The notes beneath the pieces were generated by a model. The model ran no database searches and had not been told where the DNA came from. It saw only the letters and a list, made by a program, of their open reading frames with translations. From contig CM000151.3 of assembly GCA_000004695.1 (NCBI GenBank), positions 3,904,001 through 3,968,000 of the forward strand: 64,000 bases of DNA, written 5' to 3'. The DNA comes from Dictyostelium discoideum. Its lineage: Eukaryota. The position numbers were made by a program, and so were the translations under genes. Positions 1 through 64,000 of this stretch are shown piece by piece (positions within the stretch are counted from its first letter, which is position 1; the number at the start of each line of letters is the position of its first letter).

Positions 1-116
1 TTTTTTTTTTTTTTTTCAGACGACTGACTGTTCTTCAAACATTTCTTGAACAACCGATATTTTTTTTTCTTCAAAATGGATACAATTAATTAAAAAAAAA
101 AAAAAAAAAAAAATTA

Positions 117-149
<33 letters not shown>

Positions 150-160
150 TTAAAAATTTT

Positions 161-2570
161 TTATTTAAAATCAGTTTCCATTTTAATATTATTTTCATTA
201 TCTTGATTATTAATTTGATTTAAATTATTTCCAATTGGAGAAACTGATAAAATGATTCTTTTAATTGAATTTTCAATTTTTTGTTTTAAAATTTGATCTA
301 AAGATTCAACTGTTAAAGTTTCTAAATGAATGATTGCTTTTTGATTATCTAAATTAAAATGTAAAATTAATGGATCATTTTCATCTACTTTAAAATTACC
401 ATATTGTTGTTCCAATAATAATTTTACTTCTGTAATTGTATTTAATTTATTTGAAAGTTTTCTAGATTTTCTACTAACAACTTTTATTTGAATTTCATCA
501 TCATCATCATCGTCACCATCTTGTTGTTCTTTTTCTTTTTCTTTTTCTTTTTCAATATCATCTTTAGTAATTTCTTCTTTTTCATCAATATTATTAAAAT
601 TTGGATTTCTAACTTTAATACTTAATGGATTTAATTCAATTTGTGAGATTAAAGCAATGATCGAATCACAAATCATATCATTAACAGTATTTGAATTCCA
701 TTCTAATATAATTGAAACACCAATATTATAAATTAATTTAATTTCATTATAAATTGTAATTGTTGGTTTTTCATTACCACCACCACCAGTTGATTCCGTT
801 GATTCTATAATTTGTTCATAAATTTGTTCTAAAGTTGAAATTAAAATATGATAAGTTTGAGCAAAAGGTAAAGTGAGTTTTTGTTTGATTATGTTTGTTT
901 TTAAATTTGTATAATTATGAATATCTGAAGCTGAAAGTATATGATGAGTGAAATCTTTTGTAACTAAAATACCTTGAATGATATCATTTTGTTTTGGTGG
1001 ATTTGTAATGATTGAACCTAATGTTTTTGCAACTTTTTCAGGTCTAAACTCTAATGCTACACTCATTGCATTCTTTGGTGTTAAAACATTGATTGTTTTA
1101 AATTTAGCCACTAATGATTGACGTAAACGTGACATTTCATTCGCATCACCATGTACCAATACTACATGTGGTGGTTGAATCTCTTGAATGAATTCGCTGG
1201 TTTGTAAGAAATCTGAATGGGCACTAAATGAAACATAGCTAACCGTTAGATTCAAAGGTACATTAACATTATCGAGACGTGTGATTTCGGCAGGTTCAGA
1301 CATGATATGTTTGGCAAGGGTACCTTCAACACTATAACCCGGAATCACAATACCATTACGTTTATCAGAGCACCAACGTTCAAACAATTGTCTAGAGAGA
1401 CCACTTTGAAGCATACCAGGTGACGCCATAAACACACAGGGACCTCTATCATCGAACGATTCAATACCCTTGATATTCTTAATATGCTTGAATTCGAATG
1501 GATTCGATACATCGAATTGTGCTCTAACACGGTCATTCATCATATTGATATAGGTCCTATAGACACCCATACACTTCTTTGCCAACGCACTTGCATAGTA
1601 GATGGGGACATGATGCAATTGTGGATTTGCAATCCAATATTCATCGAGGATCAACAACAATTCTTGTGCCCTACCCAACGCAAACACTGGTATCAAACAT
1701 TTCCCATTACGTTCCACAACTTGATGAACTGATGACGTAAACCTTTTCTCTCTCTCTAGACGTGGTTCGTGCACTTGAACACCGTATGTCGACTCGATGA
1801 TCAATACATCCACTTTAACAGGCGGTGTCTCTGCTCCCATTAAATGTCTATCCTCTTGACGTGAAAAATCACCAGTGTAAAGTATCTTCACACCCGCTAT
1901 CTCTATCATAAACATTGCAGCACCCAACACATGTCCCGCATTAAAACATGTCACCTTTATACCATTATGTTCTACCTTTTGTCTATATCTAACCTTTTCA
2001 ATCTTTTCTAAACTACGATCTAAATCACTCTTATCAAACAACATATCATCATCTCTCGTTATATTTGATACTTTTACATAATCTGATAATAACATTCCAT
2101 AAATTGCTTTAGTTGGATGTGTCATAAATACTCTTCCTTTAAATTTAGTTTTACCAACAAAATATGGTACTGCTGCTGCATGATCTAAATGAAAACTAAA
2201 ATAAAAATTAATTATAATTAATAAATAAATATATTTATATATATATATATATATTTCTTATAAAATAAATTATTACTTACTGACTAACTAATAATAAATC
2301 AATATCAGGTATATCAGATTCAATTGAATCAAAAAATGGTAATGAAACTAAACCAGAATAAGCTGGATGAACACCACAATCAAACATCACTTTTTTACCT
2401 TTATATTTTAATAATACACATGATCTTCCTACTTCACTACCACTACCAATTGGGGTAATCTCTAAAATGTCATCATCCTCTGTACCACCTTTCAATGGTC
2501 TCTTTAAATGTTGATTATGGTGATGTTGATATCTACCATGATGTCCATGATGATGGTTATTATGATGCAT
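161..2570 (-). CDS. cpsf3: Cleavage and polyadenylation specificity factor 73 kDa subunit (CPSF3, metallo-beta-lactamase/beta-CASP endonuclease); 2 exons, about 774 aa
   Basis: Minus-strand ORFs 2277..2570 and 161..2125 are joined by an 85-nt intron (donor GTAAGT at 2280-2279, acceptor TTTTAG at 2197-2196). Exons are 2281..2570 and 161..2195. The splice gives ...DIDLLLVS|HFHLDHAAAVPYF, the MBL HxHxDH motif. The N-terminus LEITPIGSGSEVGRSCVLLKYKGKKVMFDCG, then VTCFNAGHVLGAAMF and SFSAHSDF, match CPSF73. There is a His-rich N-terminal extension. Confidence 0.9.
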
Positions 2571-2652
2571 TATTTATAAAAATGTTTTTATTTATTTGTT
2601 TTTATTCGTTTTTGTGTATATATGTGTGTTGTTTACATAATTTGAAATGAAA

Positions 2653-2722
<70 letters not shown>

Positions 2723-3671
2723 GGGAGATCTCCCAAATAATTTATTTTTATTTTTTTATTTTTTTTTTTTTAATTCAAGAATTTAAAACAAAGAGACCCA
2801 TAATCTAATATTTTTATTTTATTTTATTTTATTTTTTTAACTAATTGATATAACGATCTATTTCCACTTCTTTGAAAAATTATAAAGTGATGACTTAATT
2901 AATAAATAATTTTTTCCTAAAAAAAAAAAAAATTAATTAAATAATTTCTATTTTCACATTCCTTTTTTGAGACTAAATATAAAAATAGAAATCAACCAGA
3001 TGTACCAAATGAATATTCAAATAATTCAATTATTTAAATTAATGAATTGTTTACTCCAGATTTTATATTGCCAAATAATTTACCTCATTAAATAGCAAAT
3101 TGTCCTGTTTGGTTAATTTGGTTGGTCAATTATAAAGTTACAAAATATTAAATATAAAAAAAAAAAAAAAAATAGTGAATTTTCCCTATTTAGTTATTAC
3201 CAGTTTTATAAATCAGTAAGATATTTTTATTTTTAACACACCAAAGTTATTTCTTTTTTTTTTAGGGAGTTATTTTTCCTTTTTCTGTTTTTTTTTTTTT
3301 TTTTTTTTTTCCTGCGACAACCCCATTTGCATAAAATTTATTTTAAATTGTTAACTTTTTTATTTATTCCTTTTTGAGACCGAATCCGAAAAAAAAAAAA
3401 AAAAAAAAAGAGGCTAGATATTTTAAAACAAAATTGAAAAGGAAATAATAATTTATTAATAAACCAACAAAAAATATAATAATGGAGTATTGGCTATATT
3501 TTAAATTCACTAAAATCTTAAATTCTTAAAGTATAATTCATTTTACAATGGTTGTTGAACAATTAAATTACATATGATAAATTTACTGCTATAAATAAAA
3601 AAAAATAAAAAATAAAAAATAACAATAATTAAAATAAATTTAAAAACTTTAAAAACTATAAAATATTAAAA

Positions 3672-3741
3672 ATGACAATAATCAGTAGGTCAAATAAATT
3701 AATAATAATAAAAAAATTAATAAAATAAAATTAACTAATTT

Positions 3742-3796
<55 letters not shown>

Positions 3797-3998
3797 ATAA
3801 TCAGACTCAATTTCTTCATTAGGAAAAATCTCAAATAAAAATAAAAGCCAAAATAATTTAAATGGTATTAACAATTCAAATAGTTCTTCAAATATCCAAG
3901 GATCAAATCAAAACACAGGAATAGTTAGTGGCTTATTAGAAATAGTTCGTGGAGTTGTTCTTGCCCTTGGTGTAGTTGTTGGTGCAATAGGATTGTAA
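3672..3998 (+). CDS. Candidate small (about 69 aa) protein with C-terminal hydrophobic helix (tail-anchor-like); speculative 2-exon model
   Basis: A 64-codon open frame 3805..3998 ends ...[26 protein letters not shown] and has clearly less AT-rich, codon-like composition than its surroundings. There is no in-frame ATG after the acceptor AATCAG at 3803-3804. Possible exon 1 is ATGACAATAATCA (3672..3684) with a GTAGGT donor (phase 1), and the intron contains a T49 run. This is a model only; the exon could also be the 3' exon of an undetected gene. Confidence 0.25.
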
Positions 3999-4529
3999 AA
4001 AGAATTTTAAAAATTAATTAATATTCTTTGGATTTTTTTTTTTTAAAATTAAATAAAATACTATAGTTTTATTTATTTATTTTTATTTTATATATATTTT
4101 TATTTTTTAATCATTTTAAAAAATTAAATTTAAATCAACTAATGGATTTACAACCATTTGAGAATCTAATATTTGAACCCTTGATTTTGATATTTTTTGA
4201 TATTTTTTTGATTGAAAAAAAAAAAAAAAAAAAATTAAAAAAACAGAAGGGTTTCATTCATTATTTTTTTTATTTAATATGAATTTGTGTATTTTTGAAT
4301 ATTCTATTTTTATATACTATATTCATATTAAAAAAATAAATAAAATTAAACCATTGTTAAAAAAAAATCAAATATAAAATTAAAAAAAAAAAAAAAAAAA
4401 TGAAAATTTGAATGTTTTTGTCAGTTATTAATCTATTTTTATTTTTATTTTTATTTTTTTTTAATTTTTTTTAATTTTTTTTTTTTTTTAATAATAGACC
4501 ACCCCAAAATACTAATAATATCAAAGATG

Positions 4530-5418
4530 AATGGTGCAGATATTTCATTAATCGTTTTAGCAGGTTTTGTTGGATTTATTGTGTTAATAATTATATTGAA
4601 TCTTTTTTCAAAGATCTTTATAGTTGAAAAAGGCACATGTGTCATTGTAGAAAGAGTAATTAATATACCCCTTCATTTCAAATTTTGTTAAATCAAGTTA
4701 ATATTAATATTAATATTAACAATCATTCCTTTATTTATTTTATAAACATAACTCAACATAACAATCAATAGTTTGGTAAATTTCACAAGAAATGTGATGC
4801 AGGTATTCATGTATTAGTACCATTCATTGATGAAATTAAACCATTACTTTGGAGATATACAACAACTTATTATGATTCAAATATTTATACAACAGGTAAA
4901 CAAAATTATAAAGTAACTCAAAAATTAATGTATAAAATTGATACAAGAGAGTCATTAATGGATTTTCCTGTATGTATATATATATATTAATGATATAGAT
5001 AGAATTTCAAATTTTCAATATATTAATAGTGTGTATATATATATACTATTTTTTACAGTTACAATCAATTATTACACGTGATAATGTAAAGATTAAAGTA
5101 CATCCAATGTTACTATATCGTATTGTTGATCCGATTAGAGCAGTTTATGAAGTTTATGATTTAGCATTATGTGTAGAGAAATTGGTTCAAACATCACTAA
5201 GATCAATCATTGGTGATATGGGTTTAGATGATACTTTAGCCTCAAGAGAGGAAATTAATAAAACATTAATGTTAAAGATTAGTAGTATCTTTTTAAATTT
5301 TGGTTTTAAATTAGAAAAAGTTGAAATTTTAGAAATTTTACCTTCACAATCAATTCAAGTAAGTTTTAAACTATATATATATGTATATACTCTCTCATTC
5401 ATTTTAATTAATATGTAT

Positions 5419-5490
<72 letters not shown>

Positions 5491-5865
5491 TAGGATGCAT
5501 TACATTTACAAATTTCATCAGAACGTGTACGTAGAGCAAATGTAATTTCAGCAGAAGGTTTTAGAGAACAAACTAAAACAGAAGCAGAAGGTGATTGTCA
5601 AGCTCAAATTTCATTATCAAGAGGAAGACAACAAGTTTTAATTATATCTGCAAGAGCAGAGGCTGAATCAAAGATTATTGAAGCACAAGCTGAAGCTGAT
5701 TCAATTAAAATCATTGGTGATGCTTTAAAAGAATTTAACATTGAACCAACTCAATATATAATTGGTACTAAATATATAACTACTTTAATTTCTATGGCTA
5801 AAAAATCAAAATCTGTTAATATTGGTTTACCTTATTCTTCTCAAATTTTAGGTTCTGTTAAAAAG

Positions 5866-5871
<6 letters not shown>
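4530..5871 (+). CDS. SPFH/Band 7 (stomatin/HflC-like) family protein; 4 exons, 333 aa
   Basis: Exons are 4530..4655, 4772..4969, 5059..5358 and 5494..5871, with GTAATT/GTATGT/GTAAGT donors and AG acceptors, all phase 0. The product is MNGADISLIVLAGFVGFIVL (TM anchor)...VIVERFGKFHKKCDAGIHVLVPFID...RESLMDFPLQSIITRDNVKIKVHPMLLYRIVDPIRAVYEVYDLALCVEKLVQTSLRSIIGDMGLDDTLASREEINKT...ERVRRANVISAEGFREQTKTEAEGD, which is the SPFH signature. Intron 3 carries a (TA)31 microsatellite. Confidence 0.8.
5425..5486. repeat. (TA)31 dinucleotide microsatellite inside intron 3 of the SPFH gene
   Basis: Direct reading: tatatata... from 5425 to 5486. Confidence 0.95.
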
Positions 5872-5904
<33 letters not shown>

Positions 5905-6274
5905 ATTTTTGATATATATATAACAAGAATAATTTGTAAATTATATTCACAATAAAAAAAAAGAAAGGAGAAGAAAGAAAGAAAGAAACAAGTAGTAACT
6001 TTTTTTATTTTTATAATAATAATAATAATTTCGAAATTATTAAATTTTATTTATTTTTTTTTTCATTGGCACAACAAATAAGCAAGCAATCAAGGACTTT
6101 TAAAAAAAGAAATGGGGTCTTGTAAAGAAAAAAGTATGGTGTAAATTAAATGTTTTTTCATTTATATTATATTGTATTTTAAATGATGGTGAATTATTAT
6201 TTAAAGTACTTGTATTATTATTATTGTTTTCGGATATTATTGAAATATTAATTATTGATTCTATAAAAAAATAC

Positions 6275-6316
<42 letters not shown>

Positions 6317-6930
6317 AAAAAGAAAAAAGAAAAAAGTTAATTTAAAAATATCTATTTGTGATTAATTATTTTTTTATTTATTTTATTTACTAACTTGATA
6401 ACATTTTTGTTATAAGCTTTTTAAAAGTTCTTTTTTAGTTTTTTTTTTTTTTTTTTTTTTACTTGGGATTCTTTATTTTATTTAATTTTTTAAATTTGAA
6501 TTACCTGTTTTATTTTTTTTATTTTTTTTATTTTTTTTTTATAAAAATATAAAAATTATTTTTTGATAAAGAGCCATTTTTAAAAAATCAATTATATTTT
6601 TTGGTAAAAGATTTTTGTAATGATTTCTTTTATTTGACCATTATAAGATTTTTTTTTTTTTTTTTTTTTTTTGTTGTGAATTTAATTTTTTTTTATTTTT
6701 TTTTTATTTATATATAGATAATTTAAATGATGTCTTCAAACTGATCAATATTTTGATTTGTCAGATAATTTTTAATGATCACTTTTGATTTTATTATGAT
6801 AATTAATTGTTGAAATGCACATTTATTTTTTTTTATTTGCTAGCAAAAATTTTAAAATAAAAATAATAGAGTTTAAAATATTAAATTAAGGAGGATTATA
6901 TTTTTAAATAATTTCTGTTATAATTTTTAC

Positions 6931-6961
<31 letters not shown>

Positions 6962-7401
6962 TAGATTTTTTTGATCAAATTATATTATATATTAATATAT
7001 ATTTATTTTATTATATGGATCAAAATAAATTAATTTAGATTACCACTAATTTTATTCAAAATCTCTAAATCTATGTGGGTTTTATATTCATTTAAATAAA
7101 AGTAAACACACAAAAATAAAAATAAAAATATGGGGGAAATTTAAAATAATAATTATATTTTATTTATTTTTTTATTTTATAATATATTTATTATATTTAT
7201 TTAAATTTGTCTTTTTTTACTTTTTTTAAAAAAAAATTGGATTTGAGGGTGGTTTTATATAAATAAAAAAGATCATTATTATTATTACTTTTTTTTATTT
7301 ATTTATCTATAAATTTTATTTTATTTTATTTTATTTTAATTTAATTTGTTTTTGACCCAAACCCCCAATTATTTTTTGTAGTTTTGTGACTGATGTTGGT
7401 G

Positions 7402-10055
7402 TTATGTTGATGGTGTTAGTGGTTTAACTGAAAATAAATTTGGAATTCCACCAATAAATCCGCTCTTTTCTGATGGTTGTTGGTTTGTTGAGGTTGTTGT
7501 CGATCTAGTGGAAATTCCACTAAGGAATCCACTTGGTTTTGGTGTTTCATTAGCATTTGTTGTAGATATTGCTGGTGATGTTGTAGAAGGTTTTTTAGTT
7601 ACTGTAGGTGGTAAAGTTGGTTTTATATTTGAAAATTCACCGATGTATCCACTTTTTTCAGTGGTTTGCGTAATACCTCCAATCAATCCACCAAATGGAG
7701 CATTTCCAGTTGTTGAGGTTGATTGGGTATTTGAGGTTGGTATAAAACCTATTAAACCTGGCAATAGATTGGATGGCGGAGGAGTAGAATGCGTTTGAGT
7801 TGGGGTTGGTGTTTGAGTTTGAGTTTGAGTTGGTGTTTGAGTTTGAGTTGGTGTTGGTGTTTGAGTTTGAGTTGGAGTTTGTGTTTGAGTTTGTATTGGT
7901 TTTGGAGTTTGAGTTTGTGTTGGAGTTTGTGTTTGGGTTTGAGTTGGTGTTGGTGTTTTAGTTTGAGTTGGTTTTGGAGTTTGGGTTTGTGTTGGAGTTT
8001 GTGTTTGAGTTTGAGTTGGTGTTGATGTTTGAGTTTGAGTTGGTGTTTGTGTTTGAGTTTGTGTTTGTGTTTGTGTTTGTGTTGGTGTTTGTGTTGGTGT
8101 TTGTGTTTGAGTTTGTGTTTGTGTTGGTTTTGGAGTTTGTGTTTGTGTTGGAGTTTGTGTTTGTGTTGAATTTTGTGTTTGTGTTTGTGTTTGTGTTTGT
8201 GTTTGTGTTTGTGTTGGTGTTGGTGTTGGTGTGTGGGTTTGTGTTGGTGTTGGAGTTGGAGTTTGTGTTGGAGTTGGAGTTTGTGTTGGAGTCGGAGTTT
8301 GGGTTGGTGTTGGTGTTGGAGTTTGAGTTGTTGGTGTTTGTGTTGGTGTTTGCGTTGGAGTTTGTGTTGGTGTTGGTGTTTGAGTTGATGTTTGTGTTGG
8401 TGTCGAGGTTGGTGTATTGATTCCACCTAAAAAGCCTCCAAAGAAACCAGATGCTTTTGTTGGTGTTGGTGTTGGTGTTGTTGATATTGATGTTGGTGTT
8501 GTTGATATTGATGTTGGTGTTGAGGATGGTGCATTGATACCACCAAAAATGCCTCATAAGAAACCAGATGCTTTTGTTGGTGTTGGTGTTGGTGTTTGAG
8601 TTTGAGTTGGTGTTGGTGTTAGTGTTGGTGTTATTGTTGGGGTTTGAGTTGGGGTTGGTGTTAGTGTTGGTGTTGGTGTTAGGGTTTGAGTTTGTGTTGG
8701 TGTTGGTGCTATTGTTATTGTTGGGGTTTGAGTTTGTCTTTGAGTTTGTGTAGGTGTTGGTGTTTGAGTTGGTGTTGGTGTTGGTGTTTGTGTTTGGGTT
8801 GGTGTTGGTGTATTGTAACCTCCAAAATAGCCTCATAAGAAACCAGATGCTTTAGTTGGAGTGGGTGTTGGTGTTTGTGATTGGGTGGCTGTAGTTGTAG
8901 TTGTAGGTGTTGGTGTTGGTGTAGGTGTATTGTAGCCACCGAAATAGCCTCCTAAAAAACCAGATTCTTTAGTTGGAGTGGGTGTTGGTGTTTGTGATTG
9001 AGTGGGTGTAGTTGTAGGTGTTGGTGTAGGTAGTGGTTGGGTTGGTGAAGGTGTTTGAATAGGTTGTGTTGTACCAGTTGTTGAACCACCAAATAAACCA
9101 CCCAAGAAACTAGATACTGGTTTTTGAGTTGGATTTGGGGTTGGAGTTGAGGTTGGGGTTGGAGTTGATGAAAGTGTTTGTGCGGGTGTTGGTGTTGATC
9201 CACCACCACCTATAAATCCACCTAAAAAACCACTTGATGGTTTCGATGTTGGAGTTGGAGTTAAAGATGGTGTTACACCACCATTTGTACTTCCACCACT
9301 TATGAAACCACCAATGAAACCAGTACCACCACCATTTGGTTGGGTAGGTACAGGGGTTTGAGTTTTAAAACCACCACTACCTCCACCTAATAAACCACCT
9401 AACAAACCTGAAGATCCGCCACCTAATAAAGCACCACCAATTAAATGTGGGATATTATCAACTCCAATTAAACCAGAAGTTGATGTAACACGTGGACATA
9501 ATAATTTTGCTTCAATGATTGCACCAAATAAACCACTAAATAAATTTGATAGACCAAATATTGATTTTTGTACTCTTTCATCCATATTATCTTGATCCAT
9601 AATAATTATACCTTTATTAACTGGAATCCCATCTTTATTAAACAATTCAGGATAACAAAAGTTTCTATATTTTGAACATAATGAAGTAATCTTTACATCA
9701 ATATTATCAACTAAATAGTTTAAATCATAATTTTGATCTGTTAAATAATTTTTAATTCTTGATATAAAATATTTTTGTTTTTCATCTTCATTTAATTTAT
9801 TAAATAATTTTAAAGATACATCATTTTTATCATTCTAAAAATGGAAAATTAAAAATAAAAAAAAATAAAAATTAGAAAAATAATATTAAAAAAAATCTAT
9901 AAGATCCTTATAATAATTACTCTTAAATCAACTATAAATTTATTTCTGTTTATTTCATCAACTTCACTTTCTTCTTGATAGATTTCATTTGCATTAGAAT
10001 TTCCCATAAAAAATATAAAAATAAAAAGTATTACAATTATTTTTAATATTTTCAT
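7402..10055 (-). CDS. Secreted Thr/Pro-rich mucin-like repeat protein (paralogue C of a 3-gene cluster) with two in-frame TGA codons; possible pseudogene or strain polymorphism; 2 exons, about 855 codons
   Basis: Exon 1 is 9921..10055: signal peptide [22 protein letters not shown]...VDLR, donor GTAATT. The intron is 9835..9920. Exon 2 is 7402..9834 in a single frame (coordinate mod 3 = 1). ORFs 8833..9645 and 7402..7764 are parts of that frame, and the 1-kb stretch between them has no Met and so is absent from the track. The frame encodes NDKNDV...CSKYRNFC...[12 protein letters not shown], then about 7 xSGF[LF]GG[YFL][FI]GG motifs separated by (PT)n spacers, then 630 nt of (GTTTGA/GTTGGT)n hexamer coding TQTQTPTPT.... 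TGA codons at 8833-8835 and 8554-8556 both lie in the identical context GGTTTCTTATGAGGC (SGFL*G), where intact units have TTAGGAGGC. Confidence 0.6.
7790..8420. repeat. Imperfect hexanucleotide array (GTTTGA/GTTGGT/GTTTGT)n, about 630 bp, coding Thr/Gln/Pro repeats of the mucin-like gene; all three reverse frames are open
   Basis: Visible periodicity gtttgagtttgagttggtgtt.... This explains track ORFs 7958..8836 (TNTN...), 7752..8426 (HKHQ...) and the plus-strand ORFs 7789..8025, 7968..8420 and 8173..8388 as repeat artefacts. Confidence 0.9.
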
Positions 10056-10879
10056 TTTTTTTATTTTTTTTTTTTATTTTTGAAAACAAAAGATAGAATA
10101 TTAAAAAATATAATTAAAATTTAAAAAAAATTTATAATTAATAATTAAGTTTGAAATAAAATATAAAAAAAAATATGAAAAAAAAAAAATATCAGGATTT
10201 ATATATAAAAAACAATTATATATTTTAAATATATAAATTATTAATTCAATGTTTTTTTTAGTTTAATATTGTTCAATATTCAAACAAATAATTTCATTGA
10301 GCCCATTTATTATTATTAGTATGCTATATACTATGGTGATAACCATTAATGAAAAATAAAAATAAAAATAAAAATAAAAATAAAAATAAAAATAAAAATG
10401 TATAAAAACAGTTAACACAGTAAGAAACTGGGGGTAAACAATTTTCAACAATATAAATAGAAATTATTTGTATGTTAATCATTGGTCAATAACCCCCAAG
10501 TTGAACATTTATTTGTAAAATGGATTTTTCGATTTTTTTTAAAATTTTCATTAAAATCTACTTCTATATGGGTATTATATGGGTATATGGATACAATAAA
10601 AATACAAGTAATTATAATTTCAATAAAAAAAAGAAAAAAAAAAAAAAAAAAAAAAAATCTTCAGATTTTAACCATATAAACATTATGAAATTATTAAATA
10701 AAATGAAAAAATTAGATGTAAAAAAAAATTATAAATTACCTTATTTGTTTATTTTTTTAGTAGAAAAAGATAATAAAAAAAAAAAAAAAATAAAAAAAAA
10801 AAATTAAAAAAAAAAAAAATTAAAATAAGGTATATACTAAAGGAAATTGTTAATTTTAAAAATTTTTATTTATTTAATT

Positions 10880-12187
10880 TTATTTTTTTGAAAGTGCTGG
10901 TGAAACTTTTGAAAGATTATTTTCAATTTCAATATTATCAATTTGGTTATTATTTTCAACCTTTTTATCTTGTTGATGTTGTTGATTATACTTTTGAGTG
11001 AATAAATCAACGATATTTAAGAATTGGTCAAAGTAACTTGCATAATCTGATAAAGTACTCTCAGATTTTGGTGAATTTGTTTGAACAACTGGTGGTGATT
11101 GAGTATTTGGTTGTTGTGGTTGTGGTGGTTGTGGTGGTGGTAATGTTGGAGCAGGAGTTGGTTTTTTAGTTTGAGGTGGTTGTTCAGTTTGAGGTGGTTT
11201 TGTTTTAACAACTGGAATAGATGGTTGTGGTTGTGTTTGAACTGGAATATCTGGAATCTCATTTAAAATTGGTACAAGTTCATCAAATTCCTCTTGATTT
11301 TCTTCATTTTGTTGTCTTTCCAATTGTTGTTGAAGTGCCAATGCAGCCAAACGTGCTTTTTCCTCCATTTCACGTCTATGTTGAGATTCCCTATAATCTC
11401 TCTCCATTTGAAGTTGTGCTTCAAGTTGAGCTTGTCTATCTTGTGAAGTTGGATTTTGATTTTGATTTTGATTTTGATTTTGATTTTGATTTTGATTTGA
11501 AATTTGATTTTGATTTGAAATTTGATTTTGATTTGGAATTGGTTGATTTTGTTGATACTGTTGGAAATTTTGAGCGATTGGTGCATTTTGTCTATTGTCT
11601 GGTTCATTTTGAGTATTTATTGAAGCGGCTATTGGTGGTCCATTTGTACCACCTATTAAACCACCTAATAAATTTAAACTAATTAATAATCTTTCCAATT
11701 TCTTATTGGTTTCAGCAGAGAATTTAAAATCATTTGATTTAATATTATCTTGAATTAATTTTACAATTTCATCAGATTTTGATTGTAATATTACTTTTGC
11801 TGTTGATAATAAATTTTCAGGTAATTGATTATTATAAATTGAACATTTCTCTGGTTTATAACTACATGCATATGTTATTACACTAACTAATTGATTTTGA
11901 TTTAAATTATATTTATTTGCATATTCTTGAATTTGTCCAATAACTTTTTCAATTACAAATGATTTAGCATCATTTTCATTATTTTTAATTTCCTAAATAA
12001 AAATGAATAATAAACAAAAAATAAAAAAATAAAAAATAAAAATAAAAAATTTGTTTAGAAAAAAAAAAATAAAAAAAATTATAAAAAAATAAAAAAAATT
12101 AAAAAAAGTAGTTATAGTTACTTCAGATAAAACCAATGAATATAATAAAGATAATATTAAAATAAATAATATTTTCTTAAACACCAT
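10880..12187 (-). CDS. Secreted Gln/Asn/Pro-rich protein (paralogue A of cluster); 2 exons, 392 aa
   Basis: Exon 1 is 12122..12187: MVFKKILFILILSLLYSLVLSE, a signal peptide of 22 codons. The intron is 11995..12121 (GTAACT...TTATTTAG). Exon 2 is 10880..11992, phase 0: EIKNNENDAKS...VITYACSYKPEKCSIY...LERLLISLNLLGGLIGGTNGPP...(QNQ)n coded by (GATTTT)n...coiled EAQLQMERDYRESQHRREMEEKARLAAL...Pro-rich tail. The CS-x5-C and LLGGLxGG motifs are shared with gene C. Confidence 0.6.
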
Positions 12188-12547
12188 TTTTATGAAATTT
12201 AATATAAATGAATAAAAAAAAAAAAAATTAATAAATATGATTTCTTAAATAATATAAAAAAAATAATATTATAAAATTTATTTTTTAAATAAAAAAATAA
12301 AAAAAAAAAAATTAATTTCAATAAAATAAAATTAAATGATTATAATATTAATATAATAAAATTATGACCTTGTACCATTAAAGGCATTGTATCCATTAAT
12401 ATTAATACTTACTTTTTTTTTTATTTTTTTTTTATTTTTTTTTTATTTTTTTACAACTTTTCTTTTATTTGCAATAATTTATTTTACCCCAAAACCAAAT
12501 ACTATTGAAGGTGGTGTATATATTGTTGTTATAGATCTTAATTGTAG

Positions 12548-12582
<35 letters not shown>

Positions 12583-12713
12583 CTTAAATTTAAAATAAAA
12601 AAAAAAAATTAAAATTAAAAATAACCACCATTTAATGGATTTTTCATTTTAATCCCTTATTTAATTCCCACACCTTTTTTATTAAATAGCTTAAAAAATC
12701 ACAAAAGTGACAG

Positions 12714-12722
12714 CACACCCCC
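12714..12722 (-). promoter_or_regulatory. G-box/CAE-like element (sense strand TTTTAGGGGGTGTG) about 530 bp upstream of paralogue A
   Basis: CACACCCCC on the plus strand, in DNA that is otherwise over 90% AT. Comparable G5 elements sit upstream of paralogue B (13912..13926 CACCCCCACCATTTG, about 220 bp upstream) and paralogue C (10428..10440 ACTGGGGGTAAAC and 10491..10500 AACCCCCAAG, which also form a 10-bp inverted repeat). G-rich boxes (GBF sites) drive post-aggregative genes in Dictyostelium. Confidence 0.3.
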
Positions 12723-12925
12723 TAAAAATAAAAAAAACAAAAATTATTTTTCAAAGTGAAAATCAATAATAACAATAAAAAAACTTTTAAAAACAACCCC
12801 ATTTTACCGTGTTTTTTTTTTTTTTTTCAATTAATTATTGTAATTTTCATTATGAGAACTATCATTGAAAAAAATTAATTAAAAAAATAAATTTAAAATA
12901 TGAAAAAAAGTTTGAAAAAATATTC

Positions 12926-12968
<43 letters not shown>

Positions 12969-13071
12969 ATTCCAATAAAAGAAACTATTATTAGTTTCTT
13001 TTATTATAATTAATTTTTTTTTTTTTTTTTTTTTTTTTGAACTATATATAATTAATCAAATTGTAATAAAT

Positions 13072-13692
13072 TTAATGTTGTTTTTGAGGCAATAGTGGCG
13101 GTTTTGTTGGAGAAGAAGTTGTTAAACCACCAAGAACAGGTGTATTTAAAATTCTATCTCTATAACATTGAGCTTCTAATAATATACCAACTGTATCAAC
13201 GGTTAAATTAATTGCATCACCTAAAATTGGAATTTTACAAATTAACAATGTATTACAAAGTGTTTTAATATAACTTTCCAATGTAATTGGATCGAATCCA
13301 ATCTCTGAAAAATAATCTCTAATTTGATCTAAAAAGAATGCCAATATTTTATCATTTTCAAATAATTGAATTTGATTTGAAAATTTAACCATTGATGAAT
13401 TAAAATTATTATAATTTCCATTTTTAAATTCATCACTATTTAAAATTAATTTCATTTGTTTAATTTGACTATCAACATATATTTCACTCTTTTCATTACT
13501 TTTAAATTTAGTTTTTTTCCATTTTATCTATAAAATAAATAAAAAAAATAAAAAAAAAAAACCATTTAAGTAAAGGAATTTTATTTATTTATTTTTTTAT
13601 TTATATAATTTAATTTTTACAGGTGAAGCAAAACATGAACTAATTATTAAGAAAGAAATAAAAAATATTAATATAAACTTATTAATCTTCAT
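13072..13692 (-). CDS. Small secreted protein (paralogue B of cluster); 2 exons, 175 aa
   Basis: Exon 1 is 13621..13692: MKINKFILIFFISFLIISSCFASP (24 codons). The intron is 13528..13620 (GTAAAA...TTTTATAG). Exon 2 is 13072..13527: IKWKKTKF...CNTLLIC...CYRDRILNTPVLGGLTTSSPTKPPLLPQKQH*. It has the same architecture and orientation as genes A and C. Confidence 0.55.
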
Positions 13693-14063
13693 TTTTTTTT
13701 TTTTTTTTTTTTTTTATTAATATTTCAAATAAATTAAATTGAATAAATAATGAATATAAAAAAAAAAGTGCACAGAAAAAAAAAAAATAAAATAAAATAA
13801 AATTAAATAAAATTAAAAAAATAAAAAATTATTTGGTGCCAATTAACTAAATATAAAAACAAAATTTGTAATATGCAATGCTTTGAAAACCAGTTTATTT
13901 ACCACTACTTTCACCCCCACCATTTGTTTTCTTTGTTTTTTTTTTGGTTTTTTTTTAATATTAAAAATCTGTGTTTAAAAAAAAAATAAATATAACCATT
14001 TAAATGGGTCGCGGGAGTATGAAAATATTTATGATATTTTTTTTTTTTTTTATTTTATATTTT

Positions 14064-14322
14064 TCAATAAAAAATAGTTTTCTTTGTATAATGTCTTTCA
14101 ACTTTTCTAATTACACCATCTTTACCTTTTGTCCAAAGATAGTAGTCAAATTCAACATCATTTTTAATAAAATTATCAGTTCTTTTCTTTGCAATTGAAA
14201 CGATTTCAATACATGCTTGAATTGCTTGAACCCTTAATTCAACCTCATCATTTCCAGGTAATAATTCAGCACCAGCATTTAAACGTTCTTCTAATTCTTT
14301 TGAAACTTCTAAAATTCCAAAC

Positions 14323-14368
<46 letters not shown>

Positions 14369-15323
14369 AAATAAGTTAGTAGTAATAAAATTAAATTATT
14401 TATATATTATATAATATAAACTTACATTTCTTAAAACAGCAGGTAAAACATTATCAGTGAAAACGGTAACATCATTAATATCAGTGAAATTAAAACGATC
14501 AGGTATGGTATCTTTGAAACGACGATAAAGATCTGCTGCTAATAATTGAACTTTTTTAAAAATGAAAATACGATGACCTTTATAGTTTGCTTGATCATTG
14601 AATGCTGGAATTGTTTCAACTAAAATTTTAACTAAATCTGATGCCAATGGAGTTGTTGATGATGATGATGATGATCTTTTAGATGGATCTGTAATACTCC
14701 AAATCCAATCACCAAAATCTTGAAATCCTAATTTTAAAACAATCTCTGAACTTTCTTTTAAAACTGTATGAATTGATTGAGCCAATTGTTTTAATGGTGT
14801 ATCACGATATGAGTAAATTCCAGCTTGAATTTCAAATTCCTCTTGTGTTGGTATATTAAATAGTTGTGAAACATCATTCAATGACATATTACTAAGGAAA
14901 TTGGCTGTTAATTTCCCACCCTGTGATAAAAACATACCCATCAATCCATAACAAATAGTTTCATATGCACCTCTATTACATGCTTCATGTAACTCTTTTC
15001 TATATCCACTTCCAAAATTAATTAAATCTAATAAAAACCAAAAATTAATTTCTTGTTGTGAATTTGAATAATTTAATGGAAATAAAACTGTTGATGATTT
15101 TGATTCATAATCATCTATAAAAAAACAAATAAAAAAAATTATTATTATTATTAAATTGTTTATTATCTCAATAAAAAGTTGTATAAAATTATTTTTATTT
15201 ACCTTTTTTAAGATTATCTAAAAATTCATTGATTTTATTAAAGTTGATTTTAACATTATCTGAATGTTCGTTAACCCAATTTGCTGATTCACGGACTTGT
15301 TGGAGTGGATTATCTGATACCAT
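14064..15323 (-). CDS. Queuosine salvage protein QNG1/C9orf64 (DUF2419) homologue; 3 exons; 5' end uncertain (apparent 1-nt frameshift)
   Basis: Exon 2 is 14426..15114 (phase 1 to 0) and exon 3 is 14064..14321. Introns have donor GTAAGT at 14425 and GTAAAT at 15203, with acceptors ATAG and TTATAG. Matches to human QNG1: FWFLLDLINFGSGYR~WVFVTDTLNFSFWSE, IFIFKKVQLLAADLYRRF~VSFYKRAQILVADTW, VTVFTDNVLPAVLRN~ITMFADYRLPQVL, VELRVQAIQACIEIV~VEIRGCSLWCVELI, and the C-terminus EFDYYLWTKGKD...RHYTKKTIFY*~LLDYYLWDYAHD...HRIRCIYY*. In exon 1 (15204..15323) the ATG at 15323..15321 is out of frame by 1 nt with the conserved block VRESANWVNEHSDNVKINF (human RESAQFIAENSRDVFID). One extra C in the CC run at about 15300-15303 would give MVSDNPLPQVRESANW. 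Confidence 0.75.
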
Positions 15324-15490
15324 TTTATTTGTTTTTTATTTTGGTTGTCTTGGAATTAATTAAAAAAAAAAAATAATAAAAAAATAAAAAATGAAAATGA
15401 ATTTTTAAAAATAAAAAAAAAATAAAAAAATAAAAAAATATAATTATTTTCTCATTTTTTTTTGGTCTTTGGTAAAGGGTGGTATGATGT

Positions 15491-15612
15491 AAAAATTTCA
15501 GTATTAAATTGGTGAAAAGTAATTTTATGCGGTGCTGGTGTTTGTGAATGTTTTTTTTTATTTTTTTATTTTTATTTTTATTTTTTTATTTTCTATGCAA
15601 CTCCCCATAGTC
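15491..15612. promoter_or_regulatory. Copy 1 of a conserved bipartite non-coding module (about 50-nt block + about 54-nt T-rich spacer + TGCA(A/G)CTCCCC(A/T)TA box) in the QNG1-like/iws1 divergent promoter
   Basis: Block 15491..15540 AAAAATTTCAGTATTAAATTGGTGAAAAGTAATTTTATGCGGTGCTGGTG; box 15594..15612 TATGCAACTCCCCATAGTC. It has about 85% identity to copy 2 at 45051..45171, and the spacing and orientation relative to the flanking genes are the same. The box resembles the DUSE upstream element [AT]CCCA[CT]AA of Dictyostelium small ncRNA genes. Confidence 0.45.
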
Positions 15613-15696
15613 TTGAGAAATTCAGTTTTTTGTTGCTTTTTTTTTTTTTTTTTTTGGGTTTTGGTAAAAATAAGTCAAAATAATAAAAATAATAAA

Positions 15697-15754
<58 letters not shown>

Positions 15755-16095
15755 TAAAAAATAATTAAAAAAAATAAAATTAAAACAAATTTTTTAAAAA
15801 AGTCCAAATTAGAACTTAAAAAGAAAAAAAAAAAAAAAAAAATTTTAAAACTAACCGTTTAAACGAAATTTTTTTTTAATTATTTTTTATTTTTTTTTTT
15901 TTTTTTATATTTTTTATTTTTATTTTTTTTTAATTTCATTTTTTTTTTTTTTTTTTTTTTATTATTATTTTTATTTTTTTTTATTTATTTTTAATACATA
16001 CATTCATTTATATATTTTTTTATTATTTTTTTTTCTGTGTGTAACCTATTTATTTTTAGATATTATTTTTTTAAATATATATATTTAAAAAAAAA

Positions 16096-18142
16096 ATGGA
16101 AACAGAAAATAATAATATTGAAGGAAATGTGGTTGCAACCACAACAGTAGTTGAAAAAGTTCAAGAAGAACAAACTACAACAACAGCAATGAATACACAA
16201 AAAGTCGAAACTACAACAACAGCATCAACTACAGAAGACAATAAAGAATCAATTAATCAACCAACTGATAATACAAATGAAGATGATATTTCAAATAAAT
16301 TACATCATAAAAAAATAATGTTGGAAGAGGATGATGAGGATGATGAGGATGATGAAATTCTTAGTACACAAATACCAGTAGTAAACTCAACTTCACAAGA
16401 GAATAATAATGGTGGTGAATTAAAAGAAAAAACTGATAAAGTAGGTGGTGAAGATAATGCTGAAAAAGAAGTATCACCACCACCACCACCAACTACTACA
16501 ACCACTACAACCACTACAACCACTACATCTGATTCAAATCAAGAAAATAAAAATGAAGAAGGTGAAGAAGAAGAGGATGAAGAAGAAGAGGTTGAAGAAG
16601 AAGAAGTTGAGGGTGATAAAAAAGAAACTAAAGAAGAAAGAAGAGAAAGAAAGAAAGCAAAGAAAGAAGCTAAAAAAGCAAAGAAAGAGGCTAAAAAAGC
16701 AAAGAAAGAAGCAAAGAAATTAGCAGAGAATGAAGAGGAAGGTGGTAATAATAGTAATAGTAATAGTAATAATAATGATAATGAAAATGAAGGTGTAGAA
16801 GTTTCAAAAACTACAGGTGATGTTGATTTTGATGAAGAGACAACAGAACAAACTGAACAAGATGGTGAAGATGGTGAAGAGAAAAAACCAAAAAGATTAG
16901 GTAGAAAGAAATCAAAGAAATCACATAGCACCACAACCACTACAGATGATAAAGAGGATGATGTATTTGATGAGGAGATGACTGCATCACAAGAGGAACC
17001 AAAGAAAAAGAGAAAGAAAGATGAAGATGAAGATTATCAAGATGAAGAGGAAGAACAACCACAAGAAAACAATGAAAATGAAAATGAAAATGGGGGTGAA
17101 GAAGATGAAGATTACAGTAGTGGTGGTGGTAGTAAAAAGAAGAAGAGAAAGTCATCAAAGAAAGAACCAAAAGAACCAAAAGAACCAAAAGAACCAAGAA
17201 AGAAAAAGAAAGAATCAAATGAAAATTCATTCTCAAAAGATTTAGGTAAAAGAAATATTCAAAGAAAGATCGATGTTGGTAAAGTTATAGAGAGTGAGAA
17301 ACCAGCAGTCATTGATTTAATCGATAGAATGAATATCGCTTTCCAAGAGGATAATGTTGCAAACAAACAAAAGAAACCAGCACTCAATAAAACCAAATTA
17401 TTACCAGAGGTGGATGCAATGTTATCAAAGAAAATTCTTCATTCAACTTGTATTTCCAATGGTATCTTTGATGTTATCTCTGAATGGTTAAAACCATTAC
17501 CAGATGGTAGTCAACCAAATCATAAAGTCAAGGAGGTCCTTTTGAAGGGTCTATTTGATCTTCCACCTCCATCAAGTGAAATGGAATGTACTCCAAGAAT
17601 TGGTAGAGCCATCACCCTTATCAAACGTTCGGAGACTGAAACACCATCCATTAAAAAGTTGGCATATGATATCTTTGATAAATGGACTCGTCCTTCTCAA
17701 ATTAGACAAGAGTTTAATGATGTGCATGTTGATCAAAAACAAATTCAGTCACCATTACATTCAAGCGCCAATGGTGATGATAATTTACAACTCTTATCAA
17801 AGAAATATACTGATTATTTACCTGAACATATTAAACATGCAACTGGTTGTAAAAAAGTTACTTTAGATTATGTTAATAGACCAATTAATAGTGGTATTGT
17901 AAGTTTTTTTTTTTAAAAATTAATTTTAAATCCAATTTTTTTTAATGATCCAATAATTTTTTACTAATAATGTTTTTTTTATTTTTATTATTAAAAATTT
18001 TTAGAATCAACATAGACCAGTTGATTCTCCAGTTAGAACAATCAATAGAATCGATAAAGAAATTGCATCAAAATTAAAGAAAACAACATATAAAGGTTCA
18101 CCTCGTGCTCACAATATTAGTGTTGAAGGTCGTCGTATGTTC

Positions 18143-18148
<6 letters not shown>
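16096..18148 (+). CDS. iws1: IWS1/Spn1 transcription elongation factor homologue; 2 exons, 648 aa
   Basis: Exon 1 is 16096..17898 (donor GTAAGT at 17899) and exon 2 is 18005..18148 (acceptor TTTTTAG). The N-terminus is acidic/Thr/Lys low complexity. The C-terminal IWS1/TFIIS-N-type domain reads KKPALNKTKLLPEVDAMLSKKILHSTCISNGIFDVISEWLKPLPDGSQPNHKVKEVLLKGLFDLPPPSSEMECTPRIGRAITLIKRSETETPSIKKLAYDIFDKWTRP. Confidence 0.85.
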
Positions 18149-18181
<33 letters not shown>

Positions 18182-18419
18182 TTTCACCTCTTTCCTCACA
18201 ATATTGTAATTCTTGTACAAAAGTAATAAAAAAAAAAAAATAATGATAATAATAAAGTTTTTTAATAAAAAAAAAAAATAAAAAAAAATAAAAAAAAAAA
18301 TATAAAATAATCTTTTTATTGTTATTATTTCTATCTTTATTTTGGTTTTATATATACATCTTTATAAAAAAAAAAAAAAAATAATAATTTAAACTTAAAT
18401 AAAATTTATATATTTATAA

Positions 18420-19030
18420 TTAATCATCATCAATTACAATTGGATCAGTTGCACTATTATTTCTTGAATTATTATTATTATTAATATTATTAATATTATT
18501 AATATTAGTGTTATTGTTGTCACTATTTTTCTTATTCTTTTTTGCATTCTTTAAAAATTCATTTCTATAGTAAACAGAGCTATGAAGTATATTTTTACGT
18601 TTATTTGAATGAACTTTACCACATTCACATTCATCATCATCATCTTCATCCTCATCATCATCCTCCTCATCCTCACCTGCATTAATTCCTGCTCTTGAAT
18701 AAAAGCTGTATATCTCAGAGTCTCCAGAATCCTCTTCTTCCTCTTCTTCTTCATCTTCTTCCTCCCCCTCCTCTTCTTCAATAGGACTACTTCGAAATTC
18801 ATCAGAGTCTCCAGAATCCTCTTCTTCCTCTTCCTCTTCATCATAAGGAACAGATTCACTACCGAGATTTGTTGTAGTTGTTGTAGTTGTTGATGCTGCT
18901 GCTAATTGATCTAATGTAGTTGCTGATTGATCTAATGTCGTTGCTGATTGATCCAATGTCGTTAAAGTTGAGGGTGTCATAGTGGTTGCAACACTTGAAG
19001 TTGATACAGTTTGAGTTGGAATATCATTAC

Positions 19031-19121
<91 letters not shown>

Positions 19122-21024
19122 ATCATCAGAGTCAAGTAAATCTACAATCTCTATATTATTAGCAGTAGTGGTAGTTTTATCACCATCACCACCACCATCA
19201 GCATCATCCTTACCATCATCATCACTAAAATTTTCAGCAGATTCATTTTTATATTCCCAATGACCATCAGGAAAAATGGTAATAATTTCACAAGTTGAAG
19301 GTGCTTGTGATAAAAGTTTTTGAAAGAATGGATCTATTAATAATAAATTTGGAGGAGCAACAGCATGACAAATTGGACAATTCCAAAGCTGTTGTTGATT
19401 TGAATACTCTGTAAAACTACATAAATCAAAACATTGATTATGAGTGCACTTTTTAGATTTAGCAGGATATTCAATCCTTTTAAAACTTAAAGGACAACGA
19501 ACTGTTAAATCATAGGTTAACTCTTCCAAATCATCTTCATTTTTCTTTTGTCTCTTATCAGCCGATTGAGATTCCTCCATTTCCGACTTCATTTTAATTT
19601 CCTCAACCACCTGTTGCAGAGTTTGGTTCTTTAATAATTGTACAACCATGATACCACTTGTTCTATTCTGAATTTGTAAATTGACTCTATTATCAGATCT
19701 TTTCACCAAGTGGGTGATGTCAATTGGTTTTTGAATTACACATGGATTTGAAAATGATTTAGTTCTAATCTTTTTAAATTGCTCATTATTAATTGATTTA
19801 CCATTGACTGATAAATATATATCTGAACCGTAATGAATATCACTACCACTTTGTTTATTGTATAACCTAATTTGAATTGAGTAATCGTCTTTTAGAGGTG
19901 GTGGTGGTAATGATGGGTTTAATAATTTCTGTTGTGCTGCTTCAATGATTTTCCAAGTCTCTAAATCTAAACTAAATGAAACGGTTACAGTGGAAACGAA
20001 TGATGTTATCACCAATTTATCAAGTTCTTGAAAGAATGGTGATTGTTTTTCCTCAAAACTACTATCATTAAGTTGTAGTTTCTTTTGAACTGAAGGATTA
20101 TTATAATCAGAGCTTGATTTATTTTGCATTGTAAATATAAATCTAGTTATATTTTGCATTGTATCTTTATATTGTCTTGGTGGTTCTTGAACATTATCTG
20201 TAAAATTATTAATTCCACCATTTAATTTTTGAACTTGTAATTGAAAATTATTAGATGCTTGATTATGATGTTCTGAATTAATACTACCATTATAATTATA
20301 ATTATTATTATTATAATTATTATTATAATTATTATAATTATTATAATTATTATTATTATAATTATTATTGTTGTTATTATAATTGAAGTTATTATTACTA
20401 TTACTATTGTTATTACTACTATTATAGTTACTATTATTATTAGTGGTGGTGGTAGTAGTAGTACTATTATTATTGTTAGTAGAAATATTTGGATATATAG
20501 ATTCTAATTGTCTTTGAGCATTATGTATTCGCTCAATTTCTTGTAGTCTCTGTTGTAAATAAATTGCATTTGGTTTTAGAGCATATTGTGGTGTTGGGGG
20601 TGCTATTCTATTATTATTATGGTTATGATTATGATGAGAAGATGATGATGAAGATGAGGAGGATGAGGAGGATGAAGATGAGGAGGATGGACCAAAAGCT
20701 ATACTCTCTAATGAGCTTAATAATTGAGGTTTATTCCCTTGTAATCTTGTATTTGGTCTATAATGTCTAACAATCTTTAATATTGCTTTAATTTCATCAA
20801 CTTTTAATTTCTTTAAATCAAATATTTTACTATTTTTTTAATTTGTTTATGTTTGTTAATATATATTAATTTTTATAGAGTCTCCAAAATAATTAAATAA
20901 ATAAATAAATAAATAAATCGAAAACTTACGATACAAAATAATTATTAAAAGTATTTTGGTCCCTAGAAAATACGCCTTCAACAATTTCTTTTTGTTCAAC
21001 CGTTGAAAAGCGATGGCTTACCAT
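18420..21024 (-). CDS. PIAS-type SUMO E3 ligase (SAP + PINIT-like + SP-RING/MIZ zinc finger); 2 exons, about 834 aa
   Basis: Exon 1 is 20930..21024: MVSHRFSTVEQKEIVEGVFSRDQNTFNNYFV, phase 2, donor GTAAGT. The intron is 20830..20929. Exon 2 is 18420..20829: SKIFDLKKLKVDEIKAILKIV (SAP-like)...poly-Ser/Asn...the SP-RING CPLSFKRIEYPAKSKKCTHNQCFDLCSFTEYSNQQQLWNCPICH...N27 tract coded by (ATT)n 19037..19116...acidic tail. Confidence 0.8.
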
Positions 21025-21098
21025 TTTAAATATGTCTTTTTTTTTTTTTTTCTATATTTTTTGTTTTTATAAAATTTATGAAAAAATAAAAATAAAAA

Positions 21099-21143
<45 letters not shown>

Positions 21144-21212
21144 TCTTTTAAGGAATTAATTAAAAAAACACAAACTTTGGTTAATATAGTTCGGGGAAGA
21201 AATTTTTTGAGC

Positions 21213-21258
<46 letters not shown>

Positions 21259-21419
21259 CAAAAATAAATAAAATTTTTTTAAATAATTGGGGTAAAAATT
21301 ACAAGAAATTGTATTTTAAAACACAGTCATTTAACTTTCAATGTTGTTATTTTTATTTTTTTTATTTGACCATATTAAACAGTTGTTCTGGCTTTAAAAT
21401 TAACTAGGGTTAGATGTAC

Positions 21420-21527
<108 letters not shown>

Positions 21528-21968
21528 TAAATAATTAAATAAAATAAAAATATAATAAAGTTAATTATTTTTTTAAATCGAATTCTCAAATGGCGATTTT
21601 ATTTTTACACATAAAAAAAAAAAACTTATAAAAATAATAAATATTTTTATTTTTTTTATTTTTTCTAGGATTTTTATTTTATTTTATAAAAAAATATTTT
21701 TTATTATTCCTTTTTTTTTTTTCTTTTTTTTTTTTTTTAATTTTTTTTTTTTTTATTTATTATTTTTATTATTTTATTTTATTTTTTTTTATTATTTTTT
21801 TATTTGATTATTTTATTTTATTTTATTTTATTTTAATTTTGGATTTTATCCAAAAATAAAAATAAAAATCGGAAATTGATATAAATAATATTATTTATTA
21901 AAACTAATATATATATATATTTATATATATATATATTTATATATATTTTTTTGGGCAGAGAATTCGAT

Positions 21969-22234
21969 TTACCAATGTTCTCTTGTTAAACAATTATCAT
22001 TATTTTTTAAAGGTTCATTAAATAATTTTGCATTTGGATCATATCCATTTTTACTCTTTGCATCTGGTAAAATACTTTCACAAACTATTGATAAACAATC
22101 AAACATTTGTTCATTAAAAGTATCAGCTCCTTCCCATGGTTTCGATACATGATTCATATGAATAATCCATGCATCTGGTAAAACTACAAACTATATATTT
22201 TTTTAATAATAATTAAAAAATAAAAAATAAAAAA

Positions 22235-22316
<82 letters not shown>

Positions 22317-22965
22317 TTAAAAACTTACATCAAAACCAGCAGCAGCCATACCAAAAGTATGAGAATTTTTATCAAAACCATAACCTTTTAAACGTTCATC
22401 ATAGTCATGAATTTGAGATCTATTATAAAGTAAAAAAGGTTCATAAATCCATTTATATTGAACTAAATAAGGTTCCGAAGATAAATACCATCTACTATAG
22501 TTTGTTGGACCATGACATTTTGGACAAACACCTGAATTAATCTCTTTAATTAAATCTTGTTTTATAAAATCCAATAAATCCTTTTTATTATCTGGAAAAT
22601 CAAATCTTGAAATTGAGCTTGAAAATGATGGTATTACAAATGCAATCTTATTATTATTATTTATATTACTATTATCACTATTTAAATAGTAACCACCACC
22701 ACCACCATCATCTTTATTATTATTATCATTATTATTATTATTAAAATTTATATTTTTACCAAGATTATTTTCACTACCATCTAAAACTTTTTTTAAATTT
22801 TTAACATATAATTTTTCACCATTTCTTTTCAGTTTTTCAATTGCTTTTAAATCACCTTCAAAATCATTTGGATCAATTTTTAAATCTTCTTGTTTCTTTT
22901 TAAAATTCTTTTCATTATCATTATTATTATTATTATTACCATTATCATTATCATTATTTTCGTTG

Positions 22966-23054
<89 letters not shown>

Positions 23055-23744
23055 TGATGTATCAAGTTTCTCTAAAGTTGAATGTAAATAATCATACATA
23101 CCCAATGGTGAAATGAAATCAACATCTAATAATAAACACCATTCGGTTCTAGCATTTCTTAATGCTAAATTTCTAAGATTATTAACTGGATATCTGGTTT
23201 TATTTGCAAATAGAAAATGTAAATCGACAAACTCTGTAACTGCAAAACTATTTCTAACCAATTTAAATACTTCATCAATATCCTTAAAACTCGTTATATA
23301 AACTGCTGCTGAAATTGGTGCTCTCCATTTATCTGCCATCATTGCTATTCTATCAAATCTATCAACTGTAAATTGTGTTATAATTGATATATCATATTTT
23401 TTTAACTGTAATTTATAATAAACAAAATATTAGATACTAGATATTAGAAATATAAAGTTTGAATTTATAATTTATAATATACATATACATACATCACCAT
23501 TTGCTCTATAGGCAAATGTTTCAGTTTGAAATTTTGTATATAATGATTCTGTAAATGAAGAAGTTTTTGAAACTGGATGATTATTGTTATTATTGTTTGA
23601 TTTCTTTTCACCAAATGGTCCAAATACATATAAAAACAAAAATATTAATATAAATACAATTAATGTTTGATACGGTTTCTTTTTTATTCTTTCTGTTAAT
23701 CTAAATGTATTCCTTCTGGGATTGTTATTATAAAAATTTGACAT
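21969..23744 (-). CDS. Type II membrane glycosyltransferase, GT49 family (LARGE C-terminal domain / B4GAT1-like); 3 exons, 516 aa
   Basis: Exon 1 is 23493..23744: MSNFYNNNPRRNTFRLTERIKKKPYQTLIVFILIFLFLYVF (signal anchor)..., donor GTATGT. Exon 2 is 22329..23405: LKKYDISIITQFTVDRFDRIAMMADKWRAPISAAVY...NLLRNLALRNARTEWCLLLDVDFISP (DxD)...N32...CPKCHGPTNYSRWYLSSEPYLVQYKWIYEPFLLYNRS...YGFDKNSHTFGMAAAGFD, donor GTAAGT. The intron 22191..22328 contains (AAT)n. Exon 3 is 21969..22190: FVVLPDAWIIHMNHVSKPW...*. HAPTNFAKW and FIVLPNAYMIHMPH of LARGE domain 2 are mirrored. Confidence 0.75.
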
Positions 23745-23864
23745 TTTTCAAATAGAATATCTTGTTCTTCTTTTTATTTATTTTTTTTTTTTTTAAAAAA
23801 AAAAAAAGTTATTATTTAAATTACTGAACCACACAACCAACCACAAAACAACAAATGGTTTTCT

Positions 23865-23896
<32 letters not shown>

Positions 23897-24092
23897 AAGG
23901 GTTTGTGTTAATTTTATTTTTTTACTTTTTTTACTTTTTTTGTTTTTTTATTTTTTATTTTTTATTTTTTTTTAAGATTATGAGGGTTAGTTGTTTGTTA
24001 TATGAAACAATTATAATTTATGAATATAAGCGAAAAAAAAAAAAAAAAATGAAAATAAAAAAAAAAATCTAATTTTTTTTTTTTTCAAGCCT

Positions 24093-24124
<32 letters not shown>

Positions 24125-24280
24125 CAGTTAAAACGACAAAAATCTAATTTTATTTTTTTTTTTTTTTAATTTTTTTTCATTTTTTTTTTTTTGAAATTAA
24201 AATTGGATTAAATAGGAAATGTGAAATTAGTTTAAGAGTTTTTAACTTTAATACGATTTTTTATTTTTTTATTTTTTTTT

Positions 24281-24471
24281 GATTAATATAAAAGTGAAAG
24301 GGAAACTGGAATAATTTAAAATGTTTTTTTTTTTTTTTTTTTTTGGTTTAAACAATATGTGAATGTTAGGCTGAAATAATTTAAACTTTTATTTTATTTT
24401 GTTTTATTTTATTTATTTTTGTTGTTTAAACAACATAACTAAAAATTGAAACTTGCAATAATTTAAATTCT

Positions 24472-24528
<57 letters not shown>

Positions 24529-24600
24529 GTTTAAACAACATTAACTAAAAGTGAATGTGAAGCTGGAATAATTTGTTTAGTTTTAAAGATTTCACAAGAT
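24281..24600. repeat. Four tandem, progressively degenerate copies (75-110 bp period) of the trappc9 3' terminus (last about 60 nt of CDS + start of 3' UTR), separated by T-runs (poly(A) on the gene's sense strand)
   Basis: Units: 24528-24590 (real CDS end, ...LVNVV*), 24421-24472, 24345-24390 and 24281-24322. All share GGTTTAAACAA(C/T)AT...AAAAGTGAA...CTGGAATAATTT (CTGGAATAATTT at 24561, 24305; CTGAAATAATTT at 24371; TTGCAATAATTT at 24453). T55 (24473-24527) and T17 runs lie between units. Confidence 0.8.
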
Positions 24601-27600
24601 ATTATAAATTTATAAGATTCTCTTTCAAAGAATATGACATCCAAAGAATGATTAAAAGTAGCACCGACTGGTAATTCTTGAATTGGTGTTGTTAATGAAC
24701 CAATATATCCTAATTTATTTGATACATCAACAATGTTACCATTATTCTTGTTATTACCATTATTGTTATTATTAGTTTGATCAATTATTGGTAAAATATG
24801 TAAAACTAAACCATTAATTGGAGTATTTGTTAAATTTGTAACTAAAACTTCAATTGTTTCAAAACCACCTTGTTCAATTGTTTTAACCAATTGTTTATTA
24901 TTTTTGAATTGAATTAAAACTTGATCCTTATTCAATTTATGAATTAATTTTGAGGTTAATACGATATTATCCAATAGGATTGAACCATTTGTATTATCGG
25001 ATGAATTCCATAACAATTTAATTTTACTTGTTAATAAATCCTTATAGTATTGAATTAAACATTTGACATACTCTTCATATTCAGTTAACTTCTTCTTTGG
25101 TTTAATATATTGTCCTTTAGCTTGTCTTAATGGTGGTAATTGATCAGGTAATGATTCTCTTTTCATTGGTACAATAATTGTAATTATACCATTTGGTGAT
25201 AAAATAAATTTAGATGATAAATTATTATTAATTTCCTTATTATTATCAACAATATTTGGTATACCTAATTCTAATTCTGAAGAGATTGTAAAAGTATGAG
25301 TTGAAGTACAATTTTTAATATCAAATAATAATAAACAATAATCATTATAAATATTTTCACAATCTTTTTCAATTAAATCTTGATCTTTTTCAACTTTAAA
25401 TAAACCATTATTTGATGTTGATCTATCGACTAAATAAGGTGATAATGATTTAATAATTTTTGAACTTGCATAAACTATATCAAAATTTATAACTTGTGGT
25501 CCATGTGTAATTGATAATGGTAATGGAATTGTAATTTTACGTTGATACTTTGTTGCTGTTGTCGTGGTGGTTGCTGTTAATGTTGATTGTGTATTACCTG
25601 TTACTGTTAATGTTTGAGTATTGGTATTTGTAGTGGTAGTGGTATTATTAAATTCTTCTTCTTCTTCTTCATTTTCACAATTTGAATAATAATCAATTAT
25701 GAATTGATTACCAATTAAGAATGGTTTTGAAAATGATTTAATTGGTAATTTAAAAGTTTCGCCAGGTAATAATGGTAATGAAGATTTGATGATATTTGAA
25801 TCCCATTGGAATGAAATAGTTTCATCATCAGAATCTGTGAAATATTGATTATTATCAGCCAATGTCTTCTTTTTCAATGCTTTATCAAATTCATTCAATG
25901 AGACTGAAATTGAATCGATTTGAGTTGTACCAATATTTTGGAATTCTAAATTGAAACTAAATGATTCACCAGCTAACAAATTCAACACCTTACCTAGAGT
26001 TGGTACATCTGCCTTTAGTATTGGTAATTTGGGTGTAGCTTTGATTTTATTAACAATTGGTAGTTCATTATTATTATTATTATCTCTTGAAAATGATGAT
26101 GTATTATTACTAGCGGTTGTTGTTGAATCAAATTCTAAAATATCAACTTTATAGGCATCACCAATTCTAACCAATTCATTATATTGACTAATTGAAATTG
26201 AATTACCATATGGATCAACTGGATGTTCTGATAATAAATTATAAGCACGTACAAATACACCTTTAATAATCAATGGACCAGATTCTAATGGTTTACCAGA
26301 GATAACAATATCCATTGAATCAGTTAATGATAGGATTTTAAATGATAATGGATATGATTCAAATGGTACACCTGCAGTACTTAATGTTAATGATTGAATG
26401 AAAATATCAAAACTGAATGGATTTGATAAGGTTACTACAACACTACACTCTTCACCTTGAGCCCAAACTACTTTTTTTCTATTTGAATTTGAATCACCAC
26501 CACTACCACCACCACCAATACCACCACCGCCAATACCACTACCATTACTAAAACCACCACCATAGGGTGAATAAATGAAAAAGTTATTTGAATTCTTTTC
26601 TCTTTGAGCAAATAATGATTGTTGTGAAGGTCTAACAATTGGTTCCAATTGATTTGGTAATTGAATTGGTGAAACCTTTACAATGAATGGTAAACCAAGT
26701 AAATTCATATGAACATTGGTATTGATACTTAATGATAATGCTTTACTATGATGTAGTAAATCCAATTGAAATTCCACTTGTTTCTGTTGAGCTATTTTTT
26801 TATATTGAGTTCTTAATAAATGGATTATATATTTACAAATATTCAATGAATCCATTAAATTGGTACTAACTGATATTAAATTATAAATTAAATATCTTTG
26901 AATAACTGACCAACCAAATTTTGGTTTCCTGTAGGATAATTCTGGTATATTATTTGTAAATCTTGATGATGTCGATGAAGACGATGATGATCTATTCGAA
27001 CTATTAGATTGAACCTGTTGTTGAATAGATTGATTGAATTGATTATATTGTGCTTGAAATCCAACATTAGTAGGTGATGAATTTTTACTATTATTACCAT
27101 TACTACCGCCACCGCCACCACCACCACCACCATTATTATTATTATTTCTACCAGAGGTAACAGAATTTGACTTTTTCATTTGATTCAATGTGAATGATAA
27201 ATGAGATTTTTTAGAACCACCTTCATCCAAGAATCTTGATGGTGAATTTGAGAAAAGATCCTCCAATTGATAATATTTCGATGCTATTATAAGTAAATGA
27301 TTAATCTTTTCCCAATTCTCTGGTCTTGTATTATAAAGGAATGCAGCTTCACGTAAATAAAATGCAAACTTTCTTCTAAATCCCATACTATAATATAATA
27401 ATGCAATTGAACATGATAATGTAATTCTATCAGTAAATGATAAATCCATACCAAAATCATAAGCATTGGTCAATAGCTCGGATGCTTCAATTCTTCTATC
27501 CATTGAAATATGATAATTTGCAAACTTTAACATAACATCAACTTCAAATTGTGGTACTTTTCTCTTATTATAACTAATTATTGCTTCAGATGCTAATTCT

Positions 27601-29047
27601 CTAATCTTTAAATCATCTGATTGAATTTGTAAATCTAAAATATTCATTGTACCATTCATACCATTAACTCCATTATTATTATTATTATTATTATTATTTA
27701 AATTATTATTTGTACTATTTGTATTATTTGAATTATTATTATTATTATTATTATTATTACTACTGCTATTTGTATTATTTGTATTATAATTACTACCACC
27801 ACTTGGTGTATTTACTATACCACTATTACTATTACCATAACTACCACTATTACTATTACTATTACTACCAGTTATTGAATTTGGACTATTAATTGGTCTA
27901 ACGGTTGAAGATTGAGCTTGAGTATTAAATTCTTGGTTTCTCTTTAAGAGAACTGCAGAGATATAACCTTCACAAGAACCAGCTAACCATTCCCAATCAT
28001 TATTACTTCTACAAGCATCTATTGAAAGATCATAATATTTAATAGCATCCAATGGTGAACCTGCCAATAAACAAAAATCACCTCTACATTTATTTAAACG
28101 ACCAAACTTTCTCTTTTTTGCTCTACCAATTTCATCCCAAAGTTTAATTGAATCCAATGGTGTAGTTATCAATGAATTATTATTACTATTTGATATAACA
28201 CTACTACCCAATACACCTGAATTCATAGCACCACCAATTGTTGAATTTCCAATTAAACTATTATTATTATTATTATTACCACCAATACTATTACTATTAA
28301 TAATTCCGCTACTATTATTATTAATATTATTATACTGATTTGATAATAATGTTGAAACTGTGCCATCATGTTCTAATGATAAATAAACCATTTTTTCAAA
28401 ATATTTTAAAATCATATGAGAGAAATCGATGAGTAATGTAGTTAGATAGAATATTAAATGCTTTCTATCACTATTATTTGGTATCATAATTAAATTTGCA
28501 CCTAAACCTAAATCTGGTTGATCATCCATTGGATCGAATGCACAACATAATGAGCTTACACATGATGGATATTGTGCAACTGCAATCTCGAATAATCTTT
28601 TCGTCTCTTGTAAATCTTTTGATTTCTTACAATCTACAACACCAATAACTCCAAATACTTTCTTATATGTTTGAAGATCCTCATACTCTGATCTTTGAAA
28701 TGAACCAATATCAACAAAATTTAATATCATACTACCATCAACCCATGATATTTTTTCAAATGGTGCTTTAAAAAAAAATAAAAAAAATAAAAAAAATAAA
28801 ATAATAATAAAAACAATGTTAATATATATTGTATTTGTATTTGTATGTGATTTATTTATATATATTTATATATTTATATTTACTTACATAATTCATTTTG
28901 ACTTCTTGTAATACTACTTAATTCAATTATATTGATTGTTTTAATTAAACTTGTATATTCTTTATATTTTTCTGGTGAGATATCACCAATTGGAAGAATT
29001 AGAATTTTAATTGATCTATTCTCTGTGAATGTTAAATTCATTTCCAT
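24531..29047 (-). CDS. trappc9: TRAPP complex subunit 9 (TRAPPC9/NIBP/Trs120) homologue; 2 exons, about 1464 aa
   Basis: Exon 1 is 28888..29047: MEMNLTFTENRSIKILILPIGDISPEKYKEYTSLIKT...SQNEL, phase 1, donor GTAAGT. The intron is 28766..28887. Exon 2 is 24531..28765 (the long ORF). Matches to human TRAPPC9: YKKVFGVIGVVDCKKSKDLQETKRLFE~[27 protein letters not shown] and GRLNKCRGDFCLLAGSPLDAIKYYDLSIDACRSNNDWEWLAGSCEG~[46 protein letters not shown]. Many Asn/Ser/Gly low-complexity inserts. Confidence 0.85.
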
Positions 29048-29220
29048 TTTTTTTTTTATTTTTTTTTTTTTAAAAAAAAAATTAATTAATTAAATATTAA
29101 AAAAAAAAATAAAATAAAATAAAATAAAAAATTTTAAAAAATAAATAATAATGCCAAATTTGAAGGATTTTTTTTTTTTTCAATTTTTTTTAATTTTTTC
29201 AATTTTTTTTTTTTATTTTT

Positions 29221-29272
<52 letters not shown>

Positions 29273-29600
29273 GAATTGGAAATATTTTCTTTTTAATTCC
29301 AGTGTAGAGTTCAATTGATTGTTTGAAATTTCAAGTTATTACTTTTTTTAATAAAAATAAAATCATTAAACTTTTATACTAATATAGTTTCCATGAAAAT
29401 GGTAAAATATTGAAAGAAAGAAAATAATAAAAAAATAAAAAAAAAAATAAAAAAATATAAAAAAAAAGGCGGGGAATTTTTATTTTTAAATTTTTTTTTT
29501 TTTTTTTTTTTTCTCTTTTTATTTCGTCTCATTTTATTACATTATTAATTAATTATCTTTTTTTTAAAAAAAAAAAAAACAAAGAAAATAGAAAAAATCA

Positions 29601-31017
29601 ATGGATGTACAAATGTATATTAAAGATGAAGATCAAGAAATTATTTGTTTAAATAATGATATTAGTTTAATAGAAATTGATAATGATGATGACCAAGATG
29701 ATGAAATATTTATATCACCATTTGTTAAAGGTCAATCAATAATTCATAAAATATTACCAATTCATATAATGCAAATAATATTCTATTATACACTTACATT
29801 GGGTGAATTCAATTCAAATGAAGAAACTGTATTGAAAATATGGGATTCAAAAAACAATGATCGTTACTCATTAGAAGCTGTTTGTGTAACTTGGTGTTCA
29901 ATCATTAAAGCATCATGTAGGTCTTTAATTTTATCATTAAATAATTTAGAAGCAAATACATTCAGAATCACTCACTACACTTATTTAAAGAAATTAGAAA
30001 TTATAAATAATATAAATAATGATAGTGACTATAGTGATTTTGATGATAGTGATGATGATGATAGTGATGGTGATGACAATAGGAAAGATTATAGTAATGA
30101 TGATATTTATTATGACTATTTCGATCAAAAAAAGAATATGACATATAGACGTAGGAAAAGAGTGCTCAATGATAACTCTGACAAGATTGGCAAATGCTTG
30201 GCGACTATTATTAATTTATCATTGCCAAATTTGAGTACATTAAATTTATCAATGACAAATTTGAAGGAGAGACATGTGAAAGTAATCCAATCATCACTAT
30301 CATGTAATAGGAATATTAGAAAATTAGCATTTGATAGTTGTCCTATCGGTGACCAGGGTGTTGTATACCTATCAGATGTGTTGGAATCAAATCAATGCAT
30401 CCGTCAATTAGATCTACAGTCATGTGGCTCGGTTAACGGGTTGGAGTATTTGGGGAGGGCGTTGTCGAATAACCAGACGTTGGAGAAACTGATATGGTCC
30501 TACAACCAATCCAATTACACCAGTGTCATGTGTTTAAGCAATGGTTTGAGAAACCCCCACTCACAAATGAAATCGTTGATAATGAAAGGATGCGATATCG
30601 AGGGTTGGGGCGCACTGAGTTTGGCAGACACCTTGGCAATCAATAAATCATTGAAAGAGTTGGATCTGGGTTCAAACCAATTTGGTGATGCTGGTGCAAT
30701 CACATTGGCTTCCAAATTGAATTCACATCCATCTCTATCAATTTTAGATTTATCAAGTAATTTAATTTCAACTGAAGGTTTTGATAAAATCTTATTCTCA
30801 CTTGAATCAAATACAACCCTAACAAATTTAAATCTTTCAAGAAATCAATTAGATCTTTCAATACCATTAAACTACTTGACAAGTTCTTTAGCATTCAATA
30901 AAACTTTAACCTCTTTAAATTTATCTGAATGTAATTTACAAAATTCTCATTTTATTCAAATTTCAATTGCATTACAATCAAATAAAAAATTAAAAAAATT
31001 AAATTTATCAAGTAAGT

Positions 31018-31069
<52 letters not shown>

Positions 31070-31265
31070 ATAATATAAAAAACTAATTAATTACTTATTT
31101 TTGAAAAAAAAAAAAAAAAGAAAATAATATATCAGATATAAAACCATTTTTTACAATTATTCAATCAAATAAAACTTTAAAATCAATTTATCTTTCAAGT
31201 AGGTATTTTTTTAAAAATATTAAAAAAAAAAAAAAAAAAAAAAAAATTAATTATTAATTGTATAT

Positions 31266-31296
<31 letters not shown>

Positions 31297-31563
31297 TATT
31301 TTTTTATTTTTATTTTTTTATTTTTATTTTTAGAACATAAATTTAAATCAAATGACCTTTTTATTTTATTAAATTATATTTTTAAATTAAATGACACAGT
31401 TACACTGGAAAATGGAAATATTATAGATATTGATATTCCTTCAATCATCCATCAATTAGAATATATAGATTTGTCATTACCTCATGAACCATTAACAAAA
31501 AATATTAATCTACTTTTAAGAGAATTTAGAAAAGTTAATACTATCACAAAAATTAAAATATGA
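29601..31563 (+). CDS. Leucine-rich repeat protein, ribonuclease-inhibitor-like (RNI/NLR-type LRRs); 3 exons, 567 aa
   Basis: Exon 1 is 29601..31011 (donor GTAAGT, phase 1). Intron 1 contains an A47 run. Exon 2 is 31136..31198 (63 nt, donor GTAGGT). Exon 3 is 31334..31563. The sequence has 28-29-residue LRRs: LDLQSCGSVNGLEYLGRALSNNQTLEKLIWSYN, LDLGSNQFGDAGAITLASKLNSHPSLSILDLSSNLISTEGFDKI, LNLSRNQLDLS..., LNLSECNLQNSHFIQISIALQSNKKLKKLNLS|NIKPFFTIIQSNKTLKSIYLS|KHKF.... An acidic Asp/Ser block lies mid-protein. Confidence 0.7.
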
Positions 31564-31584
31564 GATATGTATATATCTGGAAAA

Positions 31585-31616
<32 letters not shown>

Positions 31617-31945
31617 TTATTTGCAAATAAAATTAATATAATAATAAATAATAATAAAAAGTAATAATAAAAAAAAAAAAAAAAAGATTAATAGAATAAC
31701 AAAAAAAAAAAAAAAAAAAAAAAAAAAGTGCTAACAATGTTTAGTGTCAACATTGAAAAAGTTATAACAGTTTTGAATATTTTTACTTAACGGTTGAAAG
31801 GCATTTTAAATTTTTGCAAACACCAAATTTTTTTTAAAATAAATTCAAAAATTTTCAAATAAAAAAAAAAGGTTTTTTTTTAAAAAAAAAAAAAAATAAA
31901 AAAAAATAAAAAAAAAAGCAAAAAAAAATAAAAAAAAAAAAAAAG

Positions 31946-31978
<33 letters not shown>

Positions 31979-32431
31979 GAATAAAGAATAAAGGAATATA
32001 AATTAAAAAAAGTAAAGATATACCCCTAAATAATTAATAATTAACAAATCAAACCCCTAAATAATTAATAATAATAATAATCAAAATAAAAACCCTGGAA
32101 AAATAAAAAAAAAAATAAAAATAAAAAAAAAAATAAAAAAATCTATTTTTTCACACAACAAATTTTTTTAATTTTTTCAATTTTTTTTTTAATTTTTTTT
32201 TTTTTATTTTTTTTTTTTTTTAACAATTTTTTTTTTTTTTTTTTTTTTTTTCCAATTAACATCACAAAAAAAAGCATCAACACTAATATTTTTATTTTTA
32301 TAATAATATCTTTTTAGACTAAAAAAAAAAGTAGTAACAAAATTACTTTTTTTCATTTACTATATATTTTTTTTTTTCATTTTCTTAAAAACTTGTATTG
32401 ATTGATTGGATTGATCATTTCACAAATTAAA

Positions 32432-32466
<35 letters not shown>

Positions 32467-32488
32467 AGATTCATTTTCATTTTTCAAT

Positions 32489-33869
32489 ATGTCAAACGCT
32501 AAAAAACAACAAAATCCAGGGATTGAAATCACACTTAAAACTATAAATGTAAGGATTATAATTTAAAATTAATTTTTTTCATTTTTTTATTTTTATTTTT
32601 AACTACCTCCTAAGAACTGGGGAATGTTTTTAAAAATTAAAAATTAAAAAAATAAAAATAAAAATAAAAATAAAAAAATAAAAATAAAAACAAAAGTAAT
32701 CAAAAAGTAGAAATTTTTATTAATATAATTTAAACTTTTATACCTCATTTTTTATTATTTTCATTTTTTTTTTTTTCTCAAAAATTAAATTAAAATTTTC
32801 AAATAAATCAATCAAAACACAATCCACTCCGTAACCTTATATATAAAATGTCAAAAAAAAAAAAAAAAAAAATGAAAAAAAATCAATCAAAAAAAAAAAA
32901 AAAAAAAATAAAATAAAATAAAATTAAATAAAAAAAATATCAAATCCTTCCTATCTCTCCCCAATTTTCCCAAAATATATTTATGACATCACCAAACATA
33001 TATAAATAAAAAAATAGAACTTAAAAGTAAATTCACCACCATTATTTACAGAAGTAATTAAAGCAGCAAATAAATATCAACAACAAGCACAAGCACTTTC
33101 ACAAGCAGGATTAGTTTTAGCAGATACACTTACAAGATTAACAATTCATAATGGAGGTGATTTTGGTGAAGGTTTCAAAAAATTAGCAGATGCAATTAAA
33201 GATTTGGAAAATAGAAGAGATGACGTTGCAAAAGTTTTATTAAATGAATTCATTACTCCAAATAAACAGGCTATTGAAGATGATCAAAAAGCAATTGCTG
33301 TATGTACTTTTTTTTTTTTTTTTTACTTCTTCTCCTCATTAATATCACTCCCACTCTCTCCCCTCCCCCTCTAACTTTCTTTACCTTTTTTTTACCTTTT
33401 TTTTACCTTTTTTAATTTTTTATTTTAGACTTTTGAAAAAAATTATAAAAAAGATAGAGATCAAATGAGACAAGATATTCTCAAATTAGAAGCTAAAACC
33501 AGAAAAGCTGGTAAAAAGACTACTCCAGAAGTTTTAAAACAAGTAAGAAGAAAAAAAAAAAAAAAAAAAATTAAAAACCCCTCCCCAATTCAATACACTA
33601 ATTTAATATTTTTATTATTATTATTTAGCAAATTACAGAGTTAAATGATAAAATCAAAGAATCTGAACAATTAAATGCCAACAAACTTAGAGATGTAGTA
33701 TTAATGGAAAGAAGAAAGCATGCAACATTTTTATCACAATTTAATCAATTTTTAGAAAAAGAAATTGAATTATCAGCTGATACAATGTCAAAATTCTCAA
33801 CAAATTTAAATACACATAGAGATTTAATTAATAGTCAATCACAAGTAGGTGTCTTTTTTTTATAGTACC

Positions 33870-33966
<97 letters not shown>

Positions 33967-34415
33967 GTAATCTAATTTTGTTTTTGCTTTATTTTTTTAT
34001 TTTTTTTTTTTAGTTACCACTTGAAATGGAATCAATGATTAGTAAACAAGAGAGAACATTAGTACAAATTCAACCACAAGGTGACACAGGATCAGATGCA
34101 TATCGTATTTCATATGCACCAGGAACAATTCAAACTACTGGTGGTGGTGATCAATATTATGAATCTTATGAATCCTATGATAATTATGATAATTATGATA
34201 ATTATGATGATGGTGGTAGTGGTGGTCTTGGTGGTAGTGAATTACAAGCTAGAGCATTATACGATTATGAAAGTGCCGAACCTTCTGATTTAAATTTGAA
34301 AGCTGGTGATATCATCTCTGTAATTCAACAAGATGATGGTTCTGGTTGGACTAAAGGTAGAAATTATGAAGGAAATGAAGGTATTTTCCCTTCAACTTAT
34401 ATTGAATACGTATAA
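32489..34415 (+). CDS. ibrA: I-BAR (IMD) domain + C-terminal SH3 protein, Dictyostelium IBARa; 5 exons, 357 aa
   Basis: Exons are 32489..32548 (MSNAKKQQNPGIEITLKTIN), 33018..33299, 33429..33542, 33629..33844 and 34014..34415. Donors are GTAAGG/GTATGT/GTAAGA/GTAGGT; intron 4 carries (AAT)n. The IMD-type coiled helices are ...LADTLTRLTIHNGGDFGEGFKKLADAIKDLENRRDDVAKVLLNEF.... A Tyr/Asp/Asn linker is followed by the SH3 ALYDYESAEPSDLNLKAGDIISVIQQDDGSGWTKGRNYEGNEGIFPSTYIEYV*. Confidence 0.8.
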
Positions 34416-34537
34416 AAACAAAACAAAACAAAAACAAAACAAAAAAAAAAACAAAAAAAACAAAAAAACTATCATTTTTAAAAATATCCAAAATTTAATT
34501 AATAATAATAATACTTTTTTTTTTTCCCCTCAAGTCC

Positions 34538-34570
<33 letters not shown>

Positions 34571-34971
34571 CCACCACACACCCACACCTCCAAAATTGTA
34601 CTTATTTATTAACTTACCTAACACATTGCCATGGCAATCATAATCAATCAATCAATAATTAAAAAAAAAAAAAGAAAAATTTAAATAAAAAAAAAATATA
34701 AAAAATATGTTATCAATCTTCTTGTGTAATTGAGTTTTTGGAAATTTTTTTTTTTTTGACCCAAGCATAAATTAAGATATTCCCATCATTTTGGAACACC
34801 AGTTTTGTTTTTTTTTTTTTTTTTAATATGTACGAGTTTTTTTTTATTTTTTGTTTTTGTTTTTTGTTTTTGTTGTTTTTGTTGTTTCTTGTTTTTTTTT
34901 TTTTTATTATTTTCTAATATTACTAAGGTTTATTATATATATATAAATGTTTTTTTCTTTTTACTATTATT

Positions 34972-35599
34972 TTAAAGGTCTCTGAGAAGTGCGGCAGCTC
35001 TCTTTCCAGTTTGTGGTGGCATCCATCTTGTAAAGTATACATTTTGATGTGGTGATGCAAGGAAACTATAATAATAATAATTATAATAATATAGTAGTAA
35101 TTATTTGTTAATAACTAAACTAATTTACCATATGGTTCTCCTCCTCCTCCTCCTCCTCCTCCTATATATTATTTGTTGGGAAAATTTCTGAATAAATAAT
35201 AAATAAATATAAAAATCTATAATCTTACTTAATATCATTCTCTGCTTGTAAAATTGGTAAAATCATTGATAATCTTCTCTTTTCTTCTTCTTCTCTTGCG
35301 CTAAATTTGCAAAAAATAATAAAACAAAGAGTTAGACATATGATCATATGTAGCAATTATAAAAAAAAGAATTTAAATATTATTATTATTTATTATTTAT
35401 TATTGTTATTATTTTATTCTTACTTTCTTTCAACTTTATCTGAAAAGAAAATGTAAGTACCAACAGCCATAATTGAAAAGACACCTGCGAAAATGTAGGC
35501 ACCTGGAATTGGTGAAGTTGAAGTTCTAGCATATTTTAATTTTGGGAAACCTCCAGCTGGTGGTAAATCTTGTACCCATTTTTGTCTATATCCAACCAT
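34972..35599 (-). CDS. ndufa13: NADH dehydrogenase [ubiquinone] 1 alpha subcomplex subunit 13 (NDUFA13/GRIM-19); 3 confident exons (113 aa) plus an optional 33-nt micro-exon
   Basis: Exon 1 is 35424..35599: MVGYRQKWVQDLPPAGGFPKLKYARTSTSPIPGAYIFAGVFSIMAVGTYIFFSDKVER, phase 2, donor GTAAGA. Exon 2 is 35229..35300: NAREEEEKRRLSMILPILQAENDI, donor GTAAGA. The terminal exon is 34972..35065: (N)FLASPHQNVYFTRWMPPQTGKRAAALLRDL*. Matches to human: MPPPGGYGPIDYKR, ARIALLPLLQAETDRR and VFHTTRWVPP. An alternative model inserts exon 35129..35161 (ag|GAGGAGG...CCATATG|gtaaat), read as KRRRRRRRTIC and built from the (CCT)7 repeat. Confidence 0.7.
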
Positions 35600-35966
35600 T
35601 TTTTTATATTATGTAAATGTATGATTCAAATTGTGATTGAAAAAAAAAAAAAAAAAAAAAATTAAAAAATTCAAAAAAATTCAAAAAAAAAAATAAAAAA
35701 AAAAAAAAAAAATATGAGCGACAATGCTCTTTCTCTCTCTCCTCTAGAAAATGAAAATATGAGAAAACAGTATTTACAATTTTTTTATTTTTATTGAATA
35801 TTAAAAAATCCCTTTTTTTTTTGGTGTCATTATTAAATTCATTTTTCGTTTTTCGTTTTTTGTTTTTTTTTTTGTGTGCATCTTAAAAATTTAGATCTTT
35901 CCATTTCTTTTTTTTTTTTTTTTTTTTTTACTTTTTATGATATAGTCAAATTTGGTGAGTTTTTTT

Positions 35967-36520
35967 TTAACAACCATATAATCTTGTGTACATTCTAGCT
36001 AATGAGTCATGACCTTTAACATCACCATTTCTAATTAAATTACCTGCGTCACAATTTAAAGGGCTATCAGCCTCTGGTAATGATAATAATGCTATAATTG
36101 ATCTACAAACTGACTGAAGGGTATAAATTGCTGACCATGATGTTTTTAATAAATCTAAACAAATTTCACCAGTCTAAATATATATATTATTTTTTTAAAA
36201 AAAAAGTGTGTGTGTTAGATATTATTATTCTTTTATTATTTTTATTTATTTCTTTATTTATAGAGATTGAGATTTACCTTAAAATGAATATTTGGATGAA
36301 AAATTTTTGTAACAAATTTAATAGTTGGAGGTTGTAATGGATAGTTTGTAGGAACTGATATATCTAATTCAAATTTACCATTTTCATATGGTGTATCTGG
36401 TGGTCCCTTTATAATTGCTACCCATCTATATAAATCACTTTCATCTCTTGGATATAATAAAATGTCTTCAAATTCTTCATTTTGTAAGACTTTATATTCT
36501 TTCATTAATCTTGCTGCCAT
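35967..36520 (-). CDS. pex4: Ubiquitin-conjugating enzyme E2, Pex4 (peroxin-4/UBC10)-like; 2 exons, 149 aa
   Basis: Exon 1 is 36278..36520 (MAARLMKEYKVLQNEE...WVAIIKGPPDTPYENGKFELDISVPTNYPLQPPTIKFVTKIFHPNIHFK, donor GTAAAT). Exon 2 is 35967..36173 (TGEICLDLLKTSWSAIYTLQSVCRSIIALLSLPEADSPLNCDAGNLIRNGD...LYGC*). This is a UBC fold with HPN and active-site Cys. Block-wise match to yeast Pex4: RIVKEYKV, WEAIISGPSDTPYENHQF, SATGEICLNILK and CDSPLDVDIGNIIRCGD. Confidence 0.7.
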
Positions 36521-36912
36521 TTTTTATTTTTTTTTTATTTGTTAATTTTATTTATTATTATTATTATTATTATTGTTTTTTTGTATTCTTAAAAAAAAAA
36601 AAAACTTCCTTCTCGTGTTCTTTTGTGTTTTTTTTTTGTGTTGTTAAACGTAACTTCTTTGTGAGTGTGTTTTCTTTTTTTTAATTTAAAAAAAAAATAT
36701 ATTTTTTTTATTTTTTTTATTATTTTTTTTATTTTTTTTTTTTATTTTTTTTTTGCAACCTACTTGAAAAAAGAAAAAAAAAAAAAAAAAAAAAAATTAA
36801 AAAAAAAAAAAAGAAATTAGATAGGTTTTTTTTTTTTTTTTTTTATTAATACGTTATCACATTCACAATTTTAATTTTACTTATTTATTTTATTTATTTA
36901 TTTATTTATTTT

Positions 36913-36945
<33 letters not shown>

Positions 36946-37345
36946 CAAAACCACATTTCCCCAATCACAACAATAAACCACCTTTAAAAAAAAAAACAAA
37001 AAACAAAAAACAAAATTTTTTATTTTTAAACCATCTATCTTTTTTTTTTTTTTCCATCCATTAAAATAATAATATTATTATTTATTTTTAAACAATTTAT
37101 TAGCAATATTTATTTTTTTTATCCATTTTAATTTTTATACATATAAAAAAACAATAAACATAATTAATTTACACATTAAAATAAAATATATATTTTCTTT
37201 TTTAATTAAAAAACAAATCGATAATAATTTATAAAAATATACTATATAACAAAATAAAATAAAATAAAATAAAATAAAATAAAATAAAATAAAAAAAAAC
37301 AATAATTTGCCTTTTTTTTTTTAATTTTACCCTATTCATTTTTAA

Positions 37346-38811
37346 ATGAACCTATACAACAATAGTAATAGTAGTGGTAGTAGTAATAGTAGTAGCAGCA
37401 GTAACAATAAAACTAATATTGACTATAATGATATAAATAATAATGATATCTTAACTCCCAAAGGATATCACACAAGTATATATATAGACGATAATGATTT
37501 AAATAATAATCAAATTATCAACAAAAATAATAACAACAACCATAATCGCAATAATAATAATAATAATAATAATAACAATAACCATAATAACCCGAAGAAA
37601 ATGGTAATAAATTTAAATCCATCTGGAATATTTATACCTTTAATGAATGATTTTGATGATGATGATGATGACGAACAAGAAAGTTTAATAAAAAATAATA
37701 AAATTACAATACCAACAATAAATTCACAAATAGCGATACCAATATTAAATAATAACGATAATAATAATAATAGTAATAATAAAACTGAACAAACAACAAC
37801 AACAACAACAATAATAAAGAATACAACGATTTTTAATAATAAAACTATTTCATTTGGTAGAATTGGATTTAGGTCAATTGTAATATTTTTAATATTAGTA
37901 CCATATATTTATATATTGAATTTTGCAATATTTCCATGGACAGTTAATTATGAAACAGAAAGAAAGGGTAAAATTCATAGTTTCATATCTATGGCATTGG
38001 TGATTCAAATGTTATGTAATTATTATTTATGTTCAACTACTGATCCTGGTAGTTTCAAAGACACCATATCACCATCATACTATCTATTACATCCAATCTC
38101 TTCAACCGATTCAAATGATCATAAGAAATGGTGTAACAAATGTAATCATCAAAAACCAGAACGAGCTCATCATTGTAGATATTGTAATAGATGTGTACTA
38201 AGAATGGATCATCATTGTCAATGGTTACAAAATTGTATTGGTTTATTTAATCAAAAATATTTTGTACTCTTTTTATTCTATACTTCAATATCAATTATTT
38301 ATTTCTTTACTTTATTAATTAAAAGATCAATTGAATTAGTAACAAAATATACAATGGTAATTATTATTATAATAATTATTATTATAATAATAATTATAAT
38401 AATAATAATAATATATTAGGATTAATTTAGAAATTATAATTTATTAACTTAATTTATTATTATTATTATTTTATAAAATAGGAAAAAACATTACCAAGTT
38501 TTGATTTATTACATTTATTTTTATTAGGAATTTTAATTATTATTTTAATTATAGCTGGTATTTCAATAATGGCATTGCTTTGGACTCAAATAGCATTAAT
38601 TAGTAAAGGTTTAACAACGATTGAACATGAAGATAAAAAAAGAAAATATCAACAACCAAATTATTTAAATTTATATAAAAAGTATGATAAAGGTTCAATA
38701 ATTTCAAATTTCTCAATTGTATTTGGAAATTTATCTTTTTTATGGTTATTACCAACCATACCAAATAATTTAAAAATAACTTCAAAAAAAGGTGACATTT
38801 TTATAGTTTAA
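37346..38811 (+). CDS. DHHC-type zinc-finger protein S-palmitoyltransferase; 2 exons, 446 aa
   Basis: Exon 1 is 37346..38356 (donor GTAATT) and exon 2 is 38482..38811 (acceptor AAATAG). Asn-rich N-terminus, TM helices, and the DHHC-CRD KWCNKCNHQKPERAHHCRYCNRCVLRMDHHCQWLQNCIGLFNQKYF. Further TM helices follow the intron. Confidence 0.85.
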
Positions 38812-38971
38812 TATATTAATATATTAAAAATAAAATAAAATAAAAAATTTATAAATTTTATATATATATATATATATATATGTATATAAAATATAAAATT
38901 TTAAAATCAAAAATTTAAAATTGTTTTTCTTTTTTTTTTTATAATATTATACAATTATTTTATTTGAATAT

Positions 38972-39006
<35 letters not shown>

Positions 39007-39085
39007 AAAGGAAATATATGTATATTAAAGATGTGATTTATTAATTCTATTATTACTATAGTTATTATTATTATTATTATTATTA

Positions 39086-39974
39086 TTATTGTTCGTCATC
39101 TGATAAATTTGCATTTAAATCTCTAACAACTTTAAATTCATTATAATGTGCTTTTCTTAAATTATCGAATTTCTTTTTATTTTCTTTCTTTTCTTCAGTT
39201 TCATCTTCATCTTCATCTTCATTATCATCATTATCATCGCTGTCACTTCTCATATGAATTTTTAAATTCTTTTTCTTTTTCTTTTTATCTTTTTCTTTTT
39301 CTTTTTCTTGTTGTTGTTCATCATTATCTGAATCCCATTCACTCTTTTCTTGTTGTTTATCTAAAGCATTTTGAAGTTCTAAAAATTTATTTTCTAAATA
39401 TTTTTTACTTTCGTCTAATAATAATAAATAATAATAATAAAAAAAAAAAAGAGAACAACAATTAATATTAAAGAGAGAGAGAGAGTAAATAAAATTTATA
39501 AATTATTAATAATTTACCTGTTTCTTCTTCAGATTCATAATAATGATAAGGTGTTTTTGGTTCATCAATTTTCATTGTTGAAGATTTATTCATATCATTA
39601 ATTGTTAAATTTTCTTCATCCCAAACTATCCTATTCTTTTTTGGTGGTGGTTGTGATTTATTCTTTAAGATACCTTTGGTTGGAGTATTACCTTTTAATG
39701 TACTATATGGTATGATTTTGAATTCACCATTACTTGAACTTTTTGTTAAATTTCGTTTCTTTTTATAAAGAAACTTTTGATTTTGTTTTTCATCTTCACT
39801 ACTTTCTTCATCTTCTGCTTCATCATCATCATCATCATCATTAGTTTCACCATCTATATTATACATATCATCATCTAAATCAGATTCTTCTTCTTCTCCT
39901 TGTTCCTCTTCTCCTTCAATTGCATCATCATCTTTATAATGATGTTCTTCTAAAAATTCTTCATCTTTATTCAT
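39086..39974 (-). CDS. Protein phosphatase 1 inhibitor-2 (IPP-2/PPP1R2) homologue; 2 exons, 261 aa
   Basis: Exon 1 is 39518..39974 (acidic N-terminus...KGILKNKSQPPPKKNRIVWDEENLTINDMNKSSTMKIDEPKTPYHYYESEEETG, phase 1, donor GTAAAT). Exon 2 is 39086..39414 (DESKKYLENKFLELQNAL...KKKFDNLRKAHYNEFKVVRDLNANLSDDEQ*). The KGILK, VxWDE, KIDEPKTPY and RKAHYNE motifs are I-2 hallmarks. Confidence 0.75.
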
Positions 39975-40330
39975 TATTTAAATTATTTTTATATTGGTTT
40001 TTTTTTATTTTATTTTTTTTTTTTTAAATTATGCTTATTAAAATAATTTATATTATTATTATTATTATAAGAATTATTATTATAATTATTATTATAATTA
40101 TTATTACTTTTTTATTTAAAATTTAAAATTATTTATTATTTATTTATTTAATTATTTATTTAATTAATTATTTTAAAAAATGTGTCTGTTGGTAGAATTA
40201 TTGTAAAATGAAATTAAAAAAAAAAAAAAAAAAAAAAATAAAGATTTTTTTTTTTTTAAACAAAATAAATTGTGAATTGGAAAAAAAAAAAAATTAAATG
40301 AAATTAAAAAAAAAAGAAAAACAAAAATTG

Positions 40331-40335
<5 letters not shown>

Positions 40336-40405
<70 letters not shown>
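40336..40405. repeat. A70 homopolymer run (longest in window); typical Dictyostelium intergenic homopolymer
   Basis: Direct reading. Other long runs: T60 2658-2717, T49 3744-3792, T55 24473-24527, A47 31020-31067 (inside LRR-gene intron 1). Confidence 0.95.
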
Positions 40406-40409
<4 letters not shown>

Positions 40410-40534
40410 TGTTTGGAAGGGGGTGAGATATTTTTAAAATCTGGAAATTTTTTTTATTAATAAATTAAAATTTGTTAAAGTATGTGTTGTATGTTTGTGT
40501 GTGAGAGGGGATGAATGGATTTCATTTAATTCCT

Positions 40535-41071
40535 TTATTCTGAAGGGAGTTTTGAATTTTCACTTTGGTAAACATATTCACTAACAATCTTTGGAGAGAT
40601 GGTTGTTGAAGTTGAAGATGATGGTGCTGATGTTTCTTTAATAATTGTTGGAATGATTATATTCTTTTCAGCAGGTTGAGTTTGAGGGTTTTCATAAAAA
40701 GTAGTTGATGTTGAAGTTGAAGTTGATAAATCACCAGCATTGGTTGTGTTACTAGAGACATAAGTTGACTTTTGTTGAATTGGACTATTAGTTTCACTAA
40801 CACTTAATCTCTTGAAAGATGATGATGTACCTTCATCCATTTTTAAATCATCAATTTTTGTACCTTTTGGAACTTCATAAGTTGTTGTGGTAGTTGTTGT
40901 TGTAGTTTCTTCAATGGTTTGTTCACTTTCTTTATCATCATTAGATGATGCATCATCTTTTTCATCAAAAATAATTGAACCATGTGGTACTGGATAATTA
41001 TGATCTTTTGGAATCCAATTTGAATGATATTTTTCATAAGTTGGTGGTAACTATTTTTAAAAAAAATTTTT

Positions 41072-41102
<31 letters not shown>

Positions 41103-41105
41103 TGT

Positions 41106-41138
<33 letters not shown>

Positions 41139-41986
41139 AGTAATAATAAAACAAACATACAGATTGATCAATTAAACCAAATCTTGAATGTAATTTTTCT
41201 TTAACTGGTTTTTGGTCCAAACTTAATCTAAAACTATGAACTACTTCATAACCATGATTAAAGAAACTTTGTAAATCAAATAACAATTGTCTTGAGAAAT
41301 GAAGATTATCGACACTCTTGAATTCCAAATCTCTAATATCATGTTGATATTTACGATAACTATCATCATAGATAATTGTAGCTTTTTCAGCAACAGCTTC
41401 TTTCTATAAAATTAAAAAAAAAAAAAAAATAGATTTATTAATAATTATTATTATAATTAGTTTTTTAAAATAATTATTTTTACAAAAAATTAATTTTAAT
41501 TACCTTTTTTAAAGTTGTTGGATTGGTTTTAGATTTTGATCTATATTTATCCAATTTATGAGTAGCATGATCGGCACGAACTCTATTGTTTTCCATTTGG
41601 TGGTTTTGTTTCTTTAATTTTTCAACAGAATGATGAGAGATGATTTCAGCATTATCATGAATTCCAATTTTAGTGGTTTTGAGAATTGGAAACATAAGAT
41701 TTTGAAGTCTATGGAAACCTTCGGATAATTCATGAATTCTTGAATTATCAATATAGAGACCACCACCGAAACTGTTAATGGTATTGGCTAATACCTCCCA
41801 TTTGGTTTGCATATCTTGAACTGAATCCATCCATGATTCAGAATGGTCTGCCAATAATTGATAATCGGATCTAATTATTTTACTCTCTGATTTTAATGAT
41901 TTTGGATGATTACCATCTTGAACTGAATGATCCTGATGATGAACATGTTCTTGAGTTTTATAAATTCTATTTTTAACTGATTCCAT
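40535..41986 (-). CDS. Hypothetical protein with N-terminal BAR-domain-like coiled region and Ser/Thr-rich C-terminus; 3 exons, 413 aa
   Basis: Exon 1 is 41504..41986 (MESVKNRIYKTQEHV...ADHATHKLDKYRSKSKTNPTTLKK, donor GTAATT). Exon 2 is 41161..41403 (KEAVAEKATIIYDDSYRKYQHDIRDLEFKSVDNLHFSRQLLFDLQSFFNHGYEVVHSF...LIDQS, donor GTATGT; track 'M' at 41328 is TTG). Exon 3 is 40535..41050 (LPPTYEKYHSNW...T8...KLPSE*). The helix pattern resembles the endophilin/amphiphysin BAR (KRLDLDAAKTRLKKAK.. / ..FDRQAEITRLLLEG..). Function inferred only weakly. Confidence 0.5.
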
Positions 41987-41991
41987 AATTT

Positions 41992-42029
<38 letters not shown>

Positions 42030-42313
42030 ATTATATAAGTTTTGTAATTTTATAAAGATAATATTATTATTTAAAGTGTTGGTATATTTTATTTTTTATT
42101 TAATTTTATTTAATATAGATAATAATATATTATTTATAAATTATATAAAATTGTTTAATTTTTTTAATTTTTGAAAATGAATGACAAAACAAAATTTTAC
42201 ATTTTATACAATACTTTTAGATTTGAAAAAAAAATATCAAGATCATTAATTATCCAATTTTGGTAAAATAAAAATTTAATTTTTTTTTTTTGTTTTTTTA
42301 AATTTAAAATTTC

Positions 42314-42842
42314 TAAAAAAAGAATTTTTTGTGGTTTACTAATTTTTTATCCTTGGAATTAATTTTATTTTTTTTATTTTTTTTTTTTTATTTTTTTATT
42401 TTTTTATTTTTTTATTTTTTTTTATAGTAAAAACTTTTTTATTATTTTTTTTATTTTTTTTATTTTTTTTTTGTAAAACCACAAGATTTACAAAAATTAA
42501 ATTAAATAAAATAAAAATAAATTAAAAAAAAAAGTTTTTACTAAAAAAAAGAATTTTTTGTGGTTTACTAATTTTTTATATTCGGTATTATTTTTTTTAT
42601 TTTTTTTTTTATTTTTCTATTTTTTATTTTATTTTATTTTATTTTTATTTTATAACCTGGGTATTAAATAAATTATTTTAAAATAAAATTTAAATTTATA
42701 TAACTTTTTTTTTTTTTTTTTTTTTTTTATTATTAGAATTTTAATATGAAGTTGGAGTATTAATATGGTTATTATAACTATCATTTTCTAAATTTAAAGA
42801 TTTATTAAATAAATTATTTTAAAATAAGATTTAAATTTAGTA
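42314..42842. repeat. Cluster of local tandem duplications downstream of the MFS gene: a 40-bp direct repeat (x2, 227 bp apart) and 1.5 extra degenerate copies of the MFS 3' end (C-terminal codons + 3' UTR)
   Basis: X repeats: 42314-42352 and 42541-42580 (CTAAAAAAAGAATTTTTTGTGGTTTACTAATTTTTTAT). Y copies: 42729-42842 (TATTATTAGAATTTTAATATGAAGTTGGAGTATTAATATGGTT...TTTTCTAAATTTAAAGATTTATTAAATAAATTATTTTAAAATAAGATTTAAATTTAG), which parallels the real gene end at 42868-43030 (TATTATTAGAATTTGAGGAGGATGAAGTTGGAGTATTAATATTGTT...TTTTCTAAATTTAATGATTTATTA), and a partial copy at 42655-42707. The rc of the copy reads ..NKSLNLENDSYNNHINTPTSY*, against the real ..NKSLNLENNND..NINTPTSSSSNSNNKII*. T25 lies between copies. 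Confidence 0.8.
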
Positions 42843-42870
42843 ATTTTTTTTTTTGTTTCTAATAAATATT

Positions 42871-44811
<1,941 letters not shown>

Positions 44812-45050
44812 TATATTTTTATTTTTTTTAAATAAAACAATAGATGTGGACGTCGATTTTTAATTATTTATTTTTAAACGTTTTTTGTTTTTAATTTTTT
44901 AATTTTTAATTTTTAAATTGTTTTTTTTTTTTTTTTTTTTTTTTATCAATAGGAATAATCTTTGTTTTGGATAATACTATGGAAATGTTTTGGATAAAAA
45001 GTTAAAATACTAATACAAAAAAAGTTATTGTTTACAGGGTTGGCCGGATT

Positions 45051-45171
45051 TAAAAATTTAGCATTAAAGTGGTGAAAAGTAATATTTTATGCGGCGTAGG
45101 TGAGTTTATAACTCCTTTTTTTTTTTTTTTTTTACTTTTATTTTTTTTTATTTACTTTTATTTCTGCAGCT
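45051..45171. promoter_or_regulatory. Copy 2 of the conserved bipartite module, in the MFS/mppA divergent promoter
   Basis: Block 45051..45103 TAAAAATTTAGCATTAAAGTGGTGAAAAGTAATATTTTATGCGGCGTAGGTG; box 45153..45171 TCTGCAGCTCCCCTTATTG, 50 nt after the block (54 nt in copy 1). It lies 240 bp upstream of the minus-strand MFS ATG and 430 bp upstream of the mppA ATG. Confidence 0.45.
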
Positions 45172-45603
45172 CCCCTTATTGTTTAAATCACACACACACA
45201 TTTTTTAAAAAAAATTATTTTTAATTTAATTTTTTTTTATAAAGAAAAAAAAAAAAATATTAATAAAAAAAATTAAAGAAGATCGAAATTTCAAGAAGTG
45301 AATAGTAATAATAATATTTTTATCTTTCAATCATTATTCTTTGGAAAAAAAAAAAATAAAAAAATAAAAATAAAAAAAAAAAAAATAAAAATTAATCACA
45401 ATAGCGATTTTCGTTTTTTCCAAAGTTTCACTTTTTTTTTTTTTAAAATTTTTTTTTTTTTTATTAATTAAAAAAAGAAATTCAATTTTTTTTTTTTTTT
45501 TTTTTTTGGCAGATCCCAATTTTATTTGCAAAAAAAAAAAAAAAAAAAATTAAATTGTGATTGTCACATAAAAAAAAAAAAAAAAATAAATAAATAAAAT
45601 AAA

Positions 45604-47568
45604 ATGAATATTATTTTTTTAAAAGTCCCCTCAATTTTTAAAAAATTAAATGTGGGAAATATTAAAATTTTAAATGTAAATCAAAATAGCCCATCTATAA
45701 TAGTAAATAGTAATAATACAAAGAGTATTAAAAATCATAATTATTCATCTTTTACAAATAATAACAATAATAATAATAAAAATCAAGTAAATTTAGTTCA
45801 AAATAAATCAATATTATCATCATCATCATCATATAAAGGGAATAATAATAATAATAATAAATTATCATACACAACATCATCAAATAATAATAATAATAAT
45901 AAAATTGAAGAAATTGTTAAATCAACAACAGTTTCACCATTTACACCATTAAATATTTTACATCCAAAATTAGTTGGTGAAAAACTTTATAGTAATGATA
46001 ATGAAGCAAATAATAATCAAAAAGAGTTTAAAGCAGAGATATCAACATTACCAAATGGGATTAGAGTAGTTTCAAAACAAACTCATGAAGGTGTTTGTGC
46101 AATTGGGTTATATATAAATGCAGGTACAAAATATGAGTCACCCCAAGATAGAGGTGTATTTAATTTATTAGAGAAAATGACATTTAAAGAAACAAAAAAC
46201 AATTCCACCTCAGAGATTATTAAAGAGTTGGAAGAGATCTCAATGAATGCAATGGCATCCTCAAGTAGGGAGATGATTAATGTTTCATTGGAAGTGTTAA
46301 GAAAAGATTTAGAATTCGTATTGAGTATCCTATCAGACCAAATTAAATCACCAACCTATTCAGAGGAGGAGCTTAGGGAGCAAATCGAAGTTTGTATTAG
46401 AAACTATGAAATGATTACAAATTCATCATCTGATCAATTAATGACAGAGATTTTAATGGGTGTTGCATTTGGTGATGCCGGTTTAGGCAATTTAGTGATT
46501 GCAACACCTGAACAATACCAAAACATCACTCGTGAGAAACTATTTGATGCATTAAGAAAATATTATGTTGGTAAGAATATAGTTATCAGTGTCACTGGTG
46601 CTGAACATTCACAAGTAATCGAATTGGTTGATAAATATTTCGGTGATATTCCATTCACTCAAAAAGATACCCCATCTGAAGATTCAATAGATAGTACTAT
46701 CACCTATAAAGGTGGTACAGATGCTTGTGTCGCTGGTTTAATTCATAAAAATCATTTAAAATCTCAATTACAATTTTTAATTGAAAAACAACAAAAATTA
46801 AAACAACAACAACAACAACAACAACCACAACCACAAAATTCAAATATAGATGATAATGATAATGAAGAAGAATTATTAAATTTAGAAATTGAACAAACTA
46901 AAATTTCAATTGAACAATTAGAATTACAACAAGTTAAAGAATCATCTTGGATTATTGCATTCCCACATAGTGGTTTATCAACAGTTGCAGAGAATAAAGA
47001 TATTATTAATGGATTGGTATTACAGTCATTGTTGGGTGGTGGCAGTTCTTATTCTACTGGTGGTCCAGGTAAGGGTATGCAAAGTAGATTGAATTTGAAT
47101 GTAGTTTATTCTTCACATAGGGTAAAGAATTGTCATGCATTTTTATTCGTTTTTAATAAAGTTAGTTTATTTGGAATTAGTTTAACAACTCAATCAGGTT
47201 TTCTTCAAGACGGTATCGAATTGGTACTTCAAGAATTGTTAATGTTAAGATCATCAATGACTCAACAAGAATTGGAACGTGCTAAACGTTCTCAAAAATC
47301 ACAAATCCTTCAAAATTTAGAAATGAGAAGTGTTCAATGTGATGATATGGCTAGACATATCCTATCTTTTGGCTCCTATAAATCACCTGAACAAATTTGT
47401 AAACTCATTGATTCCGTCACTTTGGATGATATTAAAAAATTAATTTCAAAACTAGCTCAATCAAATCCTTCCGTAGTTTCAATAGTTGCAAATGAAAATG
47501 AACCAATCTTAACTGCTGAACAATATAATCAAATTGTTAAACAAAATTCTTCAACTTTATTTAAATAA
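45604..47568 (+). CDS. mppA: Mitochondrial processing peptidase alpha subunit (M16 family, non-catalytic); single exon, 654 aa
   Basis: Continuous ORF with an N-terminal Asn/Ser-rich presequence region. M16 domains: LPNGIRVVSKQTHEGVCAIGLYINAGTKYESPQDRGVFNLLEKMTFKETKN...GLGNLVIATPEQYQNITREKLFDALRKYY...; a poly-Gln insert; and a Gly-rich loop LLGGGSSYSTGGPGKGMQSRL characteristic of alpha-MPP. The 654-aa length matches the described Dictyostelium alpha-MPP. Confidence 0.9.
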   Translation: MNIIFLKVPSIFKKLNVGNIKILNVNQNSPSIIVNSNNTKSIKNHNYSSFTNNNNNNNKNQVNLVQNKSILSSSSSYKGNNNNNNKLSYTTSSNNNNNNKIEEIVKSTTVSPFTPLNILHPKLVGEKLYSNDNEANNNQKEFKAEISTLPNGIRVVSKQTHEGVCAIGLYINAGTKYESPQDRGVFNLLEKMTFKETKNNSTSEIIKELEEISMNAMASSSREMINVSLEVLRKDLEFVLSILSDQIKSPTYSEEELREQIEVCIRNYEMITNSSSDQLMTEILMGVAFGDAGLGNLVIATPEQYQNITREKLFDALRKYYVGKNIVISVTGAEHSQVIELVDKYFGDIPFTQKDTPSEDSIDSTITYKGGTDACVAGLIHKNHLKSQLQFLIEKQQKLKQQQQQQQPQPQNSNIDDNDNEEELLNLEIEQTKISIEQLELQQVKESSWIIAFPHSGLSTVAENKDIINGLVLQSLLGGGSSYSTGGPGKGMQSRLNLNVVYSSHRVKNCHAFLFVFNKVSLFGISLTTQSGFLQDGIELVLQELLMLRSSMTQQELERAKRSQKSQILQNLEMRSVQCDDMARHILSFGSYKSPEQICKLIDSVTLDDIKKLISKLAQSNPSVVSIVANENEPILTAEQYNQIVKQNSSTLFK

Positions 47569-48987
47569 ATTAGAATAGTAATAAATAATTAATAATTAAT
47601 AAATAAAAATAAAAATAAAAATTAATAAAAATTTCATTACTAGTAGTTAGTATTTTTATTTATTATATTTGAATGATATCTATTAAATAAATACAAATAA
47701 TATTTATAATAATAATATAAACAATTCCCTTTATTATTATTTTTATTTTTTTTGAAATTTATTTTTAATTTATTATTTATTAATCTAAACAATTGAATTA
47801 TTGGGTTTTATTGGTTTTGAATGAAATAAAATAAAAAATAAGATATAATTTAAGATACAAAACACAGAATTTCATATTGGATAAATTTAAATCAGATTTA
47901 AATTGTTTTGTTTTTTTGGGGGATACTTTGAATATAAATATATCTTTTGATCAAGACATCAGTTTTTTTTTTTAAAAAACTCTCCTTACACACCCCACTT
48001 CAATTTATTATTTTAAGTTTATTTTTTTTTTTTTTTTTTTTTTATAATTATTTTTTTTTTTTTTTGGCTAAATAAATTATTCTGTTTTAAATTATTAAAA
48101 TATTAATAATGATAAACTAATTAAATAAAAAATAAACGTTAAAATTGTGAGCAGAAATTATGAATTTGGTTTGAAAATATAAAAAATATTAGAATAAATG
48201 CAATTATTAGACATCTTCAAAGTGAAAGAAAAAGAGATTAAAATATTTCAGATTTCAACAGATAATAAAATTTTTTTTATATTGACTTTCATTTAAAAAA
48301 AAGTTATTATCAATAACAAAAAATGAATATTATTTGAAAAGGTTAAACAATTAATTTATTATTTAAAAAAAATGTTAAATAAAATGGGTTTCTAAAAATT
48401 AGAAAATTGAACTGAAGATATCCAAATGAATATCAGCATTCAATAAACCAAGTACTTGATTACATACATTTAATAAAAAGCAAATTTTAAATTATAAGCA
48501 ATAATTTATAATTTATAAATTATTTAATTTAATAAATGTTATTGGAAAAAAGATAAAAAATAAATTTAAAAAATTAATTTAATTTAACCTCTTTATTTTA
48601 AAAAAAAAATATATAAATAATTAAAAAAAAATTCTATAGAAACTATAATCAATTTATTGATTTTATATGATTATAGTTTATAAATTGGCAAATTTACTTT
48701 TTTAATTTTTTAAAAGTAAAGATTTATAATTTTTCTTGGTAAAAAAAAAAGTAAAAATAAAAATAAAAAAATTTAAAAAACGTTAATGTATTTATCTCCA
48801 TTTATTTATTTATTTGAGTGAGTGGTTATTTTTACTTGGTTCATCAAAAAATAAATTAATTAAAAAAATATAAAAAAAAAACTAATTAAACACAAAAAAA
48901 CAAAAAAATAAAAAAAAAAAAATTAAAAATAATTTTAACAGTTTTTTTAATTAAGTTTATTTATCTATATTTTTTTAAATAATTAAA

Positions 48988-49791
48988 ATGATAACAAAAG
49001 TGGAATATTTAATAAACCCAGATACCCAATTTAAAAATGGACCCATTTCAATTATTCTTGGTTATGCAGGAAGTACACTCAGAGTATTAAAAAATTATGC
49101 AAAAATTTGGCATGACAGAGGATTTAATGCTATTTTATTACCACATTCAATGTATGTAAAAAAAAATTAATAATATTATAAATTGGAAAAATTAAAATAA
49201 AGAATTCTAATTCTTTATTTTTTTTTTTTTTTTTTTTTTTTAAAAAGTGATACTTCTTGTGTATTTAATGAAGAAATGGAATTAATTATTTTTAAATATT
49301 TAGAAGATTATTTTAAAAATAAAAACAACAAAAGAATGATTTGTTTTCATGTACTATCAGCTGGATCAATGTTTTTAGGAAAATTACTTGAATCTATGAA
49401 AAAAAAAAATGAATTTAATTATTTATTTAGTTTAATAAAAGGAGTGGTTTATGATAGTGCACCATTGTTAGATGAAAATGATTCATTATGTGGTACATTA
49501 TTAGCTGCTGGTGTAAATATTTTTAATATTGATGAAAATTTCGTACAAACTAAAATTGATAAATTATTTTTAGAATCATTTTTTCATATATGGAAAAAAA
49601 TGACAACGATCTATTATTCCCAATTAATTTCACCATTAAATAAATGGCCACATTTAATTATATATTCACCAAATGATTTCGTTATTTTATCAATTTATGA
49701 TTTTATTGATCAAATTAAATTAATTCCGGGAATGAAAGAATTTAAAGATTTTAAGAATAACAATGAAAATAATTATAATAATAATAATATT

Positions 49792-49863
<72 letters not shown>

Positions 49864-50022
49864 TTTTTAAATAGTTTATACATTATTGAAAAAGTTTTCC
49901 AAAGTGAACATTGTAAACACCTCCTAAAAAATCCAAAAGAATATATTGAATCAGTTAATCAATTAATTGATTTAGCATTTTTAAATGAAAAAAATCAATT
50001 ACAATCATTAATTAAATTATAA
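48988..50022 (+). CDS. TMEM53/DUF829 family alpha/beta-hydrolase-fold protein; 2 exons, 312 aa
   Basis: Exon 1 is 48988..49151 (MITKVEYLINPDTQFKNGPISIILGYAGSTLRVLKNYAKIWHDRGFNAILLPHS+AT, phase 2, donor GTATGT). Exon 2 is 49248..50022 (I DTSCVF...MICFHVLSAGSMFLG...VVYDSAPLL...WPHLIIYSPNDFVILS...N27...*). Matches to human TMEM53: [52 protein letters not shown] and WPELYLYSRADEVVL. Confidence 0.7.
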
Positions 50023-50132
50023 TTTAAAAAATAAAAAAATAAGCCTAGAAAAAAAGAAATTATAATTTAATTTGAAATTAATTAATAATTTAATTTGAAA
50101 AACAAGTCCCAACTTTTTTTGCTTGTAATCCC

Positions 50133-50163
<31 letters not shown>

Positions 50164-50677
50164 CAATTATTTCAAGTCATCGGGAAAAATAAAAAAAAAA
50201 AATAAAAAAAAAAAAAATAAAAAAAAAAAAAAAATGAAAAGGTTTATTTACGAAAATAAATGCCGAAACTGGCGAAACGTTTTTTATAATTATTTTTTAA
50301 AATTTTTTTTTTATTAGTATCGCATAAAATAAAATTAAAAAAAAAAAAAAAAAAAATTAATAATAATATCAATTTTTAACATTTATCATACTCTCTCTCT
50401 CTGTTACTTCATATATTATAAAAAAAGAATATTTTTTTTTTTTGTAAAATTTTTAAACTCAATTTAAATCACACTTCATCTCATTTTACCCCTTTACATT
50501 TTTACACTTTTTTCAAAAAAATTTTTTTTTTTATTTTTAATTAAAAAAAAAAAAATAAAAATAAAAATAAAAACAAAAATAAAAAACAAAAAATAAAAAT
50601 AATAATAATAATTTAAAATAAAGTAAACAAATAAATAATAAATAAAATAAAATAAATATAATAAAAAAAAAAAAAAA

Positions 50678-52243
50678 ATGGAAAATAATAATAATAATTT
50701 TATTGAAGAAGAAGAAGAATTAAGTGAACCAAAAGAAAAATGTGGAGTTTTTGCAATTTATGCACCAGAATTAGATGTTAGTAGAATTGCATTTTTTGGA
50801 TTAGTAGCATTACAACATAGAGGACAAGAATCATGTGGTATAGCAACCTATGATGAATTTCAAAGTGTACATGTAGAGACAGGTATGGGATTGGTGAATC
50901 AAGTTTTCAATGAAACTAATTTGAAGCCATTGAAGGGTAAGATGGCAATTGGACATACACGTTATTCAACAGCAGGAAAGAGTACATTGGTCAATGCACA
51001 ACCAGTGATTGTGCAAACATTGCATGGTCAAATTGGTATTGTACAAAATGGTAACCTCACCACTGCAAAGAGTTTAAGAAAAGAGTTGATGCAAAAGGGT
51101 GTTGGTTTCTTTATAGATAGTGATGTCGAAGTAATTACACAATTGTTATCCAACAATCCAGAGGGTTGCGATCCACATAAACCAAATTGGGAGAATAGAA
51201 TCGCCCATTTCATGAGCAAAGCAGAGGCTGCCTACGCATTGTGTTTGATGACACCCAACGGTATCTACGGTGTGCGTGACTCGTTGGGAATGCGTCCATT
51301 ATGCTTGGGCTCGTTGGAGGTGCCATGCAAGGACGACCCAACCAAGACCATCACTCGTTACGTGTTGACCTCAGAGTCTTGTGCCATCGGCACCATTGGC
51401 GCAAAGTTTATACGTGACGTTCGTCCAGGTGAAATCGTACACATCAACGAGAATGGTATCACCTCCTTCATTGGCCGTTCGCCATCGGATAATCCAGCAT
51501 TATGTGTTTTCGAATATGTTTATTTCTCACGTCCAGATTCATCAATGGAGGGCCAACTAATCCATATCGTCCGTCAACGTATGGGCGAGACATTGGCTCG
51601 TGAGTCACCACCACCACAAACCTGCTCCAACAATGACACCATTGTTATAGGTGTCCCCGACTCCTCATTACCCGCTGCCATTGGGTATGCCAAACAATCG
51701 GGTATCCCATTCACAGAGGGTTTAACAAAGAATCGTTACATTCATCGTACTTTTATTCAACCATCCGATCATTTACGTCAACAAGGTATAAAATTGAAAT
51801 TCAATCCACTCACAGAGAATATTCAAGGTAAGAAAGTGATACTCGTAGATGACAGTATCGTTAGAGCAAACACTATCAAAGCTTTAATTAAATTGATTAG
51901 AGGAGCTGGTGCCACTGAAATTCATGTCAGAATCTCCTCTCCACCAGTTTTACATCCATGTCACATGGGTATCGATATGGCAACATACGACCAACTCATT
52001 GGTCACAATAGAACAGTCGAAGAAATTCGTGAATATATAGGCGCTGAAAGTTTACAATATCTAACCCTAGAAGGTTTAATGAAATCTGTCAATATTGGTA
52101 TTAAACCACAAGCTGAAACTAATTCAACTCCATGTTTTTCAACTTCATCCCCAACTACAACCAAAATTAAAATTAATGAAAATAATCAAAAACATTGTGT
52201 TGCTTGTTTCACTGGTGATTATCCTTGCAGTTTAGATTTTTAA
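50678..52243 (+). CDS. purF: Amidophosphoribosyltransferase (glutamine PRPP amidotransferase, [4Fe-4S] type); single exon, 521 aa
   Basis: Propeptide [21 protein letters not shown], then the catalytic [10 protein letters not shown]... (N-terminal nucleophile Cys after processing); [16 protein letters not shown]; the PRTase motif [14 protein letters not shown]; and C-terminal Fe-S Cys ligands CHMGIDM...[15 protein letters not shown]. Confidence 0.95.
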
Positions 52244-52332
52244 AAATAAAATAAAATAAAATAAAATAAAATAAAATAAATAATTTTTTTAAAAAAAATA
52301 CAATTTTATTTTTTTTTTTTATTTTTTTTTTT

Positions 52333-53257
52333 TTATATCATTTGTAATGGACCAAAGGTTGCATTCATTTCTTCTTTTAATTCATTGATTTCATCCTCTG
52401 GTAAAGTAGATTCAATTTTTTCAATTAAAAAACTAATTTTATGAATGATTTCTTTAGATTTGTCGAGATTACCTTTAACTTTATCCATTACTTCTTTAAT
52501 ACCAAATTGAGCATGTGTTGCATCACTAGTTTTAATTTGCATAATATTAGTGATTTTCTTTGCTTGTTTAGTTTCAACATCTCGTATTTTTTGAAGGATT
52601 TCATTTTGTTTCTCATGAATATAACCTGTTGAATTCTTTAAATAATTTTGAATATCTATACATAAATTTAAATAACCACGATGATCCATTTCTGGTATTG
52701 ATATATGATGTTTCTTTTTTAAATATTTTATAAACTTTTCTTCATCTCCTAATATATCATCACCATTACCAACACTTTGATCTTGATCAAATTCATCATC
52801 ATCATCATCATCAATACTTAATAATGGATAAAACTATAATTAAATAAATAGATAGTTAGTCATTTATTTTAAAATACATTCTCAATCCTCAAATGACATA
52901 AAAAATAATAATAATTACAATTGGTGTATTAAATAATATATTTAATTCTGGTTCGTATTCTTCTTTTTTCTCTAATTGATTAATTGTTATAATTTCATTG
53001 GTACTAGTACTTTTACTTATTGATCCACTACCACTACTACCACCAGTAACACCACCAGTACTATTGTTTAATTGTTGTTTATTATCTGTATTATTATTAT
53101 TATTAAAGTGTGTATATTCATTTGGTATTATCTTTTGATTACTATTGTTAATTGTTCCATATTTTTGACTTTTATTATCTATATTTCCACCAACATATTC
53201 ACTAAAATTATTATTATTATTATTATTATTTTTATTTGGGCTTTCTGTTTGTCCCAT
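52333..53257 (-). CDS. N-myristoylated BORC subunit 5 (BORCS5/myrlysin/LOH12CR1)-like protein; 2 exons, 279 aa
   Basis: Exon 1 is 52919..53257 (MGQTESPNK..., MGxxxS myristoylation consensus, Asn-rich...ELNILFNTPI, donor GTAATT). The intron is 52834..52918. Exon 2 is 52333..52833 (FYPLLSIDDDDDDEF...MDHRGYLNLCIDIQNYLKNSTGYIHEKQNEILQKIRDVE...LPEDEINELKEEMNATFGPLQMI*). NTPIFYPLLS matches human IPTFQPLLKG, and the helical core matches [29 protein letters not shown]. The assignment is a moderate inference. Confidence 0.5.
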
Positions 53258-53279
53258 TACTTTTTTTTTTTTTTTATTG

Positions 53280-53320
<41 letters not shown>

Positions 53321-53547
53321 AAATTAAAATTAAAATAAAAATAAATTAAATTAAAAAAAAATTAAAAATAAAACAAAAAATTAAAAAAAATTAAAAATAA
53401 AAAATTAAAAAAAAAAAAATATTTTTTAAAAAGCCGACGTTTAGACGAAAAAAAAAAAAAACTTTTTATTTTTTTTCTTTTTTTTTTTTTTTTTTTTTCA
53501 TTTTGTAATCATTTATACCTTGTATCTGATTTATATACAAATAAATT

Positions 53548-55667
53548 ATGGATAATAGTATATTTTATAGTCTTGGAAATGGAATTAAATTTAATAAAAA
53601 TAAATATAAAAAAGAAATTGGAATTTTCAATGGTATAACATCTCATGAATTAGATAAACAAACTAAAACCAATAATAAAGTTCACTTTTTTAAAAATACA
53701 ACACCATCAACACCTGTAATTTCAAAAAAAGATAATATAAAACAAAAAAAAGAAGAAGAAGAAGATAATGATAATGATAATGAAGAATCAAAAGAAGATG
53801 ATGATTTTGTAGAAGATGATGATAATGATGATGATGATGATGATGATGATGAGGATGAAGAAAATGAAGAACCAAAAGAAAAAGAATTTATAAAACATCA
53901 AGTCAATAATGATGAGGAAGAAGAAGATATTACATTATTTAATAAATCAAATGAAAATGAAAATTCAGATGATTCAGATGATTCAGATGATTCTGGAAAA
54001 AATAAAAATAAAAATAAAAATAAAAAAGTTTCAAAAGAAACACAAGAGGATAAACATAAAAGAGAGATTGCAACATTTAGAAATAAACATAGAATTAAAG
54101 TTGATGGTACAGATATACCAGATCCAATGACAGAATTTTCACAATTAGAGAATAGATTCAAAGTTAGAAAATATCTTTTAAATAATATTAATGAGATTGG
54201 TTATAAAGAACCATCACCAATTCAAATGCAAGTTATACCAATTCTTTTAAAAGAAAGAGAAGTCGTTGCAATTGCACCAACTGGTTCTGGTAAAACTGCA
54301 TCTTTCTCCATTCCAATACTTCAAGCATTATATGAACCAAAAAAGGAGGGTTTTCGTTCAGTTATCATTGCACCAACTCGTGAACTTGCTCAACAAATTT
54401 ATCGTAATTTTAGATTACTCTCTAAAGGTAAACCATTTAGAATTTGTGTTTTATCTAAAAATTTACATAATCAATCAACAAATGAAAATTTAATTAAAAA
54501 TTATGGTAAAGTATTTAAAATCTAAAATCTAAAAAAAAAAAAAGTGGGGGTGAAATTATAATTTTAAAAAATTAAAATATCTAACTTTTTTTTTTTTGTA
54601 TTTTTTTATTTTTTTCAGATATTTTAATTACAACACCATTAAGATTAGTTTATTTAATTAAAGAAAATTTATTATCATTAAATAAAGTTGAATATTTAGT
54701 ATTTGATGAAGCAGATAAATTATTTGATAAGAATTTCCAAGAACAAGTTGATATTGTTGTAACAGCATGTCAAAATCCAAAATTAAAGATTTGTTTATTC
54801 AGTGCCACTATGAATCAACAAGTTGAGGAATTGGGTCATTCAATTATGAAAAATCCAATAAAGATTATAATTGGTGAACAAAATGCTGCAGCAATTACAG
54901 TTGATCAAAAATTAATTTATGTTGGTAAAGAGGAGGGAAAGTTATTGGCAGTTAGACAATTGATTCAAAAAGGTTTAGAACCACCCATTTTAATATTCAC
55001 TCAATCTAAAGAGAGAGCACATGATTTATTCCAAGAGTTGATTTTCGATGGTATCAATGTTGATGTAATTCATTCAGAGAGAACTCAATTCCAAAGAGAC
55101 ACAATCGTAAAGAAATTCCGTATGGGTAAGATTTGGGTACTAATTTGCACAGAGTTGATGGCAAGAGGTATGGATTTCAAAGGTGTCAATTTCGTTATTA
55201 ATTTCGATTTCCCTCATACCCTCGCTTCATACATTCACAGAATTGGTAGAACTGGTCGTGCTGGTAGACCTGGTGTAGCATATACCCTCTACACCGATGC
55301 CGATACTCCAATGTTACCAACCATCGTTCATGCTATGAAACAATCTGGTTCTCATGTTCCAGATTGGATGTTAAATCTAAAAGTTCAAGGTAAAAAGAAA
55401 CAACAATATAGATTAAAAGGTGTTGAAAGGGAATCATTTTCAACGATTCCCCTTAGTGAAAGAACTTCTTCAAAATTCAAACTTAGAAAAAATAAAAAAT
55501 CTTTCAATTTACCTGGTGATCAACAAAAATCAAATGAAAATAATAACAATAATAATAATAATAATAATGATAATAAAAAAAGAAAATCTTTTAATAATAA
55601 TGGTGAAAAAAATAATAATCCAGAAAGAAAACAAAAACAAATCAAAAAACCAAAAAAAATAATTTAA
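53548..55667 (+). CDS. ddx52: DEAD-box ATP-dependent RNA helicase, DDX52/Rok1 family; 2 exons, 668 aa
   Basis: Exon 1 is 53548..54505 (phase 1, donor GTAAAG) and exon 2 is 54619..55667 (acceptor TTTTTCAG). Acidic N-terminus; Q motif TEFSQL..PSPIQMQ; motif I AIAPTGSGKT; Ia PTRELAQQ; then across the splice (G)|DILITTPLRL, DEAD as VFDEAD, SAT, HRIGRTGRAG; a Lys/Asn-rich tail. Confidence 0.85.
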
Positions 55668-55917
55668 AATAATAATAATAAAAAAAAAAAAAAAAAAAAA
55701 TTTAATTTAAATCTTTTATAATCATTATTTTAAACCCAACCATCAAAACAATATTCAAAAAAAAAAATTCATTCATTTTTTTTTTTTTTTCAAATCATTT
55801 TTATTTGAAAACTGATCCCAATGGTTTATAAGAAAAAAAATTGGATTATTTTTTTATTTTTTATTTTTTATTTTTTTTTATTTTATTTTATTTTTTTTTT
55901 TTTTTCCTTTTGGTAAA

Positions 55918-55962
<45 letters not shown>

Positions 55963-56244
55963 TATAACTTTTTAACAGAAAAGAATAAATAATAAGATTT
56001 TTTTTTTTATTTTTAAATCTTTATTTTTAAATTAACCAAACAAAATAAAAAATAAAAAAATATAAAAATAAAAATTAATAAAAAGTAGAAAAGTCAAAAA
56101 ATATCTTGAAAAAAAAAAAAAAAAAAAAATATCTTTTTTTTTTTTTCTAAATTGAATTTTGATCAATTAAAAATTATAGATAATAATAATAATAAATAAC
56201 TTTTTAATAATAAAAATAATAAAAATAATAATAACAATAATAAA

Positions 56245-58822
56245 ATGTTTCGTTTATTTTCATCAGGTGTTGATGATTTAGTTTTAGTTTCAAATCCAAG
56301 TAATGGTGAGGTAACAAGTCAAATTGGTGCTAGATTTGATAGAGAATTAATTTATACAAATATTGGTGAAGTATTAATTGCTGTTAACCCTTATAAAGCA
56401 TTACCAATTACTGGTCCTGAATTTATTAAAGTAGGTTTTTTTTTTTATTATTTATTAAATTAATTTTTTTTTTTTTTATTTTTTTTTTATTTAAAAATTA
56501 TGTTTGGAAAATATTAATATTTATATATATATTTATATAATTTTTTATTTTAGTTGTATCAAAATGCATCAGGATCAGATGCTTCACCACATATTTATGC
56601 ATTAGCAGAAAGAGCATATAGAAGAATGGTTGATGAAAATGAATCACAATGTGTTATTATTTCAGGTGAATCAGGTGCTGGTAAAACAGTCTCTGCAAAA
56701 TTAATTTTACAATATGTTACATCAGTATCACCAAATAATAGTAGCGGTGGTGGCATTGGTGGTAGCGGTGGTGGAAATGGCGGAATTCCACAATATGATG
56801 GTGGTAGTGATGACCGTCCTTCACCACCAATGGGTAGAGGTATGGGTATGCCAGGTATGGTTGGTAGAGGTGGTTTGCCAACTAGAGGGGGTGGTCCACC
56901 ATCAAGAGGTGGAGGTCCACCACCAACTAGAGGTAGAGGTGGTCCACCACCACCAATTCCTCAAAATAGAGGAGCACCACCACCAGTTTCAAATGGAGGA
57001 GCACCACCACCAGTTGCAAGAGGTCCAGTTGCACCACCACCAACCAGAGGAGCACCACCAACAAGAGGGGGAGGTCCAGCAAATAGAGGTGGTAGAGGTG
57101 GTGGTCCACCACCAGTTTCAACATCAAGAGGTGGAGGTGGTTATGGTGGTAGTAGTAAAACAGTTGATGTTGAACATATTAAAAAGGTAATTTTAGATTC
57201 AAATCCATTAATGGAAGCAATTGGTAATGCTAAAACAGTTAGAAATGATAATTCATCACGTTTTGGTAAATATTTAGAGATTCAATTCGATGATAATAAT
57301 GCACCAGTTGGTGGATTAATTTCAACCTTTCTTTTAGAGAAAACAAGAGTAACATTCCAACAAAAGAATGAAAGAAATTTCCATATTTTCTATCAAATGT
57401 TGGGTGGATTAGATCAAACCACTAAATCTGAATGGGGATTAACTCAAGCCACCGATTTCTATTATCTTGCCCAAAGTAAATGTACAACCGTTGAGGATGT
57501 TGATGATGGTAAAGATTTTCATGAAGTTAAAGCAGCAATGGAGACCGTTGGAATTTCAAGAGATGAACAAACTGAAATCTTTAGAATTCTTGCTGCCATT
57601 TTACATGTTGGTAATATTCGTTTCCAAGGTGAAGCACCAGCTTCGGTCATTGATGAAACTCCATTACAATGGGCTGCTTCATTGTTGGGTTGTGATCCAA
57701 CATTCCTTTGTCAATCATTGAATCATAGACAAATTCAAAGTGGTAGTGCAAGACACACTCAATATCAAGTACCACAAAATCCTGATCAATCCGCTGGTCT
57801 TAGAGATGCATTGGCAAAAACCCTATATGAACGTATTTTCGATTTCATTGTAGCTCGTGTTAACAAGGCAATGTCTTTCAGTGGAAATTGCAAGGTCATT
57901 GGTGTTTTGGATATCTATGGTTTCGAAGTATTTGAACGTAACTCTTTTGAACAATTTTGTATCAATTATGTCAATGAACGTCTTCAACAGATCTTTATTG
58001 ATCTTACAGTTCGTGGTGAACAACGTGAGTATCATGAAGAGGGTATGAAATGGAAGGATATCAGTTTCTTTGATAATAAAATTGTAGTAGATCTTATCGA
58101 TGGAAATAAACCACCTGGTATCATGAGAGTTTTAGATGACGTTTGTAAAACGGTTCATGCTGTCGATAGTGCCGCTGCAGATATTAAATTCATGGAGAAA
58201 TTAATTCACTCCATTCAAAGTCATCCCCATTTAGTCATTTCAAATACTGGTTCCTCTGCTGATGAATTCACAATCAAACATTATGCCGGTGAAGTATCTT
58301 ATTCAATAGAAGAGTTTTGTTTCAAAAATAATGATAACCTTTACGCTTCAATCGTTGGTTGTCTTCAAAATTCAACCTATCAATTCATCGTATCTTTGTT
58401 CCCTGAAAATATTCAAGATAATAAACAAGCTCCTACCACTTCAAGTTTCAAAATTCGTCAATCTTCAAGTTATTTAGTAACTCGTTTATCCGCTTGTACT
58501 CCACATTACATTAGATGTATTAAACCAAATGATAAAAAACAACCAATGAATTTCGTCTCGTCAAGAGTTGAACATCAAGTTAAATATTTAGGTATTTTAG
58601 AAAATATTAAAGTTAAAAGATCTGGTTACGCTTATAGACAATTAAAAGATATCTTTTTAAATAGATTTGGTAAAATTATGGATGTTCAACCAAGAAATGT
58701 TCAAGAATTTGTTGAATATATAACTAGAACTCATAAAGATATTAATGCTGATGAATTTGAAGAAGGGTAAATTTATTAATTATAATTAATTTTATTTAAT
58801 TTTATTTTTAAAACTATTACTA

Positions 58823-58855
<33 letters not shown>

Positions 58856-59050
58856 CCTCTCCCCTTTAATAGAAAAACAAAAATCTTTGTAAAAAATCCA
58901 GAAACAATCTTTGTAATGGAAGATTTATTAATGCAAAAGATTGATCCAATTGGTTACAAGAATAGAGTACAAGCATACAAAGAAAATGAAAAATTGGCTC
59001 AAATGAAACAAGGTAAACACTCAATGAAACAAAAATGTCTTATTCAATAA
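56245..59050 (+). CDS. myoK: Class I unconventional myosin MyoK: motor domain with long Gly/Pro/Arg loop-1 insert, essentially no tail, C-terminal CAAX (CLIQ); 3 exons, about 858 aa
   Basis: Exon 1 is 56245..56430 (MFRLFSSGVDDLVLVSNPSNGEVTS...VNPYKALPITGPEFIK, donor GTAGGT). Exon 2 is 56554..58766 (LYQNASGSDASPHIYALAERAYR...P-loop GESGAGKT...about 140-aa GPR insert RGGGPPSRGGGPPPTRGRGGPPPP......NDNSSRFGKYLEIQFD (switch-1 region)...DIYGFE (switch-2)...CIKPN..., phase 2, donor GTAAAT). Exon 3 is 58873..59050 (GKTKIFVKNPETIFVMEDLL...KQKCLIQ*). Track ORFs 56714..57190 and 56927..57127 are alternate frames of the GC-rich insert. Confidence 0.9.
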
Positions 59051-59500
59051 ATTAATTTATTAGAAAAAAAAAAAAAAAAAAAAAAAAAAAACATAAACAT
59101 AAAAATAATAATAATAATAATAATTATAATAATAAAAATAAAAATATCAAATCAACAAATAATGTACTTTAAAAATAAAAAAATAAAAAATAAAATATTT
59201 ATTCCGAAAATTTATATTAAGTTTGTTTATTGTTTTTTTTATTTTTTTTTTAAAATAACTAATTTTCCATAAAACTATTGTCAAATTTTCAATGTGGTTA
59301 ATTACCCACAAACTTTTTTTTTATTTTTTTTATTTTTCAGTAATAATTTAATTTTTGGAGAAGATGTGGAAAATAACAAACCACAACACAAGGCAATTTT
59401 TTTTTTTAAATAATTATTTTAAAACAATATAAATATTTGTGGTTTTTGTTTTAATTTTGTTAAATTTTTTTATAAAAAAAAATAAAATCATATATCAAAT

Positions 59501-60860
59501 ATGAAATTATTTATTTTAATTATAATTTTATCTTTTTTTTTAAAAAATGTTTATTGTAAAAATAATTTCAAAATTGTAGATCCAAAATATGTAAAAGAAA
59601 TTCATTCAAATGAAGCTTCAGTTATTTACATTTTGGATAATAAAAATAATCTCTGGGCAAAAAATACAACTGAAAATTTTGAATCTAAACATCTTATTAA
59701 ATTAATTCCATTGGAAAATCCAAAGATATTAGGATCATTTTTAAATGATACTGTAAGTGTTTCAATTAAATATATATTATAATAAAAATAATTAATTTTA
59801 AATAATAATTAATATTTTAGTTAATATTAAATTAAAAAAATTCAAAATAATATAGTTGTTTATTATTGGTTCAAAATACCAAGAATTATATTATAACTAT
59901 AAAATATTTGACCCTTTATTTAAACCCATATTATTGATTTCAAATTACAATAATTATCACTATTCAATGAATATTCAAGATGGTGGTAAATCTATTAATT
60001 TTTATTCAATGACAACAAAGAGAAATCAAGGTATTGATTATTTTTCAATTTCAATTGAAAATCTTAATATTAAAGATTCAAATTTTGAAAATGTTATCAA
60101 TTTAAATGCTTTAACCAACAATAATAATAAATTATTTATAACTAATATTAGTGTTGATTCAAAATCAATTGAATCTTTCAAGTTTTCTCATGATAAATAT
60201 AATGATATTTATCGTTGTTTAATTAAAGAAAAACAAACCAATAATACATGGATAGTTTCATTGGAAAAAGGATCAATTGGAATGTTTAAGGTTGATATGG
60301 GAGTTGTTAATTTTGATAATATTATATTTGTTTCAAAAGATTTTAAATCTATGATGTTTAGTTATATTGGTAATCATAGTAATTTAATGGCTGTATCCTG
60401 TGATTTAAAAAATAATATAACTAATATTGAAGAAATGGTTTTACAATCACCTAATAATTCCTATCAAATTATTTCAGATGCAAATAAGGAATTTATGTTT
60501 TTATCTTGCAAGACTTTGGCAGAATGCTTTTTACATACATTTTCATCAATTGATTTTTCCTTTATTTCAACAACAAGATTATTTAGATTAAATTTGGATG
60601 GTAATACTCCACTCTCAATTAACTCTGTTTATTATGTTTTCAGAAGAAATAGAATTGAATTAAATGATGAAGATGATACTATACTTATTGCAATCCTAGT
60701 TCCAATATTTACTTTTTCCTTAGTACTTTTAGTTGGCTTATCTTATTATTTTATTGTTGTAAAAAACAAATCACAAAATAAACACAAAGAAAAAAAATTG
60801 GAAAGTGTTGAAATTCCAAAAGATATAATAACAAGTGGTGCTGACTTTGAAATTGATTAA
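59501..60860 (+). CDS. Hypothetical type I membrane protein (signal peptide, about 370-aa Asn/Ser-rich ectodomain, single C-terminal TM helix, short cytoplasmic tail); 2 exons, 418 aa
   Basis: Exon 1 is 59501..59752 (MKLFILIIILSFFLKNVYC|KNNFK...FLNDT, donor GTAAGT). Exon 2 is 59856..60860 (acceptor TATAG; track 'M' is TTG): LFIIGSKYQ...Cys-containing ectodomain...ILIAILVPIFTFSLVLLVGLSYYFIVV KNKSQNKHKEKKLESVEIPKDIITSGADFEID*. No family recognised. Confidence 0.55.
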
Positions 60861-63203
60861 TATTTAAAAAAAATAAAATAAAATAAAATTAATAAAACAA
60901 AAAAAAAATTAATATCCTCTACCATCTAATATATATATATACTGAAATATTTTTTTATTATGTTAATATTTAAAAAAACAAATAACCAAATCAGTTTTAA
61001 GGTGTCACCATTCGGTTCTCTCACCTAGGCACATCAGCCAATTTTAAAATTGTTTTTTTTTTTTTTTTTTTTCCAATTGCAAAAATAAAAAAAAAGTTTT
61101 GATTTGAATCTGGTTTAATAATTGGTTCTAATATTATAATTCCAACTAGTTAAAATTTAACTATTTCAAGTTCATCTAATATTATTTTAAATCAAATTAA
61201 TATTGATGGCATATTTTATTAATATTTCAACATTTCAATTTAATAAATGTTGGGATGTATAATTAAAAAAAAAAAAAATAAAAAAAAAAAAAAAATAAAA
61301 AAATATTATCAAAAAGGATTAAAAATAAAAAAAAAAACCAATTTCTTTTATTTTATATTATTTTTTATTATAAATAACAAGTTTAATTTCTATTTTATTT
61401 TATTTTATTTTATTTAAATTAATTTTATTTTTTATTATAAACAACAAGTTTTGACTTTGTTTTTTTTATTATAAATAACAAAATATTTTAAACCTTGTTT
61501 TTTATATTTAAACTATAATTAAACCTGGGGAAATAACTGGTGATTAAAAGAACTTCAATTTGTTGTTATGTTTTGCTAATTGGGAAAATTAACAAAAAAA
61601 AAAAGATTTTTTTTTTTTCCAAAATCCCGAAAAATTTAAGGAAAAAAAGAAATAAAAATATAATAAGAATTGGAATAATAATAAAAAAAACAAAAAAAAA
61701 AAAGTTGGAGATGAAAATAGATTAATAATTTTAACTTAATAAATAATGAGTAAAAAATTTTTTTTTTTTTTTTTTTTTTCTTTATTATTATAAAAAAAAA
61801 TTCCTCTCCAATGCTAAAAAAAAACAATCATTGCCCCACCATTTTAACCTTTTTTTTTTAAAAAACGACAAGATTTTTTTTTATTTTTTTATTTTATTTT
61901 TATTTTATTTTATTTTTTTATTTTTTACTTTTTTTTTTTTTTAAAATTTTTTTTTTTTTTTCAACAAAGCTACTTTTTTTTTTATTTTTTTTTTTTTTTT
62001 TTTTGTTCACATTCATAGCATAATAATAATTATTGTTGTTATTAAAATTTCAAAAATTATTGTGTTATAGCATTTGAAGTTTTATTTTTTTATATATATT
62101 AATTATATATATATTTTTTTTCAAAAAAAAAAAAATTAAAGTGAAGAAGAGGTAAATACAACTAAAAAAAAAAATTTAAAAAAAAATTAATATATATATA
62201 TATATATATCTATTATATTGTATTTATATATATGTATATATATATATATTGGTTATTTATAAATAGTTGTTTTACCTCTTTTAAATTTTTAATTTTTTTT
62301 TTTTTTTTTTCTAAAATCTTCCTGTTTCCTTTTTTTATTAGATCTTTTTTTTTTTTTTAATTTTTTTTTTATATTTTTTTTTTTATATTTTTTTTTTTTT
62401 ATTTTTAAATTTTATTTATTTTATTTTATTTTATTATTTTTTTTTTTTGAACTAAAAAACTAAAAAACAAAAAACAAAACAAATAAAAAAATATAGAAAA
62501 ATAAATAAATAATAAATAATAAAAAATACATAATAAAACCTTCACCTATGGAATGGCAAATGCTATAAATATATTTTGTAAAAAGAAATAAATATAAAAT
62601 CTATAAAAAAAAAAAAAAAAAAAAAAAAGTAATAATTAAAATTGTTCAAATAATTCAGTTATATCTTTATTTTTATATTTTTAATTTTTATTATTTTTAT
62701 ATTTTTTTTCAAACCCACACACCCCACAGGATAATATTTTTAAAAAAAAAATAAAAAAAAATAATAAAAGAAAGGGGGATTTTGATTATTTATACTGTTA
62801 TTTTTGCCCGATTAGATTCATTATATTTTTTTTTTCTTTTGTCTACTAATTTTTAGGAATAAAAGTATGAAAATCACAATGTAATCAACACCAATTTCCG
62901 AATATTTTTATTATAAAAAAATCTATTTTTTTTTTTATATTTTTTTTTTATATTTTTTTTTTTTTTTATTAATAATTTTTTTTTTTTATTAATAATTTTT
63001 TTTTTTTTTTTTTTTTTATTATCATAAATTATATTGTATATCTATTTTATTTTTTTATATAATGTTTATTATTTATATTAATAAAGAATCATTTCTTTAA
63101 TAGATAATATTTTATTATTTTAATTGTGTGTTGTACTATTCATTTTTTTTTCAAAATCAATTATTATTATTATTTTTTTTTTTTTTGTGTTGCATTAAAA
63201 TTA

Positions 63204-63234
<31 letters not shown>

Positions 63235-63430
63235 CCTTAAATTAATAATAATAATAATAAAAAAAATTACAGGGAATAGAAACCGAATCTGCAAATAATA
63301 TTTTTTTTCAATTTCTTTCCGTCTTTTATACCGATTTAGTACCTACATCCAATAATAATAATAAAAACCAGTTTTTTTTTTTTTTTTTCAAATTCTACTT
63401 ACTTTACCAAAAGCATTACACTATTTCCTA

Positions 63431-64000
63431 ATGATGACAACAACTTTATCAAATTCTCAATTGCCAAAATTATCATCTTCAACACCATCAACATCATCAA
63501 TTAAACAAAGAAAATTACAAAATTCAAATAATAGTCCCAATACTGATAATGCACCACCATCATCATCATCATCATCATCACCACCACCACCATCTTCAAC
63601 AACATTAGCAACACCACCAGCAATTAATAATTTAGTATCTCCTTCAAATAACCCACTTTTGGAACATCCAAATCCAACACAAACATTTCCACATTTTAAT
63701 GATCTAAAAGCTGGTCATGCTTTAAGTAAAGCATATCAAGATCATCATGTTGATAATGGTAGTAATCTCAATAGTTTAAATTCTCATTTACTTCAACTAC
63801 CTGGTATTAAATCAAATCTTAATATTTTTAATAATAATAATAATACCAATAATAATAATAATAATGAAGATAAATTAAGTAATAATAACAATGGCAACAA
63901 TAGCTTAGTAAATAGTAGTGGTAGTGGTATTATTAGTAGCAGTAGTAATAATAACACACCAACAAAGAGAAGTAGTAGTAACACTTTTCAAAGAGTAGTT
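63431..64000 (+). CDS. 5' part of a gene for a Ser/Pro/Asn-rich low-complexity protein; runs off the window
   Basis: ATG at 63431 opens a frame with no stop to the window end (MMTTTLSNSQLPKLSSSTPSTSS...PPSSSSSSSPPPP...NNNNTNNNNNNEDKLSNNNNGNNS...). It is not in the ORF track because it is unterminated. Function unknown; introns not assessable. Confidence 0.35.
   Translation, partial: MMTTTLSNSQLPKLSSSTPSTSSIKQRKLQNSNNSPNTDNAPPSSSSSSSPPPPSSTTLATPPAINNLVSPSNNPLLEHPNPTQTFPHFNDLKAGHALSKAYQDHHVDNGSNLNSLNSHLLQLPGIKSNLNIFNNNNNTNNNNNNEDKLSNNNNGNNSLVNSSGSGIISSSSNNNTPTKRSSSNTFQRVV

Follow-up and report, generated by a model that had tools for sequence, protein, structure and literature searches.

Differences between AX4 stocks of Dictyostelium discoideum and the deposited reference genome have been described by Saxer et al. 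(2012; PMC3466296), who measured an AX4 mutation rate of 2.9e-11 per site per generation and listed 1916 candidate differences from the reference, each present in more than one line, that were ascribed to reference errors or to differences between stocks. The mucin-like gene analysed here lies on the minus strand of a 64-kb stretch of AX4 chromosome 2 (the window), and its second exon contains two in-frame TGA codons. It resembles these cases in that the deviating bases are private to the deposited AX4 sequence and recur in no other dataset, and in that the gene that is hit is repeat-rich and hard to sequence. It differs from them in that the deviations are denser, with about 1.5 per kb arranged in clusters compared with about 1 per 10 kb genome-wide, and in that the same substitution occurs twice among them, each time in the same context. 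A second group of related cases is formed by tandem-repeat assembly errors, which were reportedly treated by Torresen and colleagues in 2019. As in such errors, a repetitive coding region is hit and the protein is mis-annotated or lost. However, there is neither collapse nor expansion at this locus: the gene measures 2654 nt in an independent assembly too, and the fault lies in substitutions of single bases, which disposes of the repeat collapse artefact considered in an earlier note on this DNA. In our reading, to which we assign a probability of about 0.9, the gene is normal and intact, consists of two exons and encodes an 855-aa secreted mucin-like product, and both TGAs are single-base errors of the AX4 chromosome 2 reference.

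The gene starts with an ATG at 10055. Exon 1 (9921..10055, minus strand) comprises 45 codons in phase 0 and encodes a hydrophobic N-terminus that resembles a signal peptide. It is followed by an AT-rich intron of 86 nt (9835..9920, minus strand) with GTAATT...TTTTAG (GT..AG) boundaries, a length that equals the gene span minus the CDS length both in the window and in the recent assembly GCA_054883475.1 (locus L004), and by exon 2 (7402..9834, minus strand), whose 811 codons include the terminal TAA at 7404-7402. The boundaries of exon 1 are supported by GCA_054883475.1, in which the same exon structure yields an annotated product of 855 aa, and the D. purpureum orthologue (P0002) aligns over the exon 1/exon 2 junction. 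The gene model of the earlier note, i.e., a signal-peptide exon, an intron and a long repeat exon, is thus upheld by an independent annotation. Exon 2 encodes an N-terminal two-Cys domain, eleven motifs of the (S)GF(L/I)GG type, a long Thr/Pro/Gln repeat and a non-repetitive C-terminal domain. In its frame 0 there are only three stops, namely the TGAs at 8835-8833 and 8556-8554 and the terminal TAA, compared with 31 and 38 stops in the other sense frames and 41-68 in the antisense frames over the same exon. The claim of a single frame of 811 codons from 9834 to 7402 that is broken only by two TGAs therefore holds on the minus strand. The further statement that this frame is kept open for 2.4 kb is correct in part. 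At about 8420-7800, the exon runs through an (ACA/CAA/CCA)n tract that is almost without stops in all three sense frames and whose openness is therefore uninformative, whereas the parts that do inform about the coding frame are the N-terminal domain and the C-terminal domain at 7800-7405. Because this non-repetitive C-terminal domain is open in frame 0 only and retains GFIGG and GLIGG motifs, the frame 3' of the stops is clearly coding. A cryptic intron that would skip both TGAs was considered and rejected, as plausible AT-rich intron signals are absent and the two codons are plain Gly codons in the sister strain.

The corrected product of 855 aa begins with the signal-like N-terminus and a two-Cys domain of about 130 aa. 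These are followed by about 11 motifs of the SGF(L/I)GG(Y/F)(F/I)GG type interspersed with Thr/Pro/Gln repeats, by a continuation of these repeats, and finally by the short non-repetitive C-terminal domain. Thr, Pro and Gln make up 26%, 14% and 10% of the whole protein, respectively, and 36%, 19% and 14% of its central 560 aa. Like the Pro/Thr/Ser-rich secreted proteins described as mucin-like, it combines a signal-like peptide at the N-terminus (hydrophobic, judged by eye) with an extended Thr/Pro-rich domain, here a long low-complexity domain of Thr, Pro and Gln that, at 36% Thr and 19% Pro, is likely O-glycosylated. It departs from these proteins in that Pfam recognises no domain in the gene product, which instead carries the SGF(L/I)GG(Y/F)(F/I)GG motifs and a lineage-restricted two-Cys domain that was found in group-4 dictyostelids only. 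Judged by its composition, the product is most likely a secreted, O-glycosylated protein of the matrix or the cell surface.

The gene is the last of three tandem minus-strand genes of like architecture (13692-13076, 12187-10880 and 10055-7402), among which N-terminal similarity is weak. The second upstream neighbour, gene A (DDB_G0274747; 13076..13692, minus strand), has the same architecture and encodes a product of 175 aa that matches its AX4 accession exactly; with the likewise exact matches of mppA and purF, it places the window on AX4 chromosome 2. The upstream neighbour, gene B (10880..12187, minus strand), is a weak paralogue of the mucin-like gene. It has an intron after a signal-peptide exon, its N-terminal two-Cys domain precedes LGGLIGG, and in L004 it is annotated as a 392-aa model. 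The lack of an AX4 protein for the mucin-like gene in the protein collection is no evidence of its annotation as a pseudogene, since this collection also lacks the annotated AX2-type product of 855 aa and the 392-aa product of gene B.

The first in-frame TGA (8833..8835, minus strand) and the second (8554..8556, minus strand) are 279 nt apart. Both are contained in the 15-mer GGTTTCTTATGAGGC, for which 0.08 occurrences are expected in 64 kb and exactly two are found; the identical 15-nt context reported previously is thus confirmed, and the identity in fact runs over 24 nt (AAAGCATCTGGTTTCTTATGAGGC). The adjoining repeat units carry TTAGGAGGC (8961-8947, unit 1) and TTTGGAGGC (8448-8434, unit 4). 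By their flanking sequences, units 1 (8961) and 2 (8844) form one group and units 3 (8565) and 4 (8448) another, and the TGA-bearing units 2 and 3 are not sisters. From the shared context the earlier note had concluded that the stop-bearing unit had probably been duplicated or gene-converted after the mutation. This proposal is not supported: the flanks do not pair units 2 and 3, and the 24-nt core common to the two units is already present in its GGA form in an AX2-type assembly and in a diverged isolate, so that no duplication or conversion after the mutation is needed. As for signs of decay, there are no further stops and no frameshifts, the C-terminal motifs are retained and the length is identical to that of the intact allele. 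A metagenome scan for the 24-nt core gave no match to either the G or the T version.

The state of the two codons outside AX4 was read from two recent NCBI assemblies, GCA_054883475.1 (L004) and GCA_054859355.1 (L005), in which the locus was anchored on DDB_G0274747. The L004 copy, annotated with 855 aa, has the same length of 2654 nt as that in the window, from which it differs by five substitutions (10003, 9447, 8835, 8556 and 8169) and no indels; both TGAs are replaced by GGA, leaving the frame intact. Identity of L005 to the window ranges here from 84 to 93%, depending on the segment (about 10-13% divergence). L005 also has GGA at both sites, and its orthologue is intact, with 876 aa, and shares the N- and C-terminal domains and the terminal stop of the gene in the window. 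Gly in both assemblies implies that glycine is ancestral at either site and that the frame is maintained in full length over substantial divergence. Each TGA is thus a single G-to-T change from a Gly codon, as had been proposed, and the Ts at 8835 and 8556 are probable base-call errors of the reference, since GGA stands there in two independent assemblies. The TGAs are present solely in the AX4 reference and absent from the probable AX2-214 assembly and the diverged isolate. The observation that the earlier note had named as speaking against its claim, another sequence with GGA at both positions, was made in GCA_054883475.1 and again in GCA_054859355.1, and the young pseudogene or strain-specific null allele that it favoured is not supported, given these codons and the fact that the differences look like sequence error. 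The other three window-private bases (all minus strand) are also probable reference errors: at 10003 the window encodes Gly18, whereas AX2, the diverged isolate and Illumina-based Logan contigs encode Val18; at 9447 it encodes His and at 8169 Ser, compared with Asn and Pro, respectively, elsewhere.

AX2 and AX3/AX4 share common descent from the wild isolate NC4. De novo assemblies based on Nanopore and Illumina reads have been produced for the AX2-214 lab strain and nine wild isolates (CR116C, OT3A, M4B, S6B, KGL29A, CF3B, GS8B, AR5b and PJ11), and every discoideum-clade wild isolate was described as diverged from AX4, AX2-214 being the only member of the set without this description (Holland et al., 2025; PMC12745789). 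The species labels of this set (three 'D. discoideum', two 'cf. discoideum', D. citrinum and D. dimigraforme) match the locus-tag family, and GCA_054883475.1, as the single near-identical assembly in it, is by elimination almost certainly AX2-214. The nature of these assemblies bears on the idea that they, and not the reference, are wrong, a systematic long-read consensus error having turned TGA into GGA. Systematic errors do occur in these Nanopore-based assemblies, in which long homopolymers are consistently shorter than in the window. However, the assemblies combine Nanopore with Illumina reads (PMC12745789), the same G is found in two assemblies with about 10% divergence between them, and the error would have had to restore twice the consensus Gly of the conserved SGFLGG motif. 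In addition, where independent data are available (a protein derived from mppA cDNA, and Logan contigs built from Illumina reads), these agree with the new assembly, and we consider an error of this kind very improbable.

The mppA gene, which encodes the mitochondrial processing peptidase alpha subunit (Q86A84), lies within the window (ORF 45604-47568) and matches its AX4 record exactly. The cDNA-derived protein BAE45920.1 is identical to the protein of the AX2-type locus L006 and differs from the AX4 reference protein solely in four of the first nine residues (MNNNILKVH vs. MNIIFLKVP). At 10003 and 9447, the Logan contigs agree with L004; they end at 8971, a 31-mer repeat boundary, an end that was reproduced by simulated k=31 unitigs. 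Of ten simulated-unitig products that would tell the TGA from the GGA haplotype, none was matched, and the haplotype-neutral control was likewise absent. An exact look-up of the window's own variant of the exon-1 ORF found no record. The exhaustive HMMER protein search returned two relatives, the Logan exon-1 ORF, with one amino-acid difference, and the D. purpureum orthologue, of 135 aa and cut by the end of its contig. No usable relatives came from word-indexed protein searches with the truncated product of 378 aa, the N-terminal domain or the neighbouring Q_salvage exon, in an index from which relevant dictyostelid or low-complexity proteins are evidently missing.

The two TGAs are part of a larger set of differences that are private to the window. 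In a first alignment of the window with L004 and L005 over 20.7 kb, in which a difference was taken as window-derived when L005 agreed with L004, 50 mismatches separate the window from L004, about 40 of them window-derived, 2 L004-derived and the remainder ambiguous. In a second region (42.2-57.6 kb of the window, about 15 kb), the window was compared with L006, using the diverged L007 and L008 as outgroups, which gave 13 window-derived, no L006-derived and 3 ambiguous differences. Over a total of about 35 kb, about 53 differences are thus private to the window and at most 2 to AX2, an asymmetry with a binomial p of about 1e-13 when counted per site and of about 4e-5 when each cluster is counted as one event. 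The clusters lie at 21212-21132 (15 differences in 80 bp), 13577-13568 (5 in 10 bp), 12952-12590 (about 20 in 360 bp) and 45611-45654 (8 in 44 bp), with kilobases free of any substitution between them. Locally, five wrong bases fall in the mucin-like gene and nine between 10003 and 5394. The spectrum of changes is mixed (tallied by hand), and NTG mutagenesis of AX3 was rejected as the source of the private differences, as G:C to A:T accounts for only 9 of 41 polarised changes. A rate of 2.9e-11 predicts about 0.1 real mutations for 35 kb and 1e5 generations, compared with the about 53 differences observed. Because the measured mutation rate is far too low, a lineage-specific origin of about 1.5 differences per kb is implausible, and the window-private differences are, on this comparison, overwhelmingly errors in the deposited, Sanger-era AX4 chromosome 2 sequence. 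It is the one-sided and clustered distribution of these differences, together with GGA in two independent assemblies, that marks the TGAs as probable reference errors.

The same figures bear on the alternative that the TGAs are a real null allele of the AX3/AX4 lineage, or of the sequenced clone, in which a G-to-T nonsense mutation arose in one unit after the split from AX2 and was passed to the other by short-tract gene conversion. The TGAs do stand in the deposited AX4 sequence, and the identical 24-nt core common to both units could have seeded a conversion; a tract of this length is, however, very short for gene conversion. Moreover, two rare events would be required within about 50 years of laboratory culture at 2.9e-11 mutations per site per generation (PMC3466296), a rate at which about 0.008 mutations are expected for the gene per 1e5 generations. 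The TGAs also sit amid about 53 further window-private differences, not all of which can be real, and NTG mutagenesis of AX3, with the G:C to A:T share given above, offers no explanation. We therefore regard such an allele as improbable, although less so than an error in the newer assemblies. If it existed, the AX4 product would be truncated at 378 aa, and a double-nonsense allele in AX4, the reference strain in widest use, of a gene that is intact in AX2 and wild relatives could underlie a hidden phenotypic difference between AX4 and AX2.

Under the preferred reading of the TGAs as reference errors, a true G would have been recorded as T at both sites, in a stretch where consensus quality is locally poor. 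That an identical miscall should recur at a distance of 279 nt is unusual. The simplest explanation may be that the same miscall arose twice because the shared 24-nt context provoked the same base-calling artefact in low-coverage reads. Counting against such a context-dependent artefact is unit 1 (8961-8947), which has the same TTAGGAGGC context and yet was read correctly.

In eukaryotic selenoprotein genes, an in-frame UGA is accompanied by a SECIS element in the 3'-UTR. With such genes the locus shares an in-frame TGA in an otherwise open frame, and one may ask whether both TGAs are real and functional, being passed by programmed readthrough or by insertion of selenocysteine to yield a full-length protein. 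The intact downstream frame, in which the motifs of the protein are still present, would fit this idea, but it is fully explained by the stops being errors. In contrast to selenoprotein genes, no SECIS or other relevant Rfam match is found at or near the gene (6400-10200, E<=10), the sole match being a chance snoRNA of 14 bits. Furthermore, both the sister strain and the diverged isolate have GGA (Gly) as the homologous codon, and not TGA or TGT/TGC, so that neither TGA is conserved in the two relatives examined, both of which conserve the frame. The earlier note had ranked readthrough and selenocysteine last among its readings and had seen no SECIS, a judgement with which these results agree; of all the alternatives we give functional TGAs the lowest probability, as next to negligible. 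At gathering thresholds there are no Rfam matches in the whole window, and no tRNA was found in it.

The TGAs are thus real in the deposited sequence, yet almost certainly an artefact of that sequence, and the stops hold no new biology. In the AX4 reference, the gene of a real 855-aa secreted protein would then resemble a pseudogene through two wrong bases. Dozens of further private differences lie in this part of the chromosome 2 reference, some of them in coding sequence, where they alter annotated proteins (e.g., the first nine residues of mppA). Pseudogenes, recoding events, strain variants and N-terminal targeting sequences called from the AX4 reference should hence be verified against the newer AX2-214 assembly. 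As to the wider surroundings, purF (DDB_G0274321; ORF 50678-52243) is an exact match to AX4, and the eukaryotic ORFs nearby encode CPSF73, TRAPPC9, an M16 peptidase, purF and a class-I-like myosin. The synteny of the mucin-like gene with a Q_salvage gene is preserved in D. purpureum.

The start of mppA, which encodes the alpha subunit of the mitochondrial processing peptidase (ORF at 45604-47568, plus strand), is marked by eight window-private substitutions within 44 bp (45611-45654), that is, by bases found in the window and absent from both the probable AX2-214 assembly and the diverged outgroups. These substitutions alter residues 3, 4, 5 and 9, so that the AX4 reference reads MNIIFLKVP; at the DNA or protein level, MNNNILKVH is present in GenBank BAE45920.1, in the probable AX2-214 assembly and in two diverged isolates. 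Judged from these sequences, the N-terminus of the reference mppA protein (Q86A84) is probably wrong. The outgroups in the window comparisons were the loci L005/L008 (GCA_054859355.1) and L007 (GCA_054859385.1), which share only ~84-95% identity with AX4 at the compared loci despite their D. discoideum label. Such identity is consistent with CR116C and OT3A, the diverged tropical isolates of Holland et al. 2025 (PMC12745789).

When the window is compared with the probable assembly of AX2-214 and with a diverged outgroup, further clusters of window-private substitutions occur at 21212-21132, at 13577-13568 within the DDB_G0274747 intron, at 12952-12590 in intergenic sequence and at 6543-5394, and they look like low-quality consensus stretches of the reference. 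In the 35.5-57.6 kb comparison of the probable AX2-214 loci (L004/L006) with the window, all indels lie at long A or T homopolymers (e.g., 40336, in a 44-nt A run, 55921, 53280 and 38973), and the Nanopore-based assembly is the shorter one in all but one. This shortening is probably a homopolymer artefact of long reads, and thus the newer assembly should not be preferred by default where indels are concerned.

In the mucin-like gene, the erroneous T at 8835 also creates an ATG at 8836-8834 (minus strand), which starts a spurious Asn/Thr-rich ORF of 292 aa (8836-7958, minus strand) in a different frame of the repeat that an ORF caller would list. The mucin-like gene is one of three secreted-protein genes arranged in tandem at 13692-7402 (minus strand), together with DDB_G0274747 and a Gln/Asn/Pro-rich gene of 392 aa. 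All three are built alike: besides a signal-peptide exon and a short intron, they have an N-terminal domain with two Cys and motifs of the GG(L/I)IGG type. The three appear to form a small lineage-restricted family, which is also syntenic in D. purpureum, adjoining a Q_salvage gene.

A class-I-like myosin motor domain is encoded at 56554-58770 (plus strand) and, compared with MyoE (PDB 1LKX), carries an insertion of ~140 residues between the P-loop region and the remaining head. The L006 annotation gives this gene a 1238-aa model. With its head insertion, it presumably resembles Dictyostelium MyoK.

Follow-up and report, generated by a model that had tools for sequence, protein, structure and literature searches.

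An old syntenic trio of predicted secreted-protein genes in Dictyostelium discoideum, distant paralogues with a probable role in the extracellular matrix of the multicellular stages

The window analyzed here is a stretch of 64,000 nucleotides of Dictyostelium discoideum chromosome 2, in which three minus-strand genes, referred to as B, A and C, lie next to each other. Rebuilt gene models agree with the positions proposed in a first-pass annotation of this DNA (Table 1), and the annotation made independently for a second assembly of the species (L002) calls the same three product lengths. Gene B encodes a product identical to DDB_G0274747 (Q555X8). All three proteins open with a signal peptide, recognizable by inspection from its basic n-region, hydrophobic core and small -3/-1 residues (VLS|E, CFA|S and SNA|N), which agrees with the proposal that they are secreted. 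The accompanying description of exon 1 as purely a signal peptide of 22-45 codons applies to A and B but not to C, where the signal peptide is followed within the same exon by acidic residues of the mature protein. Likewise, the introns of C and B fall within the proposed range of 86-127 nt, whereas that of A is slightly longer. The exon-intron junction of gene C (GATTTAAGA|GTAATT) is conserved across four species, and its conserved frame closes at the TAA at 7404-7402. The Thr/Pro/Gln mucin-like repeats of C are broken up by 12 G-Φ-Φ-G-G-Φ-Φ-G-G motifs (Φ = Phe, Leu, Ile or Tyr), and the conserved C-terminal motif of A reads DYxxYFDQFLxIVDLFTQKY.

Table 1. Genes, in-frame TGA codons and upstream elements of the B-A-C locus (positions within the window)
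Feature	Position	Strand	Description
Gene B	13692-13072	-	Rebuilt model; GT-AG, phase-0 intron; 175 aa
Gene B exon 1	13621..13692	-	24-codon signal peptide
Gene B intron	13528..13620	-	93 nt, phase 0
Gene B exon 2	13072..13527	-	N-domain with 3 Cys and VLGGLTT, then short Pro-rich tail
Gene A	12187-10880	-	Rebuilt model; GT-AG, phase-0 intron; 392 aa
Gene A exon 1	12122..12187	-	22-codon signal peptide
Gene A intron	11993..12121	-	129 nt, phase 0
Gene A exon 2	10880..11992	-	N-domain, LLGGLIGG, Q/N-rich, charged helical, Pro/Gln/Thr tail, C-terminal motif
Gene C	10055-7402	-	Rebuilt model; GT-AG, phase-0 intron; 855 aa
Gene C exon 1	9921..10055	-	Signal peptide of ~22 aa plus 23 acidic residues
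Gene C intron	9835..9920	-	86 nt, GT-AG, phase 0
Gene C exon 2	7402..9834	-	N-domain (~130 aa, 3 Cys), Gly-rich LLGG segment, mucin-like repeats, unique C-terminus
First in-frame TGA of gene C (codon 379)	8833..8835	-	GGA (Gly) in L002 and D. cf. discoideum
Second in-frame TGA of gene C (codon 472)	8554..8556	-	GGA in L002
Bipartite G/T-rich element upstream of B	13893..13921	-	GGTGGGGGTGAAAGTAGTGGTAAATAAAC; degenerate form kept in four species
A two-box region	12667..12722	-	Two G/T-rich boxes
G5 element upstream of A	12722-12714	-	GGGGGTGTG; only in discoideum and cf. discoideum
Second G/T-rich box upstream of A	12674-12667	-	GGTGTGGG; kept in 3/4 species, degenerate in the fourth
Conserved block upstream of A	12446..12491	-	TGGGGTAAAATAAATTATTGCAAATAAAAGAAAAGTTGTAAAAAAA
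Most conserved non-coding block upstream of C	10490..10529	-	40 nt, invariant in four species; ends in G5 element CTTGGGGGTT
Second conserved block upstream of C	10399..10437	-	TTACCCCCAGTTTCTTACTGTGTTAACTG; holds the AACTGGGGGT core in inverted form
Third conserved block upstream of C	10326..10346	-	ATGGTTATCACCATAGTATAT

The order of the trio was compared in D. cf. discoideum, D. dimigraforme, D. firmibasis and D. purpureum. The arrangement Q_salvage-B-A-C-Band_7 is kept in loci L001-L004, and Q_salvage-B-A-C is kept in D. purpureum (L005) as far as that locus extends; Band_7 is not seen there because the D. purpureum locus stops within C. Identity of the N-domains is 75-97% between close species and ~47-51% to D. 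purpureum. Since the order is shared with D. purpureum, the genes represent an old syntenic trio that predates the split of the two species, and their earlier description as "locally amplified" is misleading. No further paralogues of A, B or C were found elsewhere within the 64-kb window. Outside the trio, Pfam gave no match near the cut-off for any of the three proteins, a PDB profile search returned nothing at E<=1, and a scan of 1.84 billion representative proteins recovered Dictyostelium orthologues only, in agreement with the initial impression that no named family covers them. A word-index protein search found only three orthologues for gene A and none for the N-domain of C, and an exact protein look-up of A gave no match, although L002 encodes an identical protein. 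A control with the neighboring Band_7 missed the AX4 protein, and therefore absence from the word-index database is uninformative on annotation. A tRNA scan found nothing. Judged by these searches, the trio is an unnamed, group-4-restricted family; its members are predicted to be secreted and post-aggregative.

Evidence for the timing of expression comes from published lists. DDB_G0274747 (gene B) is among the genes of the UP_Hr12_rapid list, as is DDB_G0274751, and both also appear in the longest filter_UP column, apparently corresponding to UP_Hr14_gradual (Rosengarten 2015, PMC4403905, Additional file 7). DDB_G0274751 can be tied to the cluster because DDB_G numbers follow the same order as EAL accessions, the direction of numbering being fixed by a GT49-like ORF in the window that is probably gnt15 (DDB_G0274741). 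By position this identifier would belong to C or A, with C as the probable assignment. Two 151-aa genes in L003 were examined as the UspA gene for this check of identifier order, and they are not UspA. The automatic name of DDB_G0274751, "Transmembrane protein", is uninformative and fits a protein with no recognized domain; its product was detected only at culmination by whole-cell proteomics (Banu 2026, PMC12821622). Thus, the developmental regulation suggested at first holds for B, which is induced at 12 h, and for DDB_G0274751, but DDB_G0274749, which by position would be A, is in no differential-expression list of the same resource (PMC4403905). No mention of identifiers of the DDB_G027474x or DDB_G027475x series was found in the main text of any paper, and the trio genes are absent from the supplements of Kin 2018 and Glöckner 2016.

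The relationship among the three proteins is weak but detectable. The strings on which paralogy had been proposed were located (IT-xx-CS-x5-C in A and C, and LLGGLIGG or LLGGLLGG), and Smith-Waterman comparisons against shuffles gave z=4.6 for A-C and z=3.8 for B-C, both above background, whereas A-B taken alone is not significant, its score being reached by 284/1000 shuffles. When columns were shuffled at the family level, the values were 4.7 for A-C, 5.7 for B-C and a weak 2.1 for A-B; with the Gly tails removed they became 2.4, 3.8 and 2.2, respectively, and without the Gly motif pairwise similarity was marginal (p about 0.005-0.03 across the three pairs). With hhalign the same motif, h-x-x-I-x-x-Y…L…I-x-x-x-C-x5/6-C followed by LLGG, was aligned in all three pairs (P=3.5e-4, 0.025 and 0.069; probabilities of 1-37%). 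AlphaFold2 models of C (single sequence) and A (seven sequences) are all-helical and of low confidence, and with pLDDT of only 36 and 47 a common fold is not established. These low hhalign probabilities, the insignificance of A-B and the fall in z once the Gly tails are removed would also be expected if three unrelated lineage-restricted genes for secreted proteins were neighbors by chance, their likeness stemming from amino-acid bias (N, K, I, L, Q) and short Gly motifs, and a single 5' intron following the signal peptide is common in the D. discoideum genome. We consider such a coincidence unlikely, given that I-x-x-Y … L … I-x-x-x-C-x5/6-C is in register in every pairwise alignment, that B-C without Gly tails beats 995/1000 composition-preserving shuffles, and that the three genes were already adjacent, co-oriented and alike in structure before D. 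purpureum split off, and have stayed so. A, B and C thus appear to be distant paralogues.

Gene C as sequenced here would terminate at codon 379, the first of two in-frame TGA codons that both lie within an identical 24-nt repeat context. These codons go unmentioned in the first-pass annotation. The orthologues have uninterrupted ORFs of 983-1027 codons with the same motif grammar, and the TGA codons are either reference-sequence errors or a strain-specific truncation, in both cases outside the design of the gene. Truncation would make C a pseudogene or truncated allele in this strain, with translation ending at residue 378 and 1.4 kb of non-functional sequence beyond it. In line with it, all five differences between the window and L002 inside gene C (5/5) are derived in the window and are non-synonymous or nonsense, and almost no coding differences occur across the rest of the ~20 kb compared. 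However, base-calling errors in a repeat that is hard to sequence would give the same pattern, the shared 24-nt context points the same way, and the frame stays open for 383 codons more, which include a C-terminus that is free of repeats and retains the GF[IL]GG motif. Moreover, C is intact in L002 and in four other species, and if DDB_G0274751 is C, both its transcript and its protein have been observed. Truncation is accordingly a possibility we hold to be somewhat less probable than not. Decoding of the TGA codons as selenocysteine, or by programmed readthrough, could account for a frame that remains open and conserved past both codons in the same context, but it is scarcely credible: a search for SECIS or any other Rfam element found no match in 6000-14500, the orthologues and the second D. 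discoideum assembly have Gly (GGA) rather than Cys or Sec, and the motif offers no redox context.

Upstream of all three genes, the G5 elements noted at first pass were found again, 220-535 bp 5' of the ATGs, those of B and C at 13921-12 and 10499-10490. Their proposed prominence in AT-rich DNA is a local property: four occur where 0.78 are expected, a count reached by 2/2000 shuffles, whereas the whole window holds 18 against 17.3 expected. When the promoters were scanned for inverted repeats, A/T runs dominated the output. It had also been suggested that the elements resemble the boxes bound by G-box binding factor (GBF), and this fits the alternating G/T boxes of A and B but not C, whose conserved element, AACTTGGGGGTT together with AACTGGGGGTAA in inverted orientation, looks different. 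GBF target promoters reportedly carry paired G/T-rich (C/A-rich) half-sites, a picture associated with Hjorth, Schnitzler and Powell-Coffman; checked for such pairs, A has two boxes 40 bp apart, B has one good box and a weaker one (GTAGTGGT), and C has GGGGG/CCCCC cores only. Like the GBF-regulated genes cprB, cotC and pspA, with their G-box or CAE promoters, the trio is preceded, within a few hundred bp, by G-rich elements that interrupt AT-rich DNA; induction at ~12 h is likewise shared, at least by B. The trio could belong to a GBF-dependent post-aggregative regulon: the boxes of A and B are partly conserved, and B and the probable C are induced at 12 h, when post-aggregative genes come on. 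GBF is known to bind G-rich motifs in prestalk as well as prespore genes (PMC6598861). Nevertheless, the deeply conserved C element (TTGGGGGTT / ACCCCCA) is not of the GTGTG type, and the G5 box of A is absent in D. dimigraforme and D. firmibasis. In addition, KGKGKGKG octamers number 23 in the window against 5 expected, and boxes of the GBF type are found at about a dozen other places in it; occurring at many unrelated places, they do not discriminate GBF targets. GBF control of the trio is thus an unproven candidate, which we regard as tentative.

Taken together, we favor, with some reservation, the reading of B, A and C as an old, syntenically fixed trio of group-4 Dictyostelium, distantly paralogous and secreted, whose products are most likely extracellular-matrix components of the multicellular stages. 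Each protein would consist of a signal peptide followed by a small, probably all-helical N-domain with a Cys-x5/6-Cys loop, ending in the hydrophobic LLGG. B would be little beyond this domain. In A it would be followed by two stretches, one rich in Q/N and one charged and helical, and by a C-terminal helix that is conserved, and C would add ~650 residues of Thr/Pro/Gln mucin-like spacer with its dozen hydrophobic motifs. B, and probably C, would come on abruptly at the tight-aggregate stage, at ~12 h, likely controlled by conserved modules upstream, the G-rich elements among them. The slime sheath, the stalk or the sorus matrix are the most likely sites of action, where C could serve as a scaffold with heavy O-glycosylation and the N-domain common to the trio as an assembly or interaction module.

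Known systems offer partial parallels. PsA and the spore-coat protein SP96 belong to the PT-repeat or mucin-like glycoproteins of the developmental surface and matrix of Dictyostelium and, like the trio, combine a signal peptide with Thr/Pro-rich low-complexity tracts of the O-glycosylation type and post-aggregative induction. Unlike them, C and A lack a GPI signal and the N-domain belongs to no known family, and C is unusual for the regular spacing of its motifs inside the mucin tract. Coat and Ecm proteins (EcmA/B, Cot) have Cys-rich repeats, whereas each protein of the trio contains no more than 2-3 Cys, none of them in repeats. FG-repeat (GLFG) nucleoporins resemble C in having short Phe/Leu-Gly "sticker" motifs between polar disordered spacers. 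This is a functional analogy only, as C is a predicted secreted protein with presumably glycosylated Thr/Pro-rich spacers, has no sequence homology to these nucleoporins and is not a member of the group. By the same analogy, it is conceivable, though quite improbable, that C forms a gel outside the cell, its motifs acting as cohesive stickers within O-glycosylated Thr/Pro spacers and assembly being nucleated by the Cys-loop N-domain that it shares with A and B.

If the favored reading is correct, three "hypothetical proteins" of a model organism are linked as a family and provided with a developmental window and conserved promoter blocks, and the 40-nt block upstream of C is directly testable by reporter constructs. 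The two probable reference errors, or the strain-specific truncation, bear on the annotation of gene C. If C were indeed a gel former, the trio would constitute a group-4-specific system for assembling the matrix of the slime sheath or sorus, based on a domain for which no relatives are known. No general principle is altered: dictyostelids are expected to have secreted mucin-like proteins that are confined to one lineage and come on with multicellularity.

Each of the three minus-strand secreted-protein genes, A, B and C, consists of two exons separated by a GT-AG intron in phase 0, within a window of AT-rich DNA and short introns. These rebuilt models are sound, since the independent annotation of a second D. 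discoideum assembly (GCA_054883475.1), 99.4% identical to the window across 20.7 kb, predicts proteins 175, 392 and 855 residues long in matching places. Additionally, the B product exactly matches the hypothetical protein DDB_G0274747 (Q555X8) of D. discoideum AX4, chromosome 2. Every string quoted in the first-pass annotation, including ITYACSYKPEKC, LLGGLLGG and the Pro/Thr/Gln tails, is found in the rebuilt genes; its description of a short exon 1 that is purely a signal peptide does not hold for C, where about 22 signal-peptide residues are followed by 23 acidic residues of the mature protein. Directly 3' of the B stop codon, positions 12941-13038 contain a 47-nt palindrome (91% complementary) bounded by poly-A at one end and by poly-T at the opposite end.

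Rebuilt gene models and selected upstream features of A, B and C (window positions)
Feature	Position	Strand	Basis	Details
Gene C	exon 1 10055-9921; intron 9920-9835; exon 2 9834-7402	minus	rebuilt model	intron 86 nt
Gene A	exon 1 12187-12122; intron 12121-11993; exon 2 11992-10880	minus	rebuilt model	intron 129 nt; 392 aa
Gene B	exon 1 13692-13621; intron 13620-13528; exon 2 13527-13072	minus	rebuilt model	intron 93 nt; 175 aa
Third conserved block upstream of C	10346-10326	minus	four-species alignment	
TTRCAAAT-type motif, A	~12461-12473	minus	post hoc	TTGCAAATAAAAG
TTRCAAAT-type motif, B	~13865-13876	minus	post hoc	TTACAAATTTTG
TTRCAAAT-type motif, C	~10508-10520	minus	post hoc	TTACAAATAAATG

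The three proteins carry a small N-terminal domain (N-domain) that ends in (L)LGG(L), for which AlphaFold2 returns all-helical models of low confidence (pLDDT 36 and 47). Protein B is essentially this domain alone. Protein A has, in addition, a Q/N-rich tract and a charged helical stretch; the motif at its C-terminus, DYASYFDQFLNIVDLFTQKY, is conserved out to D. purpureum. The tail of C is mucin-like (Thr 34%, Pro 18%, Gln 13%, Gly 8%), and scattered along it are twelve motifs of the form G-Φ-Φ-G-G-Φ-Φ-G-G, with one of the bulky hydrophobic residues Phe, Leu, Ile and Tyr at each Φ (e.g., GFLGGFIGG and GFLGGYFGG); this regular hydrophobic glycine-motif grammar is the sole unusual feature of the trio. 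The TQ/TP repeats of C are encoded by about 100 GTTTGT hexamers (plus strand) at 7793-8403, a tract with extreme local GC skew (0.77) and an AT skew of -0.59.

The proposal that the three genes are paralogues fares differently from pair to pair. In single-sequence Smith-Waterman comparisons against 1000 shuffles, A-C (z=4.6, equalled by one shuffle) and B-C (z=3.8, equalled by four) stand above background, whereas A-B is not significant. When five orthologues per family were used and alignment columns were shuffled, a procedure that preserves composition and within-family relatedness, z reached 4.7 for A-C (equalled by 1/400), 5.7 for B-C (0/400) and 2.1 for A-B (12/400). Without the Gly-rich ends, these values were 2.4, 3.8 and 2.2, equalled by 26, 5 and 27 of 1000 shuffles, respectively. 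In hhalign comparisons of the family profiles, the three pairs gave P=3.5e-4, 0.025 and 0.069, and the same segment was aligned throughout (IGQIQEYANKYNLNQNQLVSVITYACSYKPEKC in A, LDQIRDYFSEIGFDPITLESYIKTLCNTLLIC in B and a counterpart of 37 residues in C). Taken with the conserved adjacency, common orientation and common gene structure, these similarities favor distant paralogy of A, B and C as the better reading of the sequences.

The first-pass annotation had further suggested local amplification of the cluster, a view that comparison with other species does not bear out. The order Q_salvage-B-A-C-Band_7, in which the flanking Band_7 gene lies on the opposite strand, is unchanged in D. cf. 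discoideum, D. dimigraforme and D. firmibasis, and it is likewise kept in D. purpureum as far as the scaffold runs, which ends within the C orthologue. N-domain identity amounts to 75-97% between close species and to about 47-51% against D. purpureum. An HMMER scan of 1.84 billion representative proteins, a library from which C-type proteins are absent, with a profile of the three N-domains matched only the A and B orthologue clusters, their D. purpureum counterparts and one bacterial low-complexity sequence; no relatives were found in other dictyostelid groups. Neither Pfam nor the PDB contains matches to the trio proteins, and no extra paralogue copies were found elsewhere in the window. As far as can be seen, the conserved order and the lack of relatives found elsewhere point to an old, fixed trio restricted to group-4 Dictyostelium rather than to recent local amplification. 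In public annotations, the B orthologue and its queuosine-salvage neighbor are merged into a single model in D. purpureum (L005, 6748-8977; 492 aa) and in D. firmibasis (L004, 6733-9230; 515 aa); these fused models are probably annotation errors.

Two TGA codons that had been overlooked interrupt the reading frame of C (8835-8833 and 8556-8554, minus strand). Both sit in the repeat KASGFL*G(Y/I)FGG, at a position occupied by Gly in sister repeats, and within an identical 24-nt context, AAAGCATCTGGTTTCTTATGAGGC. No SECIS element or any other Rfam match was found in the region (6000-14500). The C gene of the second D. discoideum assembly is exactly equal in length and differs by five bases, two of which turn the TGA codons into GGA, the codon also present in D. 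cf. discoideum. Exon 2 of C is uninterrupted in four other genomes (810-1027 codons, with the same architecture), and the window frame remains open for 383 codons beyond the second TGA, where the non-repetitive C-terminus retains GF[IL]GG motifs. According to orthologue comparison, four of the five differences are derived in the window; each of the five is either non-synonymous or nonsense, whereas the rest of the coding sequence in 20 kb is nearly free of differences. The TGA codons are thus either base-call errors in a difficult reference repeat or a strain-specific truncation, such as a lab-strain allele. The form of C maintained in evolution is the full 10055-7402 ORF. Past its TAA, a G5 run 36 nt downstream (7362-7366, minus strand), within AATAATTGGGGGTTTGGGTC, is what is left of an ancestral C-terminus (…KQIIGGLNPFGRN), a stretch that D. 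dimigraforme and D. firmibasis still have as coding sequence; the ORF now stops earlier in D. discoideum and D. cf. discoideum.

Upstream of the three genes, runs of five G or C (G5/C5) do stand out as claimed, with four observed against 0.78 expected (equalled by 2/2000 dinucleotide shuffles of these upstream regions), although the window as a whole is not enriched (18 versus 17.3). Ten of the 18 runs lie in AT-rich DNA, six of these between 7.1 and 13.9 kb. In a four-species alignment, a 40-nt block upstream of C (10529-10490) is invariant and terminates 3' in the G5 element, the core of which recurs inverted (ACCCCCAGTT) ahead of a second conserved block (10420-10399). For A, the G5 box GGGGGTGTG is confined to D. 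discoideum and D. cf. discoideum, a second box, GGTGTGGG, survives in three species but is degenerate in the fourth, and the strongest footprints (12849-12830 and 12491-12446) lie away from the G boxes; for B, TGGGGGTGAAAGTAGTGGTAA is retained in degenerate form. Local enrichment together with this conservation argues that the G-rich elements are very probably functional. G-rich motifs of both prestalk and prespore genes are bound by G-box binding factor (GBF; PMC6598861). Judged by sequence, only the elements of A and B resemble classic G-boxes. GBF-style KGKGKGKG octamers are frequent (23 versus 5.2 expected) but are not specific marks of the trio, because they are spread over about a dozen sites in the window. 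Control of the trio by GBF is a hypothesis. A TTRCAAAT motif was also noted, post hoc, near a G-run within a conserved upstream block of each gene.

Developmental regulation, as anticipated, is apparent for B. DDB_G0274747 and DDB_G0274751 are listed under UP_Hr12_rapid (sheet filter_UP of Additional file 7; Rosengarten et al., 2015; PMC4403905) and in the longest filter_UP column, taken to be UP_Hr14_gradual; DDB_G0274751 is additionally listed under UP_Hr07_gradual, and DDB_G0274749 is absent from every list. Columns were identified by setting those that still ran in part 5 against how fast each descended in part 1. Moreover, Banu et al. (2026; PMC12821622) detected the DDB_G0274751 protein in both replicates at culmination, the fourth stage, and at no other stage. 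In this region, GenBank accessions run in step with DDB_G numbers (EAL70266, EAL70271 and EAL70280 for those ending in 47, 57 and 75), and a GT49-type (LARGE / B4GAT1-like) glycosyltransferase-like ORF at 22317-23342 (minus strand) is probably gnt15 (DDB_G0274741), so that identifiers would climb as window coordinates drop. This order would make A DDB_G0274749 and C DDB_G0274751. The latter has the accessions XP_001134602.1 and Q1ZXL5, and its UniProt automatic name, 'Transmembrane protein', suits a protein with a hydrophobic N-terminus and no recognised domain rather than the domain-bearing neighbors. On these grounds, DDB_G0274751 is likely one of A and C, and with somewhat less assurance C itself. 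Post-aggregative induction can thus be assigned to B and, by inference, to one of A or C.

Collectively, A, B and C make up a genuine family of secreted proteins for which no name exists; its members are, on the better reading, distant paralogues, and their promoters hold conserved modules that contain G-runs. The observations of the first-pass annotation largely stand, and half of its interpretation does, the trio being ancient and syntenic rather than the product of local amplification; the matrix or coat location that it proposed is a hypothesis. The trio belongs to a familiar kind of gene, one that is restricted to a lineage and encodes a secreted or mucin-like protein of development.

Follow-up and report, generated by a model that had tools for sequence, protein, structure and literature searches.

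A short interspersed element as the probable source of a bipartite non-coding module in two divergent promoters of Dictyostelium discoideum

Two divergent promoter regions within a 64,000-nucleotide stretch of chromosome 2 in the Dictyostelium discoideum AX4 genome (positions 3,904,001 to 3,968,000 of contig CM000151.3, assembly GCA_000004695.1; hereafter the window) carry the same bipartite module, and we consider it probable that they hold copies of a short, non-coding, non-autonomous and clade-specific interspersed element that is now decaying. A short dispersed repeat had been the last of three candidate explanations offered in the original prediction, and it is the one that gains support here, from a target-site duplication, an empty site in sister species and a third member of the family elsewhere. 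The insertion, the duplication of its target, the empty sites, the occupancy of at least three independent loci and the lack of constraint are all directly observed.

Extent and organization of the two copies

When the AT-rich window (G+C 22.5%) is compared with itself using blastn with low-complexity filtering, and tandem, palindromic and low-complexity matches are set aside, the top match pairs 15486-15532 with 45047-45094 (88% over 49 nt, E about 9e-6). Re-alignment confirmed that two non-coding blocks lie at the predicted positions in the same order and orientation. Their similarity is also non-random, as had been claimed: it is the best non-repeat match in the window and is accompanied by a second box at matching spacing. 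The blocks, at 15475-15606 (copy 1) and 45035-45175 (copy 2), have in common a G-containing 5' block with the pattern TAAAAATTT..ATTAAA.TGGTGAAAAGTAAT(AT)TTTATGCGG..GGTG, a T-rich, low-complexity middle and a 3' box, TGCARCTCCCC; the T-rich tract that separates the 5' block from this box, TGCA(A/G)CTCCCC, measures about 55-60 nt. The 14-mer version of the 3' box, TGCARCTCCCCWTA, has exact matches in the window only at 15596-15609 and 45165-45178, and about 0.4 matches would be expected there by chance even with 2 mismatches allowed. Neither mismatch-tolerant pattern searches nor an nhmmer profile found a third copy in the window, the whole-window repeat search returned low-complexity families only, and a literature search with the exact element sequences on both strands gave irrelevant matches only. 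Any repeat search of this window is dominated by a long imperfect coding tandem array at 7670-8900 (minus-strand ORFs 7958-8836 and 8833-9600), which has a 12/18-nt periodicity and is built of GTTTGAGTTGGT-type units.

The limits of the module needed some revision. The 5' block stands as a common feature, and its homology begins about 16-18 nt farther upstream than first proposed, at (A/C)AGGGT(T)GG, that is, at 15475 and 45035. The second box likewise stands, with the homology ending at CTCCCC in both copies (15606 in copy 1, 45175 in copy 2); the TTAT that had been included in the box of copy 2, and that also contributed to its proposed resemblance to the DUSE promoter element, is part of a flanking target-site duplication and lies outside the element. 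The element is thereby about 132-141 bp long. Its homology stops sharply at both ends, and the genes beside copy 1 and copy 2 are unrelated. The distances to the neighbouring genes had been predicted about right: the 5' end of the element lies 152 bp (copy 1) and 224 bp (copy 2) from the minus-strand ATGs, and its 3' end lies 490 bp (copy 1) and 429 bp (copy 2) from the plus-strand ATGs.

Copy 1 (AAGGGTGG...CAACTCCCC; 15475-15606, plus strand, boundaries +/-3 nt; aligned with copy 2, nhmmer E 7.6e-13) is situated between a Q_salvage/QNG1-like gene (minus strand, ATG about 15323) and iws1 (plus strand, ATG 16096). It can be divided, all on the plus strand, into sub-block 1a (AAGGGTGGTATGATGTAAAAATTTCAGTATTAAATTGGTGAAAAG, 15475-15519), which is common to all family members; sub-block 1b (ATGCGGTGCTGGTGTTTGTG, 15527-15546), which aligns with copy 2, with the D. 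cf. discoideum orthologue of that copy and with the third family member, where it reads CTGGTGGGTTTGTC; an internal T-rich low-complexity tract (15547-15593) whose length and sequence vary among copies and strains; and a 3' terminal box (TATGCAACTCCCC, 15594-15606) defined by the alignment with copy 2 and by pattern matches. Copy 2 (CAGGGTTGG...CTGCAGCTCCCC; 45035-45175, 141 bp, plus strand; identified by alignment with copy 1 and by nhmmer) has the same parts, with 1a at 45035-45079, 1b at 45089-45107, the T-rich tract at 45108-45162 and the 3' box at 45163-45175. It lies between a gene for an MFS transporter (minus strand, ATG about 44811) and mppA (plus strand, ATG 45604), the latter being a 654-aa ORF (45604-47568) that is 100% identical to the AX4 mppA protein. 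Sub-blocks 1a and 1b are separated by as little as about 7 nt and as much as about 85 nt, depending on the copy. A 2-nt indel between the copies shifts the reading frame and thus excludes coding potential.

The iws1 gene next to copy 1 (16096-18148, plus strand) has an apparent 106-nt intron, running from GTAAGT at 17899 to TAG at 18004, and a 648-aa product. Neither this spliced 648-aa model nor the unspliced 606-aa ORF exactly matches any protein on record, so the annotated iws1 model must differ somewhere. Nine other ORFs of the window likewise have no exact match on record.

Filled and empty sites among strains and related species

We compared the MFS/mppA locus of AX4 with those of two other D. 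discoideum assemblies (L006 and L007), D. cf. discoideum (L001, GCA_054859205), D. citrinum, D. dimigraforme and D. firmibasis. The divergent MFS(-)/mppA(+) arrangement is kept in every one of these loci, and the mppA homologues form a graded series from the D. discoideum assemblies through D. cf. discoideum, D. citrinum and D. dimigraforme to D. firmibasis. Copy 2 is present in AX4, L006, L007 and D. cf. discoideum; in a five-species alignment the whole 141-bp segment is a gap in D. citrinum, D. dimigraforme and D. firmibasis, with the flanking footprints conserved.

Within the strains that carry it, copy 2 is far from intact. Both L006 and L007 have a 48-nt internal deletion that takes out ATTAAAGTGGTGAAAAGTAAT..TATGC, so that the supposed core of the module at this copy, GGTGAAAAGTAAT..TATGCGG, is deleted in two D. 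discoideum strains; box 2 of the same two strains is mostly lost, being reduced to GTCCCC. In the D. cf. discoideum copy, 22 nt are inserted into block 1 after GGTGAAAAGT and box 2 has decayed. The identity of copy 2 to AX4 in the other strains is 0.84-0.87 with gaps ignored and 0.46-0.69 with gaps counted, whereas that of the left-flank footprint is 0.75-0.96; the element is no better conserved than the right-flank intergenic DNA. The loss of the core in two strains indicates that it is not under constraint at copy 2, and the identity at or below that of the flanks, together with the internal deletions, characterizes this copy as a lineage-specific insertion without detectable constraint.

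The ends of copy 2 bear the mark of integration. A perfect 10-bp direct repeat, TTATTGTTTA, is present on its left (45025-45034) and on its right (45176-45185), abutting exactly both limits of the homology between copies 1 and 2. Comparably complex exact 10-mer repeats spaced by 100-200 bp occur at about 55 loci in the window, one coding tandem array excluded, and at this background rate the chance of such a repeat at the copy 2 boundaries is P about 1e-3. Nine to ten of the 10 positions of the repeat are kept in the assemblies L001, L006 and L007. The empty site of D. citrinum has a single TTATTGTTAT, with the same CA-rich stretch after it. Copy 2 and the D. citrinum locus together present the classical signature of a filled and an empty site, with integration at a staggered cut. 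The repeat can alternatively be read as a 5-bp duplication, TTGTT, with TA and TTA forming part of the element (TTGTT-TA..TTA-TTGTT), since copies 1 and 3 likewise have TA before their 5' ends; the 10-bp duplication is the more parsimonious reading of copy 2.

For copy 1 the orthologous comparison covers D. firmibasis only: a search with iws1 for homologues was swamped by low complexity, and one with the Q_salvage exon led to one distant match. In the Q_salvage(-)/iws1(+) intergenic region of D. firmibasis copy 1 is absent and both flanks are recognisable (TTTTCTCAT and AGAAATNCANTT). Between the left flank TTTTCTCAT and the right flank AGAAATACAATT..T-run, 17 nt replaces the AX4 element and its immediate surroundings. 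A weak and possibly decayed target-site duplication may be read from the sequence around copy 1, with GTCTTTGG on the left (15465-15472) and GTCTTGAG on the right (15610-15617); the two match at 6/8 positions and would require the element to have the ends TA...ATA, which are slightly different from those implied by the 10-bp reading of copy 2. The empty site in D. firmibasis has a single stretch, GGTGATTTTTAAG, that is related to GTCTTTGG/GTCTTGAG.

A search of the window and seven other loci (about 218 kb) with blastn and an nhmmer profile of block 1a recovered, beyond the AX4 copies and the orthologues of copy 2, one extra match in D. cf. discoideum (L001:13381-13431, minus strand, E 8.6e-13). 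This third family member, at L001:13261-13432 on the minus strand of GCA_054859205, is located 3.4 kb past the mppA start and is not the orthologue of either copy in AX4; about 315 bp from its 5' end there is a gene whose transcription runs away from that end. It reads TATAAGGGTGGTCCGATATATAAATTTAAGGATTAAATTGGTGAAAG, followed by about 85 nt of unrelated AT-rich sequence, the 1b homologue CTGGTGGGTTTGTC, which sits inside a GTGGC..GCCAC hairpin, and then T7; no 3' box (box 2) is found in it. It is absent from AX4, L006 and L007 in the corresponding region, where the DNA is too divergent for an empty site to be defined. The three independent loci share their 5' end within 3 nt, and this evidence for a family comes from a small sample, about 218 kb of Dictyostelium DNA. 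About 88 kb of sequence from D. citrinum, D. dimigraforme and D. firmibasis yielded no member. A scan of metagenomes with a 23-base block-1a pattern gave a single match, at 2294-2318 of Ga0075152_10012697 (L008), which we dismiss as chance; it has no flanking similarity and probably lies in coding sequence of an AT-rich contig (about 29% G+C).

The region downstream of mppA is variable in other ways too. The DUF829-family genes located there (47568-50022 in the window) number one to four copies, their arrangement differs between AX4 and the other assemblies and species, and the intergenic DNA is largely unalignable between AX4 and the other assemblies.

Regulatory, RNA-gene and copying explanations

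The headline claim of the original prediction was that of a shared cis-regulatory module, which would be kept by selection in two divergent promoters, for instance as GGTG/GGGTGG factor sites together with a T-run/initiator. We regard this as very unlikely, and the comparison of the loci gives it no support. The orthologous promoters of three related species do without the element yet keep other footprints, strains of one species complex have lost the core and show an eroded box 2, and the element evolves no slower than the intergenic DNA around it. What speaks for regulation is chiefly the setting, in that the two AX4 copies share an orientation and a location in divergent promoter regions and the third copy is also near a gene transcribed away from its 5' end; moreover, the element contains several GGTG(G) motifs, and its succession of a T-run and G/C-containing sequence is reminiscent of published Dictyostelium start sites (PMC6161686). 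However, the like orientation of two copies is a 50% chance event, and the matching orientation and promoter position are unremarkable at n=2, with long intergenic regions here being mostly divergent promoters. The location most likely reflects where a gene-dense genome tolerates insertions, and if the element now affects the neighbouring genes at all, it would do so incidentally.

In the MFS/mppA intergenic region several footprints are kept across AX4, D. cf. discoideum, D. citrinum, D. dimigraforme and D. firmibasis, and the remainder is unalignable. They lie in the window at 44978-45009 (TATGGAAATGTTTTGGATAAAAAGTTAAAATA), 45275-45291 (AAAGAAGATCGAAATT), 45399-45419 (CAATAGCGATTTTCGTTTTTT), 45509-45523 (GCAGATCCCAATTTT) and 45552-45561 (AAATTGTGAT); those found in all five species of the alignment read TATGGAAATGTTTTGGATAAAAAGTTAAAATA, AAAGAAGATCA, CAATAGCGATTTTCGTTTTTT, GCAGATTTCAATTTT and AAATTGTGAT. 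Judged by sequence conservation, these footprints would be better cis-regulatory candidates than the reported module.

The second candidate had been a small ncRNA gene family, suggested by a likeness of the 3' box to DUSE. As a pol III or DUSE-type family with fast gain and loss, possibly by retroposition (SINE-like), it would have block 1 as the RNA itself, conserved in its 5' domain and variable in the middle, with a hairpin or G-rich part on the 3' side and the T-run as terminator. A T-run does come after block 1b in every copy, preceded by a small hairpin in copy 2 (GAGTT..AACTC) and in the third copy (GTGGC..GCCAC); the 1a-1b length is variable, as in some RNA families, and Class I RNA genes turn over quickly in dictyostelids (PMC7919456). 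Like the DUSE-dependent genes for Class I RNAs and snRNAs, which are multi-copy and lineage-variable, the element has a C-rich box, CTCCCC, about 55-60 nt from a conserved block. DUSE itself, however, has the form [AT]CCCA[CT]AA and is positioned about 60 nt upstream of the transcript start or TGTG box (Kjellin et al. 2021, PMC7919456), whereas the box of the element is off-consensus and downstream of the conserved block. The sequence of box 2 is CCCCATAG in copy 1; in copy 2 it is CCCCTTAT, whose final four bases belong to the target duplication, and neither version fits DUSE. There is no DUSE or CCCA motif upstream of block 1 in either copy, and no conservation between the two copies about 60 nt downstream of box 2.

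Nor do the other hallmarks of an RNA gene appear. Rfam gave no match, whether for the whole window at the gathering threshold, for both copy regions even at E<=10 or for locus L001. The two copies have no common fold (MFE z-scores on the plus strand -2.25 and +0.28; the minus strand barely folds), and the TGTG box, 11-nt motif and terminal stem of Class I RNAs are absent from the element. T-runs come after almost anything in the D. discoideum genome, the core is deleted in two strains, and the duplicated target brackets a single unit made up of block 1, the T tract and box 2, an arrangement that is not accounted for by a simple RNA gene. The DUSE-based proposal thus finds no support, and an ncRNA gene family seems to us quite improbable. 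Three further candidates for individual copies were rejected. The stretch GGGTGGTCCGAT in the third copy resembles the 5' end of a Y-RNA; it has no complementary 3' strand and no Rfam match. A box C/D snoRNA is suggested by an ATGATGT present in copy 1 only, with no D box. A short intron, GGTG-GTGAGT...CTGCAG, could be drawn in copy 2; copy 1 has no matching splice sites, and the whole unit is an insertion.

Exact DUSE matches do occur elsewhere in the window, at 2796, 10002 and 59304 only. At 59304-59410 (plus strand) the DUSE ACCCACAA (59304-59311) has a TGTG-box-like AGATGTGG (59362-59369) 58 nt further on, past which a short G/C-containing stretch, GGAAAATAACAAACCACAACACAAGGCAA, ends in a T11 run; this layout fits what would be predicted of a DUSE-driven small RNA gene, and the region has no Rfam match at the gathering threshold. 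At 2796-2960 (plus strand) a C-box-like GTGATGA (2888-2894) follows the DUSE ACCCATAA (2796-2803) at a distance of about 90 nt; there is no evident D box and no Rfam match, and the region may be a small RNA gene on the strength of these motifs.

A different kind of explanation would dispense with a mobile family and invoke one or two non-transposon copying events, such as templated insertion in double-strand-break repair or ectopic conversion. The known loci number only three, clear terminal inverted repeats and an A-tail are lacking, and the apparent target duplications are of unequal length between copies, all of which would agree with such events. We nevertheless think them unlikely: random fragment capture would not predict a 5' boundary common to three loci within 3 nt, and a clean 10-bp target duplication is typical of staggered-cut integration. 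Chance similarity in AT-rich DNA, for which nothing but the low complexity of the surrounding DNA can be said, is effectively refuted by the best non-repeat match of the window (E about 9e-6) and the second box at matching spacing; segmental duplication of a promoter region is contradicted by the sharp ends of the homology and by the unrelated flanks and genes. We assign these two readings together a negligible probability. One recent segmental duplication of both loci, which had been named as the scenario that would overturn the original prediction, did not take place, as the homology stops at the element ends and the genes are unrelated.

Finally, the element might be a mobile module of the D. 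discoideum clade that is itself functional, being either transcribed (a SINE-like small RNA unit whose conserved 5' head would be followed by a variable insert and, at the 3' side, by a hairpin and T-run) or promoter-bearing (a portable set of GGTG(G) sites with a T-run start site). Were this true, the spread of a promoter or RNA module would have rewired the QNG1-like/iws1 and MFS/mppA divergent promoters. We hold it to be a rather doubtful proposition, and at copy 2 the deletions carried by natural strains speak against co-option for a regulatory or RNA role.

Proposed origin and comparison with known elements

Under the preferred reading as a decaying interspersed element, the element would have entered AT-rich intergenic DNA of the D. 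discoideum lineage after its split from D. citrinum. At copy 2 the insertion would have duplicated 10 bp of target, TTATTGTTTA, and a duplication of this kind suggests a staggered cut that was then filled in. Since the element has no coding capacity, the cutting enzyme would have been supplied in trans and the element would be non-autonomous; its mobility via a transposase or integrase is our inference. After insertion the copies would have decayed at a roughly neutral intergenic rate, with large internal deletions and insertions arising in some strains and the internal T-rich tract drifting as any simple sequence does. An element made of a G-containing 5' part, a drifting T-rich tract and a 3' box is thus expected to leave two conserved boxes around an unalignable middle.

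The case carries a caution, in that a crisp block common to two promoters mimics regulation where intergenic DNA is nearly unalignable, and here the block is accounted for by a young insertion. The element may be missing from the catalogue of Dictyostelium transposons, whose DNA elements comprise the Tdd, DDT and thug families (PMC5633606), and its presence or absence could be used as a marker within the D. discoideum species complex.

Lacking a convincing terminal inverted repeat, an A-tail and internal pol III boxes, the element cannot be placed neatly in any superfamily. The inverted-repeat similarity is confined to about 5/7 terminal bases, TA(C/A/T)A(G/A)GG against TA(A/T)GGGG (the reverse complement of the 3' end), and no inverted-repeat similarity was found past the terminal 7 bases. 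To our knowledge no SINE has been described in Dictyostelium. The element is like SINEs in its similar size, in target duplications of variable length and in having a conserved 5' head followed by a simple-sequence region. It differs from them in having no A/B boxes and no similarity to tRNA, 7SL or 5S RNA; a stretch of copy 2 that resembles an A box is wrongly spaced and not shared by copy 1, and a tRNA scan with ARAGORN found nothing. Moreover, its simple tract is internal and T-rich on the head-bearing strand, with no 3' A-tail beside the duplication, the element ending in ..CTCCCC on the plus strand and in ..CCCTG on the minus strand.

Among the DNA transposons, hAT elements typically have termini of the form YARNG and 8-bp duplications. 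The 5' ends CAGGG, TAAGG and TAAAG of the element would fit YARNG, and its 3' end fits poorly. Tdd-4 and Tdd-5 of D. discoideum (Ginger2 group) are 3.8 kb long and have inverted terminal repeats of 260-297 bp and 5-bp target duplications (PMC2836005). The alternative 5-bp reading of the copy 2 repeat resembles the latter, whereas the element is 141 bp long and has no long inverted repeat. With MITEs it shares a small size (about 140 bp), the lack of coding capacity, an AT-rich interior, a target duplication, dispersed intergenic copies and presence or absence between closely related species; it departs from them in terminal inverted repeats of at best about 5/7 nt. A MITE-like DNA transposon, for which the small size, the target duplication and the AT-rich targets speak, is favoured over a retroposon, since neither end of the element carries an A-tail.

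Follow-up and report, generated by a model that had tools for sequence, protein, structure and literature searches.

Genomically encoded oligo(A), in the form of transcribed dT/dA tracts, was reportedly described near the 3′-ends of Dictyostelium mRNAs by Jacobson, Firtel and Lodish in 1974. An A55 run directly behind the trappc9 stop codon and the A-runs behind half of the open reading frames (ORFs) in the 64-kb stretch of DNA analyzed here, which we call the window, fit that description, which deals with the tracts themselves and not with gene termini duplicated along with them; a literature search yielded no specific description of duplicated gene termini in Dictyostelium. The array of such termini that we report downstream of trappc9 shares with minisatellite-type slippage arrays (PMC7466956, PMC3188802) the head-to-tail arrangement of its units (here 65 to 110 nt), the presence of A/T homopolymers at indel hot spots, and decay mainly through small deletions. 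It departs from typical minisatellites in that its unit straddles a stop codon and leaves fossil C-terminal coding ends, and in that its copies, far from being near-identical, are old and have diverged. Simple sequence repeats account for 11% of the D. discoideum genome and have been ascribed to slippage (PMC3188802), and in mutation-accumulation lines of this species, which gave a base-substitution rate of 2.47e-11 and an indel rate 2x that, deletions were 4.5x as frequent as insertions and indels clustered in homopolymeric A:T runs (PMC7466956). In Plasmodium falciparum, the breakpoints of tandem amplifications have long monomeric A/T tracks (PMC6393310), and these amplifications resemble the trappc9 array in their extreme AT genome, their head-to-tail arrangement, and the A/T tract at the unit boundary. 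The Plasmodium amplicons (PMC6393310) span kilobases, include whole genes, were drug-selected, and have A/T tracks at both breakpoints, whereas the trappc9 unit consists of ~50 nt plus a tract and has its 5′ breakpoint in ordinary A-rich coding sequence. A further resemblance is to the 5′-truncated retrocopies made by non-LTR machinery, in which a 3′-terminal gene fragment is likewise followed by an A-run; unlike retrocopies, the trappc9 copies are tandem, adjoin their parent, have one 5′ boundary, carry an A-run that the parent DNA itself contains, and have no dispersed counterpart in the window.

The ~20% G+C content of the window and its long homopolymer runs fit Dictyostelium. On its minus strand, trappc9 (TRAPPC9/Trs120) is divided between exon 1 (28888..29047; 160 nt), which begins with the ATG at 29047, and exon 2 (24531..28765), which includes the stop codon and was identified from its ORF and its match to Pfam PF08626. 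The intervening intron (28887..28766; GTAAGT...AAAG) has predicted splice sites, as does exon 1, and joining the two exons gives a CDS of 4395 nt with an intact frame and one stop. The 1399-aa trappc9 ORF (24531..28730, minus strand) matches PF08626 with E = 6.3e-85, and because the match reaches position 1228 of the 1229 in the profile, the annotated C-terminus is the normal end of the family. The protein ends in ..TKQIIPASHSLLVNVV, its final residues being ..IIPASHSLLVNVV, and the TAA stop is at 24533..24531. On the sense strand, ACC is the only unique 3′ UTR sequence between this stop and the A55 run (24527..24473), behind which three more copies of the terminus follow.

The real terminus and these copies form four contiguous head-to-tail units in one orientation that occupy 24574..24250 of the minus strand, with no unrelated DNA between them. 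All are built on one plan, in which the last 44 nt of the CDS with its TAA, plus ACC, is followed by an A-tract and then by a T-rich spacer of 4 to 8 nt. Unit 0 (U0; 24574..24465; 110 nt) contains the real terminus C0 (24574..24528; 47 nt; AAATTATTCCAG...GTTGTTTAAACC), the A55 run, and the spacer CAGAATTT (24472..24465). In unit 1 (U1; 24464..24383; 82 nt), the pseudo-terminus C1 (24464..24424), delimited by pairwise alignment to C0, is followed by an interrupted A-rich tract (24423..24387), the 37-mer AACAAAAATAAATAAAATAAAACAAAATAAAATAAAA with a longest pure run of 5, and by the spacer GTTT. Unit 2 (U2; 24382..24318; 65 nt) comprises C2 (24382..24345), an A21 run (24344..24324), and the spacer CATTTT, and unit 3 (U3; 24317..24250; 68 nt) comprises C3 (24317..24281), a tract of A9-T-A7-T-A6 (24280..24257), and the spacer TCGTATT. 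The flank beyond U3 starts with AAAGTTAAAAAC. The units differ in length mostly through their A-tracts and accord with the minisatellite range of roughly 10 to 100 bp, and the array has the head-to-tail order, single orientation, and similarity beyond composition that characterize a tandem repeat.

Alignment thus recovers, as C1, C2, and C3, the three same-orientation copies of the terminus that a preliminary description of this DNA had placed downstream of the trappc9 stop, and translation bears out its reading of a pseudo-C-terminus LQVSIFSYVV*, which is encoded by C1 and stands against ..IIPASHSLLVNVV* at the real end. The shared segment is shorter than the ~60 nt of CDS and ~30 nt of UTR given there, amounting to 47 nt that consist of 44 nt of CDS with TAA plus ACC. 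The A-runs had been listed as A55, A17, and A17; the first is present at 24473-24527, whereas the tracts behind the copies are no A17 runs but the interrupted 37-mer of U1, the A21 of U2, and the A9-T-A7-T-A6 of U3. As a separate observation, the end of C1 is a perfect 16-nt palindrome (TGTTGTTTAAACAACA, 24421-24436) at a place where the real terminus has TGTTGTTTAAACCAAA, and this may reflect quasi-palindrome "correction" through intrastrand template switching.

The similarity among the units stands well above the background of the window. When the 48-nt real terminus was scanned against all 8524 70-nt tiles on both strands of the whole 64 kb, C1, C2, and C3 were the top three non-self matches, with scores of 45, 44, and 35-37, and the remainder of the window gave a best score of 27, a 99th percentile of 22, and a median of 14. 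Among 1000 dinucleotide-preserving shuffles of the 198 nt downstream, none (0/1000) reached 35; the best match never exceeded 31, the second 22, and the third 18. An nhmmer profile built from the four units recovered exactly those four (E = 1.6e-9 to 2.2e-6), the next hit having E = 1.2. A candidate for a fourth relic unit at 24243..24206 was rejected, being collinear but with pairwise scores of 17-20 that are at noise level, and it was missed by the nhmmer profile. The four units are real, as are their boundaries and the junction that they share.

Copy identities were taken from pairwise local alignment to C0 and refer to aligned positions only. C1 is identical to C0 at 38 of 40 positions, with four small indel events; C2 at 34 of 38, with one 9-nt deletion; and C3 at 31 of 35, with the last ~11 nt missing. 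The pseudo-copies are therefore 89-95% identical to the real terminus, but indels have reduced them from 47 nt to lengths of 41, 38, and 37 nt, and the tracts behind them are interrupted or altered in length. Divergence does not increase with distance from the gene, as had been supposed: the most distal copy, C3, has the best-kept core (repeat family D5; 26 of 29 positions identical to C0), C1 has the best 3′ end, and C2 lacks its middle part. Each of the copies is nearer to C0 than to the others, which is expected under any model because protein selection holds C0 near the ancestral state. This pattern of decay matches the mutation spectrum measured in D. discoideum (PMC7466956). If the published substitution rate applies, the 5-11% substitutions would put the age of the array, very roughly, on the order of 10^9 generations, and the array is therefore predicted to be common to strains and perhaps to sister species.

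The internal junctions, CAGAATTT/AAATTATT, GTTT/AAATTATT, and CATTTT/AAATTATT (slashes mark unit boundaries), all share TTT/AAATTATT, and TCGTATT/AAAGTTA, where the array ends distally, has the same form. Counting both strands (128 kb), there are 12 occurrences of the junction word TTTAAATTATT; the array contains 3 of them on a single strand within a span of ~150 nt, a clustering for which a rough Poisson estimate gives ~0.01 expected; the gene itself lacks this word and has AACAAATTATT instead. Another word, TTGTTTAAAC, is present nowhere in the window outside the array. The 5′ boundary of the unit (AAAACTAAAC/AAATTATT) is situated in A-rich coding sequence and not in a homopolymer; it is on its 3′ side that the unit has the A-tract. 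Amplification of one unit leaves just such a constant junction, whose TTT derives from the 3′-end of the unit, i.e., from sequence that was originally behind the A-run.

We consider it probable that the array originated at the DNA level, by a stop-spanning tandem duplication that was followed by amplification and deletion-biased decay. The founding duplication would have had one breakpoint in the last codons of trappc9, at AAATTATT (24574), and the other just behind the genomic A-run that follows the stop, probably at AAAGTTA, and the likely mechanism would be replication slippage, or fork stalling with template switching, at the A/T tract. The unit copied in this way would consist of 44 nt of CDS with TAA, ACC, A(n), and the T-rich spacer. 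Since frame and stop codon are both retained in the first copy, such a duplication leaves the protein as it was and does no harm. The array would then have grown to four units by more slippage, or by unequal exchange, among its units and A-tracts, and the three untranslated units would have decayed mainly through small deletions and through interruption or length change of their A-tracts. The heptamer AAAGTTA at the distal edge (24243..24249, minus strand) may be the microhomology partner of AAATTAT, with which the unit starts, and is as such a candidate for the original breakpoint, although 6-7 nt of AT-rich sequence is not significant alone. The position of the 5′ breakpoint outside any homopolymer tells against this history. 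Slippage between A-runs had already been suggested for this locus, and it (or unequal exchange) fits the head-to-tail units, the A-tract in each of them, the shared junctions, and the terminal microhomology. With such an origin no function need be assumed for the array, which would be a small, degenerate, minisatellite-like product of ordinary slippage in an AT-rich, repeat-prone genome and would call for no new mechanism.

The composition of the region, which is rich in homopolymer runs at ~80-85% A+T and in which many of the families returned by a generic repeat finder (D1-D4) are merely T-runs, invites the explanation that the array is a chance likeness of low-complexity AT-rich sequence or an artefact of assembly. 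We find this scarcely credible. Chance is excluded by the window-wide scan and the shuffles, which also dispose of the low-complexity objection anticipated in the preliminary description, and the shared cores hold the G/C-bearing words CCAG, TTCAC, and GTTGTTTAAACC; the 5-11% substitutions and the indels that separate the copies cannot come from mis-assembled identical reads. Another alternative is an origin through RNA, in which 3′ fragments of polyadenylated trappc9 mRNA would have been reverse-transcribed or used as repair templates and inserted beside the gene. The copies all end alike (..TTTAAAC(C)) with an A-rich tract behind each, and they contain only the extreme 3′-end of the gene, as 5′-truncated retrocopies do. 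However, the DNA of the parent itself encodes A55 at this very position, and ORFs here are often followed by A-runs: of 24 long ORF ends, 12 have a sense-strand run of at least 10 (up to A55, A40, A29, A28, and A25) no more than 200 nt downstream. Because the parent locus encodes A55, DNA copying reproduces both the 3′-end and the poly(A) pattern, and because A55 is encoded and half of the ORF ends have A-runs, the A-run behind each copy is no evidence of an RNA intermediate. A retrocopy is recognized by a poly(A) tail that its parent locus lacks and that sits at the mRNA cleavage site, by a new location between target-site duplications, and by its independent point of 5′ truncation. Here, A55 is found at the equivalent place in the parent, the copies directly adjoin the parent gene with none elsewhere in the window, and all three start at TTT/AAATTATT; any target-site duplications are inseparable from the periodicity of the array. 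Independent retro-insertions would differ in 5′ boundary and junction word, both of which are common to the three copies, and the copies are strictly tandem, co-oriented, and adjacent to their parent. The tRNA genes are the usual target of the Dictyostelium TRE non-LTR elements, and none was found in the 64-kb window. A second stop-spanning duplication in the window, at the MFS gene discussed below, has no A-run at its junction, and further local duplications, described below (18715-18842, 42324-42572, and the A(n)-TTAG(A/G) repeats at 24061-24192), are unconnected with gene ends. With A55 encoded in the parent and no A-run at the MFS junction, template switching on polyadenylated transcript ends, which had been proposed as an alternative to slippage, is not required by the data, and we regard the RNA-mediated origin as very unlikely. 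If just one founding event had been RNA-templated and DNA-level amplification had done the rest, the outcome would, by sequence alone, be indistinguishable from an origin at the DNA level.

Maintenance of the array by selection, whether as tandem poly(A) signals or terminators or as poly(dA:dT) or motif repeats acting on a downstream promoter, also seems improbable to us. The intergenic region that contains the array is shared by trappc9 and a downstream gene on the same strand, which is glycosyltransferase-like and has its ATG at 23744, and within the unit TTTAAATTATT and TTGTTTAAAC have been preserved better than the middle. Moreover, the first AATAAA hexamers after the stop sit in the A-tracts of the array: none lies between the trappc9 stop and 24417, the first five overlap at 24417-24388 in the U1 tract, and two more are found at 24273-24260 in the U3 tract, the hexamers of the array being confined to these two decayed tracts. 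Yet AATAAA is frequent across the whole A-rich spacer (16 in 790 nt), and mutation biased towards AT is expected to spare pure A/T words. The units have also suffered frame-destroying indels, C2 having lost its middle and C3 its end, and no Rfam family matched 23600-24800 at E ≤ 1. If the array arose by DNA-level duplication and decay, the T interruptions of the U1 and U3 A-tracts would have created AATAAA as a by-product, and these hexamers may serve as trappc9 poly(A) signals supplied by A-tract decay. They are also the one feature in favour of the alternative polyadenylation sites that the preliminary description had suggested. Because no AATAAA lies between the stop and 24417, the 3′ UTR of trappc9 mRNA probably includes A55 and C1.

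The preliminary description had reported the same phenomenon at an MFS transporter gene on the minus strand (stop at 42871; Pfam MFS_1, E = 3.7e-36). A stop-spanning tandem duplication is indeed present there, and it is the unit that differs, consisting of the CDS end and ~95 nt of 3′ flank. The first MFS unit (43000..42797, minus strand) contains the end of the CDS, in which there is a long (AAT)n tract, together with this flank, and the second (42796..42655, minus strand) has ~79% identity to it, a much shorter AAT tract, and A24 where the gene has ATTATATAA. The duplication covers roughly 140-200 nt. Downstream of the same gene we also noticed a second direct repeat, in which ~35 nt (ATAAAAAATTAGTAAACCACAAAAAATTCTTTTTTT) occur twice on the minus strand (42315-42345 and 42545-42575) within spacer that is otherwise rich in A, with a period of 229 nt (42324-42572).

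In a survey of the long ORF ends in the window, the last 60 nt of each ORF and the next 6 nt were aligned to 400 nt of downstream sequence, and, as a control, to upstream and reverse-complement sequence. Apart from the repetitive coding block at 7.4-9.6 kb and the poly-lysine/A-run case at 31070, trappc9 and the MFS gene are the only ones of the ~24 to stand out. Stop-spanning duplications at 2 of ~24 gene ends, against no start-spanning duplication seen in the window, could hint at a bias specific to 3′-ends, but greater tolerance and easier detection of CDS explain the difference equally well, and a 64-kb window is too small a sample for a duplication rate. Two other candidates were discarded: a start-codon-spanning duplication suggested by blastn at 50185-50701 proved on reading to be merely A-rich low complexity, and a repeat at 22059-22183 belongs to the final exon of the downstream gene and not to a 3′ flank.

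Several other features of the window came to light alongside these duplications. In the trappc9 intergenic region, at 24057-24192, three sense-strand A-tracts with a period of ~75 nt are each followed by TTAG(A/G), the tracts being A30-TTAGGC, A13-TTAGAT, and A15-T-A4-TTAGAT; this looks like another small A-run-associated duplication, unrelated to any CDS. An ORF on the minus strand (18420-20159) contains an 87-nt (29-codon) in-frame tandem duplication at 18715-18842 that, at 97.6% identity, is much younger than the trappc9 units. Same-strand T-runs are present behind other ORF ends in the window, and a leucine-rich-repeat ORF on the plus strand (29601-31070) ends in 15 consecutive lysines before its stop, its frame running through an A-rich run, so that in this case, too, though differently, an A-tract shapes the 3′-end of a gene. 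A block of 35-41% G+C at ~7400-9650 is dense in 6-, 18-, and 24-nt repeats (GTTTGAGTTGGTGTT..., plus strand) and carries overlapping long ORFs on the minus strand, one of them a 292-aa ORF with no Pfam match; it is probably highly repetitive coding sequence.

The trappc9 array is a clean local example of a slippage-prone, AT-rich genome remodelling the 3′-ends of its genes. A duplication that straddles the stop codon comes at no cost and leaves fossil C-termini, and its decay can create or move poly(A) signals. In practical terms, pseudo-termini and encoded A-runs can mislead the annotation of gene ends and the design of primers, and internal priming at A55 or A21 can mislead oligo(dT)-primed cDNA synthesis and 3′-end sequencing. 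The array would matter more only if there were a genome-wide excess of such duplications at stop codons or if its origin were RNA-templated. We can also envisage, though we think it rather unlikely, that the poly(A) tracts behind stops are recurrent breakpoints, through fork stalling, template switching, or transcript-templated repair, and systematically seed stop-spanning minisatellites in D. discoideum. If so, many genes of this organism would trail fossil C-termini, and their decaying A-tracts would yield AAUAAA and reshape 3′ UTRs.
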